Shown here: piece by piece, positions 1-56,418 of the stretch | How the letters are laid out: each line of letters begins with the position of its first letter | Numbering within the stretch: position 1 is the stretch's first letter | NCBI GenBank assembly: GCA_051382295.1 | Contig: JBBCAW010000054.1 | Span: forward strand, 1 to 56,418 | Source: Bdellovibrionota bacterium FG-1 | GTDB taxonomy: Bacteria; Bdellovibrionota; UBA1018 | DNA length: 56,418 bases | Reading direction: 5' to 3' | Position numbers and translations under genes: made by a program | Notes under the pieces: generated by a model | What the model was told of the DNA's origin: nothing | Databases searched by the model: none | Seen by the model: the letters and a program-made list of their open reading frames with translations, nothing else

Positions 1-2
1 AA

Positions 3-1079
3 ATCACTGAAGCTGAAAATGGCGAAAAAGCACTCGAAATTCTCTTATCCGAACTCAGTCAAGGGCGTCATTTTGCGGGCGCAATCGTCGACGTCCGTAT
101 GCCGGGCAAATTGGATGGCTTGCAATTCATTCGCGAGGCCTGGAAAGCGGACCCTGGCTTGCTGGTGGTGGTCGCCACCGCGTATCAGGACCGTTCCGTG
201 GATGAAATCCACCGAGTGTTCAGTGCGCAGTTTCAAGATCAATGGGACTACCTGGCTAAGCCTTTTACCTCCGGCGAAATCATTCAAAAAGCCAGACAGC
301 TCGTGTCCTCCTGGAATCGCCGGGAGCGCGAACGCGCACATCTGAGGCAAATCGAGACGCAACAGCACACGCTAGTGGCCCAAGAAAAGCTGGCGGTTCT
401 GGGACGCCTGGCGCGAAACGTGGGCCACGAATTCGGCAATTTACTTCAACCCCTCCTAGCCAAGATCGAGCTGGCCCGAATCCGATCCACTCCTGAACTT
501 TACCCCCTCTTTGACGAAATGCTGGATACAACCGACCTCGCGGCCTTAATTTGCCAAGATTTACTCACCTTTGGCCGCGAATCACACGAGAGCTCCGCCC
601 CACCCGAAATCACCATTCAAAGCCCCGTGGATCGCGTACTCCGAATCCTCAGTCATGCCATCAAAATCAAACAGGCGCAGATTCATCTCTCTTTACCCGA
701 AAGTTTCAGTGTCAGAATTCATGAAGAAAAGCTGGTGCAAATTCTTATGAATCTCCTCACTAACTCCCTAGATGCGATCCAACCGGGCGGAACCATCCGC
801 ATTGAGAGCACCGCGAGTACTCACTCCTGCATCGAAATCCGGATTACCGACAATGGCTGCGGCATCCAAAAAGATATCTTACCCATGGTGTTTTTGCCGC
901 TTTTTACGACCAAAGGACAAAATGGAAATGGCATTGGTATGGCCGTTTGCAAGCAAATCGTTGAGAGCTACGAAGGCGCCATTTCGCTTGAATCGACCGT
1001 CGGCGACGGGACTACCGTGCGCTTCAACCTCCCTGGGACGGTGTCGGCGGTCGAGGCCGCTCCAGCACCACAAAACTAA
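3..1079 (+). CDS. Hybrid response regulator/sensor histidine kinase (N-terminal receiver + HisKA + HATPase), 5'-partial
   Basis: Frame is open from position 3 (ITEAENGEKALEIL...AIVDVRMPG, receiver Asp motif), so the 99 ATG is internal. H-box GHEFGNLL, N-box NLLTNSLDA, DNGCGI, FTTK, GNGIGM. Confidence 0.9.
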   Translation: MTEAENGEKALEILLSELSQGRHFAGAIVDVRMPGKLDGLQFIREAWKADPGLLVVVATAYQDRSVDEIHRVFSAQFQDQWDYLAKPFTSGEIIQKARQLVSSWNRRERERAHLRQIETQQHTLVAQEKLAVLGRLARNVGHEFGNLLQPLLAKIELARIRSTPELYPLFDEMLDTTDLAALICQDLLTFGRESHESSAPPEITIQSPVDRVLRILSHAIKIKQAQIHLSLPESFSVRIHEEKLVQILMNLLTNSLDAIQPGGTIRIESTASTHSCIEIRITDNGCGIQKDILPMVFLPLFTTKGQNGNGIGMAVCKQIVESYEGAISLESTVGDGTTVRFNLPGTVSAVEAAPAPQN

Positions 1080-1533
1080 AACCGGGATGATCCTCCCGGG
1101 AGATCTCCACAAACCGCTCGTTTGGCCATTGTGGGAAATAGGCGTCTCCGGGGTATTCGCGATCCAGGAGCGTTAAATAGAGCCGATCCGCAAATTCAAG
1201 CGCCTGCGTGTAGAGCTCGGCGCCGCCAATCACAAAAACCTCGGCGCTCCCCGCGTCCTGGCCAGAATCGGGAGAAGAACTTTGACAAGCCTCCGTCAGG
1301 GTGTGAAAAATTTTTGCGCCCTCAATCTGATAACCCGCTTGTCGCGTCACGATACGATTTTCACGCCCAGGTAACAAACGCCCGATCGATTCATAAGTTT
1401 TTCGGCCCATCACCACGGGATGCCCGCTCGTGACTCGCCTAAAATATTTTAGATCCTCGGGCAAATGCCAGGGGAGTCGATTTTGCGCGCCAATGATCCG
1501 ATTTTTAGCCATCGCGGCAATCAGCGACACCAT
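1024..1533 (-). CDS. folA: Dihydrofolate reductase
   Basis: IG..NRLPWHLPEDLKYF, MGRKTYESIGRLLPGR, IGGAELY, GDAYFP; directly downstream of thyA. Confidence 0.97.
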   Translation of the reverse strand: MVSLIAAMAKNRIIGAQNRLPWHLPEDLKYFRRVTSGHPVVMGRKTYESIGRLLPGRENRIVTRQAGYQIEGAKIFHTLTEACQSSSPDSGQDAGSAEVFVIGGAELYTQALEFADRLYLTLLDREYPGDAYFPQWPNERFVEISREDHPGFSFVVLERPRPPTPSQGG

Positions 1534-1538
1534 GACCG

Positions 1539-2333
1539 TTACACGGCCACCGGGGCTTTGATCGCAGGATGAGGGTCATAACCCTCGATCGTAAAATCCT
1601 CGAATTTAAAATCAAAAATCGAGCGCACCGCCGGATTGATTTTCATCCGAGGAAGGGCGCGCGTTTCACGAGAAAGTTGCAGCTGAGTTTGTTCTAAATG
1701 ATTGAGGTAAAGATGGGCGTCTCCCAAGGTGTGTACGAAATCTCCCGGCTGAAGGTCCGTGACCTGCGCGATCATCAGAGTCAAAAGCGCGTAACTGGCA
1801 ATATTAAAAGGAACTCCCAAAAAGATATCGGCGCTCCGTTGATAGAGCTGACAAGAAAGTCGCCCGTCGGCGACATAAAACTGAAAGAAGGCATGACAAG
1901 GGGGAAGCGCCATTTTCTCGATTTCGCCGACATTCCACGCACTCACAATCAGGCGCCGAGAGTCTGGATTCTTTCGAATCTGATCGATCAACTGCGAAAT
2001 CTGATCGATGGTGCGACCATCAATACTCCGCCAAGATCGCCACTGAGCGCCGTAAACAGGACCCAAATTTCCCTGCGCGTCGGCCCACTCATTCCAAATG
2101 CTCACGCCATTTTCTTTGAGATAGGCGATGTTGGTGTCGCCCTTCAAAAACCAAAGGAGCTCGTGAATGATGGATTTGGTGTGAACTTTTTTGGTCGTGA
2201 GAAGCGGGAATCCTTCAGCTAAGTTAAATCGCATTTGATAGCCAAACACGCTTCGAGTCCCCGTGCCGGTTCTATCTTGTTTGATCGTACCGCTCTCAGC
2301 CACGTGGCGCATTAAATCAAGATAAGGTTTCAT
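1539..2333 (-). CDS. thyA: Thymidylate synthase
   Basis: [42 protein letters not shown]; 264 aa. Confidence 0.98.
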
Positions 2334-2422
2334 CGCATTCCTTTCGAGGGATTCTTTTCTATCTCAAAAACAACCTAACACAAAGCGTTGTTTTTATGGG
2401 TCAATTGGTCATTTTTCTTGAA

Positions 2423-2451
2423 TTGACATTGCGCGTTATTAAGGGGAAAAT
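2423..2451 (+). promoter_or_regulatory. Candidate sigma70 promoter
   Basis: TTGACA (2423-2428), 17 bp spacer, GAAAAT (2446-2451), upstream of the 2470 ATG. Confidence 0.5.
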
Positions 2452-2469
2452 AAGCTATTGGAACACCGC

Positions 2470-4221
2470 ATGGGGCCTCAAACTGCAAAAACTCTAGCTC
2501 GCCTATTTTTCGGCCTTTTCGTGGCACTCATTTGTGGTGCGGCCGGTCCTTGTGCCTCCGACGTCACGACCCGAGTCTGCGCGACGGGAGGCTCCCTTCT
2601 CTCGGATGGAACTTGCTCTTATTCCAGCGATAACTATGCTCTTTCGGTTCCCGCCCCGGTGGGAGTGGCACCTTCCACTGCGATCTATTTTGGCGCAACC
2701 ACGGATATCGCCGGAGCCGGAGTGGGCTACATCGTCGGAGGCGGCGTGGGGTTTTCAGGCCCAAATTCGACAGTCCCTCTGCTTTTTGGAGGAGGAAAAA
2801 GTGAAGTATTTACGGCTCTGGCGAGCTATCCATCCTCGGCGCCGTCATTGTTGCTTTCAGATGGTACGAGTCTCAATCTGACTGATTATATCGTTGCAGC
2901 AGGGTATGCCAAGCTCCCATCAGGGAGCACCGCTACCTTGATTGCCCGATATACTCCATTAGGGGCACTCGATACGAGTTTCAATAACGGAAAAGGATAC
3001 CTTTTAGGATCTGAAACGGGAATCGTCGGAGGCACCTATAATAGGATCAATGCCGTCGCCATTGACAGCAAGGGACGCATCGTCGTCGTGGGCGAAGGCT
3101 GGGACGACACTCTTGGAGCTCCTGACGTTCACTCGGGAAACCATAAAGCAGTGGTCGCGCGCCTCTTGGCGAGTGGTGCACTTGATACGACAGGCTTTCA
3201 CGCTAGCCCGCTTGTGATCGGCGGCACAATCCCCTCGGGCAGCGCACGCAATGGTTTTTCGATGAGTCCTGCGATCAGTGCATCGACTTCTAAAGGAGGT
3301 TTTGGAAACCTAACGAATACTCTCACCGCTGAAGCATTCACCGCTGTCATCATTGGCGCTGATGATGAAATTTATGCGGCAGGGTATTCCGCAACCGCTG
3401 CGTACACGATTGGCTTGATCACCAAGTTCCAAGCCGATGGGTTGTTTTTGGGCAAAGCACTTGGCAACGGAGGCACCCGTTTTAACACCTTTGACCGCTT
3501 TAACTCATTGGATCTTGATAGTTCGGGGCGAGTCGTCGCAGTCGGGTATTCCTCAGATAAAGACATCTCTCTGGATCCTCCGGATCCCTCAGCAAGCGTA
3601 AAGGGGATCGTCATTCGTTACGCGGCGGATTTATCGGTGGTTGACTCGACCTTTAACTCAACCAGCACCCCAGGGTATTGGCTTTCTACGGGATATTTTG
3701 GCGGAACGAAGGACTCTTTCAATGCGGTTGCCATCGATCCAAACGATAATATTTTTCTAGGGGGCTATAGCTTCTCGAACAGCACAGGAAACTCGCAGGC
3801 CTTAATTCTTAAAATTCCAGCAAGCGGAACAACCGTACTCGGGGCTTCAACCGTAGCAGGGTATGCTGGGGCTTTTGACGACTCTATTCAACAAATTGTC
3901 CTGGTCACAACCACCGGCTCGACCACTGAAGTTTTGGGGGTTGGGGTGAGCAACGCTTCGGCTCTCCTCACCGCGTGGGATGCAAGTCTCGCATCAAACA
4001 CCGCTTTTAACGCAAATGCCACTCCCTCAGGGAGTCCCGGATATCAGCTGGGCAGTTTCGCTCAGAATGGGGTCCCCAACATCACTGGAGGCGACACATT
4101 CCTGGGAACAGCCATCACTGATGATGGAACACATATTGTGGTAGCGGGTTTCGCTTCCGATGGAACTTACTCCTATCCCGTCCTCGTCCGATACCTGATC
4201 TCGACCGGGGCTTTAGACTAA
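2470..4221 (+). CDS. Secreted delta-60-repeat-like beta-propeller protein
   Basis: Hydrophobic N-terminus. Repeats ARYTPLGALDTSF, ARLLASGALDTTGF, RYAADLSVVDSTFN and AVAID..G.IVV.G. Start could alternatively be TTG 2458. Confidence 0.7.
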   Translation: MGPQTAKTLARLFFGLFVALICGAAGPCASDVTTRVCATGGSLLSDGTCSYSSDNYALSVPAPVGVAPSTAIYFGATTDIAGAGVGYIVGGGVGFSGPNSTVPLLFGGGKSEVFTALASYPSSAPSLLLSDGTSLNLTDYIVAAGYAKLPSGSTATLIARYTPLGALDTSFNNGKGYLLGSETGIVGGTYNRINAVAIDSKGRIVVVGEGWDDTLGAPDVHSGNHKAVVARLLASGALDTTGFHASPLVIGGTIPSGSARNGFSMSPAISASTSKGGFGNLTNTLTAEAFTAVIIGADDEIYAAGYSATAAYTIGLITKFQADGLFLGKALGNGGTRFNTFDRFNSLDLDSSGRVVAVGYSSDKDISLDPPDPSASVKGIVIRYAADLSVVDSTFNSTSTPGYWLSTGYFGGTKDSFNAVAIDPNDNIFLGGYSFSNSTGNSQALILKIPASGTTVLGASTVAGYAGAFDDSIQQIVLVTTTGSTTEVLGVGVSNASALLTAWDASLASNTAFNANATPSGSPGYQLGSFAQNGVPNITGGDTFLGTAITDDGTHIVVAGFASDGTYSYPVLVRYLISTGALD

Positions 4222-4234
4222 ACGTTATTCGTAT

Positions 4235-4264
4235 TTGACAATCACCCACTCCGTTGGCTAAGGT
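4235..4264 (+). promoter_or_regulatory. Candidate sigma70 promoter for tRNA-Pro
   Basis: TTGACA at 4235-4240, TAAGGT at 4259-4264 (18 bp spacer), just upstream of the tRNA. Confidence 0.4.
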
Positions 4265-4281
4265 GAGCGTTCCTCATAGGT

Positions 4282-4357
4282 CGGGGTGTAGCGCAGTTGG
4301 TAGCGCATCTGCTTTGGGAGCAGAGGGTCGTCAGTTCGAATCTGGCCACCCCGACCA
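4282..4357 (+). tRNA. tRNA-Pro (anticodon TGG)
   Basis: Acceptor stem CGGGGTG/CACCCCG, D-arm GCGCAGTTGGTAGCGC, anticodon arm TCTGC-TTTGGGA-GCAGA, T-loop GTTCGAATC, encoded CCA; 76 nt. Confidence 0.97.
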
Positions 4358-4411
4358 AATTGAAGGTCCGGCGACCTGTGATCCTTCAAATGCAAGATCA
4401 AGGCTCCACTT

Positions 4412-7135
4412 TTACTCGTCACCCTGCAACCAGCTCTCCGCTTCCCGGCGAAGCGCCGCGATCCGTTCTGTTGGCCAGGTATCCAGTGGCGGGGGGAGTA
4501 CGGGGGGCCTGTCAAAAAGTCGATTGCTCGACCTGGAAAAAGTTTCCACACAAAATTTGGCCAGGAAATACCGTTTACTGACCTGTCGTCGAGGCGAGGT
4601 ATCAGCTGCCCGCAGAAGACACGCCACGATTCGCGCATGGATCTGAATATTGAAAAAATCCACCCGAAAAAGCGGTTCCAGCACCTCATGTGCCCCATCG
4701 AAATCATCTGCCGTGATCAAACGGTCGGCCACCATGACTCGGAACAAGACTTCACCCAACAAACTCGCGGGTTTTGGCGCGGGTTCACCCTGGCTTGCCT
4801 GCCGAGTGAAGGCTTCAAGCTCCAGAAATGGTTTGCGATCCATGCCTGAATAGGAGGAATTGTCGTGCCAGATCCCGAATGCTCGTTCGAAATGCCTGGC
4901 CAAGTAACAGGCCATCCCAAGAAGGTGCAAGGCTAGTCCATACCAGGCGGGGGGATTGGCGGGATTTGTCGCTTCGAGCACGCTTTCGAGCGTCTCGCGT
5001 GCGGTGCTAGGATCGGCATCACGAATCAACCGCTTGGCGCGCTCAATCCCGATGCCAGGATGCCCTGGATAGCGCTCCCACATCCAGTCAAGCAAGGCCG
5101 GTGAACGTTCAAACGAATAGGGTGTCCGCTCATGGGCAAGATAAGCGGCAAACGCCGAATCGGGATCATCCACATTCCGCAGCTTCTGGGCTTCGAACCA
5201 GCGCGCTAACTCCAGGGGCGGCAAGTTCTGAATCATCGCGGAGTAAGCCAATGAGGAAGACTTCCACTCCCGGAAACTCTCGCCCTCCGCGATGAAAAGC
5301 CCAGAAAAATCCGGAAACTCAAGTCGTACCTCGTCGGCTTCAATTGCGATTGGCTTGCCGTCGAGCGGGATCAGACGCACGCTCGAGCGCTGGGGTAGGA
5401 CAGCCAATGCGTGCTTGCCATTGCCACTTTCAAAAAGCATGAGCCGGTCGGTGGAGGGCACTTCGAACAGGGGTTTTAGGTGATCATCTTCCGGCGTTAA
5501 AGCGCACAGGGTCCATTCTTCACCCCGAATACAATTGATGAAAACCAGTCCGTGTGTGGAATTCCCCGCAACCGCGTGCATACCCTCTCCATCCGCGCCT
5601 CGGATCCGCATGACTTCCACCAGGCCTTCTTGCCGCCAGGAAAAAAAGCCGATCCACGGCTCCAGATCTTCTTCATCCTCCTCTCTCTCTTCATTTTCCC
5701 CTGCTTCCGCGCTCGGCCCCCAAAATGGGAGTGAGTTGTGGACGCAAAGAAGTAATTCTCCGTTAACGGGATGACGGAGGCCCGTGCTCATTTCCTGATT
5801 TGCGCCGAGCTCAACGCTTCTTTTTTTTCGACCCCGAAAGTCCAGCAACTCGACTCGGTTTGCACCAATCGGTCCGAGCAGGAGTTCGATTTCACCTTTG
5901 TCCTCTAGTATGATCGGAAAACCATCCCGTCCGATGGAGCGCAGCAATTGTCCCTGGTCTAAATCGATGACTGACGTACGCGCTCCGAGCCTGGGCCGTC
6001 CCCCATGCATCAGCCAGAGATACCGTCCCCCTAGATCGGTCACGGCATTTTCGATTTTGTCATCAGCAGGAAGTAGGCCTGCAACGGACCGGAAGTCCAA
6101 AATCTTCCAGTGGGGATCCCGACTCATCCTCAAAACCACGCCCGTTTCCCCGACCAGGGTTAGCCTCGCACCATCGAAGGCATAACTGATGATATTAAGC
6201 GGCACCGGACCACGGAAGGTAACGGTTTCGAAAACTCTCCCACTCGCTATGTCGACAGTAGCGAGGAAGCCCCATTGCCCCCAGCCCGAAAAAAATAAAG
6301 CGATTCGCCCGGACGGATCGATGCAACGGACCGCCCACGAGTCCCTCACGTCCGGGATATGATTAAATAGATCGGGTGGACAGATGTCCTCCGAAAAGAC
6401 CTCGAGTTTCCATTCGCGATGAAGCTCCAGCTGAAAGTGGGCCACCCGTGCCGTCCAGTGCTTGCCCAAGTCCTCATTGGCGACCATCCGCGATAATTCG
6501 AGAGCTGAGTCGCGTGCCCCAAACCAATCTCGACTCATGATACATTGCTCGTGTCGATTTTCTAAGCTTCTCACTTTAACGGCCATGCTCAGTTGGAGCC
6601 CCAGCGACGCCCATCTTGTCTGTTCCTCGGCTCCAAGATCCCTCTGTCTGACTTCTCGAAACAATGACTCCGCCCTGAATACCTCGCCACGTTTCAACAG
6701 TGCCTCCATCTCGCACAGGGCGCTTCCGGCGCGCTGTCTTGCGGCTTCAAGCTCAATGGCTTCCAATTGAGCGAGCAGGTTCACCCCCTCTGGAATATCG
6801 GCAAGCAGCTCTCGATGGGGTTCAAGCTCGCTGAGCGTTGCGTTGGATGAAGATAAACCGGATTGAAGCTTTTCGCTGGCTGTAAACCAAGCGGCTAGCG
6901 CCGCTCCAATACGCTTCATTTTGACTTTTCCTTCGCGCGAAAAGAGTGCTTCCGCTTGGAGCAAGAGGCGTGGATTGAGCTTTTCACTTGCAAGCAAGAG
7001 CCGTCGATTATCTAGGTCCAACTCCAGGAAGCAAATGACCGCCTCAGCGACTTGTCCCACTTCAAGCAACGTGCGCAACGCCTGCTCGTGCTGTTGGGCA
7101 ATTTCGCAGCGCAAGGCATTCTCTGCTTCAGTCAA
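4412..7135 (-). CDS. Large hypothetical protein (helical/TPR-like N- and C-terminal parts, central beta-rich region), probably 5'-truncated
   Basis: 907-aa ORF starting at TTG; frame stays open without ATG up to 7291; no recognisable catalytic motif. Confidence 0.6.
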   Translation of the reverse strand: MTEAENALRCEIAQQHEQALRTLLEVGQVAEAVICFLELDLDNRRLLLASEKLNPRLLLQAEALFSREGKVKMKRIGAALAAWFTASEKLQSGLSSSNATLSELEPHRELLADIPEGVNLLAQLEAIELEAARQRAGSALCEMEALLKRGEVFRAESLFREVRQRDLGAEEQTRWASLGLQLSMAVKVRSLENRHEQCIMSRDWFGARDSALELSRMVANEDLGKHWTARVAHFQLELHREWKLEVFSEDICPPDLFNHIPDVRDSWAVRCIDPSGRIALFFSGWGQWGFLATVDIASGRVFETVTFRGPVPLNIISYAFDGARLTLVGETGVVLRMSRDPHWKILDFRSVAGLLPADDKIENAVTDLGGRYLWLMHGGRPRLGARTSVIDLDQGQLLRSIGRDGFPIILEDKGEIELLLGPIGANRVELLDFRGRKKRSVELGANQEMSTGLRHPVNGELLLCVHNSLPFWGPSAEAGENEEREEDEEDLEPWIGFFSWRQEGLVEVMRIRGADGEGMHAVAGNSTHGLVFINCIRGEEWTLCALTPEDDHLKPLFEVPSTDRLMLFESGNGKHALAVLPQRSSVRLIPLDGKPIAIEADEVRLEFPDFSGLFIAEGESFREWKSSSLAYSAMIQNLPPLELARWFEAQKLRNVDDPDSAFAAYLAHERTPYSFERSPALLDWMWERYPGHPGIGIERAKRLIRDADPSTARETLESVLEATNPANPPAWYGLALHLLGMACYLARHFERAFGIWHDNSSYSGMDRKPFLELEAFTRQASQGEPAPKPASLLGEVLFRVMVADRLITADDFDGAHEVLEPLFRVDFFNIQIHARIVACLLRAADTSPRRQVSKRYFLAKFCVETFSRSSNRLFDRPPVLPPPLDTWPTERIAALRREAESWLQGDE

Positions 7136-7152
7136 GCGACCTCGTAGCTGCT

Positions 7153-7521
7153 TTGGATCCGATCCCCCGCAATCGAGCGCCTGCCGGAGAAACCGAATTT
7201 CTTCAGCTAGGTCTCCCCGCCGTCTGGATTCTTCCTGAGGATAGCTGGCTCGGGTGGTTGCGGCAGCACGCCCCCGCCTACCAGAACGCGCTCAAGACGA
7301 GTATCGACCGGAGAGGTAAAATCATTTTACACCAGGAACTACTTATTGCTCGGATCAAGGATCTCAGTTTGCGTGTCAAACTCGAAAAAGCATTGCCAGA
7401 GAACAGGCAATTTTTGACGCTTGATGAGGAATATGTGGCTTTTCCGGCGGGCTTGTTACCAATCGTTGAAAAGGTGGTCAGGAAAGAAGGTCATGTCATC
7501 CAGGTGGTGAAAACCCAATGA
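7153..7521 (+). pseudogene. Probable C-terminal remnant of a gene coupled to the downstream ORF
   Basis: Only the part from ~7310 (GKIILHQELLIARIKDLSLRVKLEK...) looks protein-like; ATGA overlap with 7518; 5' part overlaps the open antisense frame of the 907-aa ORF. Confidence 0.4.
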
Positions 7522-9224
7522 AACTCAAAAGCATCGATGTCGATGGATTTGAAACAATCACGAATGCGGCAGGCTCGGACATTCGAAGGGACCTGCACAC
7601 TTTTATCCGGTATGTCGCCGAAAAGGGCATCAAGCGCTCTCATCGGGGCAATCTGATTCCCAAGGCGGACCTGCTTAGACTGCAGAAGCAAATGTCGCGG
7701 CAGGACTCTTTGACTGAAAGTGGTTCCGCCTGGATTAGGGCGGTGGATCATCTTGCTTTGGATTTGGATTTCATCCACTACGATACGAAAGGAGAATATG
7801 CCGGCTATTCGAGCAGGGAGGCTTCCTATCCTGACAACCAAATTGAGGTTCAATCTGGTCGGTATGATCAATTTCTGGCACTTTCCCTCCAGGATCAAGA
7901 AAACACGCTTTTAAATGGTCTCCTTCAGGGGGGCGGCGGTGCTAGTGATCATGAGAAACATGAATTTATGCATCCGTCCCCTTTGGGAAGACTGGATCAG
8001 TTTGATTGTTCTGGTTGCGCGATCGGAGTGCTTCCGACCCTTGATTTTGCTGAAATTAGGCGATTTCTTTTAAACCTTCTGGCCACTCTTCCAACTGACA
8101 CTTGGTGGAGTACGCAATCGTTGATCGAGGAATTGAAAGATAAACACCCGTATTTTTTAATTCCAAAGATCGTCCATTTTAAAAATACTTACGAACGGAA
8201 CGAAGGTCGATATGGCAACTTCTCGGAGTACGAGGGTGACCGCTATTATGGAACAAAAATTCAAATTTTAGTGAAAGACCCGGATGCTTTTGAGCGCGTC
8301 GAGGGGCGATATCTTGAACGCTTCCTGGAATCGATCCCTTTGATGCTGGGCTACGTGGATGTCGCCTACCGGCCTAAAAGTAAAAACAAGTTCTTCCCAT
8401 CGCGAGGAGAGCTGGTAGCCTTTCGGGTGCGTGGCCGCCTGCCAGTCATGTTGAACAAGGAAATCCGCGAACCCCTGGTCCGGGTCGAGCCCAATTTCGA
8501 AGTGTATATTGAATCTGAACTCTACCCAGCGCGTATTCTGTGCGAACTGGCCCCGTTTGCCGAAATTGTCAAGCAAGGACCCATGACGGTTCTGCGACTC
8601 AATAAAGCCATGGCCACCGTGGAACTGGCCCGTCACCGGTCCATACGGCTTACGGAGTATCTCGGACAGCGCGTTTCGTCTCCGCTGTCTCAGAACGTGA
8701 TCACTGAACTCCAAAGCTGGGGTGAACATGCACAGGTATTCACGCTTTTTACCGGGGCAGGCCTACTCGAAATGGCGGAGTCCGCGGAGAAACTGAAAGC
8801 AATCGAGCCTCACTTGGTGAAGAACATTTCGTCGCGGTTTTCGATCATCAGCGCGCCTCAAGGGTGCCTGGAAAAACTACTGGACGCGGAACTAGTCCCT
8901 ATTTCATTAAAACATGCCAATATGCTGTTGAATTGGGTGCCAGCAGAATCAATCTCGGTTTTTCCGAAAAAGAAAACCGCAAAATCGGTTATTACCGGGC
9001 CTAAGCAGGTCAATCTGAAAACAAGGACTTTAGTCACTCACTACTTTCCGTCTCAAGAACTCTATGATGTGTTCCTCAAGGGACTGATACAAAAACGATG
9101 TGCCTTCAAAACGGAAAAATCAGAGTTAGCAATCACTTTTTCAGGAAAGATGGGTTCTCATATCCGTGACATCAAAAAAGAGGTGAGCGATCGTTATCAT
9201 ATCAACTACGAAGAGATGGATTGA
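7518..9224 (+). CDS. Hypothetical protein with helicase-associated (XPB/Ssl2 N-terminal, Helicase_C_3-like) domain
   Basis: 568 aa. LVRVEPNFEVYI...LAPFAE...VLRL...LSQNVITELQSW resembles Helicase_C_3; no Walker motifs. Confidence 0.6.
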   Translation: MKLKSIDVDGFETITNAAGSDIRRDLHTFIRYVAEKGIKRSHRGNLIPKADLLRLQKQMSRQDSLTESGSAWIRAVDHLALDLDFIHYDTKGEYAGYSSREASYPDNQIEVQSGRYDQFLALSLQDQENTLLNGLLQGGGGASDHEKHEFMHPSPLGRLDQFDCSGCAIGVLPTLDFAEIRRFLLNLLATLPTDTWWSTQSLIEELKDKHPYFLIPKIVHFKNTYERNEGRYGNFSEYEGDRYYGTKIQILVKDPDAFERVEGRYLERFLESIPLMLGYVDVAYRPKSKNKFFPSRGELVAFRVRGRLPVMLNKEIREPLVRVEPNFEVYIESELYPARILCELAPFAEIVKQGPMTVLRLNKAMATVELARHRSIRLTEYLGQRVSSPLSQNVITELQSWGEHAQVFTLFTGAGLLEMAESAEKLKAIEPHLVKNISSRFSIISAPQGCLEKLLDAELVPISLKHANMLLNWVPAESISVFPKKKTAKSVITGPKQVNLKTRTLVTHYFPSQELYDVFLKGLIQKRCAFKTEKSELAITFSGKMGSHIRDIKKEVSDRYHINYEEMD

Positions 9225-9523
9225 TGGAAGTTCAAGCCATCAACATAGCGCCCCTTCCAGTTCGATCCGTAAGGGGCAAGCGCGGGCGGATAATTCTCCT
9301 GAACGATGCCAAACTTTCGCAATTGACGCCGAAGATAGGTGCGCGTGTGGCCAGTGACCTCGGACAACTCCCTCATGGAATGCTGCTTTTTGACCCTCAA
9401 AGGCTCTAAACTGGTGGGGTCTTCGGCAATTCCTGAAAAATTTATTCTAACGTTATCAATGAGTTGAGCGGATTCAAATGTCGTTTTTACTGCCCGACCA
9501 AATAAAAAACACAATAAATTCAA
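9206..9523 (-). pseudogene. Truncated HTH/recombinase-family-associated ORF at island edge
   Basis: HTH-like SMRELSEVTGHTRTYLRRQLRKFGI followed by APYG, the motif that precedes the recombinase domain of large serine recombinases; the ORF ends shortly after. Confidence 0.4.
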
Positions 9524-9548
9524 ACAGATAGAAAAAAAGAACTTCTTC

Positions 9549-10157
9549 CTAGCCAGGATTGGTTAAGTTTTTTTCGACAAACTCCCAATTCAAGAACCGA
9601 TCGATCAAGGCATTCAGATAATCAGCTCTGCGGTTTTGGAAATCGAGATAATAAGCGTGTTCCCATACGTCGAGCGTAAGAAGTGGCGTCGCCCCGGTAC
9701 CCAGTGGCGTCTCGGCGTTACTGGTCGTTGTGATCTCCAGTACGCCCCCCTTTGCAATCAGCCACGCCCAACCGCTACCGAATTGCCCCGCTGCTGCGGC
9801 CGAGAATTTCGCTTTAAACTCGTCATAACTTCCCCAGGTCTTCTCGATCAAGCCAAGGATCTTTGCGCTCGGAATACCTTGAGATTTGGGACTCAGACTA
9901 TTCCAATAAAATGCGTGATTCCAGCTTTGCGCGGCATTATTAAAGATCGCCCCAGCCCCCTCCTTCTTGCGGGATTGAATCACCACTTCTTCTAAACTCA
10001 TCTGAGCAAAGGCCGAGTCCGAAACCAACTTATTCAAATTATTAATATAGCCTTGATGATGCTTTCCATAATGGAAGTCTATCGTTCGGGCAGAAATCAC
10101 GGGCGCGAATGCGTCAGTGCCGTAAGGAAATTTGGGCAACATAAATGGAGTAGGCAT
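9549..10157 (-). CDS. sodB: Superoxide dismutase [Fe]
   Basis: HYGKHHQGY, FNNAAQSWNH (Fe-type Gln), FGSGWAWL, DVWEHAYY. Confidence 0.93.
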   Translation of the reverse strand: MPTPFMLPKFPYGTDAFAPVISARTIDFHYGKHHQGYINNLNKLVSDSAFAQMSLEEVVIQSRKKEGAGAIFNNAAQSWNHAFYWNSLSPKSQGIPSAKILGLIEKTWGSYDEFKAKFSAAAAGQFGSGWAWLIAKGGVLEITTTSNAETPLGTGATPLLTLDVWEHAYYLDFQNRRADYLNALIDRFLNWEFVEKNLTNPG

Positions 10158-10234
10158 AGTGAGTTCCCTTTCTGAATCAGGTGTATCTTATTGACCTGAC
10201 GCGAGGCAATCCCAGAAGAAGGGAAATTCAGTCT

Positions 10235-11119
10235 TTACCGAGTCACAGGCTCGTGATGATGGCCGTCTTCGTGATGCGCCTCTTCAAGGACCGTGGCCGC
10301 TGCCCGCTTACGAGCCGCCGCTAGCGCGACTTCGCGCGCCCGCACAGCCTTGGCCACCGCCATAAATCGCTCTACCGCTGACACATTGGCCAAAACGGCA
10401 ATCACCCCGAGAGCCACCACCATGGGATGCGCAATGGGCACCACAAACTCGCGAGTGCGCTCGAACCAAGTAATCGTCATCGGCGAAAGGACTGCGCCCA
10501 ACAAGAGGTAAACGGCTCTCTCTGGACGGCGCATACTGCCTTTGGGCGGATCCACATGCAAAGCTTCCGCTTTTGCTGTGGAATAACTGACCATAAATGC
10601 GCCAATCATCGCTGCCGCAGCCAAAAGCATCAAAACGGGGATCTCACGGTAATAAACCATTAGCCCCACAAACATGAAGAACTCGACGTATCGATCCACT
10701 GAAGCGTCGAGCACTTCGCCCGCCTCTGAGGACATCCCCGTCAAACGAGCAACCATTCCATCCAGAGCATCCAAAATAGCCGACAATGCGCCAAAACACG
10801 CTGCCGATCCAAAATGACCCAATCCGAGGCAAACACCCGCAATAAACCCAAAAAATAAAGAGGACCAGGACACCTGGTTAGGCGTAACGTGGAAAAACAA
10901 AAGAGCACGCCCCAAGGGCTGAAAGAACCAATAGCCCCCCTGCATCGCCCCTTTACTGAGAAGCGCACTGCCCCCCTGCCTGTCGATCCGATCAAATCGA
11001 GCTTTTCCCCAAAAAAGGGAGCGGAGCATGTAAAGCGCAGCCACTAGCCCCGTCAGAGAAAGAAGGGTTACCGCAAACCAAAGATCCCAACTCATTCCAT
11101 GAAACTGGCTCAAGGTCAT
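10235..11119 (-). CDS. CDP-alcohol phosphatidyltransferase (phosphatidylinositol-phosphate synthase-like)
   Basis: TPNQVS, DALDGMVAR...GEVLDASVDR signature, MVSYSTAKAE, RPER; follows ino1. Start ATG 11119 or GTG 11161. Confidence 0.85.
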   Translation of the reverse strand: MTLSQFHGMSWDLWFAVTLLSLTGLVAALYMLRSLFWGKARFDRIDRQGGSALLSKGAMQGGYWFFQPLGRALLFFHVTPNQVSWSSLFFGFIAGVCLGLGHFGSAACFGALSAILDALDGMVARLTGMSSEAGEVLDASVDRYVEFFMFVGLMVYYREIPVLMLLAAAAMIGAFMVSYSTAKAEALHVDPPKGSMRRPERAVYLLLGAVLSPMTITWFERTREFVVPIAHPMVVALGVIAVLANVSAVERFMAVAKAVRAREVALAAARKRAAATVLEEAHHEDGHHHEPVTR

Positions 11120-11161
11120 CGCGATCCAATGATACACGGAATGCCCCTTGAACTCCAGCAC

Positions 11162-12508
11162 TTAGACATTCTCCCCTTCATCCACGCCGTAGTAAGTCAA
11201 ACCGAGGTGGTTAATCAGCTCTTCGTTGGTAAAGAAGCGGAGCGTATTTTCGAGTTTCAAGAGCTGAACCGAGAGATCATGCTCAGGATGCAAGCCTTTC
11301 TTGACCACCGGCGCCTTGAAGTAAAAGGACAGCCATTCTTGAATGCCGCGTAAATTGGCGCGACCCGCTAAGTCCATAAACAAAGCCAAATCCAAAACAA
11401 GCGGCGCAGCTAAAATTGAGTCGCGGCAGAGAAAATCAATTTTGATCTGCATCGGATAACCCAGCCAGCCAAAGATATCGATATTATCCCAGCCTTCTTT
11501 ATTATCACCGCGGGGAGGATAATAGTTAATCCGAACCACATGACAGATCTTGCTATAGAGGTCAGGATAAAGTTCTTTCGAAAAAATATCGTCGAGAACG
11601 CCTGTCTTGGACACTTCTTTGGACTTGAATGAACCCGGATCATCCAAAACTTCGCCGTCGCGGTTGCCCAAGATGTTCGTCGAATACCAACCCGCCACAC
11701 CGAGTTGGCGATTGCGTAAGCCCGGCGCAATGACCGTTTTGAGCAAGGTTTGACCGGTTTTGAAGTCAGAACCGCAAATCGGAGTTCCCATTTCTAGCGC
11801 GAGTTCTTGCAGGCAAGGCATCTCGACCGAGACATTCGGAGAACCGTTAGCATAAGGTACCCGCTCACGAAGAGCTGCGTAGGTGTAAATTTGCGAAGGC
11901 GCAATCGCTGGATCGTTATTTCGAAGTCCTTCTTCAAAGGTCTTCAAAGTCTGATGAACTGCCGTAGGAGGAGTATAAACTTCAGTCGAAGCACACCACA
12001 CCATAACCGCGCGGTCACAACCATTGTCCTTCATGAAATTACGGATGTCGGCCCGAAGCTGATCCGCCAAATCCATCTTGTTTTTGCCCTTTTTAACATT
12101 CGGGCCATCCAAGCGTTTGACAAATTCGCGATCAAAAACCGCCGGCATCGGCTTGATTTTTGAGAGGGGCTCTTTGAGCGCCTCGACGAGTTCTTTTTCG
12201 AGCACTTTCGCATGGGTCGCGGCTTCGTAGGCATTCTCAGGAAAAAGATCCCAGCCGCCAAAAACTAAATCATTGAGCTGAGCCAAGGGAACCAAATCGT
12301 TCACGAGCTGATAGCGATTTTCGGTTCGCTTGCCGAGACGAATTTTGCCCATCTGCGTGTACGAACCAATGGGCTTGGCAAGCCGCCGCTTAACGGCTTC
12401 GACCCCTGCATAGAAGGTGGTCGCGACAGCTCCCATTCCTGGGGTAAGCACTGCCAGTTTGCCCTTGGCGGGCGCAATCGTTACGGGTTTGCCTTGCATT
12501 TGGCTCAT
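11162..12508 (-). CDS. ino1: Myo-inositol-1-phosphate (inositol-3-phosphate) synthase
   Basis: GMGAVAT, VFGGWD, WCASTE, NGSPN, GSDFKTGQTLLK, NILGNRDG, SKEVSK, GDNKE, CRDSILAAP, SFYFK. Confidence 0.95.
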   Translation of the reverse strand: MSQMQGKPVTIAPAKGKLAVLTPGMGAVATTFYAGVEAVKRRLAKPIGSYTQMGKIRLGKRTENRYQLVNDLVPLAQLNDLVFGGWDLFPENAYEAATHAKVLEKELVEALKEPLSKIKPMPAVFDREFVKRLDGPNVKKGKNKMDLADQLRADIRNFMKDNGCDRAVMVWCASTEVYTPPTAVHQTLKTFEEGLRNNDPAIAPSQIYTYAALRERVPYANGSPNVSVEMPCLQELALEMGTPICGSDFKTGQTLLKTVIAPGLRNRQLGVAGWYSTNILGNRDGEVLDDPGSFKSKEVSKTGVLDDIFSKELYPDLYSKICHVVRINYYPPRGDNKEGWDNIDIFGWLGYPMQIKIDFLCRDSILAAPLVLDLALFMDLAGRANLRGIQEWLSFYFKAPVVKKGLHPEHDLSVQLLKLENTLRFFTNEELINHLGLTYYGVDEGENV

Positions 12509-12565
12509 AGAATTTAACTCCTCGTTAGAAAAGCTTTGTAGACTAAATTAGCGAATTAGACAAGT

Positions 12566-13675
12566 TTAACGCGCAAGACTGGATTCAGGCGCGGTTGTCG
12601 CTAACGACAATTCACGGCATCCTTCTTGGGCTGAGCGATAGGCGGTCGTGATGAGCTGGATACAAAGATAGGATTCAATCGCCTCTTTTCCAACAAAATC
12701 ATCCACTTCAATCGCAGTCTTAAATTGATCAAAAAGCGAATTAAACCAGCTCACATGACTGGCATCCATCCAATGGGAGGCAATCGAACGCTTTTCCACG
12801 TCCCAAGTCACCGCCCCTTGAGCCACATCAGGCCCCCCCGTGGCACGCATGACCGCTAACTGCAAATCATCATCGTCAACCGTGATTGCCCCTTTATCGC
12901 CCTGAACCGTGTAGATCACCTTGCGCACCCCTGCCGTCCACGTCAAATAGGAGTGAGCGGTACCATTGGGAAAGGTCAATACGGCGGAAAAACCGTCTTC
13001 GGTATCCCATCGATGAGGTTCGAGATTAGCCATTTTAGCAGTGACTGCCGTCGGATAGCCCCCCATCCAATCAAAAGTGAGATAAAAAGTATGACTTCCG
13101 TGGTCCATCGCGATCCCGCCACCCGAATATTTTTTCTCGCGACGCCAATTCGTTTTCCACTCCGTCACCCCTTTGGCGTGGGTGTTTCGATAAGTATTGA
13201 GAGTAATCGAACGAACCTGACCTATTTTTCCCGAAGCGATGATTTCACGAATCACCTGAACGACCGGTGCGTGCTTGTAATTATGACAAGGAAATAAAAC
13301 GCGCTTCGCTTTTCGCGCATGTTCCAAGAGCGAAGCAGCCTCTTCCAAGGTGGTGGTCAAAGGTTTTTCGCATAAAACGTGCAACCCTTTATCAAAAGCG
13401 GCATGCGCAATCGCCGCGTGATCGCAAGGAGGGGTACTGATATCGACGAAATCCAAACCTGTAGCCTGTTGATCCAGAAGCGCTCGATAATCAGAATAAA
13501 TTTGAGCTTTGGGCAAAGCTTCTTGCGCTAAATTGCGCCTCGCTTCGCAAATATCAGCGACGGCTACAATCTCCACATCATTTTGCGCACTCGCACGCTG
13601 AAGGTAAGCGGGAAGATGCCCCTTGCCTGAGATGAACCCATACCCAATGATCGCGCCTCTCAATTTTTTTGACAT
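12566..13675 (-). CDS. Gfo/Idh/MocA family oxidoreductase
   Basis: IIGYGFI, HVLCEKP, GGGIAMDHGSH. Confidence 0.92.
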   Translation of the reverse strand: MSKKLRGAIIGYGFISGKGHLPAYLQRASAQNDVEIVAVADICEARRNLAQEALPKAQIYSDYRALLDQQATGLDFVDISTPPCDHAAIAHAAFDKGLHVLCEKPLTTTLEEAASLLEHARKAKRVLFPCHNYKHAPVVQVIREIIASGKIGQVRSITLNTYRNTHAKGVTEWKTNWRREKKYSGGGIAMDHGSHTFYLTFDWMGGYPTAVTAKMANLEPHRWDTEDGFSAVLTFPNGTAHSYLTWTAGVRKVIYTVQGDKGAITVDDDDLQLAVMRATGGPDVAQGAVTWDVEKRSIASHWMDASHVSWFNSLFDQFKTAIEVDDFVGKEAIESYLCIQLITTAYRSAQEGCRELSLATTAPESSLAR

Positions 13676-13737
13676 GAGGCGTATTTACATGAGCGAGCCA
13701 CAGGGCTCAATGTAAAAAAGCGGTCAGCGATCAGCAT

Positions 13738-14010
13738 TCAGCTGACAGTGGCCGGAGGAACAACGGGAGCAGGGGCCGCAGGCACAGCAGGAGCGGGAGA
13801 TGCAGGAGTGACTGAAGGAATAGGGGCTTTAGCCTTCTTGTAGTCGGTGGTGTACCAACCACTTCCCTTAAGCGAAAACGAACTCATACTCACGAGCTTA
13901 GAGACGGGTCCGTTGCACTCCGGACATTCTGAAAGTGGCGCATCCGAAAACTTTTGCATGGTCTCAAAAACTTTTGAACAGGCCGAACATTGATATTCAT
14001 ATAAAGGCAT
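13738..14010 (-). CDS. FmdB family zinc-ribbon protein
   Basis: MPLYEYQCSAC...CPEC...FSLKGSGWYTTDY, Pro/Ala-rich tail. Confidence 0.92.
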   Translation of the reverse strand: MPLYEYQCSACSKVFETMQKFSDAPLSECPECNGPVSKLVSMSSFSLKGSGWYTTDYKKAKAPIPSVTPASPAPAVPAAPAPVVPPATVS

Positions 14011-14116
14011 ATGGCGAAAGACTCCAATACTTGAGCTAATCTCTATAACACAAAATAAATTCAAATGGGAGCTTGTCGAGGGACAGACCTAAAATTTCTT
14101 GCTAAAATAAGTTCTT

Positions 14117-15127
14117 ATGACAAACCAACCCGACCCAACCCACCGACCATCCCCGATTTCCACTTCATTTACCCAACTTTTAGGGTGCGATTACCCGATT
14201 ATCGCGGGACCCATGTTCTTGGTCAGCGACGAAGCCCTGGTTGCCGCCGTCAGCGAGGCGGGAGGCATTGGCGCCACCCCTTCGCTCAATTGGCGAACCA
14301 CGGCCGAATTCAAAAACGCCATCCACAATATCCGTTCCCGAACCTCCAAACCCTTTGGCGTGAATTTAATCGTCAATCAGGCCAATACCCGCCAGCACGC
14401 CGATCTAGACGTCTGCGCCGAAGAGAAAATTCCGTTTATCGTCACCTCACTGGGCAGCCCCAAAGAGGCCATCCGCAGAATGCATGAGGTAGGAGGCAAG
14501 GTTTTTTGTGATGTCACCAACCTAGCCTACGCGCGCAAGGTTCAAGATATGGGCGCCGACGGCGTCATAGCCGTATCAGCGGGAGCCGGGGGCCACGCCG
14601 GGCCGATCTCGCCTCTGGTTCTCCTTCCCTATTTACGTAAACATCTCAACATCCCGATCGTGGCGGCCGGTGGAATCGCGACTGGCGAGCAAATCGCCGC
14701 GGCCCTTCTTCTGGGGGCATCGGCAGTTCAAATTGGCACGCGCTTTATTGCCTCGCGCGAGGCTAAAGTAGATGAATCTTACAAAAAGGCAATTTTGAAG
14801 GCACAGCCTGATGATATCGTGCTGACTAAGCGGATTTCAGGAACGCCCGCAGCGGTGATTCGCACGCCTTACATTGACCAACAAGGCCTCGAACTCAACC
14901 CCATTGAACAGATGTTGTTCAAATACCCAAAAACAAAAAAATACATGAAAATGATCAGGGCCTACCTTGGCTCAAAGGTGCTTGAAAAAGCGGCACAAGG
15001 TCCAACATGGAAGGAAGTCTGGAGTGCGGGTCAGGGAGTCGGGCTGATTGACGACATATTGCCCGCGCGCGATATCGTGCTCCAACTCGCCGAACAGTAC
15101 CATCAAGCCTGTAAAAAGTTGCGTTAA
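14117..15127 (+). CDS. Nitronate monooxygenase / FabK-like flavoprotein
   Basis: YPIIAGPM, PFGVNL, AGGHAG, VAAGGIATG, VQIGTRF, WSAGQGVG. Confidence 0.9.
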   Translation: MTNQPDPTHRPSPISTSFTQLLGCDYPIIAGPMFLVSDEALVAAVSEAGGIGATPSLNWRTTAEFKNAIHNIRSRTSKPFGVNLIVNQANTRQHADLDVCAEEKIPFIVTSLGSPKEAIRRMHEVGGKVFCDVTNLAYARKVQDMGADGVIAVSAGAGGHAGPISPLVLLPYLRKHLNIPIVAAGGIATGEQIAAALLLGASAVQIGTRFIASREAKVDESYKKAILKAQPDDIVLTKRISGTPAAVIRTPYIDQQGLELNPIEQMLFKYPKTKKYMKMIRAYLGSKVLEKAAQGPTWKEVWSAGQGVGLIDDILPARDIVLQLAEQYHQACKKLR

Positions 15128-15138
15128 GACGAAACAAC

Positions 15139-15747
15139 TCAGGTGAGGCGGAGCAAAAATCTCAGCCCGAGTACCACACTAGCGGCCACCGGAAGCAGCG
15201 CCACTCGCTGATTAACCCAGTCAAACGTGCGAGTGAGCCAAAAGGGCCGGTTCCACACCCATTGCCCACTGAGCACCAACGCGGATCCAGCTAAGACGGT
15301 GCCGCAAAAAAATGCAAAGATCGGCAACAAGTAACCGACCCCAAGGCTCGAAGATTTAATTAAAACGGGAATAATCGATTCGCAAGGGCCCAAAAGCGAA
15401 ACGACCGAAAAAACTCCCCACCAACTATGCGGCCCCAAACGCTGAACCTCATGAATTTGCGAAAACCGAAAACCCCGCAAAATCATCATACCAAAGACAA
15501 AAATCATCGCGACCGGAAAGAGCTGCGCCGGCTGCAGAGCGCGAAACCACTCATCAAACACAAAATACAGCCCGATTCCCATCGCCAAATGAATCACCAT
15601 CACGAGGGCCGTAAAAGCGACTACGGCAACGCCATTCCACCGCCGCTGCCAACTCAAAATCGACGCTGGCACCCAATGATCCGGCGCCATCACATGCAAA
15701 GCTCCAGCGAGCAGCGATAGCAAAAACAACATGATCGCGGTGTTCAT
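15139..15747 (-). CDS. Membrane protein, Ni/Co transporter (UreH/RcnA-like) family
   Basis: LHVMAPDHW and LGPCE motifs; about six hydrophobic segments. Confidence 0.65.
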   Translation of the reverse strand: MNTAIMLFLLSLLAGALHVMAPDHWVPASILSWQRRWNGVAVVAFTALVMVIHLAMGIGLYFVFDEWFRALQPAQLFPVAMIFVFGMMILRGFRFSQIHEVQRLGPHSWWGVFSVVSLLGPCESIIPVLIKSSSLGVGYLLPIFAFFCGTVLAGSALVLSGQWVWNRPFWLTRTFDWVNQRVALLPVAASVVLGLRFLLRLT

Positions 15748-15799
15748 CGTCTTGAATTATCCGCCCACGCCCAGATCGTCAAGGTGCGTTGCAGCATAA

Positions 15800-16558
15800 T
15801 CATAGGTACAAACAGCCCGTTCGGGCAACATCGTTGGCGCGAATTTCTTCTTTGACCTCAGGGAGGCTGCCGCTGGCCCCGCGAGCGCGCAGCGCGGGGT
15901 ACATCACCGCTACATGGTAGGCATGTAATTCCGGCAATCCACTACAAGCGCGATATTTATCCGAAGATTTGTCCGAAGTGCAACTATGATCCAGCCCGAT
16001 CGCATGCCCCAGTTCATGAACCATTACGCTCATCATTTGCGCTGAATCCACAATTGATGTGTAAACCAAAATAATCTGGCGATTTACTTCTTCGCCGCCA
16101 TAACACCGCAGGGTGGCCGCAGGTATATTGTCACCAAAGCCCAGCGTTTTCCAGTGACTGCCCGACGACTCTTTCATGATGGGCACCAAATCCGGTTGAT
16201 CTGCCCCCGCCGAACAATCCGAAGGATCCAACGCGCGGAGCGAATCCGAAAAAGTCTGAACCTGAAGCTTAAAAAAATCGGAACCCATTTGCTTTTGACC
16301 CAGCGTATTCCACTGGTCCACCGCACTTTGAATCGCCGAAATTTGCGCGGTTGAAAACGTGGAATCAACATTCACTTGAAGGGGAAAACCGGAAACTTTA
16401 GCCATGAAGCTCTGCCGTTGATCTGTCGCGATCGCACAGCTCTGGCTGATTACGGACTCGGCATTAAACGCGGCCTGCGGTTTTCCGCAGCCCTGCAAAG
16501 CGGCTCCAAAAACAGCAAAACCAATCAGAACAAAAGCACCCACGAGAGACCGATTCAT
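15800..16558 (-). CDS. Matrixin-family (M10-like) metalloprotease lipoprotein
   Basis: Lipobox ALQGC; HELGHAIGLDH zinc motif; AVMYP Met-turn. Confidence 0.85.
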   Translation of the reverse strand: MNRSLVGAFVLIGFAVFGAALQGCGKPQAAFNAESVISQSCAIATDQRQSFMAKVSGFPLQVNVDSTFSTAQISAIQSAVDQWNTLGQKQMGSDFFKLQVQTFSDSLRALDPSDCSAGADQPDLVPIMKESSGSHWKTLGFGDNIPAATLRCYGGEEVNRQIILVYTSIVDSAQMMSVMVHELGHAIGLDHSCTSDKSSDKYRACSGLPELHAYHVAVMYPALRARGASGSLPEVKEEIRANDVARTGCLYL

Positions 16559-16647
16559 GGGGCCTTTAAACCACAGTGGGCGATTCCGGTCAAGCTATTA
16601 GTTGACTATTATTGTCATGATAATTTACGCTGTATTTTTAGGGTCTT

Positions 16648-17400
16648 ATGAGTTATCATCCATTCCTTATGCAACCCTCTCCTTTTCAGTCCCGTGTGAA
16701 AATATTTTTGGATGGCGCTGACCGCAAGTCAATGGTGGAAATGGCGCCAAACCCGCTCGTTCGCGGATTTACTACAAATCCGAGTTTAATGCGCAAATCA
16801 GGGGTCACCGATTACGCGGGCTTCTGCAAAGAAATTCTCCCTCTTTTAAAGGGAAAACCAGTTTCATTTGAAGTTTTTGCGGATGATTTTTCCGAAATGA
16901 AAAGACAAGCCAAAATCATTGCGGGTTGGGAAGGGACTGGAGATCATATTTATGTAAAAATTCCGATCATTAACTCTCAAGGCATAAGCTCCCTTCCTCT
17001 TGTTCGAGAACTCAGCCAAGCCGGAATCAAACTCAATATTACCGCCATCTATACGCTTCGCCACATCTGGGAAACCGCCGAAGCTGTTCGAGGCGGGGCA
17101 CCCTCGATCGTTTCAGTTTTTGCGGGACGAATTGCGGACACCGGGCGCGACCCGCTTCCCCTGATGCAGGCCGGAGTCGATATTTGCGGGGCTTCCGGGC
17201 CCCAATGCGAACTCCTTTGGGCCAGCACTCGCGAAGCCTATAACATTGTTCAAGCCGACCAGATCGGATGCAAAATCATCACTTCGCCCCTAGATATGAT
17301 CAAAAAAGTCACGGCTTTTAATAAAAACGTCGACGAAGTGACTTTAGATACGGTCCGAACGTTTAAAGCAGATGCTGAAGCGGCTGGCTTTTCACTTTAA
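16648..17400 (+). CDS. tal: Transaldolase (short TalC/FSA-type)
   Basis: IFLDGAD, GFTTNPSL, YVKIP (Schiff-base Lys), NITAI, SVFAGRIAD, LLWASTRE. Confidence 0.9.
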   Translation: MSYHPFLMQPSPFQSRVKIFLDGADRKSMVEMAPNPLVRGFTTNPSLMRKSGVTDYAGFCKEILPLLKGKPVSFEVFADDFSEMKRQAKIIAGWEGTGDHIYVKIPIINSQGISSLPLVRELSQAGIKLNITAIYTLRHIWETAEAVRGGAPSIVSVFAGRIADTGRDPLPLMQAGVDICGASGPQCELLWASTREAYNIVQADQIGCKIITSPLDMIKKVTAFNKNVDEVTLDTVRTFKADAEAAGFSL

Positions 17401-17406
17401 AGCAAT

Positions 17407-18651
17407 ATGCCACGCGCATCCAAATCCTCACCATCCCCTCGGCGGAAACTCCTTTTCTTAACTAAAGAAAACCCTTTCCCTCCGGCTGGCGGCGCCCATC
17501 TCAGGGACTCGCAGCTGATTCAGCTACTGCAAGAAACCATGGATGTCGAGGTGCTTTGCTATGCACCTGAATCAGAGAACAGCGTACCAGCCGCCTTCCC
17601 GCCTGGAGTAAAGATCACCCGCATTCAACGAACAACGAGACAGCGCTGGAAGAAAGCGTTCGAAACACTCCGTCCGGACCTCCAAAACAACTATAGCCAG
17701 GCGATAGAACAAGCCCTGCGCGAACGTGCCGAGCCCGGAAAATTACTTTGGATCTCACGTCTAATCATGGCCAAGTATCTCGAAGTAGCGAAAAGTTTTG
17801 GCTATCAAACTATTTTGGATGAGCACCAGGTTGAAACCCGAATTCTGTGGAATAATGCCATGGAAACAGCTTCACGCTTCAAAACCACAGTCAAAGGAAT
17901 GGGAAGTCTGGCTGTTGCCGCACAGTGTCATATTTTTGAAAGCCGTATGTGCCGCCTTTCTAACCTTGTGGTCGCGGCCAGCGATCTCGATGCCTCCCGC
18001 TTGATGAGACTCGCGCCCGGAATCGTGGTTCATGTCATCCCCCACTCGATCGATTGCGCTCAATACTCCTCTCTACGCACCCAGCCCGGTCAAAATATTT
18101 TGTTCTCAGGCGCCCTCAACCACCCCCCTAACGTCGAAGGCCTGACCTGGTTTTTATGCGAAGTGCTTCCTCGAGTACGAGCATCCCTGCGCGACAGAAC
18201 TCCAAAACTCGTGGTGGCCGGGTCCAACCCGAGTGAGGGCTGTTATCAACTCCTAGATCACGAAGGAACGGAACTCTTTGCCGATCCCCCGTCGATGATT
18301 CCCCACCTCGCTAACGCAGCGATAGTGATTATACCCATCCAATCGGGACGAAGCATGCGATTCAAAATTTTGGAAGCGATGGCCGCTGGACGTGCAGTCA
18401 TTAGCACACCTCGGGGCGCCGAAGGTTTACTGCTCTCACCCGCTTACGACATCTGGATTGCGGATGCCGCCGACAAATTTGCCTCCACTGTGGCACGACT
18501 GATCGAGACCCCCGAACTCCGGGCAGAAACCGCCCATCACGGGGCATTAACCGTGGATGCCCGTTATGATTGGCGATGCATGAAACCCCTGCTTGAGTCT
18601 CTGATTCAAAAATTAGTCCGCCCAACTCCAAAAGCGCGGTTAACGCGCTAG
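17407..18651 (+). CDS. Glycosyltransferase family 4
   Basis: PFPP.GGAHLR, LDEHQVE, FSGAL.HPPN.EG, KILEAMAAGRAVIST..GAEGL. Confidence 0.9.
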   Translation: MPRASKSSPSPRRKLLFLTKENPFPPAGGAHLRDSQLIQLLQETMDVEVLCYAPESENSVPAAFPPGVKITRIQRTTRQRWKKAFETLRPDLQNNYSQAIEQALRERAEPGKLLWISRLIMAKYLEVAKSFGYQTILDEHQVETRILWNNAMETASRFKTTVKGMGSLAVAAQCHIFESRMCRLSNLVVAASDLDASRLMRLAPGIVVHVIPHSIDCAQYSSLRTQPGQNILFSGALNHPPNVEGLTWFLCEVLPRVRASLRDRTPKLVVAGSNPSEGCYQLLDHEGTELFADPPSMIPHLANAAIVIIPIQSGRSMRFKILEAMAAGRAVISTPRGAEGLLLSPAYDIWIADAADKFASTVARLIETPELRAETAHHGALTVDARYDWRCMKPLLESLIQKLVRPTPKARLTR

Positions 18652-19224
18652 AGCCTCACTCCTTTCAGCGCCACCGATGACGGGCACGCCGCCCAACTGA
18701 AGAGTCAAACCCACCTGCACACCCCACTTGAAGCGGGAGTCATAAGGAACCCCCAGCCGAAGTCCCCAAGCCCCTTCGTCCTGAAACCGTTTAAAACGAA
18801 CTGCAAGATTCGGCTCGATTCTAAACCGAGCGCCCCCATCCTCGCCCGAAATCGACGAAGGAGCCACCACATCCAAAGCCAAACCGGGACCAAAAGCATT
18901 GGCAACCCAAAAAATAGAATCAATCCCGCTATTGAGATCAAAACGGGTTTTGCCTTGACCGGTAGCAAACAAGACTGAAGCCTTCGGGCCAACGACCCAC
19001 TCATGCTCAACGAAAGGCTGAAACAGCAAAGAAAGCCCAGTTTCGATACCCAAAGACGACGGTTCAACACTCACAAAGGAAGTAGTGACCTGAATGGCCG
19101 AAGGGGTTGCCCCCATCGCCTGAGCCGTCGAGGTATCCGCATAAACGAATGCCCCCCCACACACGCCAATGAGGATAGAAAAAACCAGTTGCAACCCGGC
19201 CGTCAGCAGCTTTCTTTGTGTCAT
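18640..19224 (-). CDS. Hypothetical secreted/outer-membrane beta-rich protein
   Basis: Signal-peptide-like N-terminus, alternating hydrophobic beta-strands; abuts the RDD gene. Confidence 0.6.
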   Translation of the reverse strand: MTQRKLLTAGLQLVFSILIGVCGGAFVYADTSTAQAMGATPSAIQVTTSFVSVEPSSLGIETGLSLLFQPFVEHEWVVGPKASVLFATGQGKTRFDLNSGIDSIFWVANAFGPGLALDVVAPSSISGEDGGARFRIEPNLAVRFKRFQDEGAWGLRLGVPYDSRFKWGVQVGLTLQLGGVPVIGGAERSEALAR

Positions 19225-19700
19225 TACTCTTTGATAACGGAGACGGTGCCCACAAGCAAGTCATGGAGTGCACGCTTTTGAGGATGAAAGGCGGCCATTA
19301 AAAACCCGGTTCCAAAAGGAAGATAGGACAAAAGGTATCCGAAAAACCGAAAGCCAGCTTGTTTCAAGGTCATAGGCGCGCCATCTTGAGCGTTCACCAC
19401 ATAAATCTTAAAAATCCGCTTACCCAGCGTGGTCCGATTTTTCAGCTGCCCCCAAATAAAATAAGGGGCCGCCAACGCCAAATAAAGGACAGCGTCGGCC
19501 ACTTGAATCAGCAGCGGATTGAACGCGTCATCATAGGACTTCGCCTCGATCCCCTGCCGCCAAGCCAAAAAAGCATAAATGAGATACATCCCACCAAAAA
19601 TCAGCGTTTCCCCGAGCCAGGCCACGCCGTTCAAAAGGAGACTATCCAGTAAATGGGCCAGCGCGCGGCGCCAAAAGCCTGCATATCGCACGGCGGCCAT
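19224..19700 (-). CDS. RDD family membrane protein
   Basis: YAGFWRRALAHLLD, TLGKRIF.I.V, KRALHDLLVGT.V. Confidence 0.92.
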   Translation of the reverse strand: MAAVRYAGFWRRALAHLLDSLLLNGVAWLGETLIFGGMYLIYAFLAWRQGIEAKSYDDAFNPLLIQVADAVLYLALAAPYFIWGQLKNRTTLGKRIFKIYVVNAQDGAPMTLKQAGFRFFGYLLSYLPFGTGFLMAAFHPQKRALHDLLVGTVSVIKE

Positions 19701-19703
19701 GCC

Positions 19704-20855
19704 TTAATCGTGCCCCGCATCTTGATCAACTAAGTTCGCCGCTCCGCGACGCAAAACAGCCTGCCCTACTTCGCTCGCCTGAACATCTAGATCTGAGGTA
19801 TCTACCCCGCATTGTACGGTATCTCGGACATGAATAATCTGCGGACGCCCGAAGCCTGTCACGCTGCACCGAACTATGTCACCCTTGTAATGAATCCGCC
19901 CATCCGAAGACCGATTATTTGCGTTCACATCGTATTCAGCCCGAGCAATCTTGAACCAATACACAGCCCGAGGCGAGTAGACTTCAAAAGTAAACAATCC
20001 CCCGTGCGGAGCATAGGTCGCATGCCCCATCGTAAAACTATCCGTACTGAAATCCTTCCACGAACCCTTTTCTTCGTCAGCCACCTCAGGATCATTGATG
20101 TTAGACAAATCCCAGTTCGAAATTTTTGCATGAATCAGACGATCAGCGCCAAAACTAAAGGAAAACGTCATCGGAGAGCAATTGAACACCCAAACTTTTT
20201 CATCCACTGCGGCCAATAAACCAGTCGCTTTTTTGATCGCATTGTCTAAGCGGATTCCCTGATTCTTCCATTCAACCTGATAAGCATCGTCCAAGCCATT
20301 CTGATGAATAGCCTGCAACTGGATTCCAACTTCATCGACCGCAGCCTTCGCCTTGTCTCGACGCGCTTGCGCGGTTTTCACCTTTTCTGGGTTGGGCGAA
20401 CTCTGCTTTAAAAGCGCATCCAGCTTTGCCTGAAGTTTGTCCAAACTGGTCTGCCGATCTGGCAATTGATTCTCAAGGTCCGGAAGATTAAAAACATCCA
20501 CGCCGATGGTCGAAAAAATCCGTTTAAGTTCAGACTGACGCGTCTTCATCTTCAAAAGCTCGGCCCGGCCGTCATTATAGTCCTTAACGCGATTCAAGGC
20601 CTCCGCCTCGTCCTCGGGCGTGGCATCTGACTTCCATAAAAAAAGCTGAATATCCCTAAAACTCATGTCGGTGGGCTCGAAATCAGCCACCGTGGGCATC
20701 GACGGCTGGGTGCGGGCGATATCTGAGGAAGCCGAAGCACCGGAGCCATCCACGGGCGGCATCGCGCTCACGCGCTGAACCTGTGCGGTTTTAACACTAC
20801 ACGCCGATAAACAAAACAGAACTCCCAACACAGTCAAAACAGGTTGAATTTGCAT
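19704..20855 (-). CDS. Hypothetical lipoprotein with coiled-coil region
   Basis: RBS GAGGAA and ATG 20855; lipobox LSAC; central heptad-rich segment. Confidence 0.7.
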   Translation of the reverse strand: MQIQPVLTVLGVLFCLSACSVKTAQVQRVSAMPPVDGSGASASSDIARTQPSMPTVADFEPTDMSFRDIQLFLWKSDATPEDEAEALNRVKDYNDGRAELLKMKTRQSELKRIFSTIGVDVFNLPDLENQLPDRQTSLDKLQAKLDALLKQSSPNPEKVKTAQARRDKAKAAVDEVGIQLQAIHQNGLDDAYQVEWKNQGIRLDNAIKKATGLLAAVDEKVWVFNCSPMTFSFSFGADRLIHAKISNWDLSNINDPEVADEEKGSWKDFSTDSFTMGHATYAPHGGLFTFEVYSPRAVYWFKIARAEYDVNANNRSSDGRIHYKGDIVRCSVTGFGRPQIIHVRDTVQCGVDTSDLDVQASEVGQAVLRRGAANLVDQDAGHD

Positions 20856-20890
20856 AAAATCTTTCCTCAGTTCCCAAAATATCGGAAGAA

Positions 20891-22189
20891 TCAAAAAAAC
20901 AAAACCAGCTCACCGACTAACAAATCATTGGCCGCGACATTTCGGCCCGTGAGCGGATGGGTATAAGAAAAATTAACTTGGAAGGGATAAACGAATTTTT
21001 TGGCTTTATACCATTCCACCGTCGAAAAGCCCGCCGAAGCCAAAACACTATGAAGCGACTCAAGCGGTTGGATTTCATCCAAAAGTAAATAACGGCCCGG
21101 ATCGTCCACCAAAGTGCCCGGCCGATAATCCGCGCGAGTCATATATTGAAAGGCATAGCCTCCGCCTAAGGAAATCCCGGCACCGCTAAAATGGTGTTCC
21201 AGGCCTGTTCCCAGGGCAACCTGACTCCGCGTCCGTTCCTGAAGCCCTTCTTTATCAGCCGAAAGTTTGTCTTCTACCGATGTCGGAATCCGCTTCACAA
21301 CAGTATGGGGCAAAAGTGCCGTGTAAGTGCCGTAGATATTCCACCGAAAATCCCAAGGAAGTTTTCGGTCATAAATCGCTCCGAAACCCAAACCATAGCG
21401 GCCATCGCCTGTCGGAATATCCAAAGCCTTATCCGGATCGGGCGCAATCCCCGTCGGAAAAATGAGACTCCCTTTAAGGGCCACGGAATTCACGCCATCA
21501 TCGTGGAGGCGATATTTGGCAATCATTTGGGCATCGCCCACGCCTGAAATCGTTTGCGAAGAAGGAATCGGTTGGTAACCCAAACGAATGAGCTTTTGAT
21601 TGACGGCATCATCCAATTTGTTCGCAGCTTCTTCCGCCGTGAGTGGATTGGACGAAAGTCCGATGTCGCGCACAAACTGTTGCGCATCACTATTGGCGAC
21701 AAAACCCGTCGCTGCGCTCACGTTGATTCGCACAATTGGCAAAACGCCCGCGATGGTCAGACGATCCGTCAAGCCAATGGCCAGTGCCGCGACTTTGACG
21801 TCCGCGAAGGTATTCACTTCGCCCGTCGTTACGCCAGGACTGCCTTCAACTCGTAAACCGTTCTTGCTCAAAATAGCCGCAACGTTGGTTCGCTTGGCGG
21901 CATCTTCTTGCGCGTTCAAGACATCGTTCCAAGTCACGACCTTATTGAGCGGATTACCCAGGGGTTCCGTGCCACCCGTATCCGTAAATTTTGACGTAAT
22001 CGAAGTAAACACATCAATGAAACGAGGATTACGAATCCCCGCCGGAAGCGTGGCCGCCGTCTCAAGCGCAAAGGGCGTCTTGAGGTCGGCAGCGTGGGCT
22101 GACAAACCAAAATTTGTCAAAACCCACGCCAGAGCGACAGATTGAAATCCCACACGGACGATCTTTCTAACGTTCTTTGCCGACATCAT
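20891..22189 (-). CDS. Outer-membrane beta-barrel (MetA-pathway/transporter-like)
   Basis: Signal peptide (AHA); SGVGDAQ..AKY..FPTG..D..TGDG pattern; C-terminal Phe. Confidence 0.7.
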   Translation of the reverse strand: MMSAKNVRKIVRVGFQSVALAWVLTNFGLSAHAADLKTPFALETAATLPAGIRNPRFIDVFTSITSKFTDTGGTEPLGNPLNKVVTWNDVLNAQEDAAKRTNVAAILSKNGLRVEGSPGVTTGEVNTFADVKVAALAIGLTDRLTIAGVLPIVRINVSAATGFVANSDAQQFVRDIGLSSNPLTAEEAANKLDDAVNQKLIRLGYQPIPSSQTISGVGDAQMIAKYRLHDDGVNSVALKGSLIFPTGIAPDPDKALDIPTGDGRYGLGFGAIYDRKLPWDFRWNIYGTYTALLPHTVVKRIPTSVEDKLSADKEGLQERTRSQVALGTGLEHHFSGAGISLGGGYAFQYMTRADYRPGTLVDDPGRYLLLDEIQPLESLHSVLASAGFSTVEWYKAKKFVYPFQVNFSYTHPLTGRNVAANDLLVGELVLFF

Positions 22190-22214
22190 AAAACTACCTA
22201 CTTCTTCATTCAGA

Positions 22215-23096
22215 TTATTGAATTTCTTTTCCAGCCAAAACCAGGCGTGCAAGCCCGAATTCATCACTGGTTTCAGGAATGCGATTCGGATTCAAGGTGC
22301 TAGGGTCCTTGGTCAGAAGCTCATTCAAAAGACGACGACCTTCGGTCTTTTCGCTATCGTTGCCATCTTTCATATAGGTGTCAGCAAGATACACGACGTT
22401 CAAAGCGGTGGTCGGATCACCCTGAACAGCCTTCTGCAATTCCTTGACGGATTCCGTATGGGAGCCGCCGAGTAATCCCGGGAGAGCTTTATACATACGA
22501 CCCAAGGTCCGGTGAGGGCCATAGCCATCCACCGCTTCAGCATCCCGGTCATCGCGGGTCGTGCGGTCCGCTGCCATGGCCAAGCTCATATATTTTTTGA
22601 GCGCTGGCACCTTGGTGAGCGAAGAAATAATTCCATTGGCTTCGCCCCAACGTGCGAGATTGACACCCGCAAAGTAAGGAGCCTCGGAGTAATCCGAGGT
22701 CAAAGCTTCAGCGGCATCCGCCTTAGCCTGACCCTTACCATGAAGGTCTTTTTTTGCGGACGTGCTATCTGAATGCACGCCTTGAAAATAATAGGTACGA
22801 GCTTCTAAAACTAAAATATCGTATTTCAGTTCGGTGCTCTCAGCTTCGCCCAAAGCGCGCTCCAAAGTGACAAGCACGGTATCGAGATTACGCACAGCAG
22901 AGACCGAGCGTTGAGCATAGCCAGCCTTGGCGGTTTCGAAATCCTTCAGAGCAGTCGCTTCATCGGCGAATGCGCAAATTGAAAAAGAAGAAAAAATCGA
23001 AACCAAAGATACAACAACAAGAGACTTCAGTGGAAATGAATGGATCACGTCAGTTACCCCCTTTAGGTGTGGAGCGTTATATTCATAGACCTCCAT
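22215..23096 (-). CDS. Secreted TPR-like protein (TatT/TRAP-T-like)
   Basis: Signal peptide (AFA); helical repeats; G.HRTLGRMY..LPG..GG motif. Start uncertain. Confidence 0.6.
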   Translation of the reverse strand: MEVYEYNAPHLKGVTDVIHSFPLKSLVVVSLVSIFSSFSICAFADEATALKDFETAKAGYAQRSVSAVRNLDTVLVTLERALGEAESTELKYDILVLEARTYYFQGVHSDSTSAKKDLHGKGQAKADAAEALTSDYSEAPYFAGVNLARWGEANGIISSLTKVPALKKYMSLAMAADRTTRDDRDAEAVDGYGPHRTLGRMYKALPGLLGGSHTESVKELQKAVQGDPTTALNVVYLADTYMKDGNDSEKTEGRRLLNELLTKDPSTLNPNRIPETSDEFGLARLVLAGKEIQ

Positions 23097-23138
23097 TCAA
23101 ACAAGTAAGAAATTCAAGAAACCGTTAAAATTATTTTT

Positions 23139-23154
23139 AGGCACACGACTTGCT
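23139..23154 (+). promoter_or_regulatory. Sigma54 (-24/-12) promoter
   Basis: AGGCACACGACTTGCT: GG-N10-GC, close to consensus TGGCAC-N5-TTGC; AT-rich upstream tract; ATG at 23179. Confidence 0.65.
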
Positions 23155-23178
23155 CCGAGCACCCTGCTCGGAGGGCGT

Positions 23179-24006
23179 ATGGCGATTCGATCGATTTTGC
23201 CGTGTTCCGTGTTTACCGCGATTTTGACGCTGTTTTTAACATTTTTTACGACACAGAGTTCAGCACAACTCTCTGACCAGGATTACCGCAGAGCGTTAAA
23301 AATCGCAGAGAAAAAAGCGACTCGTATTAAAAATAGAAAAAAAATCAACGAAAGCGCTTTAACCACATCCTTAGTGGAGTTACTTTTTGGACACCCCTAT
23401 CAAAAAGGCGACAACTGGATGGTCGCGGCTTGGACCTTCGAAAACCCGATGGCTCGCATGACCGGAGACCCCTCCCAGCTCAGCCTTCAAACTCAACAAA
23501 ACGGCGTATTTATATATGAAGTCATTTCTGCTTCACTCCATCCTGCTCACGAAGTAAAAATCAGAATCACTCAGCTTGAGAGTTCAGAGATCAAAAAGCC
23601 TGATCCCCGAGTCATCGCTCTCTCTCTGCGAATGAATAACTCAATGCAGCAAAGTGAAAAAACATACCTGATGGAAGATCGCCAAGGACTTCGGCAATGG
23701 GTGCCGGTTTCACCCGAAGGACTCCATTCGTGGATCACGCCCCTGGAGCTTTTTCCACTCGATGTGCCCGAACTTGTCACAGCGGATAGTCGCACTGTTC
23801 AAACACTCCCCCGCCTTCCCCCTTCCATTCAAGAAACTGCCTTGCGTTTTGGCTTTGGCCCTGACCTCGCACGCAGTCACTGGTATGAGCAGGACGACTT
23901 TTTTGGGCGTCCTATTCAAGCACTTTGGCAACAAGGCGACCCTTGGCCCGCCTACTATCGCACTAATAATGGCATAGCTATTCTCATCAAAAAGGGAGCC
24001 CCCTGA
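23179..24006 (+). CDS. Hypothetical secreted protein
   Basis: Signal peptide; 275 aa; stop overlaps the start of the next gene. Confidence 0.7.
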   Translation: MAIRSILPCSVFTAILTLFLTFFTTQSSAQLSDQDYRRALKIAEKKATRIKNRKKINESALTTSLVELLFGHPYQKGDNWMVAAWTFENPMARMTGDPSQLSLQTQQNGVFIYEVISASLHPAHEVKIRITQLESSEIKKPDPRVIALSLRMNNSMQQSEKTYLMEDRQGLRQWVPVSPEGLHSWITPLELFPLDVPELVTADSRTVQTLPRLPPSIQETALRFGFGPDLARSHWYEQDDFFGRPIQALWQQGDPWPAYYRTNNGIAILIKKGAP

Positions 24007-25454
24007 TGCGCCCTCTCCACCCGGTCACCGCGATCCTCTTACTCCTCCCGCTGTTGATGACTTCATCTTGCGGCTCTGAACCCGCATCGGTACCCGCCGC
24101 AACTGAACCAGCGCCGACAGACCAATCCATGGACCCCTCACCTCCGTCATCGCCGACCGCGACAGTTGAGGTGGATGGCCAGCCTCCGTACCGGGGATTT
24201 CGGGGTCAAGATGTCCATGGTGACAACAACTTTGCCACACTGATCAATAGCTACTTGCAAGGGCGCCCTGACCCCGCCCCCTGGGCGGCGTTTTGGTGGC
24301 CCTACACCGCTAACGGAATTGCGTCAGGCTCCTATGGAGGAGGAAGTTCCGGAATGAATTACAGTCCCGCTGGAAAATACGATGCGGCGCGGGGTCACGC
24401 CACCCAAGCTCAAGAATGGGAAGTTAAAAACCACGGAGCGAGGGTTCCCAAGGTGCAAGGTTGGTGGGGTCACTGCAACGGCTGGTGTGCGGCATCCGCG
24501 CTTTATAAAGAGCCACGGGCGTCAGTCAAGGTCAACGGAATCGAGTTTAGCGTCGCCGACATCAAAGGGCTACTGGCCGAAGCGGGAATGTCGGCAAGCG
24601 CCGATTTTTTTGGCAATCGCTTGGACCCATGGACCCGAGATTATCAAAAAGCAATGGATGACACGGTGGCCGACCAATATTTTTTAGTGCTGACTAATTT
24701 TATGGGCAAGCTCAAACAAGCGGTTTTGATTGACCGATTCACCGGCGATCAAATTTGGAATCAACCGCTGGCGGGCTATCGCTTCAAATACCCAACTGCA
24801 GCGGATTATTTGGGTTGCACCAACAACGTCTGTAAGATCAATCTCGAATCAACGATTTGGTGGTACAATGACAGCGGCGTTCCGGCCAACGTACTCACAC
24901 CCGAGTTCAAATGGGAAGATATCTTGGACCCTCAAAGTGGCGCTGAACTGGTCCAACATCGAGAACTCAGAATGGAACTTTGGCTCGATGGCCCGGTTGA
25001 ATTTGGGACGGACGGAAAAATTTCAAAATCCGGCAACGTGATTGTGACACGCGATCCGGAAAATCCTGATTTCTTTGTGGGCGGCGCCTGGAAAGACGGC
25101 GCGCTGGATTACGCCGACGGACATCCTGATTATATGTGGGTGCCCTATTCGCTGGTTCCCCCCAGCCCTACTGAGGACTACGCCAATCCCCACGTCGATA
25201 TTGAATGGATCAAAAAACACCTATTAGTTCCCGGCGGCGCGGACGATCCGAGCGCCCGGCCTAGCCCTCTCGAAAGTAGCCCCACACCTCACCCCACGAG
25301 TTCGTCGTGGCCCACGCCAACACCTAGTTCAACCTATTCTCCGGTGCCACCGCTGCCAATGCCAACGCACTCCCCAATTCCTTGGCCCACTCCGACAGCG
25401 ACGTGGAATCCGCATCCAGCGCCTTGGCCAACACCCACCCGGTCAAGAGAATAA
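24006..25454 (+). CDS. Lipoprotein with transglutaminase-elicitor-like domain and Pro/Thr-rich tail
   Basis: Lipobox TSSC; PW..FWWP, SPAGKYD, WWGHCNGW, DIKGLLAE, IWNQP, HPDYMW; PTP/WPTP-rich C-terminus. Confidence 0.75.
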   Translation: MRPLHPVTAILLLLPLLMTSSCGSEPASVPAATEPAPTDQSMDPSPPSSPTATVEVDGQPPYRGFRGQDVHGDNNFATLINSYLQGRPDPAPWAAFWWPYTANGIASGSYGGGSSGMNYSPAGKYDAARGHATQAQEWEVKNHGARVPKVQGWWGHCNGWCAASALYKEPRASVKVNGIEFSVADIKGLLAEAGMSASADFFGNRLDPWTRDYQKAMDDTVADQYFLVLTNFMGKLKQAVLIDRFTGDQIWNQPLAGYRFKYPTAADYLGCTNNVCKINLESTIWWYNDSGVPANVLTPEFKWEDILDPQSGAELVQHRELRMELWLDGPVEFGTDGKISKSGNVIVTRDPENPDFFVGGAWKDGALDYADGHPDYMWVPYSLVPPSPTEDYANPHVDIEWIKKHLLVPGGADDPSARPSPLESSPTPHPTSSSWPTPTPSSTYSPVPPLPMPTHSPIPWPTPTATWNPHPAPWPTPTRSRE

Positions 25455-26588
25455 CCCACTCAGATGCGCCAACTCGCTAATCAATCCCGCTCCCGGAATC
25501 AAAAGCCAGGCAGGGGGATTTTTCCAAAGGGCGATCAATAAAGCCAAGGCGAACAAAACAATTGCGGGACCTGAGACTAAAGCCACTCCACCCAGTTTAA
25601 CCATCGAACTAAAAATTCCGCCTATAACCGCAGGAATAGCCCAACTTGTAAAACCCTGCGCACCGGGCGTGCCACTAAATCGCTTCCAAATCCGAGGAAC
25701 CAAAAAAAGGATATTAATAAAAGAAGGCAAAAACATGCCCAGCGTGGCCGCGATGGCCCCTGGATATCCTGCGGCCAAATACCCAATAAAAGTTGAGGTG
25801 ATCACAAAAGGCCCGGGGGTTACCTGCCCAATGGCCATGCCATCCATAAATTGCGAGTGCGTAATCCAATGATGCGCGCCTACCGCGTCGGCTTCCAAAA
25901 CCGGTAATACCGCCAAACCGGTCCCAAAAACGAACATCCCCGCTTTAAAACACATCCAAAAAAGCTGCATCAATTTCCCGGTTCCAAGCAAATGCCCCCA
26001 GTTGGACGCATAAATGATCGGAAAAAAACCCCACTGTTTTTTTTCTTGAGAAAGCTTGACGCCTCCCGAGCAAAGCCATCCTCCGAAAAGCCCAAACCCC
26101 AAAATCACCAGGGGTTCCCATCTCGGTCTAAAAAGTACGATCAATGCACTCACTCCTGCGATAACCCATGCTCTCCGCTCTTTTTTGTAAGGACGCGCCA
26201 ACGCCCAAGTCGAGGTGACCACGACCACCAGCGCCGCCGCCTGAAGTCCCATCAAAACCGGGCCAAACTGAGCCACGCCGGCTGTGTTTTTATAAAGAAC
26301 ACTGAGCCCCAGAACCATCAAAAACGCGGGTAAAACAAAAAGAACCCCGGCCACGACGCCGCCCCAACGACTTCCCGCCCGCAGCTGCCCTAAATAAATA
26401 GCCACCTGAGGCCCCACCGGACCGGGCAGCATTTTGCAAATTGCATAGATTTCTGAAAACTCAGACTGCGTCAACCACCCACGACGCTCCACGGTCTCTT
26501 GCTCCATCATCCCGATGACGGCAATGGGACCCCCAAAGCCAAAAACTCCTAACTTAAAAAAGAAAACTGCAATTTCTTTTAATTTCAC
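25443..26588 (-). CDS. chrA: Chromate efflux transporter (CHR family, bidomain)
   Basis: FFKLG.FGFGG, LPGP.GPQ; second repeat FKAG.FVFGTG, GQVTPGP, FIGY. Confidence 0.92.
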   Translation of the reverse strand: MKLKEIAVFFFKLGVFGFGGPIAVIGMMEQETVERRGWLTQSEFSEIYAICKMLPGPVGPQVAIYLGQLRAGSRWGGVVAGVLFVLPAFLMVLGLSVLYKNTAGVAQFGPVLMGLQAAALVVVVTSTWALARPYKKERRAWVIAGVSALIVLFRPRWEPLVILGFGLFGGWLCSGGVKLSQEKKQWGFFPIIYASNWGHLLGTGKLMQLFWMCFKAGMFVFGTGLAVLPVLEADAVGAHHWITHSQFMDGMAIGQVTPGPFVITSTFIGYLAAGYPGAIAATLGMFLPSFINILFLVPRIWKRFSGTPGAQGFTSWAIPAVIGGIFSSMVKLGGVALVSGPAIVLFALALLIALWKNPPAWLLIPGAGLISELAHLSGLFS

Positions 26589-26611
26589 CCAGAATTCCGC
26601 CCCGCCATTCT

Positions 26612-27250
26612 TTAAGGCTTCTTTGCCACAAGGCTCGCGCGCGCATCCTTGCCATCGTTCGTTTCGCGATAAACCAAAATTTTAAAATCTTTGAACCACT
26701 CTTTGAGTTCGCCTTTTTTCAAAAGTTCATCCCTTCGTAAATGCTGTCCTGGGGCGTTTCCGAGCTGATCGACCGTGGAGTTTTCAAAGACCACCACGCC
26801 CTTATGCTTGAGTCCCCGCTTGATCTGAGGGATTAAGCTCCGTTGAAGGTAATCAATATTCACAATCACGTCGTAGGTTTCAGGACGAATCGTGTAAGTG
26901 GTGAGATCGGCATTGATGGTATTGATCGAAACATGAAAATCCCGAGCTAAACGCTTAGCCTTTCGAATGGCTACCTCCGAAATATCCACTCCATCCATTT
27001 TGAAGCCTTTTTGAGCAAGAAACACCGCATTACGACCCTCTCCCATGGCAATGTCCAAACCCCGACCCACAGGTAAGTACTGAAGACTTTCGCGTACAAA
27101 CCCGGCGGGTTCTTTTCCGAAGACGTAAGTACCAGTATTAAAGAGACTATCCCATCTCCGACGGTCTTCTTCTGAGTCGTCGCCCGTCACCATTTGATAG
27201 GCATTCGAACCAGAGGGCCGAACCTCATCCGCCATAAGCCAGCAGCCCAT
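26612..27250 (-). CDS. Class I SAM-dependent methyltransferase (TehB-like); start uncertain, possibly with signal peptide
   Basis: WD..F...[28 protein letters not shown]...GVDIS. The longer 27532 start overlaps tatA. Confidence 0.85.
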
Positions 27251-27305
27251 CGTTGCCAAAAAGCCTATTATTGACACCCCTATCCAGTACTTGTATATGC
27301 GAGAG

Positions 27306-27545
27306 ATGTTTGGAATTTCTGGCGAGCATATTCTTATTTTGGGCATTGTTCTTCTCATTTTTGGACCTCGGCGTTTACCAGAGCTAGGAAATACTTTAGG
27401 GAAAGCGATCAGGAACTTCAAGGACGCCTTGTCGGGTGTTGAAGAGGCGAACTTCAGACGAATTGAAGAAGAAGCCCGAAATCGAGCCAAGCTCCAAGCG
27501 ACTGCTGAGACTCCAGAACCGCCGCAAAACAAGCCCGAGACCTAA
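27306..27545 (+). CDS. tatA: Twin-arginine translocase TatA/TatE subunit
   Basis: MFGIS...[22 protein letters not shown]. Confidence 0.92.
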
Positions 27546-27610
27546 ATCGCCTGGGATTCCCTTGCAATGCTGATCATTTGACGGCAAATTGCACAGTAAG
27601 GAGAATCTTC

Positions 27611-28102
27611 ATGGATACCCAAACTCAGGGAATGAGTTTTTCCCAGCGTTTTTCTGAATACTTTGACCGAGAAGTCGCCTGTATGGCGGCAAAGTCGATC
27701 AAGGATGGCGCCGAAATTGAATTCATCATCGATAACGATAATCCAGCCGGCATCGAAACCTTTACCTTGACCAAGGTCAGCGGAAAAAATAGCATTTTAT
27801 CGCAGCCCGCTCGAACCCCTCAGCTCGTATTTAAGGTGACCCCTCCCGCCGCGCAAGCTATTCTGGACTATCCTTCAGACGAAATCGGGCCCATTGGCGT
27901 CCACATCGTTCGAATGATCGTCAAGCCGGAAGCCGGCAAAAAAATATCGGTTCAATTCAAGGCCGGATTTTTAGGTCTCTTCAGCCATGGCTACTTTGGC
28001 GTTTTGACAGCCGGTGGAAGCCAGTTCGCTTCTTTTCTGGCCGCACACGGACTCAATGGCATGAGCGCCATCAAGAATGTCTTAAAAAAAATGAAAGCTT
28101 AA
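27611..28102 (+). CDS. Hypothetical protein (possibly SCP2-like fold)
   Basis: RBS AAGGAG with ATG 27611; 163 aa; fold call is tentative. Confidence 0.6.
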   Translation: MDTQTQGMSFSQRFSEYFDREVACMAAKSIKDGAEIEFIIDNDNPAGIETFTLTKVSGKNSILSQPARTPQLVFKVTPPAAQAILDYPSDEIGPIGVHIVRMIVKPEAGKKISVQFKAGFLGLFSHGYFGVLTAGGSQFASFLAAHGLNGMSAIKNVLKKMKA

Positions 28103-28118
28103 GGCTCGGAGCAAAACC

Positions 28119-28658
28119 ATGGTTTTCATCGACGACAAAAACTTTACCAAATACCTCAACCGACACGAAATCGATGCCGCTGTTCAATCGATTGCCCAAA
28201 GAGTGAACGAAGATTACGCCGGCAAACAAGTCGTTTTGGTGGGAGTGCTTAAAGGCGCCTTTGTTTTTATGGCGGATTTAGCACGCCAGCTCAAAGTCGA
28301 CCCTGAAATCGAGTTTGTGCGGCTATCGAGTTACGGCAAAGCCCGCACCTCAACGGGAACGGTCACCATCCTCAAGGATATTTCGGCGGACATTCGAGGA
28401 AAACACGTCCTCATCGTTGAGGAAATCATCGACAGCGGACGGACTCTCAAGTTTTTGTATGAACGCATCAAGGCCAGTGGCCCAGCCTCGGTGGAGATTG
28501 CGACACTTCTGGACAAGGCCTCTAAGCGTGTGGTGGATGTGCCCGTTAAATACGTCGGCCGTGCGATCGACGATCAGTTTTTGGTCGGCTATGGACTCGA
28601 CTTAGAAGAATATTGTCGAAATCTGCCCGATATTTACTACCTCAAGTATCCGAACTAG
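28119..28658 (+). CDS. hpt: Hypoxanthine phosphoribosyltransferase
   Basis: VGVLKGAFVF.ADL, LSSYG, VLIVEEIIDSGRTL, LLDK, FLVGYGLD. Confidence 0.96.
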   Translation: MVFIDDKNFTKYLNRHEIDAAVQSIAQRVNEDYAGKQVVLVGVLKGAFVFMADLARQLKVDPEIEFVRLSSYGKARTSTGTVTILKDISADIRGKHVLIVEEIIDSGRTLKFLYERIKASGPASVEIATLLDKASKRVVDVPVKYVGRAIDDQFLVGYGLDLEEYCRNLPDIYYLKYPN

Positions 28659-29071
28659 AATCGCGAGCGATTCACGGTCCCATCCAGAATTCGCCGAAAA
28701 GTCGAGAAACCATGGATCATACGAGTCATTTCGGCTGAGTCGCGCGAAAGCTTTGACTTGGCACTCAGGGTGAATTCAGAACTCATCAACACTTCGGACT
28801 GACAAGTAGCCTCAGGACTGATCTGCATCTTTTCGACCACTTCGTCGATGCAAACTTCAAAATCGGTTTGATCTTCACCGGTATCGCGAGTTTCAACTTT
28901 GCGCTTGGAGTTCCAAAAATGCGCCTGACCGAATGAATCCATGCACACTAACCCAATAGTGCCTTTGCCATCGCCGGTACTCGGTCCGACCTGTGGAAGC
29001 GCAGGTTCTAAGGCCCAAACCGAACCACTCATCACACAGAGCAAAGCCAAGCCGATGAATCTCAAACGCAT
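28655..29071 (-). CDS. Hypothetical secreted protein with three Cys in the mature part
   Basis: RBS GAGGAG; signal peptide ending VWA. Confidence 0.65.
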   Translation of the reverse strand: MRLRFIGLALLCVMSGSVWALEPALPQVGPSTGDGKGTIGLVCMDSFGQAHFWNSKRKVETRDTGEDQTDFEVCIDEVVEKMQISPEATCQSEVLMSSEFTLSAKSKLSRDSAEMTRMIHGFSTFRRILDGTVNRSRF

Positions 29072-29140
29072 GAAAAATCTCCTCAGTGTCTCTTTACGAC
29101 TTAGTGCGTCAATAACAATCTAAACTGATTCTGTCAAGTC

Positions 29141-30151
29141 TCACCGCACAAGTACGGCTTGCCCCTCTTTATCAACACTGAAAGAAAACGTTGCCGATCG
29201 ATTGCCAGTGAAATCCATCGAAACGTCCGGAATCGAAAGAGAACCATGCGACGTAAATATCGTCCCCGTGACAACGGTGGGGTTCGTATTGCCATACTGA
29301 TTATAAAAATGATATTTTACCTTGTAAGTACCCGAAATCACTTGGTCAGACTGCCAGATCTCAGCGCCAGGTCCGCGACGGGTATCCAGAACAAATTCGC
29401 CTGGATGATCGGGATATTTGCGATTCTTGAACCCGAATATCTTGCCAGACGGATCCTCGATTGTAAGGTCGATATCATGATTCGTAGTCGGCCAACGGAT
29501 CATGACCGTCACAAAGGATTTTTTCCCCGCGCTTTTTGCCATTTCCGCGGCAAGGGCTTGCTGATTCTGAGCAAGAACAGCCTGCAATGACACCAGCTCC
29601 TTTCGAGCGACGTCACGATCCTGTTCTATTTGCCTCAACTGCCGATTGAGCAGCGCGATTTTTCGAGGCGCGCTCTTGAGCGATTGATCCGCAAGCGCTT
29701 CGCTTTTGAGCGCGTTCAACTCGGTTGTGAGCCTAGTCACCTCCTGAGTGTTCGATGCGATAGTGGCGGCCTGGGTCTTGATCCTTTCCTCGGCGTTAGC
29801 CATGGCTTTTTTCACTTCCGCCTGAGATGCCAGCGCCGTCGAGGCAATGGAAGCCACGGTGCCCCCAGCCTTATCGCCGAAGACTTTGATCGCTTCCTGT
29901 CGAACCTGATCAAACTTGTTCACCGTCGAATACAACAGAACAAACAACCCAAAGAGCAGGGTCATCATGTCGGCATAAGAAACAAGCCACCGTTCATCGA
30001 CGTGCAACAATTCATCTTCACTGTGGCCATCGTCACCCTCATCACCATCGGCGTGCTCTCCGACGTGCAGGGCGCCGCCGTTCTCCTCCATTTCCTTATC
30101 CATGCGCACCAGGCGGAGAACTCTAGCAGTGGCGCTCTCGGATTCTTGCAT
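29141..30151 (-). CDS. MotB-like stator subunit (MotB N-terminal TM + coiled coil + YfaP/DUF2135-like C-domain; no OmpA domain)
   Basis: WLVSYADMMTLLFGLFVLLYS with the conserved Asp; long coiled coil; C-terminal W....DIDL.I.DP.G...LD...GPG.E...GTYKV..HFY. Confidence 0.8.
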   Translation of the reverse strand: MQESESATARVLRLVRMDKEMEENGGALHVGEHADGDEGDDGHSEDELLHVDERWLVSYADMMTLLFGLFVLLYSTVNKFDQVRQEAIKVFGDKAGGTVASIASTALASQAEVKKAMANAEERIKTQAATIASNTQEVTRLTTELNALKSEALADQSLKSAPRKIALLNRQLRQIEQDRDVARKELVSLQAVLAQNQQALAAEMAKSAGKKSFVTVMIRWPTTNHDIDLTIEDPSGKIFGFKNRKYPDHPGEFVLDTRRGPGAEIWQSDQVISGTYKVKYHFYNQYGNTNPTVVTGTIFTSHGSLSIPDVSMDFTGNRSATFSFSVDKEGQAVLVR

Positions 30152-30160
30152 CTCGAACTC

Positions 30161-31057
30161 CTAAGCTGCGGGCTTTTGCTTGGTCTTGCGCTCGCGCTCA
30201 CGCTCACGCTCGTGTTCTTTTTCACGTTCGCGGCTTAAGGCCAGCGAAATCGTCCGCTTTAGATCGACGCGGCGCTTAATTGGCAGATAGCTATTCAATT
30301 TTTCCGCCACGATCGCCTCGGGCGTCTTTTGCTTAATGAGCATCAGCCCCGCGATGATCAATCCTCGGGTAAATTGATCCTCCTCTGCCGCCTTTACCGC
30401 ATAGTCCGCCAAGGGCAAAAAGATCAGATTGGCCATGGCAATCCCCCAAAATGTCGCCACTAGCGCGACCGCCATGGCCGGGCCGATCGTATCCTGCCCG
30501 CCGCTGCCGAGATTGGTCATCATCGTAATCATCCCGGTAGAGGCGCCCAATAGGCCAAAAGCAGGAGGAAACTTTGCGATCGCCGTCAGAATTTTGGCGT
30601 CATCCATATAAGACTTCTTAAAGAACTTGCTCCGTCGCACGAGGACTTCATGCAAATCCTTCTCGTTCAACTTGCTTTCGGCGATCAACAGATACCCTTC
30701 GGTCAAAAAGGGATGAAGCGCCCCACGTTGCGCCACACCAATCGGAGTTTCACGCACCAGCCGGGCAGTGACCACCATTTCGTTGACGAGTACACGATGA
30801 TCGGTCTTGCGCTTGAAGATCATGCCAAAAATCAGCAGATTGGCCAGATTGAGAAGGCGCCTGGCCGGATAGGCGATCAGGGCCGTGGCGAGCGTGCCGC
30901 CAACCACCAGAATGAGCGCATGAGGGTCAAGAAACAGATCTGGCTTGGGGGCCGGATGGATCACCCCCTGATAGATCACGCTGAATGCAATGATGAATCC
31001 TACGATGCTAGTGATATTCACGGGTATGAGCTGGCCTCCCATCAACCCTATCGTCAT
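30161..31057 (-). CDS. MotA-family proton channel subunit
   Basis: LILVVGGT, HPFL..G, FPPAFGLLGASTGMI, GPAMAVALVATFWG...ANL.FLPLA. Confidence 0.9.
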   Translation of the reverse strand: MTIGLMGGQLIPVNITSIVGFIIAFSVIYQGVIHPAPKPDLFLDPHALILVVGGTLATALIAYPARRLLNLANLLIFGMIFKRKTDHRVLVNEMVVTARLVRETPIGVAQRGALHPFLTEGYLLIAESKLNEKDLHEVLVRRSKFFKKSYMDDAKILTAIAKFPPAFGLLGASTGMITMMTNLGSGGQDTIGPAMAVALVATFWGIAMANLIFLPLADYAVKAAEEDQFTRGLIIAGLMLIKQKTPEAIVAEKLNSYLPIKRRVDLKRTISLALSREREKEHERERERERKTKQKPAA

Positions 31058-31086
31058 TTTCGACTCAACCCTTAAAAAATTTGGCC

Positions 31087-32454
31087 TTAAAAAAGGTAAA
31101 CCACATTGACTGTGGTTTGAACCAAGGAAGCAGTGGGAGAGGCGGCAGAGGCACCGCCAAAAATATATTTAGAATATCCCAAAAGAATATCGGCTTTCGA
31201 ACCCAGGAAAGGAAACTCGATTCCGACTTCGGGCTCAAGTGATTGCGAAGTCGAATTGGGGAAAAGACCCGTAGAAACTGCACCTAACAAAAACGCGGTT
31301 CTCGCCGAAACATTGAGTTGAGCGAACAACCCGAAACCCGGCTGGTTGAGCTGAAGACTGACAGCCCCCGAGTCGTAAAACCCACCCATTGAAACAAAAT
31401 AAACCCGGGGCGACAGCGTCAGAAAAGACCCCAGATCCAGGTTGCCAGACAGATAAAACTGCATCCCGTAAAGGGTCATCGCTTGGCCGGTCATCGCCAC
31501 CGGAAAACTCAGTTTAATCCGTGCTCCAAGATCCAGAAGCTTGAAAAACCGACGAGTGCGCACGCCCAGATCAAGATCAGGTTGAACGGCAGCGCCTTGT
31601 GTAAACGGCGTCGAAACCGATGCTTGCATGACCCCCAACCCCCCCCGAAACACCACGACGGGATTCAGGGGTGGAGGGGGCGGAACCGGCGCCTTAACCA
31701 CCGTTTGCGGTCCGATGCCACGAAAGGTTTTTTGCCGAATCTGCAAAAGGTAGGAAGAAACCGAGCCCCCGTATGCGAAATTCAGACGCCCCATGTTTCC
31801 ACCGGTGGAGAGTTGCGTCGAGGTCAAGGAATACTGCTTCCAACGCTCCCCTTTGCCGAGCACTTCAAAGAGGCTGGTATCCGCCCATTCCACATCCTCC
31901 GGCACCGTCACGGTGACCAGAAGGTCTTCCGTTTTCTTGGAACACGAAAGACCTACGGGAATGGGTCGAACGCTCAAAGCTTTTGGCTTCGCCTCGGCCC
32001 GCTGAGGAAGTAATTGCAAAGAATAAGGATCACATCCGTGGCTGATGATTTCTGACGAACTCAGCGTGATCCGAAGGTCAAAAACAAGATTGGGCCCCCC
32101 TTGTTGCTCAATAATCACGCGGTCTTGTAGTGCCGAGAGCAGGAGCTGAATGCCACTTCCACCGCGTTCCCACCGGACGGCACCGCCTTGCACGCCCACA
32201 ACACGAACAGGGGAAGGAGGGGTAAGAATGACCTGAGAATACAAGACACTGACACTAGGAGGAGCGGTGATCCATTTCCACTGATGACGCGCGCTCCAAC
32301 CCAGCAAAACTCCAGGACTTTGGCCTCCGACCGTGTGCAACTCGACCCGAACCGTCGCATTCGCGCGATGGGGCATAAAAAGGGCGAGCCCAGAGTTCAT
32401 GACCGCAGCCATGCAAAGAAGCTGAATCAGACCCTGCCAGAACGATGCGTTCAT
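31087..32454 (-). CDS. Hypothetical outer-membrane protein (N-terminal beta domains, Pro linker, C-terminal beta-barrel)
   Basis: Signal peptide (ANA); PVPPPPP linker; amphipathic strands; ends VVYLF. Confidence 0.65.
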   Translation of the reverse strand: MNASFWQGLIQLLCMAAVMNSGLALFMPHRANATVRVELHTVGGQSPGVLLGWSARHQWKWITAPPSVSVLYSQVILTPPSPVRVVGVQGGAVRWERGGSGIQLLLSALQDRVIIEQQGGPNLVFDLRITLSSSEIISHGCDPYSLQLLPQRAEAKPKALSVRPIPVGLSCSKKTEDLLVTVTVPEDVEWADTSLFEVLGKGERWKQYSLTSTQLSTGGNMGRLNFAYGGSVSSYLLQIRQKTFRGIGPQTVVKAPVPPPPPLNPVVVFRGGLGVMQASVSTPFTQGAAVQPDLDLGVRTRRFFKLLDLGARIKLSFPVAMTGQAMTLYGMQFYLSGNLDLGSFLTLSPRVYFVSMGGFYDSGAVSLQLNQPGFGLFAQLNVSARTAFLLGAVSTGLFPNSTSQSLEPEVGIEFPFLGSKADILLGYSKYIFGGASAASPTASLVQTTVNVVYLF

Positions 32455-32551
32455 TCATTTAAGTGTATGAAATAAATATAAAATAGGCCATTTCATTTTT
32501 TGTTTGTTTTTTGTTTTATGATTCCGCGAAACCACTCTATACTAGACCTGA

Positions 32552-34762
32552 ATGATCAAGTACAAGGGGTATCGGGTTCTCATTCCAACTTGCGTTCTTT
32601 TGCTGTTTTCGGCGTGTAAAAGTGGTTACGTCGATATGAACGAAGATCTCTACTCGGCCATGGCCGCAGTCACTGCCCTAAAAACAGCGCCCCCCTCACC
32701 GACCCCCTCTCCCGTAACCCCCTCGGTTTTTTCCGTGACCCCGTCCACCGCGACCATCACCGTAGGACAACCACTCACGTTGCAGGTTTCCAATGGTCAA
32801 GCTCCGTTCACTTTCTCGATTCTCTCGAAAGATGCCAACGGAAATCCGGTGGGCACTGTCAGCGTCGATTCAGAATCCGGCACCTACACTCCCGGGCCAA
32901 ACGCTGGCTCGGCAATCATCCAAGTCGTCGATGGGGTCGGCCACACGGCCATCGCCACGGTCATTATCAATGGCGCCTTACAGGTCGCCAATCCCATGCA
33001 ATACATTGAAGAGGGGCAAACGACCCCGATCGCGGTCGTCGTCGGAGGAGGCGTACCGCCTTTAACTTACTCAATCGACACAGACCAATGCGGCGCCCTG
33101 AACGCCAATAGTGGCGTATTTACTGCTGGAAACTTACCTAAGAACTGTAATGTCACGGTGACCGACTCCGCCTCGCCCCCTCATGTGGTGACTGAAACCG
33201 TGGTGATCTATGCCCCCCTGGCGGTCGTACCCAACGCAGGCACCCCTTCGCTGGACTCCGACCCCACGGTCGGTCAATCTTCTTTCAAGCTCCAGGTTTC
33301 CGGAGGTTCCCCCATCGGCACTCCGGCGTTCACGTACTGTCCGGGAGCCTTGTCCTCCTGTCCCCCTGCGGCGGCGGCACTTCCAATAAAAAGCTCGACA
33401 GACCAACTGTACTCCTTTGTTCCCATGAACGCCGCCGGAGACTACACGGTTTGTGCTACCGATTCGCAAAGCAATACGGCATGCACCCCGATTGCAGTCC
33501 ATAGTTCCTCCGTGGCCTTGGCCTTTGGAGTGCCCATTTTTCCGCAAGACGCGCCGCAAATCTGTAAAAATATGCCAGTCCCGAAGAACAACCCAGTGCA
33601 GATCACAACGAAGAACTCTGTGAGTGTTTTAGTGACGGATGGCTATGCCTTGCCCCAAACCTACAGCCTGACGCCTCTCAAAAAGGACGGTACCGCCCTG
33701 GCCGGGGTGACGCTCAATCCGAACGTCATTTCCTCAAATCAGTCCATGCCCATTCAAGTGTCTGGACAGCCCGTGATCGCCGGCTTTGCCTTCGACATCC
33801 ATGTCCAAAATGCCACCAATCCCAATCAGGTGCAAAACTTAGGTATCCTCATAGTCGCCCCTCCCGTGGCGTCTCCGACAACCTACCCATCGAACGCCCA
33901 GAATGGCGACAGCCAGCTTTTCGCATTCTCTGACGGAGTCGGCCCGTACTGTGCACCGTCGAAATCCGGAACATACGCCGCATCGGTCGGCGCCAACGGG
34001 CTTGCTTATACCTTCGGCAACAATGACCTGACTGCACCGGTGACCTTCTACGATTCGCTCGGCAACTCTTTCAAGTCGACCCAAGCGGGAGCGAACACTT
34101 TCACGGGCCTCATGAATATCGACTCGATCACCTCCACGTCATTAACGGCCCACTACGAGATGCTCAATGGAGATCAAGTTCAGAGCAACTATGCCATGTC
34201 CATTCAGATCCTCGGCAAGCCAGCGGCACCCCCAGCCTCCGCAAGCCTTTCGAGCTATTCATACTCCCTGCCGCTCTGCAATCGTTCCTGCTCGGGCACC
34301 GACTGCGCCTGCACTTTCACACCGCTTGCACCCGGAGTCAGCTATCAAGTGACTCTCACTTATAAAAATGTACCTACTAACCAGACAGCCAGCACAACCG
34401 CACTCACCATTAACGTGCCGGCACCAGGAATTTCAGTGTCGTCACCGTTAGCCAACCAAGCAAAACTGCAGTGGCCTCTGATGACGGTCGGCGGCGACGT
34501 CCCAATCAATGGTTACACCCTTTACTACGCCAAAGGTGCTCAGAACAGCACCAGTACTATGAGTGCCCTTATAAATATTGCCGCCGCGAATGTCACCTAC
34601 GACGCCAACCAAAAGAAGTACACCTATACCTTTACAGACGTACAACTTCTCACTGCGAACAACGCTTTCACTTTTACGGTGGTGCCGATCATCAACGGTG
34701 TCTTGATCCCGCCGATCCCCGCACAAAATGCGATTTCGTTTCCGTCCGTCCTCATCCAATGA
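32552..34762 (+). CDS. Large Ig-like/Fn3-like repeat lipoprotein
   Basis: Lipobox FSAC; repeated GGVPPLTYS / NGQAPFTFS / G.YT.G / VTD modules; T/S/P/V-rich. Confidence 0.75.
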   Translation: MIKYKGYRVLIPTCVLLLFSACKSGYVDMNEDLYSAMAAVTALKTAPPSPTPSPVTPSVFSVTPSTATITVGQPLTLQVSNGQAPFTFSILSKDANGNPVGTVSVDSESGTYTPGPNAGSAIIQVVDGVGHTAIATVIINGALQVANPMQYIEEGQTTPIAVVVGGGVPPLTYSIDTDQCGALNANSGVFTAGNLPKNCNVTVTDSASPPHVVTETVVIYAPLAVVPNAGTPSLDSDPTVGQSSFKLQVSGGSPIGTPAFTYCPGALSSCPPAAAALPIKSSTDQLYSFVPMNAAGDYTVCATDSQSNTACTPIAVHSSSVALAFGVPIFPQDAPQICKNMPVPKNNPVQITTKNSVSVLVTDGYALPQTYSLTPLKKDGTALAGVTLNPNVISSNQSMPIQVSGQPVIAGFAFDIHVQNATNPNQVQNLGILIVAPPVASPTTYPSNAQNGDSQLFAFSDGVGPYCAPSKSGTYAASVGANGLAYTFGNNDLTAPVTFYDSLGNSFKSTQAGANTFTGLMNIDSITSTSLTAHYEMLNGDQVQSNYAMSIQILGKPAAPPASASLSSYSYSLPLCNRSCSGTDCACTFTPLAPGVSYQVTLTYKNVPTNQTASTTALTINVPAPGISVSSPLANQAKLQWPLMTVGGDVPINGYTLYYAKGAQNSTSTMSALINIAAANVTYDANQKKYTYTFTDVQLLTANNAFTFTVVPIINGVLIPPIPAQNAISFPSVLIQ

Positions 34763-34774
34763 TGACCCCTACAC

Positions 34775-35803
34775 TCACCCGCGCTCAGACTGCATAGGGC
34801 GACTCATCAACGCCTGCATCACGCGTTGAACCGGCACGCCTTCTTCAATCAGATTAAAAACGGCCTGCGTGATGGGCATCGATATTTTGTGCTGGGCGGA
34901 ATATTTCCAGACGTTACGCGTGGTCCGAACGCCTTCGGCGGTTTTTCCCAAATCTCGCAAAACCGCGGCAATGACCTTACCCTGGGCTAAATTCATGCCT
35001 ACCTGATAATTGCGTGAGGCAGGGCTCGAGCAGGTCGCCAAAAGATCACCCATGCCAGCCAATCCCAAAAAGGTCTCCTCGCGCGCGCCCATCGCCACCC
35101 CAAATCGGACCATCTCGGCCAAGCCGCGTGTCAGCAACATCGCCCGGGAATTCCAACCCAAATGCATCCCGTCCAACGCGCCCGAAGCGATCGCTACAAT
35201 ATTTTTAAGCGCACCCGCCCACTCCACGCCAATCACATCCAAGGATGAATAGATCCTCAACCGATCCGAAGCCCAGATCGAAGTTCCAGCCTCAATGACT
35301 TCGTTAAACACGGACGCCATCACCGTGGCCGCAGGCTCACCGCGTGCGATCTCGGGCGCCAAATTAGGGCCACTCATGACCCCGATGCGTGGACAAGGGA
35401 GCTCTTCGCGCAAAATTTCGGAAACCCGCTTCAACGATCCTTCCTCGACGCCCTTAGTAGCATGAATCAAAATTTCGTGACCCTTAAAAAAAGGCGCGAG
35501 TCTTCGTGCTTGCTCGCGACAAACCTCCGAGGGAAGCGCCCAAAGCACTACGCCCACGCCGTCATCACCGCCGAATACGCGATCCAACTCCGCCATGGCA
35601 TGCACGCGCTCATGCAAGGGCAACTCGGGAAGGTATTTTTCATTGACCCGCTTGGCATTGATCGCACGCGCCTGCTCTTCCTCGCGCACCCAAAGCCTCA
35701 CTTCGCGACAATGAGGGGCCGCGAGGTGGGCGAGCACCGTCCCCCAACTGCCGCCCCCAATCACTACGACTTTGGAATTACGCCAAAAATCCTTTTGCGT
35801 CAT
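34775..35803 (-). CDS. gpsA: NAD(P)H-dependent glycerol-3-phosphate dehydrogenase
   Basis: GGGSWGT, TKGVE, SGPNLA.E, GVE.AGALKN, GLAGMGDL.ATC.S..SRN, AEGV. Confidence 0.96.
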   Translation of the reverse strand: MTQKDFWRNSKVVVIGGGSWGTVLAHLAAPHCREVRLWVREEEQARAINAKRVNEKYLPELPLHERVHAMAELDRVFGGDDGVGVVLWALPSEVCREQARRLAPFFKGHEILIHATKGVEEGSLKRVSEILREELPCPRIGVMSGPNLAPEIARGEPAATVMASVFNEVIEAGTSIWASDRLRIYSSLDVIGVEWAGALKNIVAIASGALDGMHLGWNSRAMLLTRGLAEMVRFGVAMGAREETFLGLAGMGDLLATCSSPASRNYQVGMNLAQGKVIAAVLRDLGKTAEGVRTTRNVWKYSAQHKISMPITQAVFNLIEEGVPVQRVMQALMSRPMQSERG

Positions 35804-37490
35804 GTTGTCCTGGTGTCCTTTGCGCCACGCCCGACTGCTCGAACAACGAAAGTCCGAAACCCGAAAGTCGATTGCGATAGAAATAAAGCAAGTTCATGTC
35901 CTCGGTCCAGATCGTCGTATCTCCTCTTTGGGCGACGGCGGCTTCATGCATGAGGCCCAACTGCTGAATACCATCACCCACCCACTTTTCAAGATCCCAA
36001 GTGGCCAACTCGGAACTCAAAAACAATTGACCGCGGTCAGCCATTTCCCGCAATTTTCGGTGGATTTTTTCGGCATTCGCTAAAAACTCAGAATAGGGAA
36101 TCGTGCGCTGCGGAGTAGAAAGACGTAAAAAACGGTATAAATCTAAATCGGGGTATTTAACCCGAAGCGATTCCATCAACGCAAAGGCCACCGTATGCGA
36201 GCTCAAAACCGTATTTTCGCGATGAAATCGCTCGGTCAGCCTGACGCCCAGCTCACGCGTGTACTCCTGATCCCGTTGCGGCTCCGCCCCCAGTTGCCCG
36301 CGCGTGGTCAGCCAGCGTCTAGGGTCAATGAGAGTGCCATTGGGACCGATGGATTGACCCTCATCATCGACAAAGTTGCCAAACACATCGAGAGGTTTTC
36401 CAATTCTGACTGAAGTCCCCGCCTTGGACGAAAAAATCTTCCAAAAGAACTTTAAAACTTCCGTAGGATGCCAAGACTCGTCGTCTGAAAAAATGAAACG
36501 ACTCTTGCCGCTTTCGGCCAAATAGTCTTCGATCAAAGAACTCGCCTCAAGCACGAAGTGATAGCTGGTGGTCATCGGAACAATATAGATATTGGGTTTA
36601 GCAATGCCCGCACGCAGGTTTTCAATCTGCGCATCCAGCGCGGTTCCCAAAAGCCCGAGCTTCACGCGACTTTCAATCGCGCCACTTCGCGAGCGCGTCC
36701 CCCCTGGAAAAAAGATCGAATGCATCCCCTCCTTCAGCATTTTTGTCGAATAGTTTTTGAGGAGGTTTTTATAAACCGCATTAGACTTGCTGCGGTCCAC
36801 CGTATAAGCGCCTAAATTTCCCATGAAAAAATTCAAAATAGGATTCGAAAAAAGATTAAGTCCCGCGCCATAAGCAAACGGCGGAAGCTGCATGAGATAA
36901 ATGACGTAGCCCACCAAGACGCTGTCGATATTGCTCTGATGCGTAGGGACTAAAAGGATCGTCCCTTGGCGAGCAAGGCGTTGCAAGTGAGGCACTTCGC
37001 CTAAAATGTGTAAACGAGACTGCAGCGACTCGGTCATCCCCCAAGGTAAAAACCGTCGCACACTGGCCGCATTCAGGAGCCAACTAAAAGCCCACGGCGC
37101 GGCATGAGTGGCAAAACGATAAACCCGCGGATCGAAACGCCCCCCAATTTCATCGGCATAATGCTGTAAAACCACCTTCAAAAGCTGCTTACGGTCACTT
37201 TCACCAGCGGGCCGGACCATTCCCTCCTGCACTTGGCTCCAAAGTGCTCGGTCAGATCGATAACGCTTTTTGGTAAAGACATTGGGCCTGAATCGCTTAA
37301 GCCGCAAGCGCTCACTATAAAGGGCCTCGCCCAACAGGGTCTCCAGCGGTGCGCTCGCCAACTCCTGCTGAGTGCGCTCGACGACATCCCGCAAAAGCGC
37401 AGGACGTCCTTGCGTAAGAGTGGTGAGCTTCCCTTCGACTACCGGAACCTGCTCAAAGCGAATGACGGGATGACTTCCAGTTTTAGACAT
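35778..37490 (-). CDS. Glycerol-3-phosphate/1-acyl-G3P acyltransferase (PlsB-like)
   Basis: PTHQSNID (HX4D), AGLNL, FFPGGTRSRSG, KLGLL; upstream of gpsA. Confidence 0.88.
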   Translation of the reverse strand: MSKTGSHPVIRFEQVPVVEGKLTTLTQGRPALLRDVVERTQQELASAPLETLLGEALYSERLRLKRFRPNVFTKKRYRSDRALWSQVQEGMVRPAGESDRKQLLKVVLQHYADEIGGRFDPRVYRFATHAAPWAFSWLLNAASVRRFLPWGMTESLQSRLHILGEVPHLQRLARQGTILLVPTHQSNIDSVLVGYVIYLMQLPPFAYGAGLNLFSNPILNFFMGNLGAYTVDRSKSNAVYKNLLKNYSTKMLKEGMHSIFFPGGTRSRSGAIESRVKLGLLGTALDAQIENLRAGIAKPNIYIVPMTTSYHFVLEASSLIEDYLAESGKSRFIFSDDESWHPTEVLKFFWKIFSSKAGTSVRIGKPLDVFGNFVDDEGQSIGPNGTLIDPRRWLTTRGQLGAEPQRDQEYTRELGVRLTERFHRENTVLSSHTVAFALMESLRVKYPDLDLYRFLRLSTPQRTIPYSEFLANAEKIHRKLREMADRGQLFLSSELATWDLEKWVGDGIQQLGLMHEAAVAQRGDTTIWTEDMNLLYFYRNRLSGFGLSLFEQSGVAQRTPGQHDAKGFLA

Positions 37491-37516
37491 TTCTCCTCAC
37501 CCTACCTTAGGATTGA

Positions 37517-38326
37517 TCAATCCACTCTGAAAAAATCAATCCCCAAACCGTAAACCTGTTCTTCTTTGGAATCTTTGACGATCTGAATCCATTCACTGAG
37601 ATTTTGCGTAATGAGCGCTCGAATTTTTTGCACGTCTTCGGCGGAAAGCGTAACGACGGATGAATAATGAACGGAAGCGTCGGCGTGTTCTTCATGCATG
37701 GACGCCATGGCTTTTCCACGCCAATTGGCATGATGCTGAAAAATAAGCGGCGAATCTTTTTCGAGGTGAAGCAGCGTGGAGCCTGAGGTGAGCTGATCCC
37801 CCTGCCGATTGAGGAGTCCCACTGAAACCAAAAAATCCAAGACCTCGATGAGCTTGCGGGAAGACAAGCGCAACGCCCGTCCGAGCGCACTTCGAGTGCG
37901 CAGCGAAGGGACGGTGACGGCCATATGGACTGCGGCATAATGCCAAGAACTATAGTAAGTGGCCTGATTTTCGCGTGAAAGGGTCGCTTGAATCCCCACT
38001 CGCTTTCTAAGCGACAGATGCCGTTCACGCATTTCATCCATCTGCTCGCCCAATACTCGACGAAGCGAGGGCGTGCCCGCGCGATTGTGTTCTACGAGCA
38101 TCAGAAAAAAACGGGTCTCATCCCGCCCCATTTCTAAAAACCGAGAGGTGGCCTCGGCCTGTTCGAGATTGAAATGCCCGGAACCATTCAACACGTGTGA
38201 AATGTAGGCAGTCTGACAATGGGTAGCCTGAGCGAGTGCCTTACGAAATCCCCGTGGTCGGGATTCGTCCACCTCGGTGAGGTAGCGCTTATAATCTGTA
38301 GACTCAAAAATGGAGAGATCCATCAC
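37517..38326 (-). CDS. TIGR02147/DUF4423 family protein (N-terminal HTH)
   Basis: SIFE..DY..YL, AYISHVLNG, YYSSWHYAAVH, C-terminal VYGLGIDFF. Confidence 0.85.
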   Translation of the reverse strand: MMDLSIFESTDYKRYLTEVDESRPRGFRKALAQATHCQTAYISHVLNGSGHFNLEQAEATSRFLEMGRDETRFFLMLVEHNRAGTPSLRRVLGEQMDEMRERHLSLRKRVGIQATLSRENQATYYSSWHYAAVHMAVTVPSLRTRSALGRALRLSSRKLIEVLDFLVSVGLLNRQGDQLTSGSTLLHLEKDSPLIFQHHANWRGKAMASMHEEHADASVHYSSVVTLSAEDVQKIRALITQNLSEWIQIVKDSKEEQVYGLGIDFFRVD

Positions 38327-38428
38327 CTCAATTCTAATCGGTAATTTTAGTTAGTTCATTAAAAATGAATTAACGTAGGGTTTTTTAATTAGATAGATCT
38401 TTTCCAGATACATTAAGTCGGTTATTAA

Positions 38429-38457
38429 TTGACGCAACAAGTCATTAGTTCTATATA
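38429..38457 (+). promoter_or_regulatory. Sigma70-like promoter with overlapping TGAC-N7-GTCA palindrome
   Basis: TTGACG-17bp-TATATA, then RBS AAGGAG; conserved in the second copy (47242-47270). Confidence 0.6.
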
Positions 38458-38474
38458 ACTCAAGGAGATTTCTT

Positions 38475-39563
38475 ATGTTGTTCCCTAAGCTTTTGAAAAT
38501 CAGTCCATTTGTGATCCTGACGCTTCTGAACCTTTACTCCCTCACCGCTCATGCGGCTAAAGAGGGTGGAGTGAGTGGCGGAGGGGGCGATGCCTCCGAA
38601 GTTCGAGTAAACGACATCCGTGCGGATATTTTGAAATGGATTGGTGAGGGCGGAGCCGAGACGCTCAAGCTTCCGTCCGGAATCACCCGCGAGTCTTATC
38701 GCGCAGGCATGGAAAAATTTCTAACCCCTCACGCGGTCGTGATAGGCTTTGTGACTACCGCGCAAGAAACTCTGAGTTCAAATCCGGAAGGAAAAGTAAA
38801 CGTCAGTGGCTTAGCAAAAACTTGTCGCGGTTTTGTTTCGAGCGAGGATCAACTCCCCCACATTCTTTGTAACGCGGAACGCTTTGCGGCCAACTCAGAG
38901 TCCCAACAGTATCAACTCATTCATCATGAATTTGCCGGCCTAGCAGGCTTGGAGCAAAATATTGGAGCATCGTCCGATTATCAGCTTTCTCGGCAGCTAA
39001 CCGACTTTTTGGTACCGCAGACCGTGTTGCGATTAGCAGTGAAACGGAACATCCCCGCCGCGCCCTATATTCCGGAGGGCGCATCCGAAACGGACAAAGC
39101 ATTTCTCGGGCTTCAGGGAAGCTATACCAAAATTGCAGGGGCGGGTAATTGTCCACTCGCGTTTGAAATCGAGGCCCATGGGGGCGGCAAATGGGACAAA
39201 GCACTACTCAACGTCCGAACACCCCAAAGTCGAGCATTTTTTGACGAAGGAGAGTTTCACCAAGAAACGTACGAATCAAGCTATGAATGGAAACCCCTCT
39301 ATTCCGCCTATTCGAAACACAAGATCGAGACTTACCTCAACCCAAAAGCTGGATACGTGGTACACACAAATGTCGAGTTTCTCAGCAACTATCCAACCGT
39401 GATTCGTTGGTTTGATTCCCCATCCTGGATCCGAGAATCTCTCTTTCTAAAGAAAAACAGCAATGGCACTCTTCATTTTGCAAAAAATATCGACACCCAA
39501 GGAACCGATGCAGCCATTTGGCAACAACTCATCAACTTCAACTGCCTCTATCGCGCGCAGTAA
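38475..39563 (+). CDS. Secreted hypothetical protein (GGVSGGGGD motif, HHE motif), paralogue 1
   Basis: Signal peptide AHA; LIHHEFAGL; 362 aa; colinear paralogue at 47288. Confidence 0.85.
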   Translation: MLFPKLLKISPFVILTLLNLYSLTAHAAKEGGVSGGGGDASEVRVNDIRADILKWIGEGGAETLKLPSGITRESYRAGMEKFLTPHAVVIGFVTTAQETLSSNPEGKVNVSGLAKTCRGFVSSEDQLPHILCNAERFAANSESQQYQLIHHEFAGLAGLEQNIGASSDYQLSRQLTDFLVPQTVLRLAVKRNIPAAPYIPEGASETDKAFLGLQGSYTKIAGAGNCPLAFEIEAHGGGKWDKALLNVRTPQSRAFFDEGEFHQETYESSYEWKPLYSAYSKHKIETYLNPKAGYVVHTNVEFLSNYPTVIRWFDSPSWIRESLFLKKNSNGTLHFAKNIDTQGTDAAIWQQLINFNCLYRAQ

Positions 39564-39580
39564 ACAGAAACAAAACCACT

Positions 39581-39616
39581 GGGGCACTCGCATTCGTGGG
39601 TGCCCCTGAACTTTTT
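39581..39616 (+). terminator. Rho-independent terminator
   Basis: GGGGCACTCGC-ATTC-GTGGGTGCCCC hairpin followed by a T-run; homologous hairpin after paralogue 2. Confidence 0.65.
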
Positions 39617-39685
39617 GGTGACGCCGCTAAAGATACGAAGACTTCGTCGATCAAATTTTTCCTCACCCAGAATCAGCACTGCCTT
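39611..39685 (-). repeat. 75-bp relic homologous to the 3' part of the AAA/DUF4143 gene (40438-40512)
   Basis: Encodes KAVLILGEEKFDRRSLRIFSGVTKK versus KAVLILGEEKFDRRSLRAFSGVIKK; most differences are synonymous. Confidence 0.9.
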
Positions 39686-39809
39686 AATTTGTTTAATTAA
39701 TTTAACGGTTAACTCTGATAAGACAGAAGATGTTAATCTCATAGTAACTTTAAAGTTAAAATTAACTTAACCTTGACCGTTACTATCATGTTAATATACC
39801 CTTGAGATA

Positions 39810-39907
39810 ATGAAGCCACGTTAGAGCAAATCTCATTTCACCCGCCAGAAAAAGATTTTACGACCGTCGGGGGAATTAAGGTTCCAAAAGGAGAATTTGG
39901 ACCATGA
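39810..39907 (+). pseudogene. Probable internally deleted MqsR-like toxin remnant
   Basis: ATG AAG CCA CGT at 39810, then an out-of-frame segment QISFHPPEKDFTTVGGIKVPKGEFGP whose TGA overlaps the antitoxin ATG (ATGA). Confidence 0.45.
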
Positions 39908-40320
39908 AGAATAAGAGATGCGGAAACTGCGGCTCATTTGAAGTCAAAAACAAGCCTTACTCCGGCCCCTATCCGTGGAAAGACTTCCCCCAGGTTTTTT
40001 TGGTAAAGCCGATTTCGGTTTTTCAGTGCGAGATCTGCGGCGAAACCATGAGTGGACCTGGTGATGCAAAGCGATTTGATGAGGCGGCGGTGGAAAGCAT
40101 CACCTCACAAGTCCGTCTCTTCATTGACCGGATCGTTGAGCGCGAGCACTGCACGCAGGCCGAACTCGCTCTGCGGGTCGGCATTACCCCTCAGTACCTC
40201 TCGTCCCTTAAAGGCGGCGCAAACATCCCAGGCTTTCAGACCTTCAATTTTCTAAAAGTGATGGCCGTTGATGAGCGGGCCTTCAAGCTCGCGAGCCCGA
40301 GCGCGAAACTGACGGCGTGA
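39904..40320 (+). CDS. MqsA-like antitoxin (YgiT-type zinc finger + XRE HTH)
   Basis: CGNC...CEICGE; TQAELALRVGITPQYLSSLKGG. Confidence 0.8.
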   Translation: MKNKRCGNCGSFEVKNKPYSGPYPWKDFPQVFLVKPISVFQCEICGETMSGPGDAKRFDEAAVESITSQVRLFIDRIVEREHCTQAELALRVGITPQYLSSLKGGANIPGFQTFNFLKVMAVDERAFKLASPSAKLTA

Positions 40321-40344
40321 GTCTCGCAATACCTGCAAGGCCCT

Positions 40345-41535
40345 CTAAGCCAAAGCCTCCCATGGATAGAGTTCAACCTGATCCACCTGAATGGTCTCAT
40401 GCCCTCCATAGAGACAAAGCAGCTCGGTGGGCTTTAGTTTCTTGATGACACCACTAAAGGCACGAAGACTTCGTCGATCAAATTTTTCTTCACCCAGAAT
40501 CAGCACTGCCTTGAGCCGGTTTTTGTCTTCAATCAATAAGTGAACCAAGGCGCCCTTGGCGGCGCGGTAGTAACTGAGTTTTGTATCTAGCAAAGACTGG
40601 CCGGAATAACTCAGTTGAGCGGAAACCTCCAATACGAGTTGCGTGTAAAGCAACCGTTCAACGGAGGCGCCCAATCGTGAGGCGAGTCCAGAATCACAGA
40701 GGAGATAAAGATCCTTGCCCGTGCTTTGCTGATGGGGGCGAATTTTTTGAATGGCAAAGAGTTGTTCCAATAGATTGAGGTGAGTTTTTACGCGCCGCAG
40801 ATCTTTTTTAACAAAGTCGCGAATCGAAGTGACGTCGGGGTGCTCCAGCGTCGCAATCCCTTCGAGAATCGAAAGAGCCAGCTCCGGATCCGGTCGCACT
40901 GCGCCTTTGAATTGAAGGAGATCTCTAAAGGCGGTCACTTCGATCCATTCTTGTAACTTTTGAGTTCGTTCAGCCTCCGAACGAAGTGCGAAAATGCCCG
41001 GCAACCCCCCTCCTCGGAGGCTCTCGATAAACTGCTCACGTCGAATGCGGGGTTTTTTATGCAATACGAGTGTGGTTTTAGAACTCAGAGAAGGCGGAAG
41101 CTCGTGAGCCTCCGCCAACGTCAGCGGAAAAAGTCGTTGTCGACTGAGCCGCCCCGTCAGGGACTCACGAATCATGACCTCGCGTGAAAACTCAGTCGAT
41201 CCTAAAAGTAAAAACTGACCCCGGTTTTTGTGAACATCTACCCGGGCTTTAATCTCATCAAACAGATCGGGAGCCTTTTGAGCCTCATCAATGGCGAGGT
41301 GCTTGCTTTTTGCATACTCCGATAAAAAGAGAGAGGGAGTATTTTGAGCCATCTCTCTCGTTTGCCTCAAATCGAGCGTGACATAACGATAGTCAGCACC
41401 CAGTTCCGCCGGAAGAACCTCACGCGCCAAAAAGCTCTTGCCACACTGACGCGGACCTTGAATCGTGACGATCGGAGAAAATTGAAGTTTTCGTTTTAAC
41501 TCCGAAATAGCAAACCGAGTGCGTGAATGAGGCAT
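40345..41535 (-). CDS. AAA_14 ATPase with DUF4143 domain
   Basis: GPRQCGKS, IDEAQKAPDLF, FLLLGS, ESLTGR, GGLP, K.YL.DSGL. Confidence 0.88.
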   Translation of the reverse strand: MPHSRTRFAISELKRKLQFSPIVTIQGPRQCGKSFLAREVLPAELGADYRYVTLDLRQTREMAQNTPSLFLSEYAKSKHLAIDEAQKAPDLFDEIKARVDVHKNRGQFLLLGSTEFSREVMIRESLTGRLSRQRLFPLTLAEAHELPPSLSSKTTLVLHKKPRIRREQFIESLRGGGLPGIFALRSEAERTQKLQEWIEVTAFRDLLQFKGAVRPDPELALSILEGIATLEHPDVTSIRDFVKKDLRRVKTHLNLLEQLFAIQKIRPHQQSTGKDLYLLCDSGLASRLGASVERLLYTQLVLEVSAQLSYSGQSLLDTKLSYYRAAKGALVHLLIEDKNRLKAVLILGEEKFDRRSLRAFSGVIKKLKPTELLCLYGGHETIQVDQVELYPWEALA

Positions 41536-41674
41536 GTTATAAACTATTAAAACATACCTATTTTGGACATTCAATGTCGTTTTAAGGGAGGTAAGTAGAT
41601 TCAAAAATATTGATGCATTGCGTCATTTTTTATGCTAAATCCGTCTTTGTCTTTAAGAAAGGATAAACCAAACC

Positions 41675-41953
41675 ATGAAAACCCCCATGATTCTGAGTGT
41701 CGCTACCCTCGCCCTTTTATCGAGCCTCTTATCCGTTCAGGCTGCCGAGCAGCCGCTACCCCAGACAGAGCAAGCCTGCCCCAAAATTTCCCATCAAACC
41801 ATCCAAGACCTTGTCCATCAGGGCGTCCTCAAGGAGGATCCTATGACGGGTGAATACGAGATCAATGTCGAAGTCCTTCGCGCTTTGAAAAAAGAAGGGC
41901 GATTTAAGGAGAGTGACATAGCTGGAGAAGGTAGGATCTGCGAAGGTGTTTAG
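41675..41953 (+). CDS. Small secreted protein; candidate precursor peptide of the YcaO operon
   Basis: RBS AAGGA; Sec signal ending VQA; 92 aa; C-terminal tail SDIAGEGRICEGV; first gene of a tight operon. Confidence 0.75.
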   Translation: MKTPMILSVATLALLSSLLSVQAAEQPLPQTEQACPKISHQTIQDLVHQGVLKEDPMTGEYEINVEVLRALKKEGRFKESDIAGEGRICEGV

Positions 41954-41957
41954 GCTT

Positions 41958-43517
41958 ATGGCCTTGTCATTCGGTAGAAAATTCATTTTGATTTCTATTT
42001 TTATCACAAGCCTCCTAGTTATTTTGGCGTTAAAAACCAGCTTATTCAAAGGATTAGCTTTCAATCGAGGTGAACAGCAGATGAAAGTAAGAATTGGTTT
42101 CAATTCAACCACATCCGTAACTGAGTTTGACCCCACTCGTATTCGCTTGGTTTCCGAAGCGGTCGTTCTTGATAACCTCTTTAGTCCGCTGATTCGGACC
42201 GCCGATGATGGAAGTATTTTTCCAGATGCTGCAGAAAAGTATTTCTGGGACGGAAACGAGCTTCACTTTGTGATGCGATCGGATCTCAAGACGGTCGACG
42301 GCGATCCCATCACGGCCGAAGACGCCGAGGTCACCTTTAAACGGCTTTTGATTGATCGAGATAATGCTCATGGGGATCTTCAGACTTTTCTGTGCCCCAA
42401 CGCCAAGATTAAATCGATCCACGATCGCTGTGAAGGGATGCGAGTCGAAGGAAATCATTTCATCTTAAAGGTACTGAAGGCTGAGTATCGCCCTTTTTTG
42501 ATGCAGATGCTGATCAATATGGATTTTGGAATTATTCCAAGAATTGCTTTGGATCAATCCACCCCACTTCCGAAAATAAAAAATTATCGAAAAACATCGG
42601 GGCCCTATTACGTCGAAAAAGAGGACCACCCAGGTGCGTTTGTGCTCAGAGCCAACCCCCATCATTGGCTAAGCAAAACGGGGATTCCGGAGATTTTAGA
42701 ATTTCATCCCTTCGAACTTCCGGAGCAGGCTTTAGAGGCTTTGGCAAAAGGACAAGTGGACTACGTGTCAGGAGTTCATACCGAGGGAACAAAAGAAATC
42801 ACGGAAATGAGGAAAAACCCAGACCTCCGTTTTTTTGATACTCAACCCATTAAAAAATTCATCGTGGCCACCACCCGCGACCGGTTAAAGAACTTTAGTG
42901 CGGAAGAACGGCAAGCGGTTTTTGAGCTTTTTAGAAAAGCGTATTTTAAAGAATTTGAAGGAACGGATTGGAAACCCTCGCTTGAATTTTTCCCGGTTTT
43001 TGGCGAGGGAGGACTTACCCCCGAGCAGCGTAAGGCGTTTGATGAGTGGAGAGAGAAAGCGTCGAAGACGCCCATTCATCGGCCATTCACGCTGGCTACT
43101 GGTAAGAGACGAATCAAGATGCTTCGAAAGCTTTTTCAAAATGAACCGCTGGTTCAGGTGGTCGAAGTCAAAACCGCCGCACCATTTTTAAGACCAGAGG
43201 AACGTCCAGATTTTTACGTTACTCCAATTGATACCGGTTTTTTTGAAAGCATCAACCTCGTCAGCTACAATATTAAGGCCCAAAAATTTGACCTCTCACC
43301 CGAGGAAGGTCGCGTGTGGCTCGGCAAGTATATGAGCCTTCCGGAAAAAGAGCAGCGGCTCGCCATGCTGCGCGAGCTTCATCTGGACGCCCTTAAAAAA
43401 GGGTTAATCGGTGTGATTGCAGAGTCGCCCTACACTCATATCACCCGAAAGCCGTTTCGGTATGACGGCGGAAAATATTTTGCAGGATCGGAGTTATGGC
43501 CCATCCGTCAAGATTGA
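41958..43517 (+). CDS. Membrane-anchored ABC-type peptide substrate-binding protein (family 5, OppA/DppA-like)
   Basis: N-terminal TM; FDP, NLFSPL, GDPITAEDA..TFKR, SGPYYV, L.ANPHHW; no permease genes nearby. Confidence 0.8.
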   Translation: MALSFGRKFILISIFITSLLVILALKTSLFKGLAFNRGEQQMKVRIGFNSTTSVTEFDPTRIRLVSEAVVLDNLFSPLIRTADDGSIFPDAAEKYFWDGNELHFVMRSDLKTVDGDPITAEDAEVTFKRLLIDRDNAHGDLQTFLCPNAKIKSIHDRCEGMRVEGNHFILKVLKAEYRPFLMQMLINMDFGIIPRIALDQSTPLPKIKNYRKTSGPYYVEKEDHPGAFVLRANPHHWLSKTGIPEILEFHPFELPEQALEALAKGQVDYVSGVHTEGTKEITEMRKNPDLRFFDTQPIKKFIVATTRDRLKNFSAEERQAVFELFRKAYFKEFEGTDWKPSLEFFPVFGEGGLTPEQRKAFDEWREKASKTPIHRPFTLATGKRRIKMLRKLFQNEPLVQVVEVKTAAPFLRPEERPDFYVTPIDTGFFESINLVSYNIKAQKFDLSPEEGRVWLGKYMSLPEKEQRLAMLRELHLDALKKGLIGVIAESPYTHITRKPFRYDGGKYFAGSELWPIRQD

Positions 43518-44512
43518 GCCTCTGGGCTTTCCTTCATCGAGAAACCCTTCAACTGCAAGTCACCGAATTTGCATGGCCAAAGCAACTCGACCTAAAACTT
43601 TCTGACATCGAAGTTCGCCTCACATTGGATAATCGACCTTTCACTGGGCGTGGGACTGCCGCTACCTCGGAGCTGGCTTTCGATATTGCGCTGGCAGAAG
43701 CTTTGGAAAGAGGCGTCCAATACTCTGCTCGCCAAAGCGGCCAAACCTATGCAGGATTCGCGGCGCACATCACCGAAGAACTCGCATCCCAATCTTCGAT
43801 CCAGGAACTCATCGAAAGAGACTCCTTTTTTTGCCACTTTTATACCCAAACGCCTTTTTTAGAAGAAATCGATCCATCCATTCTAGGCGAGGCCTGGGAG
43901 CAGATTTCGAAATACCTTAAAAAGCACCAAACCGCGTTGCGATCTTTTAGGATGAGAACGCCTAACGGATTTACGGGGGTATTTACCGCCGCAAACGGTC
44001 CTCATGCCTCCCGCCCTTTTCAATTGATTCTAGGATTGGGGTGTTCCTCAGAGGAGAATTTGCCCCTGTTGAAAGCACTTCAATCGTCGATCTGGGAGTG
44101 CCTTCGAAACCTCACGGCATGGTTAGAAAACATTTCCGAAAGGGCGCTCACGCTCTCGGAATTTCTATCTCTTCCTCATCCTGGCCCAAAAGAGCATCAA
44201 AGTTTGGCCATGAGTTTAGATCATCGTACGGGAATAGATTCCCTTTTTCCAACAACGGCAATGCCGACGCTGGCTTCCGAAGTACAGGGCACCAACTCCG
44301 GCCTTGCTTCTGACTTGATTCAGACCAAACGCATCCCGTTCCCGACTAAGAATATACCCGCCCCACCCTTGGTATTTATGGGTGCGACCCACCCTGAGGC
44401 CATTCAGACTCAGTTTGGAAAATCCCATTTTTCAGATCAAAAACTCGGCCGTCTAAAGCGGTTCAATCCGAATATGAAGGCTATTTTTACAGAGCCCCAC
44501 CCCATAGGATAG
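43496..44512 (+). CDS. YcaO-like family protein (compact, stand-alone)
   Basis: TGRG, ALAEALER, GFAAH, ELIERD, LGLGC and Pro-rich C-terminus EPHPIG, in YcaO order. Confidence 0.8.
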   Translation: MAHPSRLSLWAFLHRETLQLQVTEFAWPKQLDLKLSDIEVRLTLDNRPFTGRGTAATSELAFDIALAEALERGVQYSARQSGQTYAGFAAHITEELASQSSIQELIERDSFFCHFYTQTPFLEEIDPSILGEAWEQISKYLKKHQTALRSFRMRTPNGFTGVFTAANGPHASRPFQLILGLGCSSEENLPLLKALQSSIWECLRNLTAWLENISERALTLSEFLSLPHPGPKEHQSLAMSLDHRTGIDSLFPTTAMPTLASEVQGTNSGLASDLIQTKRIPFPTKNIPAPPLVFMGATHPEAIQTQFGKSHFSDQKLGRLKRFNPNMKAIFTEPHPIG

Positions 44513-44514
44513 TT

Positions 44515-46452
44515 ATGAAGCATTCACCTGCCTCTTTTGAAAAAGAAATGAGAAGAATTCGCCTTCAAATCTTGAGTGTCGGAATTATTCTGTTTCTATT
44601 ATCTTGCGTCCTGAGGGTTGGTTTGACTTACAAGAATCGCCAAGAAACAGCCCATGCGATCGGTCTCTCTGTCGAGCGAAATCTCCAAATTGGCGATAAC
44701 CGTGAAGTCCTCTTGAGCCTAGAACGAGGGACGCAGGGAGTTTTCAGCGGCGTGAGATATCAAGAGACCCTTCCCTCTGGACAAAAGCACATCCTTTTTG
44801 AATTAGGCGGATCCAAATCTAGTTTTGGAGAATGGACAGTTCGGTATTCCGTCCGATCTAACCCATTTTTTCAGGGAACCACAGAACTCCTGTTTTACTT
44901 TAGTCCATTTGAAGGGATCGGTTTCCTGATCTTACTTGTCATTCCGCTATTTGCCATGCTCGCTTGGTGGATTCTAAGAAAGGCCGCCTCCAACCTTTCT
45001 GAACAAATCGAAATAAGTACCACCGCCCAAAAGGCGAACGCACGAAATCAGCTCGCAGCCCAGGTCGCGCATGATATTCGAAGCCCACTGGCCGCCCTCG
45101 ATATGGTTTTGGGTGACCTGTCTGGCATTGACGAGGATCGCCGAGTCATGATTCGAAGTGCGGTGACCAGAATTAAAGATATCGCCAACAACTTATTGGA
45201 AAAAAACCGAAATCCTCTCCAAACCGAAAGCAAAGAGGCCAGCTCCGTGCATCTGGTTTCTGCGGTTTTAGACGGTCTGGTCACTGAGAAGCGTACCCAA
45301 TATAGGTCCAAGCTTGGAATGGAGATTTCCTTTGAGTTAACCGCTACTTCATATGGTCTTTTTGCAGAGGTTCAGCTTGTGGAGTTTAAGCGAGTTATTT
45401 CTAATCTCATCAACAACAGCGTAGAGGCTATGGATAGCGATGGGTTAGTCCAACTTCATCTTTTAGCTACAAATGACGAAATCAAAATCACGGTGCGAGA
45501 TACGGGCAAAGGCATCCCTCCTGAAATTCTTCCTCGCCTCATGTCTCGGGGCGAAACTCATGGAAAGAAGGGGGGCTCCGGGCTGGGGCTATTTCACGCA
45601 AAGCAAAGTATTGAAAGCTGGAAAGGCCAGATGATCCTTTCATCGGAAATAGGAAAGGGCACACAAGTCGTAATCACTCTACCTCGCGCGAAAAGTCCCT
45701 CATGGTTTGTGTCAGACCTCTCGATTTCCCCAGGGTCGCATCTCGTCATCCTCGATGATGACGAAAGTATTCATCAAATTTGGCAAGGGCGGGCCGATGC
45801 TGCTCGATTGAGTGCGCATGGAATTGAGCTAATCCATCTTTCCACTCCATCCGATCTTCGCGCGTGGATTGAACAGGCTAAAACTTTTTCTACACCCGTG
45901 CAGTATCTGTTGGATTTTGAACTTGTGGGCTTCAAAGAAACGGGCTTAGATTTGGCGGAAAAATTGAACATCTCCAAGCAAAGCATTCTGGTGACCAGCC
46001 GCTACGAAGAACCAGTTATTCGTGAGCGATGCCAGAAACTTCATATCCCTCTCATCCCCAAGGGAATGGCAGGTTTTGTACCCATTAAAATAGTAGAAGC
46101 CGCAAAACCCCACCAAAAACCTGACGCTATCCTGATTGACGACGACCCGCTTGTTCATCTCACCTGGAAAGTCGCAGCCAAAAGAGCAGGCGCCACTTTC
46201 GCAATTTTCGACTCTTTAGGCGCATTTTTGGAGCAGGCCGCTGAATTTGATCGAAATACACCTGTTTACATTGATTCATTTTTGGGTAAAGACACTCATG
46301 GAAATGAAATTCAGGGCGAATTAGTGTCCCAGGAGATCTTTCGCTTTGGGTTCAAGACCATTTACCTTGCCACCGGACTACCGCCTCAGGATATGAAGCT
46401 TTATCCATGGCTTTCGGGTGTTCGCGGTAAAGAACCACCGATGGCAACCTAG
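44515..46452 (+). CDS. Membrane sensor histidine kinase with two C-terminal receiver-like domains
   Basis: Two TMs; QVAHDIRSPL, NLINNSVEA, DTGKGI, GSGLGL; ILDDDESIHQIW and LIDDDPLVHLTW receiver starts. Confidence 0.9.
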   Translation: MKHSPASFEKEMRRIRLQILSVGIILFLLSCVLRVGLTYKNRQETAHAIGLSVERNLQIGDNREVLLSLERGTQGVFSGVRYQETLPSGQKHILFELGGSKSSFGEWTVRYSVRSNPFFQGTTELLFYFSPFEGIGFLILLVIPLFAMLAWWILRKAASNLSEQIEISTTAQKANARNQLAAQVAHDIRSPLAALDMVLGDLSGIDEDRRVMIRSAVTRIKDIANNLLEKNRNPLQTESKEASSVHLVSAVLDGLVTEKRTQYRSKLGMEISFELTATSYGLFAEVQLVEFKRVISNLINNSVEAMDSDGLVQLHLLATNDEIKITVRDTGKGIPPEILPRLMSRGETHGKKGGSGLGLFHAKQSIESWKGQMILSSEIGKGTQVVITLPRAKSPSWFVSDLSISPGSHLVILDDDESIHQIWQGRADAARLSAHGIELIHLSTPSDLRAWIEQAKTFSTPVQYLLDFELVGFKETGLDLAEKLNISKQSILVTSRYEEPVIRERCQKLHIPLIPKGMAGFVPIKIVEAAKPHQKPDAILIDDDPLVHLTWKVAAKRAGATFAIFDSLGAFLEQAAEFDRNTPVYIDSFLGKDTHGNEIQGELVSQEIFRFGFKTIYLATGLPPQDMKLYPWLSGVRGKEPPMAT

Positions 46453-46991
46453 GTTGAGATTGCGGGACGCATCAGCAACGCCTCGACAATCTCCGTTTCG
46501 CTACAACATTTTTTCTTCGCGGCTTTTTTGAGACATTCAATAGCCATCGGATCCAGTCGGAAGGTTTTAACGACCTTCTTTTTGCTCGACGGCTTTACCC
46601 GTTTATCCCGAAGCTGAAAATCGGCCCATACCTTCATTTTTTCATAAGGTATTTCACAAAAATCTTCGCCCATCTCTTCACCTTTTCTCAACTGATCAAC
46701 GACACGAGCTAAATCCATGTGAATCAAAGGATCCAAATCAAAATGCTTCCCCAAGCGCAGAACCGCCGCAGGCAAAACCTCCAGAATACGAGGCTCAACA
46801 TTTTGCCCCGCCCACATCGCGCCATCCAGTTTCAATCGCTTATTAGGAAGCAGCGGAATATCAAGGTTAGTTCGCAAGAAACCCTTCGCCACCAAAAACC
46901 CCATCGTCTCGATAAAACGAGGATCACGCCGATTTTTGGCATCCTGTTTTGCCTTCTTCTTAATTTCTTGAATCAGAGCTTCTCGGGTCAT
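46449..46991 (-). CDS. Hypothetical protein with C-terminal ribbon-helix-helix-like segment
   Basis: RBS GGAGG; KTFRLDPMAIECLKKAA...SETEIVE. Confidence 0.65.
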   Translation of the reverse strand: MTREALIQEIKKKAKQDAKNRRDPRFIETMGFLVAKGFLRTNLDIPLLPNKRLKLDGAMWAGQNVEPRILEVLPAAVLRLGKHFDLDPLIHMDLARVVDQLRKGEEMGEDFCEIPYEKMKVWADFQLRDKRVKPSSKKKVVKTFRLDPMAIECLKKAAKKKCCSETEIVEALLMRPAIST

Positions 46992-47287
46992 GTAAAATCC
47001 TCCAATCGGCCCCCGGGGGCGACCGCCTCACGGATCAGCGGCATATACGCTCAGTTTACAGTGTTCATAATATGCTGTATATACGATATTTTAACCCGTA
47101 ATTCATATAACTTACTAGCAAAAAGAAAATCAATCCCTATACTACTCCCGACTTGTTTCAGACTAATTAATTAAAAATGAATTAACACAGGGTTTTTAAA
47201 ATTAGATAGATCTTTTCTAGACAGATTAAGTCGGCTATTTATTGACGCACCAGATCATTTGTTTTATATAACTCAAGGAGATTTCTT

Positions 47288-48376
47288 ATGTTGTTCCCTA
47301 AGCTTTTAAAAATCAGTCCGTTTGTGATCCTAACCCTACTGAACCTTTACTCCCTCACCGCTCATGCGGCTAAGGAGGGGGGCGTGAGTGGCGGAGGGGG
47401 CGATGCTTCCGAAGTCCGAGTGAACGACATTCGTGCGGATATCTTGAAATGGATCGGTGAAGGCGGTGCCGAGACGCTCAAGCTTCCGTCCGGAATCACC
47501 CGCGAATTTTATCGCGCCGGCATGGAAAAATTTCTAGCCCCTCACGCGGTCGTGGTGGGTTTTGTGAGCACGGCGCAAGAAACCTTGACTCCAAATCCAG
47601 AAGGCAAAGTGAGCGTCAATGGTTTAGCCAAAACTTGTCGGGGCTTTGTTTCGAGCAAGGACGGACTCCCCCATATTCTTTGCAATGCGGAACGCTTTGC
47701 GGCCAATTCGGAATCCCAACAGTACCAACTCATTCATCATGAGTTTGCCGGCCTAGCAGGCTTGGAGCAAAATATTGGAGCTTCGTCCGATTATCAGCTT
47801 TCTAAGCAACTGACGGATTTTTTAGTAGCACAGACCGTGTTGCGATTGGCGGTAAAACGGAACGTGTCCGCCACGCCCTATATTCCGGACGGCGCATCCG
47901 AAACTGACAAGGCGTTTATTGGGCTTGAGGGAAGCTATACCAAAATTTCAGGGACGGGTAATTGTCCACTCGCGTTTGAAATCGAGGCCTATGGGGGCGG
48001 AAAATATGAAAAAGCACGACTCAACGTCCGCAAGACCGGTGGTTCGGCAACTTTTGACGAAGGAGAGATGAGCCAAGAGACGTATGAAACGAGCTATAAC
48101 TGGACAGAGATCTATTCCAGCTGCACAAAGGACAAGTTAGTCACCTACCTCAATCCAAAAACCGGATACGTGGTGCATTCAAACGTTACATTCATCAGCT
48201 TTTTTCCTGGCGTGATTCACTGGCTTGAGGCCCCCGCCTGGGTCCGGACATCTCTCTTTTTCAAGAAAAACAGCAGCGGGATTCTTCATTTTGCAAAACA
48301 GATTGATACTAAGGGCACTGATGCGGCGACATGGCAACAGGCCATCAACTTCAACTGCCTCTATCGTGCGCAGTAA
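47288..48376 (+). CDS. Secreted hypothetical protein, paralogue 2
   Basis: 362 aa; first 73 aa identical to 38475-39563. Confidence 0.85.
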   Translation: MLFPKLLKISPFVILTLLNLYSLTAHAAKEGGVSGGGGDASEVRVNDIRADILKWIGEGGAETLKLPSGITREFYRAGMEKFLAPHAVVVGFVSTAQETLTPNPEGKVSVNGLAKTCRGFVSSKDGLPHILCNAERFAANSESQQYQLIHHEFAGLAGLEQNIGASSDYQLSKQLTDFLVAQTVLRLAVKRNVSATPYIPDGASETDKAFIGLEGSYTKISGTGNCPLAFEIEAYGGGKYEKARLNVRKTGGSATFDEGEMSQETYETSYNWTEIYSSCTKDKLVTYLNPKTGYVVHSNVTFISFFPGVIHWLEAPAWVRTSLFFKKNSSGILHFAKQIDTKGTDAATWQQAINFNCLYRAQ

Positions 48377-48393
48377 ATACAAGTCATACCCCT

Positions 48394-48428
48394 GGGGCGC
48401 TCGCATTAGCGGGGGCCCCGATTTTTTT
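48394..48428 (+). terminator. Rho-independent terminator
   Basis: GGGGCGCTCGC-ATTA-GCGGGGGCCCC hairpin followed by ATTTTTTT. Confidence 0.7.
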
Positions 48429-48505
48429 CCGATCAGAATCTCACCGCCGCTGCGGCGGCGATTTACGAGCATGAAGTTCATTGTCAATCATAAGGGTTTA
48501 CCGGT

Positions 48506-48817
48506 TCACCTGGGACGTTTGCGTGCGGTAAAATACCGCTCCTTTTCACTATCCGGAAGTAGCGCGAGTGCTCGTTTTAAAAACGCAAGGAACTCTCTTC
48601 TCAGTGCAAACCGAGGGTTCCAGGAGAACATTCGAGTTTTGCCTTTAAGCTGACTGACCAGTATTCCACCGGCTTCGAACTTGAGGAGTTGCTTTTGAAC
48701 TGAGAAAACGGGAACGTCAAAAACCGTTGCAACCTCTTTGGCATAGCACTCATCGTAATTCGCCAGGTAGAGCAAGACCTTCTCCGCTGTCTTATTTCCA
48801 AGAATTACTTCAATCAT
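48506..48817 (-). CDS. Winged-helix (ArsR-like) regulator/antitoxin-like protein
   Basis: LGNKTAEKVLLYL...YAKEVA...VQKQLLKFE.GGILVS..GKTR.F.WNPR. Confidence 0.8.
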   Translation of the reverse strand: MIEVILGNKTAEKVLLYLANYDECYAKEVATVFDVPVFSVQKQLLKFEAGGILVSQLKGKTRMFSWNPRFALRREFLAFLKRALALLPDSEKERYFTARKRPR

Positions 48818-48829
48818 AGAACTTCATCG

Positions 48830-48858
48830 TACCAATTATATTGGTAATATTACCAATA
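48830..48858. promoter_or_regulatory. Operator-like palindrome upstream of the wHTH gene
   Basis: Perfect 20-bp palindrome TATTGGTAATATTACCAATA (48839-48858) plus a third TACCAAT half-site (48830-48836). Confidence 0.7.
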
Positions 48859-49136
48859 CTTTTGTAAAAGCCAAGTATCTTTTAAGACATCCAATCGCCA
48901 TCGGAGTGAACTCTTAACAAGACACTCCATTTCTGGCGGGCATCCCCTACAGGTTTCGGCAATTCCCTACACTTAAGGCCTGGCACACCCCCTGTATAAC
49001 GCCATACAACACCCAACCCAAGGAGAACTTTTATGCCCTCGGCAACCTATCTGAAATCAAGCCTAAACCTCGCCATCGTTTTGAAGATGCTTTTAAGAAA
49101 CTAGTTCAAGTTGGAATTCCCGCGGACCAAAACCTA

Positions 49137-49400
49137 AACGCCCCAGACTGGGTTTGTGAAGTGCTTTCTGACAGCACCGCACGCCTGGACCGTGTTAAAA
49201 AGCTGCCCATTTACGCCCGGGAAAAAGTGAGTTTTGTGTGGCTCATTGATCCGAGCGCAAAAACATTGGAAATTTACCGCCATCAGGGGCAAGAAGGCTC
49301 GGGATGGATACTCCTCAATACCTTTGCCGACGATGAACGAATCCGAGCCGCTCCCTTTGATGCCATCGAATTAGATTTAAATGCGCTTTGGCTGGAGTAG
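49137..49400 (+). pseudogene. Uma2 family endonuclease, C-terminal half only
   Basis: APDWVCEVLSDSTARLDRVKKLPIYA...VWLIDP..KTLEIY...PFDAIELDL.ALW; N-terminal half and an in-frame ATG are absent. Confidence 0.8.
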
Positions 49401-49422
49401 TGTATTTTTGTTTGAATTCGAC

Positions 49423-49520
49423 TAGATCGGCAAACAGTGGGTATGACTCACTCTTTGCCGATCTATCTGATTTTACGTAGATCGGCAAAGAGTCCTTGCT
49501 GTTCACTCTCTGCCGATCTA
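49423..49520. repeat. Four alternating-orientation copies of 16-mer TAGATCGGCAAAGAGT (two tandem inverted repeats)
   Basis: 49423-49438 (+), 49450-49465 (-), 49478-49493 (+), 49505-49520 (-); spacers 11/12/11 bp. Confidence 0.92.
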
Positions 49521-49530
49521 TACTGTTTTT

Positions 49531-51003
49531 ATGTTCTTGGGACGAGCTTACGAAGCCAATATCATCCATTCCGCAATCGCATCCAAACGTGCCGAATTAG
49601 GGATCGTGTATGGCCGCCGGCGGGTGGGCAAGAGCAGTCTGCTGAAGCACCTCCAGCAAACTCAAGCTGATCTTTACTTCGAAGGGCTGGAAGGACTCCA
49701 GCAAGCAGCACAAATCACCCATTTTGTGGACCAACTCGCCCAGCAAACCCGCACCGTTCCAGCACGAGCGCAATCCTGGAAGGACGCCTTCGACGCCTTC
49801 ACCCCCTTCGTAGCCAAGGGCCGCCATTACGTCGTCTTCGATGAATTTCCTTGGATGGCCAGTGAACGTTCCGAACTCGTCTCGCTCCTGAAATTTTACT
49901 GGGATCAGTACTGGAAAAACAACCATGGTCTCACGCTTGTGCTATGCGGTTCAGTGGCGCAATTCATGGTCAAGCACCTGGTTCACTCGCGGGCGTTACA
50001 CAACCGAAAAACCTTCGAAATCAAGCTCAATCCGCTACCAGCCCACGAAGCACGACTCTTTTTCAAGGGGCTTCGATCTGATTTTGAGATCGCCAAATTT
50101 CTCATGATCTTCGGTGGGATTCCCAAATACCTCGAACAACTCGACCCATCCCGATCGTTGAGTGACAATTTGGATCGCCTTTGTTTTCAGAAAAATGGCT
50201 TTTTTGTCAACGAGTTCGAAACCGTTTTCAAAGAACAGTTCAGAGTCACCAAAACCTACGAAGAGATCACCCGCGTACTCGCAAAAAGTAGCCTATCCAA
50301 AGAAAATATCGCCCAAAAACTGAAACAGGCACCGGGAGGTGGTTTGACAAGCTATCTCAAAAACCTTGAAAATGCGGACTTTGTCACTCGTTTTTCGCCT
50401 CTCCCTCTCAAAGCTCAATCTGAAACGAAAACCGTGAAATACGTCCTTTCGGACGAATGGCTCCGATTTTACTTCACTTACATGGATCCTCATCTCTCCT
50501 CGATTCGATCCAATACTCGAAGAGGGCTATTCGACAGCATCACCGCAAGCAGTATTGATACTTATTTTGGACTCGCCTTCGAGCGCCACTGTTTCAAAAA
50601 CATCCCCAACCTCCTTGATCAACTCGAAATCCCCCCCCATGAAATGCTCGGCTATGGGCCATTCTTTCGCCAAGCTCCCCGATCTCGTAGTCTGCGTAAA
50701 AAAGAACACGGAGCAGAAGGTCTTCAAATTGACATCGTCATTCATCGCCGGGGGCACGTTCTTTCAATCGCTGAATGTAAATTCTCTTCGAACCCGGTCG
50801 GGATGGAAGCAGTCACGGAGGTAGAAAGAAAGCTCGCACTGTTGCATGCCCCAAAAAAGTATAGCATTGAGCGGATCCTGATCGCAGCGAATGGGGTCAC
50901 CCCGCAGCTTGAGCAAGCCGGTTATTTTCACCAGATCCTGGGACTAGACGCGCTATTAACGGCACCTACCTCGGTACCACCACCACGACGGCCCCGCTCT
51001 TAA
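49531..51003 (+). CDS. ATPase_2 (archaeal-type) ATPase + wHTH + DUF234-like PD-(D/E)XK domain protein
   Basis: MFLGR..E, YGRRRVGKS, VFDEFPW, LCGS, GGIPKYLE, LAFE, QIDIV...IAECKF. Confidence 0.88.
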   Translation: MFLGRAYEANIIHSAIASKRAELGIVYGRRRVGKSSLLKHLQQTQADLYFEGLEGLQQAAQITHFVDQLAQQTRTVPARAQSWKDAFDAFTPFVAKGRHYVVFDEFPWMASERSELVSLLKFYWDQYWKNNHGLTLVLCGSVAQFMVKHLVHSRALHNRKTFEIKLNPLPAHEARLFFKGLRSDFEIAKFLMIFGGIPKYLEQLDPSRSLSDNLDRLCFQKNGFFVNEFETVFKEQFRVTKTYEEITRVLAKSSLSKENIAQKLKQAPGGGLTSYLKNLENADFVTRFSPLPLKAQSETKTVKYVLSDEWLRFYFTYMDPHLSSIRSNTRRGLFDSITASSIDTYFGLAFERHCFKNIPNLLDQLEIPPHEMLGYGPFFRQAPRSRSLRKKEHGAEGLQIDIVIHRRGHVLSIAECKFSSNPVGMEAVTEVERKLALLHAPKKYSIERILIAANGVTPQLEQAGYFHQILGLDALLTAPTSVPPPRRPRS

Positions 51004-51643
51004 TCCGAACCTGCGTGGGCTTTCCAGCCAAGGTCTGATTACTCAAGCCCTGTGAACCCGCCTCCAATGCCGCATTGTTCAACGCAAACCGCACACCACT
51101 GAGACTCACGCCACGTGTGACACCTTGGAGCGAAAAGACCGAGAGCAAGCGAGCTTTTTTAAACATCGAATGCCAAGACAAAATCTTTTTTGAAAGAAAA
51201 AAGTAATCCGCCTCCGGGCCGTACGCCGAAACCGCCGCCAAAGATCCATATTTGCCCGCCGAAAAAGCACTCAAATCCAAAAGCGCCGCCAAATGGTGAT
51301 CCGGTCGACCTCCTGTCACGCCCAGGCAAATCAACTCCGTGGCCCCTGCCTGAACGACCGCACGAAGCGCATAAAACAGGTCACTCGCGTCTTTATCGCG
51401 TGGGAGCGTCAAATGATGAAGGCTCTTGAGCAAACGCTCCACACCCTTGCCACCGCTTTCACGGAGACTGTCCCAATCGCCCACAGCAAGCTGGGGTTTA
51501 TATCCCAGCTCCAAAGTCGCATGAACCCCACCATCCACCGCAACGAGCAAATCCTGCGCAGGATTAAATTTGAGATCGACCAAGACTTTCTTACTGTGCA
51601 CTGGATCCGCCCCCGGAGAAGCGCCGATCAAAAATGCCCGCAT
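50966..51643 (-). CDS. thiN: Thiamine pyrophosphokinase
   Basis: AVDGG, VGDWDS, KDASDL, GGRPDH, GLSNQ. Confidence 0.9.
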   Translation of the reverse strand: MRAFLIGASPGADPVHSKKVLVDLKFNPAQDLLVAVDGGVHATLELGYKPQLAVGDWDSLRESGGKGVERLLKSLHHLTLPRDKDASDLFYALRAVVQAGATELICLGVTGGRPDHHLAALLDLSAFSAGKYGSLAAVSAYGPEADYFFLSKKILSWHSMFKKARLLSVFSLQGVTRGVSLSGVRFALNNAALEAGSQGLSNQTLAGKPTQVRIKSGAVVVVVPR

Positions 51644-51648
51644 GACGA

Positions 51649-54513
51649 CTACGGCTCCAACTGCTTCAAGCGCGCTTGCCCGGCCTCGAGTTCTTTGCGC
51701 TTGAGCAAAAGCTCTTGCACCCGGTGCTCTTCTTTAGCAACGAGATCAGGGGGTGCTTTAGCGCGAAAAGTCTCTTTGGAAAGCTTGTTATTGATGAAAT
51801 CGATATCTGAGGTCACCTTTTCGATTTCTTTTTGGATTCGCTTGGATTCTTCCTCAACATTCACGAGGCCTTTGAGACTGATTCTAAATTCAATCGGAGG
51901 ATTAGAAATTGGAATCACGGATTCCGCTTCAGCAGCGATCGTCTTTTGATCCACACGGTCTAAAGACGAAATCTTAGCTAGACCCTGGATCGTTTCGCGA
52001 TACATCCGAATGAACGCATCGCCCGCCGAAGTCGCGACCACATAGCGAACCGGAAACTCGACTTTAGGTGAAATATTATTTTCACCTCTAAAGTTGCGAA
52101 GGGCTTCGATCATCGTTTTCAAAGTGTCGATGGTTTTTTCGGCTTCGGGGTCCCGAAAAGCCGCAAAGGGCTCAGGATACGCCTGAAGCATCAAAGTGTA
52201 GATGCCAGGCTTACCGGCCGCTCGACGAGCCGCGGGCAAAGCAGGGCGCTTCCAGGGAAGGGACTGCCAGAGTTCTTCAGTCACAAACGGCATAAACGGA
52301 TGCAAAAGTCTGAGAAGCGCCTCAAGCACGTGCCTGAGCGTATAAACCGTCTGAAGTCTCAGATTTCCGTCTTCTTTCAGCGGAAGCTTAGCTAACTCGA
52401 TGTACCAATCGCAAAACTCGCGCCAGGTAAAATCATAAAGCGCTTGAGCGGCCTCATTAAGCTCGAAATTAGCCAAGCCTTTTTCGACCCCAATAATCAC
52501 CGTCTGAAGTCTCGACAAAATCCACCGATTTTGGGCCAAAAGCTCAACTTGATGGTGAGCCAACCAGCGACCGGCGCCGCCTTTGGGCTCAGGGATTGGA
52601 TCACGTGAATTGCCGGCCTGGTCTTTCTCTTCCATCTGAAGATGGAAAAATTTGACGGCGTTCCAAATCTTGTTAGCAAAAGCTCGGTATCCCTCGACTC
52701 GATCGAGCGAAAGTTTAATGTCCCGCCCCTGGCCCGCCATCGCGGCCAGCGTAAAACGCAGACTATCGGTGCCATGCTGATCAATCACGACGAGCGGATC
52801 AATCACGTTGCCGCGAGTCTTAGACATCTTCTCGCCCTTATCGTCGCGAACCATCGCATGGAGATACACTTTGCGAAAAGGGACATCCCCCATGAAGTGC
52901 AGCCCCATCATGATCATCCGGGCGACCCAGAAAAAGATGATATCAAAACCTGTCTCTAAGATAGCGGTCGGATAAAAAGTCTCGAGCGCCTGGGTTTCTT
53001 GCGGCCAACCCAAAGTCGAAAACGGCCAAAGCGCCGAGCTAAACCAGGTGTCCAGTACGTCTTCGTCTTGTCGGAGCGTTCGATCGCCGCAAATCTGGCA
53101 TGCGGCCGGCGCCGTACGCGCAACCGAGATGTGGTCTTGAGTGCAATACCAGGCCGGAATCTGATGTCCCCACCAGAGTTGGCGCGAAATACACCAATCC
53201 CGAATATTGTACATCCACTCAAAATAGGTTTTTTCCCAGGTTTTTGGCGAAAACTGAATCCGGCCGGATTCAACTGCCTCAATCGCAGGCTTGGCTAGCG
53301 GCTCGATTTTGACAAACCACTGCTTCGACATGATAGGCTCAGCCACCGTGTCACAACGTTGGCACAAACCTACTTTGTGTCCGTGATCCTCGACCTTGAC
53401 CAATAAGCCTTGGGTTTTGAGATCGTCAACGACCTGAGCGCGTGCTTCACTGACGCCACCCTGACCACCCAAAAATTTGAGTCCGGCATACGCGCCGGCC
53501 TCCGGGGTCAGGCGTCCGTCTTTGCCCATCACTTGGATGATCTCTAGGCTGTGTCTCTTTCCGAGCTCATAGTCATTGAAGTCATGAGCAGGCGTGACCT
53601 TGAGAGCGCCACTGCCAAATTCACGGTCGACATAAGTATCGGTGACGACCGGAATCACTCGTCCCAAAAGCGGCAAGAGCGCCTTTTTGCCATGCAAATG
53701 AAGATAACGCTCATCTTCAGGATGGACCGCGACCGCCGTATCGCCCAGCAAAGTCTCAGGCCGCGTGGTAGCAATCACCAGTTCAGCAGGAGTTCCATCG
53801 AGATTATTAACGGCATTTCCGGCGTCATCGACAATCTTGTAAACAATATGCCAGAAAAAACCTTTGCGCTCGGTAGGGACCACTTCAAGATCCGAAAGCG
53901 CGGTCTGACAGCGCGGACACCAGTTGATAATGCGCTCGCCTCGATAAATCAGGCCTTCACCGTGGAGGCGAACAAAAACTTCACGCACCGCGGACGAAAG
54001 CCCTTCGTCCATCGTAAAGCGTTCGCGCTTCCAATCGAGCGAAGAGCCCAGACGTTTGAGCTGGTGGGTGATTTGACCGCCGTATTCGTCTTTCCACTTC
54101 CAGGTACGCGCGACAAAAGCCTCGCGCCCTAAATCGTGGCGAGTCAATGGCCGGCCGGAAGGACCTTTGCCTTCTTTGGCGAGCTGTTTTTCAACCACGG
54201 TTTGAGTAGCAATGCCCGCGTGATCCGTACCCGGCAACCAAAGCGTGTTGTCACCCTTCATTCGCCGCCAACGCACAAGAATATCCTGGATGGTGTTGGT
54301 CAGAGCATGCCCCATGTGGAGCGCACCCGTGACATTGGGCGGAGGAATCACCATCGAGAAAGCGGCCTGCCCGGGTGCATTCTGATCAGCGGCCTCAAAA
54401 CAGCCATTTTCAGTCCAAAAACGATAAAGCTCCGCCTCAAAACCAGCGGGTTCGTAGCTTTTGGTTAACAAACGATCCGGCAACCGAACAGGTTCTTTTT
54501 CAGACATATTCAT
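51649..54513 (-). CDS. valS: Valine--tRNA ligase
   Basis: PPPNVTGALHMGH, GTDHAGIATQ, ATTRPET, DWCISRQLWWGH, KMSKT, C-terminal coiled coil. Confidence 0.98.
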   Translation of the reverse strand: MNMSEKEPVRLPDRLLTKSYEPAGFEAELYRFWTENGCFEAADQNAPGQAAFSMVIPPPNVTGALHMGHALTNTIQDILVRWRRMKGDNTLWLPGTDHAGIATQTVVEKQLAKEGKGPSGRPLTRHDLGREAFVARTWKWKDEYGGQITHQLKRLGSSLDWKRERFTMDEGLSSAVREVFVRLHGEGLIYRGERIINWCPRCQTALSDLEVVPTERKGFFWHIVYKIVDDAGNAVNNLDGTPAELVIATTRPETLLGDTAVAVHPEDERYLHLHGKKALLPLLGRVIPVVTDTYVDREFGSGALKVTPAHDFNDYELGKRHSLEIIQVMGKDGRLTPEAGAYAGLKFLGGQGGVSEARAQVVDDLKTQGLLVKVEDHGHKVGLCQRCDTVAEPIMSKQWFVKIEPLAKPAIEAVESGRIQFSPKTWEKTYFEWMYNIRDWCISRQLWWGHQIPAWYCTQDHISVARTAPAACQICGDRTLRQDEDVLDTWFSSALWPFSTLGWPQETQALETFYPTAILETGFDIIFFWVARMIMMGLHFMGDVPFRKVYLHAMVRDDKGEKMSKTRGNVIDPLVVIDQHGTDSLRFTLAAMAGQGRDIKLSLDRVEGYRAFANKIWNAVKFFHLQMEEKDQAGNSRDPIPEPKGGAGRWLAHHQVELLAQNRWILSRLQTVIIGVEKGLANFELNEAAQALYDFTWREFCDWYIELAKLPLKEDGNLRLQTVYTLRHVLEALLRLLHPFMPFVTEELWQSLPWKRPALPAARRAAGKPGIYTLMLQAYPEPFAAFRDPEAEKTIDTLKTMIEALRNFRGENNISPKVEFPVRYVVATSAGDAFIRMYRETIQGLAKISSLDRVDQKTIAAEAESVIPISNPPIEFRISLKGLVNVEEESKRIQKEIEKVTSDIDFINNKLSKETFRAKAPPDLVAKEEHRVQELLLKRKELEAGQARLKQLEP

Positions 54514-54531
54514 GAAGGAAACTGTTGAACC

Positions 54532-55101
54532 TCAATGCTGGTGATGACTATCGTCATCGTGGTCATGATCACATCCACAACCGTGATCCTCATCGTGGTC
54601 ATGATGGTCATGGCCGTGACCCTCTGGACCGTGTGCGTGGCCATGTTCTTTTTCTTCTTCGGAGGCGTCCCGCATGGAAAGCACTTCGACATCGAAGTGA
54701 AGTGTTTGACCAGCCAAAGGATGATTGCCGTCAATTCTGACCTGATCCCCTTCGATCGCTTCAACGGTAAAAACAACGCCTTGCCCATCCGGTCCATTGG
54801 CTTCGAATTGCATACCGGCCTGGATGTTCACGTCCGTAGGAAATTGGGCACGGCCAACGCTGAGCTTGAGGTCGGAATTAACTTCGCCATAACCGTCAGC
54901 AGGAGAGACTTCAACCTTCTTCTTTTCACCGACCTTCAGCCCCTCGAGCGCCATTTCTAGGCCCGGAACAATTTGTTGCGCGCCATGAAGGTAGGTGAAC
55001 GGAGCTTCTCGATCCGATTGATCCAAAACCTCCCCTTTTGTATTGCGCAGGAAATAGAGAAGATCGACCACTTTGCCGTTAGAAATCTGTAGATTTGACA
55101 T
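54532..55101 (-). CDS. slyD: FKBP-type peptidyl-prolyl isomerase SlyD
   Basis: YLHGAQQIVPGLE, DGYGE, DGNHPLAGQTLHF, His-rich tail. Confidence 0.95.
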   Translation of the reverse strand: MSNLQISNGKVVDLLYFLRNTKGEVLDQSDREAPFTYLHGAQQIVPGLEMALEGLKVGEKKKVEVSPADGYGEVNSDLKLSVGRAQFPTDVNIQAGMQFEANGPDGQGVVFTVEAIEGDQVRIDGNHPLAGQTLHFDVEVLSMRDASEEEKEHGHAHGPEGHGHDHHDHDEDHGCGCDHDHDDDSHHQH

Positions 55102-55209
55102 AAACCCTTTACGTAACATTGAATGGAATTTTTTGCCAATTTTTGAAAGGAAACAGTAATTTGTTTTGTGAAATCAGAAGGTTGTCTGCACAAAAAGACT
55201 CAACACCTT

Positions 55210-56418
55210 TCACAGACACCCATACTCCCTCACTTGATTCCAGCTGACATACTCCGGGTCTGAAGCCCTCACTACCGCGCTCTGCCCCGGTTTGTCGCAG
55301 AGCCCTTGTCCATGAGCGTCCTGCTGCAAACCTAAAGTCCACGTCGGATAACGATAGCGACGCATTTTGCCCGAAGCGACAGTCAGAGGCTCGGGTCGTC
55401 CTTGCACAAATCCGTGACTCACTCTAGACAAAGATGCGTCCGCCAATAGTTCGACAGACAACGTATTCGCACCTTGGGGCACGGCCAAATTGACATCACT
55501 TAAGAGCGATCCGGTGTGCAGCTCTAACGCGAGAAAACCCATCAGCTGGGACCGCTCGATTTTCGCGTCCCCATCAAGCAGGAGCGAAGGTTTAACAATC
55601 TGGGTGCTTTTTAAGTTTGGGTTGTCGTTGGACGCGATCAAAATCTGTTCCTGAGACGGACTTGCCGTTAATTTGCTTGAAAAAACAGCCGCGCCAGCTC
55701 GGAGTCGCACGCTATCGAATCCGGTAATTTCAGCATCTAAAAGTGCGGCACCTGGATCCAACTCGATCCGCCCTTGAAGTCGAGTGCCGACGCCCGCAAA
55801 TCCCGAGCCCGAAACCGTGGAGCCATCTAGAAGAACCGCGCCGCCTGGCAAAATTATCCCGTGGCCGCCCAAAATGATGAACACGTCACGCACTTGTTCA
55901 AGCTCTACGGCACTAAGATTTTCAAAAATTCCTTCTGATTGAGTTTTCGATTGATCAAGAATCAGAGATAAGCCCGTTATGAGTGCCGCGATCTTCGAAT
56001 GTTCGAGGTGAGGTTGATCCAGATGCATCGATTCATGGAGCAAAAACAACGCTTGCTGGCGTGATTCGAGCGCATCAAACACCTGGGCTCGAATCCAAAC
56101 GATACCTTGCTTGACGCATCCACCAGCGATTAGCTCGCCAGGAGTTTCCAAAAATCGACAGGGTAAAACTCGGGTAAACGCCGCGTCCGACACGCTTTTG
56201 TAGCGCTCAGGATGTGAAAACAGCGTCGCTGCGAGTATGTCGCGTTGATCCCCGTAGCGTTGCATGAAGTGAGCGAGCCAGGTTAATTCGCTCGAGGTTC
56301 CTGGCTTGAGCTTGAGCCGTTGATCGAGGTCTTGCGCCCGCACGGCAAAATCGGTGAGTTCGAGTAGGCCTTGTGGGTTTTCTCGCGTTAGAGCTGCACA
56401 CCGGATCGCTCTTAAGTG
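55210..56418 (-). CDS. Hypothetical protein with HEXXH motif and beta-helix-like C-terminus, 5'-partial
   Basis: Frame open to the window end; LLHESMHL; repeated short L/V..GA beta motifs. Confidence 0.65.
   Translation of the reverse strand, partial: HLRAIRCAALTRENPQGLLELTDFAVRAQDLDQRLKLKPGTSSELTWLAHFMQRYGDQRDILAATLFSHPERYKSVSDAAFTRVLPCRFLETPGELIAGGCVKQGIVWIRAQVFDALESRQQALFLLHESMHLDQPHLEHSKIAALITGLSLILDQSKTQSEGIFENLSAVELEQVRDVFIILGGHGIILPGGAVLLDGSTVSGSGFAGVGTRLQGRIELDPGAALLDAEITGFDSVRLRAGAAVFSSKLTASPSQEQILIASNDNPNLKSTQIVKPSLLLDGDAKIERSQLMGFLALELHTGSLLSDVNLAVPQGANTLSVELLADASLSRVSHGFVQGRPEPLTVASGKMRRYRYPTWTLGLQQDAHGQGLCDKPGQSAVVRASDPEYVSWNQVREYGCL

Follow-up and report, generated by a model that had tools for sequence, protein, structure and literature searches.

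A MotA-type motor pair with a YfaP-like periplasmic arm and a linked outer-membrane barrel protein in Bdellovibrionota: a putative non-flagellar envelope motor

A minus-strand gene trio from Bdellovibrionota bacterium FG-1 (GCA_051382295.1; the 56,418-nucleotide stretch analysed here, JBBCAW010000054.1:1-56418, is referred to as the window) may encode a proton-driven, non-flagellar envelope motor which, through an outer-membrane barrel, holds, places or moves large surface lipoproteins, a reading to which we assign a probability of about one half. It is very probable that the genes specify an arm-barrel machine of one sort or another with a non-flagellar role. The observations used are the domain make-up of the proteins, the retained channel Asp, the linkage and co-occurrence of motor and barrel, the lipoprotein-rich surroundings and a swap of motor cores, together with the folds predicted for the arm tip and the barrel.

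Results

The barrel, MotA and MotB gene trio described in the initial annotation was confirmed as three genes on the same strand, encoding an outer-membrane protein of 455 aa with a predicted barrel (31087-32454, minus strand), a MotA/PomA-type A subunit of 298 aa in which the FliG-contact region is unconserved (30161-31057, minus strand) and a B subunit of 336 aa with a MotB-type transmembrane (TM) helix and plug, a helical stalk and a TerD/YfaP-like C-domain (29141-30151, minus strand). The intergenic gaps are 29 bp (barrel and MotA-like genes) and 9 bp (MotA-like and MotB-like genes). A 736-aa lipoprotein gene (32552-34762, plus strand; lipobox Cys22, weak fn3/Ig matches) is divergently oriented and encodes a candidate client. 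No flagellar Pfam match was obtained among the 51 window ORFs scanned, and the designation of the pair as an 'orphan' motor is correct for the window. It is not correct for the host, which is flagellated: its genome (G000) carries fliG, flhA/B, fliM/P and fliA in a flagellar cluster on a separate contig, C1, and five MotB_plug genes (five other MotAB pairs) besides that of the window. Thus the window pair is an extra one and not the sole stator.

The A subunit matched PF01618, with MotA/PomA/MotP as best NCBIfam matches, and aligned over residues 14-263 with solved MotA/PomA chains (E 1e-22). It is of the MotA type, with four TM segments and the expanded cytoplasmic domain of stators. Proton-driven stators are described as having Ala at the PomA T158 and T185 positions (PMC10374538), and the residues Ala, Ala and Thr that correspond to PomA T158, T185 and T186 suggest a proton-type subunit. 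The segment VRETPIGVAQ, singled out earlier for the absence of the FliG-contacting Glu, does align with ARREGLLSLE-type segments of solved MotAs and retains one Arg and no Glu; charged FliG-contact residues of the PomA R88/E96 type were not found. By pattern search, the RxEG..LE motif was present in none of 44 family MotAs as against 51 of 70 other MotAs, and within the family MotA conservation is lowest in the rotor-contact stretch (0.26 versus 0.72 for TM3-4). However, the nearest sister MotAs of the Bdellovibrionota, which are paired with an OmpA-bearing MotB, are also devoid of the FliG-contact motif, and its loss is thus not diagnostic of a non-flagellar motor; taken alone, the loss of the motif was rejected as evidence. 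The window MotA shares 33% identity with a MotA of Bdellovibrio whose partner is an OmpA-bearing MotB. The (ER)n tail of MotA, which had also been pointed out, is private to the window (1/44 family MotAs) and was likewise set aside.

Near four of the five sister loci of the OmpA-MotB type that were tested lies a gene for a long protein that contains the middle and C domains of FliG. In contrast, no FliG-like ORF was detected among 809 ORFs of 82 fetched loci using a profile that recovers the host FliG. In the arm-bearing branch, the cell-wall anchor and a rotor of its own thus both seem to have been lost.

In the B subunit, MotB_plug (PF13677) matched residues 50-88 (E 1e-11) and was the only significant Pfam match; the same scan gave no match to the OmpA domain (PF00691). 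The TM segment (residues 55-77, 29921-29989, minus strand; helix 51-77 in the AF2 model) contains Asp61 in the motif W-L-V-S-Y-A-D. This residue lies inside the PF13677 match, in agreement with the retention of a proton-binding Asp in SYADMMTLL that had been pointed out, and a pattern search located the channel Asp in 119 of the 120 B homologs listed. The AF2 model of B (pLDDT 84, 94 sequences) comprises the TM helix, a plug-like helix (80-92), some 108 helical residues and an all-beta domain. The helical residues, 101-208 (29528-29851, minus strand), correspond to the segment of about 110 aa that had been recognised after the TM helix, and this stalk likely forms a coiled coil when B dimerises. 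If extended, a helix of 108 residues would by calculation span about 16 nm, while the monomer model may fold the stalk back; stalk length ranges from 77 to 356 aa across homologs.

The stalk is followed by a C-terminal beta-sandwich (residues 212-336, 29144-29518, minus strand; all-beta at 214-335 in the AF2 model). This arm tip is the best conserved portion of B, with invariant residues W220, D228, G260-P261-G262 and W266; the conserved D226, D228, D256 and E264 are candidate calcium ligands only. The modelled domain is predicted to have a TerD fold and not an OmpA-like one, consistent with the claim that this MotB has no OmpA_C, and its best fold matches were to TerD (Foldseek E 1.7e-4; Z 10.8, rmsd 3.3, 123 residues). 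The proposed YfaP/DUF2135 identity stood at the level of profile homology and failed at that of Pfam detection. No PF09906 match was obtained above cut-off for the domain, nor was PF09906 among the 25 of 191 families listed (94 members). On the other hand, the family profile of the domain retrieved two true PF09906 (DUF2135) proteins (E 2e-14 and 6e-9), one of which is the YfaP of an alpha-2-macroglobulin operon (L164), hhalign against one true DUF2135 protein returned a probability of 97%, and an Atlas feature match of 0.90 was to a cluster with 21% DUF2135. On the basis of these profile comparisons, the C-domain of B is YfaP-like by remote homology. Neither the arm tip nor the barrel gave a significant PDB sequence match.

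The gene upstream of MotA is predicted by its model (pLDDT 89, 41 sequences) to encode an outer-membrane barrel, as had been supposed. The protein is laid out as a signal-like N-terminus, a predicted all-beta periplasmic region (31738-32355, minus strand) with invariant C141, C171, G200 and K201 (LFE..GKGERW motif), a Pro-rich linker and a C-terminal barrel of ten predicted strands (31090-31656, minus strand) ending in a final Phe. The barrel has an OmpT/OpcA fold in the model (Z 20.6, rmsd 2.4, 183 residues), and its closest folds were OmpT, OpcA and a Dot/Icm porin (Z 20.6, 18.6 and 18.2). Omptin proteases possess invariant Asp/His catalytic residues. Although the window protein has ten predicted strands as expected of an omptin, there is no invariant Asp/His in its barrel part. 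In the 41-sequence alignment all invariant residues fall in the N-terminal part and the barrel part contains neither invariant nor near-invariant positions, which argues against a protease and for a conserved periplasmic contact. Word-indexed homolog searches with the barrel recovered only itself and one other protein, as the sequence is too divergent for such searches. A profile built without the window gene found that gene as its sole match in G000 (E 2e-45). Outside the phylum, a plasmid search for the barrel gave two weak records. Complex prediction of the barrel with the arm tip scored 0.01, a result given no weight either way.

Homologs of the B protein at E<=0.001 numbered 249 among 4414 candidates; in the 120 listed, MotB_plug was present in every one and OmpA in none. 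A scan of genome contigs recovered mostly ordinary MotB, with three arm-family loci among 80. The arm-tip profile matched 30 of 401 phylum genomes, and once three of these had been excluded as non-motor (two DUF2135 proteins and one weak match), a motor with arm was found in 27 genomes at 33 loci, one of which (in G193) encodes a degenerate B. Strong barrel matches (E<1e-12) occurred in 24 of the 401 genomes, all 24 of them within the 27 arm genomes; 16 weaker partial matches, two in motor genomes and 14 elsewhere, were set aside. The three arm genomes devoid of a strong barrel match, G088 and G273 (97-99% complete) and G193, count against our preferred reading.

Linkage of the barrel gene to the motor pair had been set beforehand as a check, and it is conserved. 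The barrel lies within 10 kb of the motor at 27 of the 33 loci, with variable gene order and orientation; 18 of these 27 loci fed the profile, and at nine of the 15 remaining loci the barrel was found blind. Among the 39 loci first examined, the barrel cluster was beside the motor in 25. In the host's own family (75 genomes) the arm occurs in six and the barrel in five, and a held-out genome, G402, has both, adjacent to each other. Arm and barrel copy numbers track each other in G145, G285, G327 and G396. From metagenomes, 28 pattern matches were collected, of which 20 encode the arm and four of these duplicate genome loci; the barrel was present at 10 of the 16 non-duplicate loci, and four of the six misses were on contigs shorter than 5 kb. 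As the loci are related and partly duplicated, and hence not independent, no P value is given.

An ExbB/TolQ-type A subunit, which has no BLAST similarity to the window MotA, is encoded at five of the 33 loci alongside the same set of stalk, arm tip and barrel. The B proteins of these loci have a different membrane segment (SAIDLFAS-type), and an FHA gene is present in three of the five; their arm tips are 43% identical to that of the window (E 5e-41). A Rhizobium plasmid likewise carries an ExbB-type pair, with FHA, Ser/Thr kinase-like and PP2C-like phosphatase ORFs, and no barrel was recognised on it by eye. A tree of the C-domain (49 rows, 127 columns; five truncated or degenerate rows left out) implied at least two changes of motor type, with the direction not fixed and long branches meeting. 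These comparisons indicate that the motor core is exchanged and the output module, arm plus barrel, retained. As the same arm and barrel occur under two types of A subunit, the conserved unit is the arm plus the barrel and the membrane core is replaceable, a finding that favours a machine working with the barrel and apart from the flagellum.

The initial annotation had overlooked a fourth component, the large lipoproteins encoded on the flanks. Using a simple lipobox pattern, lipoproteins of at least 400 aa accounted for 59 of 233 genes on the flanks of 67 loci, a set that includes duplicate and related loci, for two of 215 distal genes and for 67 of the 4214 genes of G000. They are often Cys-rich and belong to unrelated families (S8 proteases, Cys-repeat, NHL-repeat and others). 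Where the barrel lies on a contig separate from the motor, it is still beside large lipoproteins (L167, L175). The 736-aa lipoprotein of the window, which occupies the corresponding position there, has no homolog in G000 or at the other loci, which counts against our preferred reading. Two client-domain profiles matched 53 and 52 of 401 genomes, and 42 of the latter 52 lack the arm; the occurrence of client-type domains in genomes without the motor speaks against a strict dependence on it.

All 26 arm genomes besides G000 contain FliG as well as one or more further MotB_plug genes, and most arm loci have no flagellar neighbour. In one genus, however, the motor pair ends a fliL-fliA operon, which counts against our preferred reading: it lies 261 bp after fliA in G348, and in G285 and G327 a fibre gene is in between. 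At a metagenome locus (L190) the pair faces fliL-fliM. A flagellar role thus retains some weight.

Discussion

The initial annotation had proposed a non-flagellar, envelope-spanning motor acting on the barrel. Its case is strengthened by the non-OmpA C-domain, the conserved barrel linkage and the core swap, and loses the two arguments taken from the FliG motif and from 'orphan' status in the host. In 5:2 motors, ion flow past the Asp of B is described as turning A5 against B2; in stators peptidoglycan pins B and A drives FliG, while in ExbBD, TolQR and GldLM the work exits on the periplasmic side. By analogy, the window proteins would assemble as A5B2, with proton flow and relative rotation as in known 5:2 motors, and force would leave through the periplasmic arm of B, as in ExbBD, TolQR and GldLM, and not from MotA to FliG. 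The arm tip would bind the periplasmic domain of the barrel, and the narrow barrel would serve as a handle for the lipoproteins and not as their pore, so that the motor, by pulling or turning the barrel, could hold, place or move them. With the anchor and the rotor contact gone, the arm tip the best conserved portion and the stalk long, an arm-barrel contact, with the lipoproteins held or moved by the barrel, is the most economical reading. A fuller version, to which we lend only tentative credence, is a three-gene, proton-powered display or secretion machine: a stator-type motor on an ExbB-type arm would, via the small dedicated barrel, bring large disulfide-rich lipoproteins such as proteases and adhesins to the cell surface or move them along it, and could thereby serve in attacking prey or in surface motility.

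It could be envisaged that the motor instead powers proton-driven export, comparable in principle to Slam or type IX systems, with the lipoproteins crossing the outer membrane by way of the barrel itself or of an oligomeric form. Unrelated lipoprotein families alternate like cargo beside a constant motor-barrel pair, and the tracking of arm and barrel copy numbers mentioned above would also fit. However, a 10-stranded barrel has a pore that is narrow relative to disulfide-rich proteins of 400-1250 aa, the barrel here is predicted to be of just that OmpT/OpcA-like kind, and related lipoprotein domains exist in genomes without the system; we regard export as the leading alternative, though an unlikely one. 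The retained plug would suit a sensor or triggered ion channel, Zorya-like in its response to surface contact, envelope stress or phage, in which the arm reads the barrel and does no mechanical work. TerD-fold domains bind calcium according to a PDB title, and the FHA proteins beside the ExbB-type relatives, with the kinase and PP2C-like phosphatase ORFs of the Rhizobium plasmid, count in its favour. Yet the MotA has no PADLOC match, the ZorB match is weak and at the TM level (E 0.004), effector genes are not conserved nearby and the MotA-type loci have no FHA gene, which makes a sensor very unlikely.

An accessory flagellar stator, anchored to an outer-membrane or sheath barrel and not to peptidoglycan, would explain a MotA that is stator-type over its full length, the presence of FliG in all 27 host genomes and the two contexts that adjoin a fliL-fliA operon; moreover, B. 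bacteriovorus is reported to have three motAB pairs for one flagellum. It is hard to reconcile with the ExbB/TolQ-type version, which keeps arm and barrel without a stator-type A, with a rotor-contact motif in 0/44 family MotAs and with the lack of flagellar neighbours at most loci, and we consider it quite improbable. The periplasmic domain ahead of the barrel recalls energised transporters, and neighbouring S8 proteases could feed uptake, as might be expected of a Ton/Tol-like energiser that serves uptake via the barrel or maintenance of the outer membrane; the lipoprotein genes would then be incidental neighbours within a variable island. The predicted barrel is, however, far smaller than the 22-stranded TonB-dependent transporters, and lipoprotein enrichment drops to background within a few genes, leaving this role only a slight chance. 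A non-flagellar motor that works on surface lipoproteins through the barrel thus remains our preferred reading.

The motor core is of a known type, whereas neither the output module nor the core swap was found in print: no published description of an arm-barrel motor or of such an exchange emerged from the literature searched, most subscription papers and supplements lying outside its scope. A pair of this type might be among those entered in Table S4 of PMC11323537, which covers motAB pairs in 16 genomes. The exchange of stator-type and ExbB-type cores under one arm amounts to a natural experiment on the rewiring of 5:2 motors, from driving a rotor to working in the periplasm or the reverse. 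A 2026 review (PMC13104615) names as an open challenge which motor and adhesins Bdellovibrio uses to move on surfaces and by what path the force is transmitted; the arm system, present in only 27 of 401 genomes, is too patchy to be a general answer.

Compared with the stators MotA5B2 and PomA5B2 of the FIT clade (PMC12505986), the window pair shares a full-length MotA-type A subunit and a B subunit with TM Asp and plug, but has no OmpA-like peptidoglycan domain and no rotor-contact motif, and its partners are a barrel and lipoproteins. According to that 2025 survey (PMC12505986), motors of the clade conserve an OmpA-like anchor, a rule broken by at least 120 listed proteins of the present family. 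GldLM/PorLM, which power type IX secretion and gliding, resemble the proposed machine as a 5:2 motor whose long periplasmic arm works on outer-membrane parts and surface adhesins; they are described as not homologous to MotAB, and no genes for a SprA-size translocon or a GldKN ring were seen here.

ExbBD-TonB and TolQR-TolA deliver force on the periplasmic side, and the sister version of our system uses an A subunit of their type; in contrast to them, the loci have no recurrent TonB/TolA-like third subunit, and the B C-domain is TerD/YfaP-like and not ExbD-like. ZorAB of Zorya similarly employs a MotAB-like core away from the flagellum, with a ZorB that keeps an OmpA-like domain and a ZorA with a long tail, and at our loci neither a ZorA profile match nor ZorC/D/E neighbours or effectors were found. 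YfaP/DUF2135 (PF09906) and TerD share with the arm tip the fold and the motif W..D.DL..DP.G..D..G.G.E, but YfaP proper belongs to alpha-2-macroglobulin operons, while the domain here lies below Pfam detection and is fused to a motor subunit.

With three genes and their clients, the system would rank among the simplest envelope-spanning motors to reconstitute. In Myxococcus, the AglRQS-Glt-CglB gliding machinery is described as an inner-membrane ion motor joined by a trans-envelope link to an outer-membrane platform that retains a surface adhesin, an arrangement with parallels to the one proposed here. No recurring glt cluster was noticed on general inspection of the gene neighbourhoods. Unlike AglRQS-Glt-CglB, the window system has a MotA-type motor, its B subunit would itself be long enough to act as the link, and a single predicted 10-stranded barrel would take the place of the Glt set.

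Sister MotAB pairs and other B arms

The genome of the window itself carries a sister MotAB pair with an OmpA-type MotB (G000:C55:7785-10859, locus L223), and further pairs of this type were found at L022:12060-13826, L023:12111-13847, L028:5194-7080 and L037:740-2638. Proteins of 560-630 aa are encoded close to the sister pairs at all five loci, and four of these proteins contain FliG middle and C domains while lying away from flagellar operons. This arrangement suggests a second rotor system.

At L027:7120-8879, the periplasmic domain of MotB is a PDZ domain in place of OmpA or YfaP, and its MotA partner is nested within the same MotA clade. The PDZ-bearing MotB is a third kind of B arm. In a MotB paralog of the window's genome (G000:C33:29894-30613), the motif reads SYAGFMTLL, with Gly at the channel Asp position, and a canonical-looking MotA adjoins it.

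Degenerate and second motor copies

A degenerate motor copy is present in genome G193 (L144:6501-8668); its B has neither the Asp motif nor a MotB_plug match, and a strong barrel match was not found in this 89% complete genome. Three genomes encode a second copy with a short stalk (L160-L162), in which an additional 223-aa gene sits between B and the barrel and three conserved genes (555-598 aa) lie upstream; these extra genes gave no Pfam matches.

Neighbouring genes and plasmid relatives

In the window, a gap of 69 bp separates the B gene from a downstream 138-aa secreted-looking ORF (28655-29071), which has no Pfam match and no homolog in the other loci. A two-gene pair at 23179-25454 encodes a lipoprotein-like protein that has a Pro/Thr-rich tail as well as a transglutaminase-elicitor domain. 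In one genus, insertions of Peptidase-S74 tail-fibre-like genes (1600-2100 aa) separate fliA from the motor (L153, L154, L156, L218-L220).

ExbB-type relatives occur on plasmids. On Rhizobium plasmid NZ_CP125637.1 (L216:995-7468), ExbB-type A and a B with a YfaP-like tip are preceded by kinase-like, PP2C-like and FHA ORFs; a low-complexity, secreted-looking protein of 1610 aa and a vWA/FHA-like ORF are encoded after this pair (domains named by eye throughout). On Anabaena plasmid NC_019773.1, a type III-B CRISPR module immediately precedes the relative (L217:6923-8323), and a viperin-family gene lies further along.

Follow-up and report, generated by a model that had tools for sequence, protein, structure and literature searches.

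In the agrBDCA operon of Staphylococcus and the comQXPA operon of Bacillus, a peptide precursor is encoded together with a dedicated modifying enzyme and a receptor histidine kinase. A different arrangement is found in LuxP-LuxQ, which acts on the σ54 activator LuxO, and in TorT-TorS, where the sensor kinase depends on a binding protein.

YcaO enzymes, all of which contain three ATP-binding motifs according to the excerpted text of PMC8120280, include the azoline-forming cyclodehydratases of cyanobactin (LynD, TruD) and microcin B17 (McbD) biosynthesis and stand-alone RiPP enzymes, as well as stand-alone enzymes with protein targets; E. coli YcaO (EcYcaO) thioamidates uL16 (PMC13063428, in excerpt), and McrA is the thioamidation target of archaeal YcaOs. 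Bufferins and oxazolins, as the available portion of PMC12452194 describes them, carry Sec signal peptides instead of leaders, are modified at Cys and are periplasmic products.

The locus described here lies in a contig of Bdellovibrionota bacterium FG-1 (JBBCAW010000054.1, 56,418 nt, analysed at its full length and referred to as the window), where four ORFs, taken from the ORF list with translations, are packed together on the + strand at 41675-46452:

41675-41953, + strand: precursor, 92 aa, with the C-terminal end ...ESDIAGEGRICEGV (ORF list)
41861..41950, + strand: putative docking motif and core tail of the precursor, codons 63-92, with Leu71, Gly75-Arg76, a strand and then Ile88-Cys89 (complex prediction)
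41958..43517, + strand: binding protein, 519 aa from ATG, with an alternative GTG start at 41946 (PF00496)
43496-44512, + strand: YcaO, 338 aa, overlapping the binding-protein ORF by 22 nt (PF02624 and structure)
44515-46452, + strand: hybrid histidine kinase, 645 aa, after a 2-nt gap from YcaO (HATPase_c)

The composition given in a first-pass annotation of this DNA, namely a signal-peptide protein, a family-5 binding protein, a YcaO and a hybrid kinase, is borne out; its 4-nt gap between precursor and binding protein holds if translation starts at ATG 41958, but becomes an 8-nt overlap if GTG 41946 is used. Our best explanation of the whole is that the four genes form one module that makes and senses a YcaO-modified exported peptide, an account that we consider evenly poised between right and wrong. 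It would represent an apparently undescribed, conserved means by which double-membrane bacteria produce a modified peptide of their own and detect it; we found no description in the literature of a cassette combining YcaO, precursor, binding protein and kinase, in line with the novelty that the annotation had claimed for this architecture.

The product of the 338-aa ORF is a true YcaO, alignable across the three ATP-binding motifs. Its match to PF02624 is marginal (26.8 bits against a cut-off of 25.7, over profile positions 114-233 only), and the earlier assignment is secured by structure, since all top PDB matches of the AF2 model (pLDDT 94.5) are YcaOs, with VIA Z-scores of 22.2 for LynD, 21.6 for MusD and 20.9 for McbD, the protein-modifying MjYcaO and EcYcaO scoring lower, at 18.1 and 15.2. 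The LynD match comprises 288 aligned residues (rmsd 3.3), and the LynD and McbD alignments run through to the C-terminus, which reads PHPIG in the window protein; archaeal thioamidating YcaOs (Z 18.1-18.3) align only up to residue 325. By sequence, the best solved relative is the thioamidating enzyme MJ1094 (6pe3, profile match E 1.7e-18, compared with 6.5e-8 for McbD). E104, E107 and R108 are invariant in 69 YcaO sequences, E68, E71, R72 and E201 are nearly so, and these conserved Glu/Arg residues align with motif stretches of MJ1094. The family has 563 representatives at E<=1e-3, and nearly all of the 150 listed are about 310-345 aa long.

With LynD, TruD, McbD and the stand-alone RiPP YcaOs, the window enzyme shares the fold, the ATP-motif alignment and a short co-encoded Cys/Thr-tailed substrate predicted at the active site. 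It differs from LynD, TruD and McbD in that it stands alone in the cytoplasm (no signal peptide), with no E1-like/RRE partner or dehydrogenase among the window ORFs scanned with family profiles and no leader peptidase or exporter, and it falls far below the cut-off of the curated azoline-cyclodehydratase model TIGR03604 (35.7 bits against 219). Its substrates bear a Sec or lipoprotein signal and mostly offer one residue as target, docking apparently takes place on the enzyme's own N-terminal helix and strand, and the gene is part of a two-component sensor operon. In standing alone it resembles EcYcaO and the archaeal enzymes, and TfuA was not found in its genome (97.7% complete), as is also stated for E. 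coli in the excerpt of PMC13063428.

The precursor, which has no Pfam or NCBIfam match, begins with a signal peptide (approximately residues 1-23); a helical middle part follows, and residues 63-92 form a conserved C-terminal module (...VLRALKKEGRFKESDIAGEGRICEGV) that contains Cys89. The hydrophobic N-terminus fits an export signal, and hydrophobicity predicts a Sec signal peptide with a VQA/AE cleavage site, which agrees with the Sec-signal protein of 92 aa proposed earlier. Alignment of the homologous peptides, which are 57-152 aa long with a single modifiable residue, reveals a conserved L..GR...C module in their C-terminal part. Cys lies at most 15 residues from the C-terminus in 25 of the 28 distinct peptides, with Thr or Ser in the other three, and in many cases Asp or Glu comes after the Cys at the extreme C-terminus. 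The tail has a single Cys, most of the 28 peptides lack a His/Cys-rich motif, and about six have a lipobox. As with bufferins and oxazolins, the signal is of the Sec type, Cys is the presumed target and the product would be periplasmic; the cassette differs from them in having a YcaO rather than an MNIO/DUF692 enzyme with a DUF2063 partner (neither family has a match in the window), a single Cys, and an association with a binding protein and a kinase.

Prediction of a complex between YcaO, peptide residues 24-92, ATP and two Mg gave a median score of 0.64 (runs 0.86, 0.56 and 0.64), compared with 0.00-0.01 for three controls; the runs have at least 57% of contacts in common and a partner pLDDT of at least 59. 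Of 157 solved complexes, 116 reach the score mark that this prediction passes, as do 2 of 215 mismatched pairs; these counts are only rough here because our own alignments and riding ligands were used. As solved YcaO-peptide complexes exist (6peu, 4v1t-4v1v, 6gos), some of the passing score may stem from resemblance to known structures. In the model the conserved tail module of the peptide is predicted to sit on YcaO, with peptide residues 63, 65-68, 70-71, 74 and 76-92 in the best run facing YcaO residues 4-27, 50-52, 71-76, 201-214 and the C-terminal 337-338, and with the lowest-error contacts between peptide residues 71, 76 and 77 and YcaO residues 12-24.

To survey the linkage of the four genes, the window proteins were searched by tblastn against 44 related loci, which derive from metagenomes and from MAGs labelled Bdellovibrionota or Elusimicrobia. 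Where the flank is 1600 nt or longer, 31 of 34 loci have the binding protein immediately upstream of YcaO, and where it is 1900 nt or longer, 26 of 30 have the kinase immediately downstream. All 30 loci in which the upstream sequence spans 150 nt or more show a small ORF with a hydrophobic N-terminus, chosen by eye from ORF lists, that terminates where the binding-protein gene begins. The peptide, binding protein and kinase arrangement is therefore conserved among relatives of this YcaO, and the four genes are a conserved unit rather than a chance grouping. The same genome carries a second, rearranged cassette in the order YcaO-peptide-binding protein-kinase-NtrC-type regulator, in which a Cys-tailed signal-peptide ORF still adjoins YcaO, and six relatives' loci likewise keep a small Cys-tailed ORF beside YcaO despite a changed gene order; in three relatives' cassettes (L048, L059, L062) no small ORF was found.

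These three cassettes, together with the uL16 and McrA precedents and the kinship to the McrA-modifying MJ1094, could be taken to mean that the target of YcaO is some unrelated protein, or else a part of the kinase or binding protein that lies in the cytoplasm, and that the small protein is an unrelated periplasmic accessory of the sensor. The persistence of the small ORF beside YcaO in rearranged loci, the conserved C-terminal Cys/Thr module and the docking prediction with its near-zero controls argue against such a target, as does the excerpt of PMC13063428, which reports no nearby short ORF for EcYcaO, unlike RiPP YcaOs; we regard this alternative as very unlikely.

The binding protein matches SBP_bac_5 (PF00496, E 3.2e-13), and no ABC permease or ATPase family match was obtained among the 53 window ORFs, so that its description as a binding protein without a transporter stands. 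Its anchoring in the membrane is likewise supported, by a hydrophobic N-terminus (present in 26 of 28 homologues) and a helix at residues 3-33 of the AF2 model (pLDDT 89.8). An orphan periplasmic binding protein beside a hybrid kinase recalls LuxP-LuxQ and TorT-TorS, and other copies of the cassette also end in a σ54 activator; in contrast to those systems, the binding protein is membrane-anchored and of family 5 (peptide/nickel/opine type), its contact with the kinase is putative, and the presumed ligand is encoded and enzymatically modified within the same operon. Its closest relatives by sequence are NikA (2.8e-8) and OppA (3.4e-6), the top NCBIfam matches are nikA and CntA, and the VIA Z-scores are 30.0 for AapF, 28.9 for NikA and 27.7 for OppA.

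This affinity for nickel and metallophore binders, with NikA about level with the top structural match, raises the alternative of a periplasmic co-sensor, in which a YcaO-installed thiazoline or thioamide beside carboxylates serves to bind a metal or to react with a chemical or redox cue, and the binding protein and kinase read its loaded or unloaded state, much like a bufferin or oxazolin wired to a two-component sensor. The acidic residues that often follow the tail Cys could supply the carboxylates, the lipobox variants and the want of an outer-membrane exporter fit a protein retained by the cell, and Sec-signal RiPPs with Cys-derived heterocycles do sequester periplasmic copper (PMC12452194, in excerpt). 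However, Z-scores of 26 to 30 across metal, opine and peptide binders do not separate these classes, the tail offers one Cys with no His/Cys-rich motif in most peptides, and a family profile scan found no metal-homeostasis genes beside the window cassette, leaving the co-sensor an unlikely reading.

In the kinase, residues 1-165 hold two transmembrane helices, read by eye from the translation, with some 85 aa of periplasmic loop between them; a DHp/CA core (166-397) and two receiver-like domains (398-525 and 526-645) follow. HATPase_c matches with E 1.7e-21, HisKA reaches 22.1 bits, under its cut-off of 26.9, and NCBIfam kinase models match as well, including the NahK/ErcS hybrid over residues 176-516. 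The two receivers reported earlier have no Pfam match even at E<=10, but profile-profile alignment with hhalign against the linked NtrC-type receivers recovers both (97.5%, E 7.6e-12, and 95.9%, E 5.7e-9) and places the acceptor Asp in register. Conservation of the sensor domain is low, no homologue exceeding 33% identity. An NtrC-type regulator (Response_reg and Sigma54_activat) is linked in 19 other loci, and 7 of 23 loci have a −24/−12 match at 10 or more of 12 positions upstream of the first operon gene, against 1.4% expected per region, counts that treat related loci as independent and use an assumed consensus. A match of the same kind lies 56 nt upstream of the genome's second cassette; no response regulator accompanies the window copy, and no σ54-type match at 8 or more of 12 positions occurs within 300 nt upstream of its peptide gene.

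The first-pass annotation had read the cassette as an autoinducer or quorum-sensing system. Stated in full, the tail would be modified, clipped (for instance after Gly-Arg), leave the cell, build up with density and be recaptured to switch the kinase on, giving a diderm counterpart of agrBDCA and comQXPA. The operon design is the same, and most copies additionally have a cognate regulator and a promoter that is likely to be self-activating; genomes and lineages hold several divergent cassettes, in which the peptide, binding protein, YcaO and sensor domain diverge fast and the kinase core more slowly, resembling pherotype diversification, and type IV secretion genes (TrbC/VirB2, TraC-type ATPase) lie next to the cassette in loci labelled Bdellovibrionales, which recalls pheromone-controlled conjugation. 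The differences are that YcaO would activate the backbone, in place of a thiolactone or prenylation, that export would be by Sec from a double-membrane host, that a binding protein is added, that the regulator is of the σ54 NtrC type rather than LytTR or NarL, and that the window copy has no regulator. Family scans of the window and related loci found no exporter, protease or outer-membrane channel encoded in the cassette, so the Sec product of about 69 aa would remain periplasmic unless something else exports it. The conserved Gly-Arg docks on YcaO in the model and is not obviously a cleavage site, some of the homologous peptides are lipoproteins, and the window copy has neither regulator nor σ54-type promoter. 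On these grounds the autoinducer label is weakened, and a cell-to-cell pheromone is possible but doubtful.

The preferred account, a module making and sensing its own modified peptide, accommodates a signal that may pass between cells or act within the producer's periplasm. The earlier proposal that the peptide is YcaO-modified and exported agrees with what is seen in silico, namely genes kept together across loci, a YcaO fold with its motifs, an export signal, a Cys/Thr tail and a predicted docking of peptide on enzyme, and its chemistry may be envisaged as follows. YcaO would bind the conserved C-terminal part of the pre-protein in the cytoplasm, with Leu71 and Gly75-Arg76 docked on its own N-terminal helix and strand, which would make a separate leader-binding partner unnecessary. 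ATP-dependent activation of a tail backbone amide, most likely at the Ile88 carbonyl, would then allow Cys89 to close a thiazoline on it; as no dehydrogenase is present, no azole would form. Sec would export the modified protein and the signal peptide would be removed. The conserved adjacency of the genes suggests that the modified tail is then captured in the periplasm by the membrane-anchored, transporter-less binding protein, and that the hybrid kinase encoded next to it is governed by this protein, so that the kinase would sense the peptide. In most other copies the signal would pass to the σ54 NtrC-type regulator of the same operon and, often through a σ54-type promoter, lead to self-activation.

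A kinase and regulator linked to a biosynthetic gene would also suit a RiPP with antimicrobial or some other bioactivity, the synthesis of which, or immunity to which, is induced when the producer detects it, in the manner of nisin and NisRK; antibiotics are common among YcaO RiPPs, and lantibiotics offer known examples of two-component systems that sense the product. Such a product is highly improbable here, given a Sec-signal precursor that is a protein of 57-152 aa with a single modifiable residue and a cassette in which family scans of the window and related loci found neither an immunity gene nor an ABC exporter, a leader peptidase or an extra tailoring gene.

The cassette is bracketed by a direct repeat, identified by repeat search, whose 300-nt copies are 90% identical with a spacing of 8813 and which we regard as context rather than a working part; the copies lie at the starts of paralogous ORFs:

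38378..38677, + strand: left copy, at the start of a duplicated secreted-protein gene (38475-39563, 362 aa)
47191..47490, + strand: right copy, at the start of the gene at 47288-48376

The cassette consists of four genes on one strand of the window, arranged as follows.

41675-41953, plus strand, peptide gene (92-aa ORF)
41946-43517, plus strand, binding-protein gene (ORF from GTG; alternative ATG at 41958)
43496-44512, plus strand, YcaO gene (338-aa ORF)
44515-46452, plus strand, kinase gene (645-aa ORF)

The first-pass annotation had described these genes as a packed operon with successive spacings of a 4-nt gap, a 22-nt overlap and a 2-nt gap. The ORF coordinates agree with the latter two, and the 4-nt gap between the peptide and binding-protein genes is reproduced when the binding protein starts at the ATG at 41958; a start at the GTG at 41946 gives an 8-nt overlap. 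On the minus strand, a 180-aa ORF (46449-46991) converges on the kinase gene, with stop codons overlapping by 4 nt; it has no Pfam match, and its C-terminus resembles a ribbon-helix-helix DNA-binding motif by eye.

Alignment-guided scans returned 19 loci from species genomes, MAGs that all have labels of Bdellovibrionota lineages or Elusimicrobia except for one labelled Streptomyces, and 25 loci from metagenomes (L-numbers denote the loci fetched for comparison). Using the window proteins in tblastn, the binding protein is found directly upstream of YcaO in 31 of the 34 loci with enough flank, the exceptions being the distant YcaOs of L016, L017 and L018, and the kinase immediately follows YcaO in 26 of 30 (exceptions L016, L017, L018 and L037). 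In all 30 loci that offer 150 nt or more of sequence ahead of the binding-protein gene, a small ORF of 57-152 aa whose N-terminus is hydrophobic, picked by eye from ORF lists, ends where that gene starts. These synteny counts rule out a chance juxtaposition of four genes and bear out the proposed conservation of peptide, binding protein and kinase around YcaO; the cassette is a real, conserved module. The L017 record, labelled as a Streptomyces griseus MAG, contains a YcaO, a family-5 binding protein, an NtrC-type regulator and a Bdellovibrionales-type type IV secretion set; with these Bdellovibrio-like neighbours, it is probably mis-binned and its label wrong.

The 338-aa protein, initially proposed to be a YcaO, scores narrowly above the Pfam gathering score for this domain (PF02624, 26.8 bits, cut-off 25.7) and over a part of the profile only (positions 114-233), with homologues scoring 75.6 bits (L017) and 45.9 bits (L016). 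Its AF2 model (pLDDT 94.5, pTM 0.92) and VIA-align comparisons establish that the YcaO fold is present. The best Foldseek matches of the model are all YcaOs, and in VIA-align the highest score is that with LynD (Z 22.2, 288 aligned, rmsd 3.3), followed by MusD (Z 21.6), McbD (Z 20.9), the archaeal thioamidating YcaOs (Z 18.1-18.3; MjYcaO 18.1) and E. coli YcaO (Z 15.2), the next unrelated structures being at Z ≤8.5. The structural alignments with azoline-type enzymes reach the very C-terminus, and those with the archaeal enzymes stop at residue 325.

A word-indexed search with the window YcaO returned 13 proteins only (325-338 aa), and an exhaustive HMMER search returned 563 representatives at E ≤1e-3, 351 of them at E ≤1e-10, with lengths of 310-345 aa in nearly all of the best 150 of the 563. 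By these sequence searches the enzyme belongs to a large, unnamed family. It is a single domain with no signal peptide, and fused YcaO forms of 593-2000 aa were not found in the search, which is weak evidence.

In an alignment of 69 YcaO sequences, E104, E107 and R108 are invariant, D109 of the same stretch is invariant or nearly so, and E68, E71, R72, H91, H114, E201, R319, P334 and H335 are nearly invariant; an alignment of 13 sequences shows no variation at W10, L20 and W27, which lie within the N-terminal helix and strand. The canonical proline-rich C-terminal motif of azoline-forming YcaOs is PxPxP. The window YcaO ends in PHPIG, which includes the conserved P334 and H335 and aligns with the C-termini of LynD and McbD. 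The profile of the 69-sequence alignment matches MJ1094 (6pe3, E 1.7e-18), McbD, M. kandleri YcaO, TruD, LynD and MusD, and the conserved Glu/Arg stretches align with those of solved YcaOs including MJ1094. E68/E71/R72, E104/E107/R108/D109 and E201 correspond to the three ATP/Mg-binding motifs, and three ATP-binding motifs are described as common to all YcaOs (PMC8120280).

That the 92-aa protein, which has no Pfam match, is the predicted substrate of this YcaO is the best-supported step of the proposed mechanism. According to one study, RiPP-type YcaOs have a nearby short ORF and the E. coli enzyme, which thioamidates uL16, does not (PMC13063428). A Cys lies no more than 15 residues from the C-terminus in 25 of 28 distinct peptides of the family, with Thr or Ser in the other three (L010, L015 and L019), and about six of the 28 have a lipobox. 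Alignments reveal a conserved module consisting of a Leu, a Gly-Arg/Lys pair, a short strand-like stretch, a linker of ~11-18 residues and the Cys (or Thr), which is often followed by Gly runs or a terminal Asp/Glu. The Cys, Ser or Thr required in a substrate core is supplied by Cys89 in the window peptide.

Complexes were predicted from YcaO (69-row alignment), peptide residues 24-92 (20-row alignment), ATP and two Mg. The YcaO-peptide prediction scored 0.86, 0.56 and 0.64 (median 0.64; best of three controls 0.01) and passed a mark for which the pass counts are 116 of 157 among solved complexes and 2 of 215 among mismatched pairs. These counts are only roughly valid here, and the pass may partly reflect likeness to known structures because solved YcaO-peptide complexes exist. 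The runs have at least 57% of contacts in common, with partner pLDDT of at least 59. On the peptide, the predicted interface (residues 63-92) coincides with the conserved module. The lowest-error contacts pair Leu71 and Arg76-Phe77 with YcaO residues 12-24, in the N-terminal helix and strand, and the tail is predicted to contact YcaO residues 50-52, 71-76, 201-214 and the C-terminal 337-338.

The most economical chemistry would be cyclodehydration of Cys89 by YcaO to a thiazoline. This is favoured because Cys and Thr/Ser interchange at the target position, because the nearest structural neighbours of the enzyme are azoline formers, and because the genome (97.7% complete) has no match to TfuA (PF07812), for which a positive control in M. 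acetivorans worked. It is nevertheless unproven, since the curated cyclodehydratase model is missed (TIGR03604, SagD family, 35.7 bits against an NCBIfam cut-off of 219.25), since the cassette contains neither a partner protein nor a dehydrogenase, with no Pfam family for an E1-like/Ocin-ThiF partner or RRE domain among 53 window ORFs, and since a thioamidating enzyme is the closest relative by sequence. The signal peptide implies export and would send the modified protein out via Sec; Sec-dependent RiPP precursors have precedent in the bufferins and oxazolins (PMC12452194).

The binding protein was confirmed as a member of SBP_bac_5 (PF00496, E 3.2e-13), with NikA, OppA and CntA nearest in NCBIfam. 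Its model (pLDDT 89.8) consists of a helix (residues 3-33) ahead of a complete two-lobe fold, and a hydrophobic N-terminal segment is present in 26 of 28 binding proteins. The fold (residues 40-519) aligns with AapF (Z 30.0), NikA (Z 28.9), AgaA (Z 28.3) and OppA (Z 27.7), structural scores that do not distinguish the ligand class. Consistent with the earlier description of a binding protein lacking a permease or ATPase, no ABC permease or ATPase family was found among the 53 window ORFs scanned, or in the sample of conserved neighbours of related loci that was scanned.

The kinase contains a HATPase_c domain (Pfam, E 1.7e-21) and a HisKA match at residues 176-229 that falls under the cut-off (22.1 bits, cut-off 26.9), and is matched by NCBIfam kinase models (best E 5.6e-25). 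By eye, residues 1-165 form two hydrophobic helices around a loop of ~85 aa. Pfam finds no receiver in the two C-terminal domains, even at E ≤10; in hhalign they match the receivers of linked NtrC proteins at 97.5% (E 7.6e-12) and 95.9% (E 5.7e-9), and the acceptor Asp aligns, so that the original assignment of two receivers stands, as divergent domains. The cytoplasmic half is closest to the kinases of Elusimicrobia-labelled loci (46-53% identity in the core), the sensor part shares no more than 33% identity with any homologue, and the binding protein and YcaO are closest to Bdellovibrionota-type loci.

In LuxP/LuxQ-type systems, a binding protein acts through a kinase. From this analogy and the conserved adjacency of the genes, we infer the signalling half of the cassette, in which the binding protein would read the modified tail and then control the kinase. 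The first-pass annotation had gone further, to an autoinducer passing between cells. We rate this below the more general reading of a self-made ligand, as the 69-aa periplasmic product has no encoded exit from the cell and some of the peptide homologues are lipoproteins by their lipobox. A serious rival is that the peptide system serves as a periplasmic co-sensor, for example for a metal.

Many of the related loci also encode a regulator. Neighbour clustering and Pfam identified an NtrC-type regulator (Response_reg, Sigma54_activat and HTH) in 19 loci, directly upstream of the peptide gene in Bdellovibrionota-labelled loci and downstream of the kinase in Elusimicrobia-labelled loci, L002 and L040. 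A scan with a −24/−12 consensus, set to accept 10 or more of the 12 positions in the 300 nt that precede the first gene of the operon, gives a match in 7 of 23 loci, compared with a chance of 1.4% per region, a significance that is overstated as the loci are related. In L001 and L022, 9/12 matches precede the regulator gene by 52 and 21 nt, respectively. In the window, no regulator gene adjoins the cassette, no sigma-54-type match of at least 8 of 12 positions lies upstream of the peptide gene, and a generic sigma-70/terminator scan of 41300-47300 found sites no more frequently than in shuffles. A look-up of public sequencing runs covering 41600-46500 listed none. The window copy is an intact family member without a regulator.

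Near-identical sigma-54-type motifs (TGGCATAAAAATTGCT and similar) recur in Elusimicrobia-labelled loci, at L015 1344, L041 6633, L019 4919 and 10618, and L042 3536, as well as at L039 12669 and L042 12672. The genes that follow them, a radical-SAM gene and small ORFs of 83-86 aa close to the cassette, may be targets of the linked regulator.

A second, rearranged cassette is present in the same genome on contig C120 (3747-9368), in the order YcaO (353 aa), a 55-aa lipobox peptide ending GGGGGGGTCDF, binding protein, kinase and NtrC-type regulator, with a 10/12 −24/−12 match 56 nt upstream of the YcaO gene. The genome has about 25 sigma-54 activators, the regulator of this cassette being one of them. 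Among 60 relatives, no close orthologue of the window YcaO was found (best match 55.7 bits, compared with 404.6 for itself), from which horizontal import of the window copy could be argued. This is weakened by the weaker matches: of the 15 that were fetched, from 11 genomes, 12 regions in 10 of the genomes contain YcaO, binding protein and kinase together, and the cassette family is therefore native to and diverse in the lineage. Import of the window copy is unproven.

Half of these 12 cassettes are of the C120 type, and five of these six have a signal-peptide ORF of 47-56 aa ending in a Gly-rich stretch followed by [S/T/G]-C; the sixth, L056, has a 60-aa ORF without Cys. The kinases of the other six are 36-52% identical to the window kinase. 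Three of the latter cassettes, L048, L059 and L062 (from relatives G018 and G033), have the order binding protein, YcaO, kinase but no convincing small ORF nearby, so that their substrate may fall below 40 aa or have its gene at another site; their YcaOs, of 320 aa in L048 and 413-416 aa in L059 and L062, all end in HPLP. To judge from these comparisons, the kinase core diverges much more slowly than the specificity parts, namely the peptide, enzyme, binding protein and sensor loop.

YcaO enzymes are known from antibiotic-type RiPPs and a few protein modifications, and Gram-positive bacteria are known to have peptide-pheromone circuits that include a dedicated modifying enzyme. In double-membrane bacteria, the cassette places a YcaO and its Sec-exported substrate inside a binding protein/kinase operon that usually includes a sigma-54 regulator. 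It follows the design of agrBDCA and comQXPA, in which one operon unites a precursor, a modifying enzyme and a receptor kinase, and realises it in a new way, with a minimal YcaO, a substrate exported by Sec and an orphan binding protein of family 5. The window copy differs from those systems in lacking an in-operon regulator and a self-activated promoter, although the regulator is found in the 19 other loci and the promoter match in the seven. With the bufferins (MNIO/DUF692 and DUF2063) it has only a Sec-signal precursor and a Cys target in common, and neither family occurs among the window ORFs. The initial impression that no such architecture had been described was upheld by a full-text literature search, with most subscription journals and supplements outside its scope, which returned no published YcaO linked to a binding protein and kinase.

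If the proposed chain from peptide modification to kinase control is right, the cassette would represent a new use of backbone chemistry, in signalling or periplasmic sensing, and YcaO would be the second enzyme class, after MNIO, to act on Sec-signal RiPP precursors. A minimal YcaO that seemingly recognises its substrate without a partner protein would also be attractive for enzymology and engineering. The system is of high interest for RiPP enzymology and bacterial signalling, and its four genes make testing direct. A wider reading, which we hold tentatively and consider rather doubtful as a whole, is that in two or more phyla, double-membrane bacteria harbour a family of self-contained and often mobile circuits, in each of which a minimal YcaO writes a backbone heterocycle on a Sec-exported mini-protein. 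The mark would serve as a specific key for the binding protein, kinase and sigma-54 pathway, and peptide, enzyme and receptor would co-diversify into many private "dialects" in every lineage, amounting to RiPP-based kin- or self-recognition signalling that possibly controls conjugative elements.

The Bdellovibrionales-labelled cassettes sit at the edge of a conjugative-type gene set; in L001, L003, L004, L007, L021, L022 and L028, the genes after the kinase encode a sigma-70 region-4 protein, a TrbC/VirB2 pilin and a TraC/TraG-type (VirB4-like) ATPase. Among the window ORFs, none was assigned to an integrase, transposase or type IV secretion family. Here the cassette lies within a ~13.5-kb stretch (about 37.5-51.0 kb) between housekeeping genes, with a slightly lower G+C (0.47-0.49 vs 0.50-0.55), bounded and filled as follows.

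Up to 37490, left flank: gpsA and an acyltransferase
About 37.5-51.0 kb, stretch contents: DUF4423 gene, MqsA-like HTH gene, AAA_14 ATPase gene, Uma2 fragment, ATPase_2 gene
From 50966, right flank: thiamin pyrophosphokinase and valS

A direct repeat brackets the cassette (38378-39563 and 47191-48376), each copy being a paralogous gene for a 362-aa signal-peptide protein with no Pfam family; the copies are spaced 8813 nt apart and are 90% identical over the first 300 nt, including the upstream region.

ATPase genes of the AAA_14 + DUF4143 type flank the cassette in the window (40345-41604, minus strand) and in three further, distinct contexts (L024/L033, L026/L027/L032 and L040), and the cassettes flanked in this way are mostly without an adjacent NtrC-type regulator, L040 having one. 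An 87-nt segment from the window gene's 3' part occurs twice (39599-39685 and 40426-40512, 85% identity, 827 nt apart), which looks like a remnant of another AAA_14 copy and a sign of island rearrangement. A 43-nt inverted repeat (49423-49520, 77% complementary, 12-nt spacer) lies just downstream of the Uma2-family fragment (49161-49400) and upstream of the ATPase_2/AAA_14 gene.
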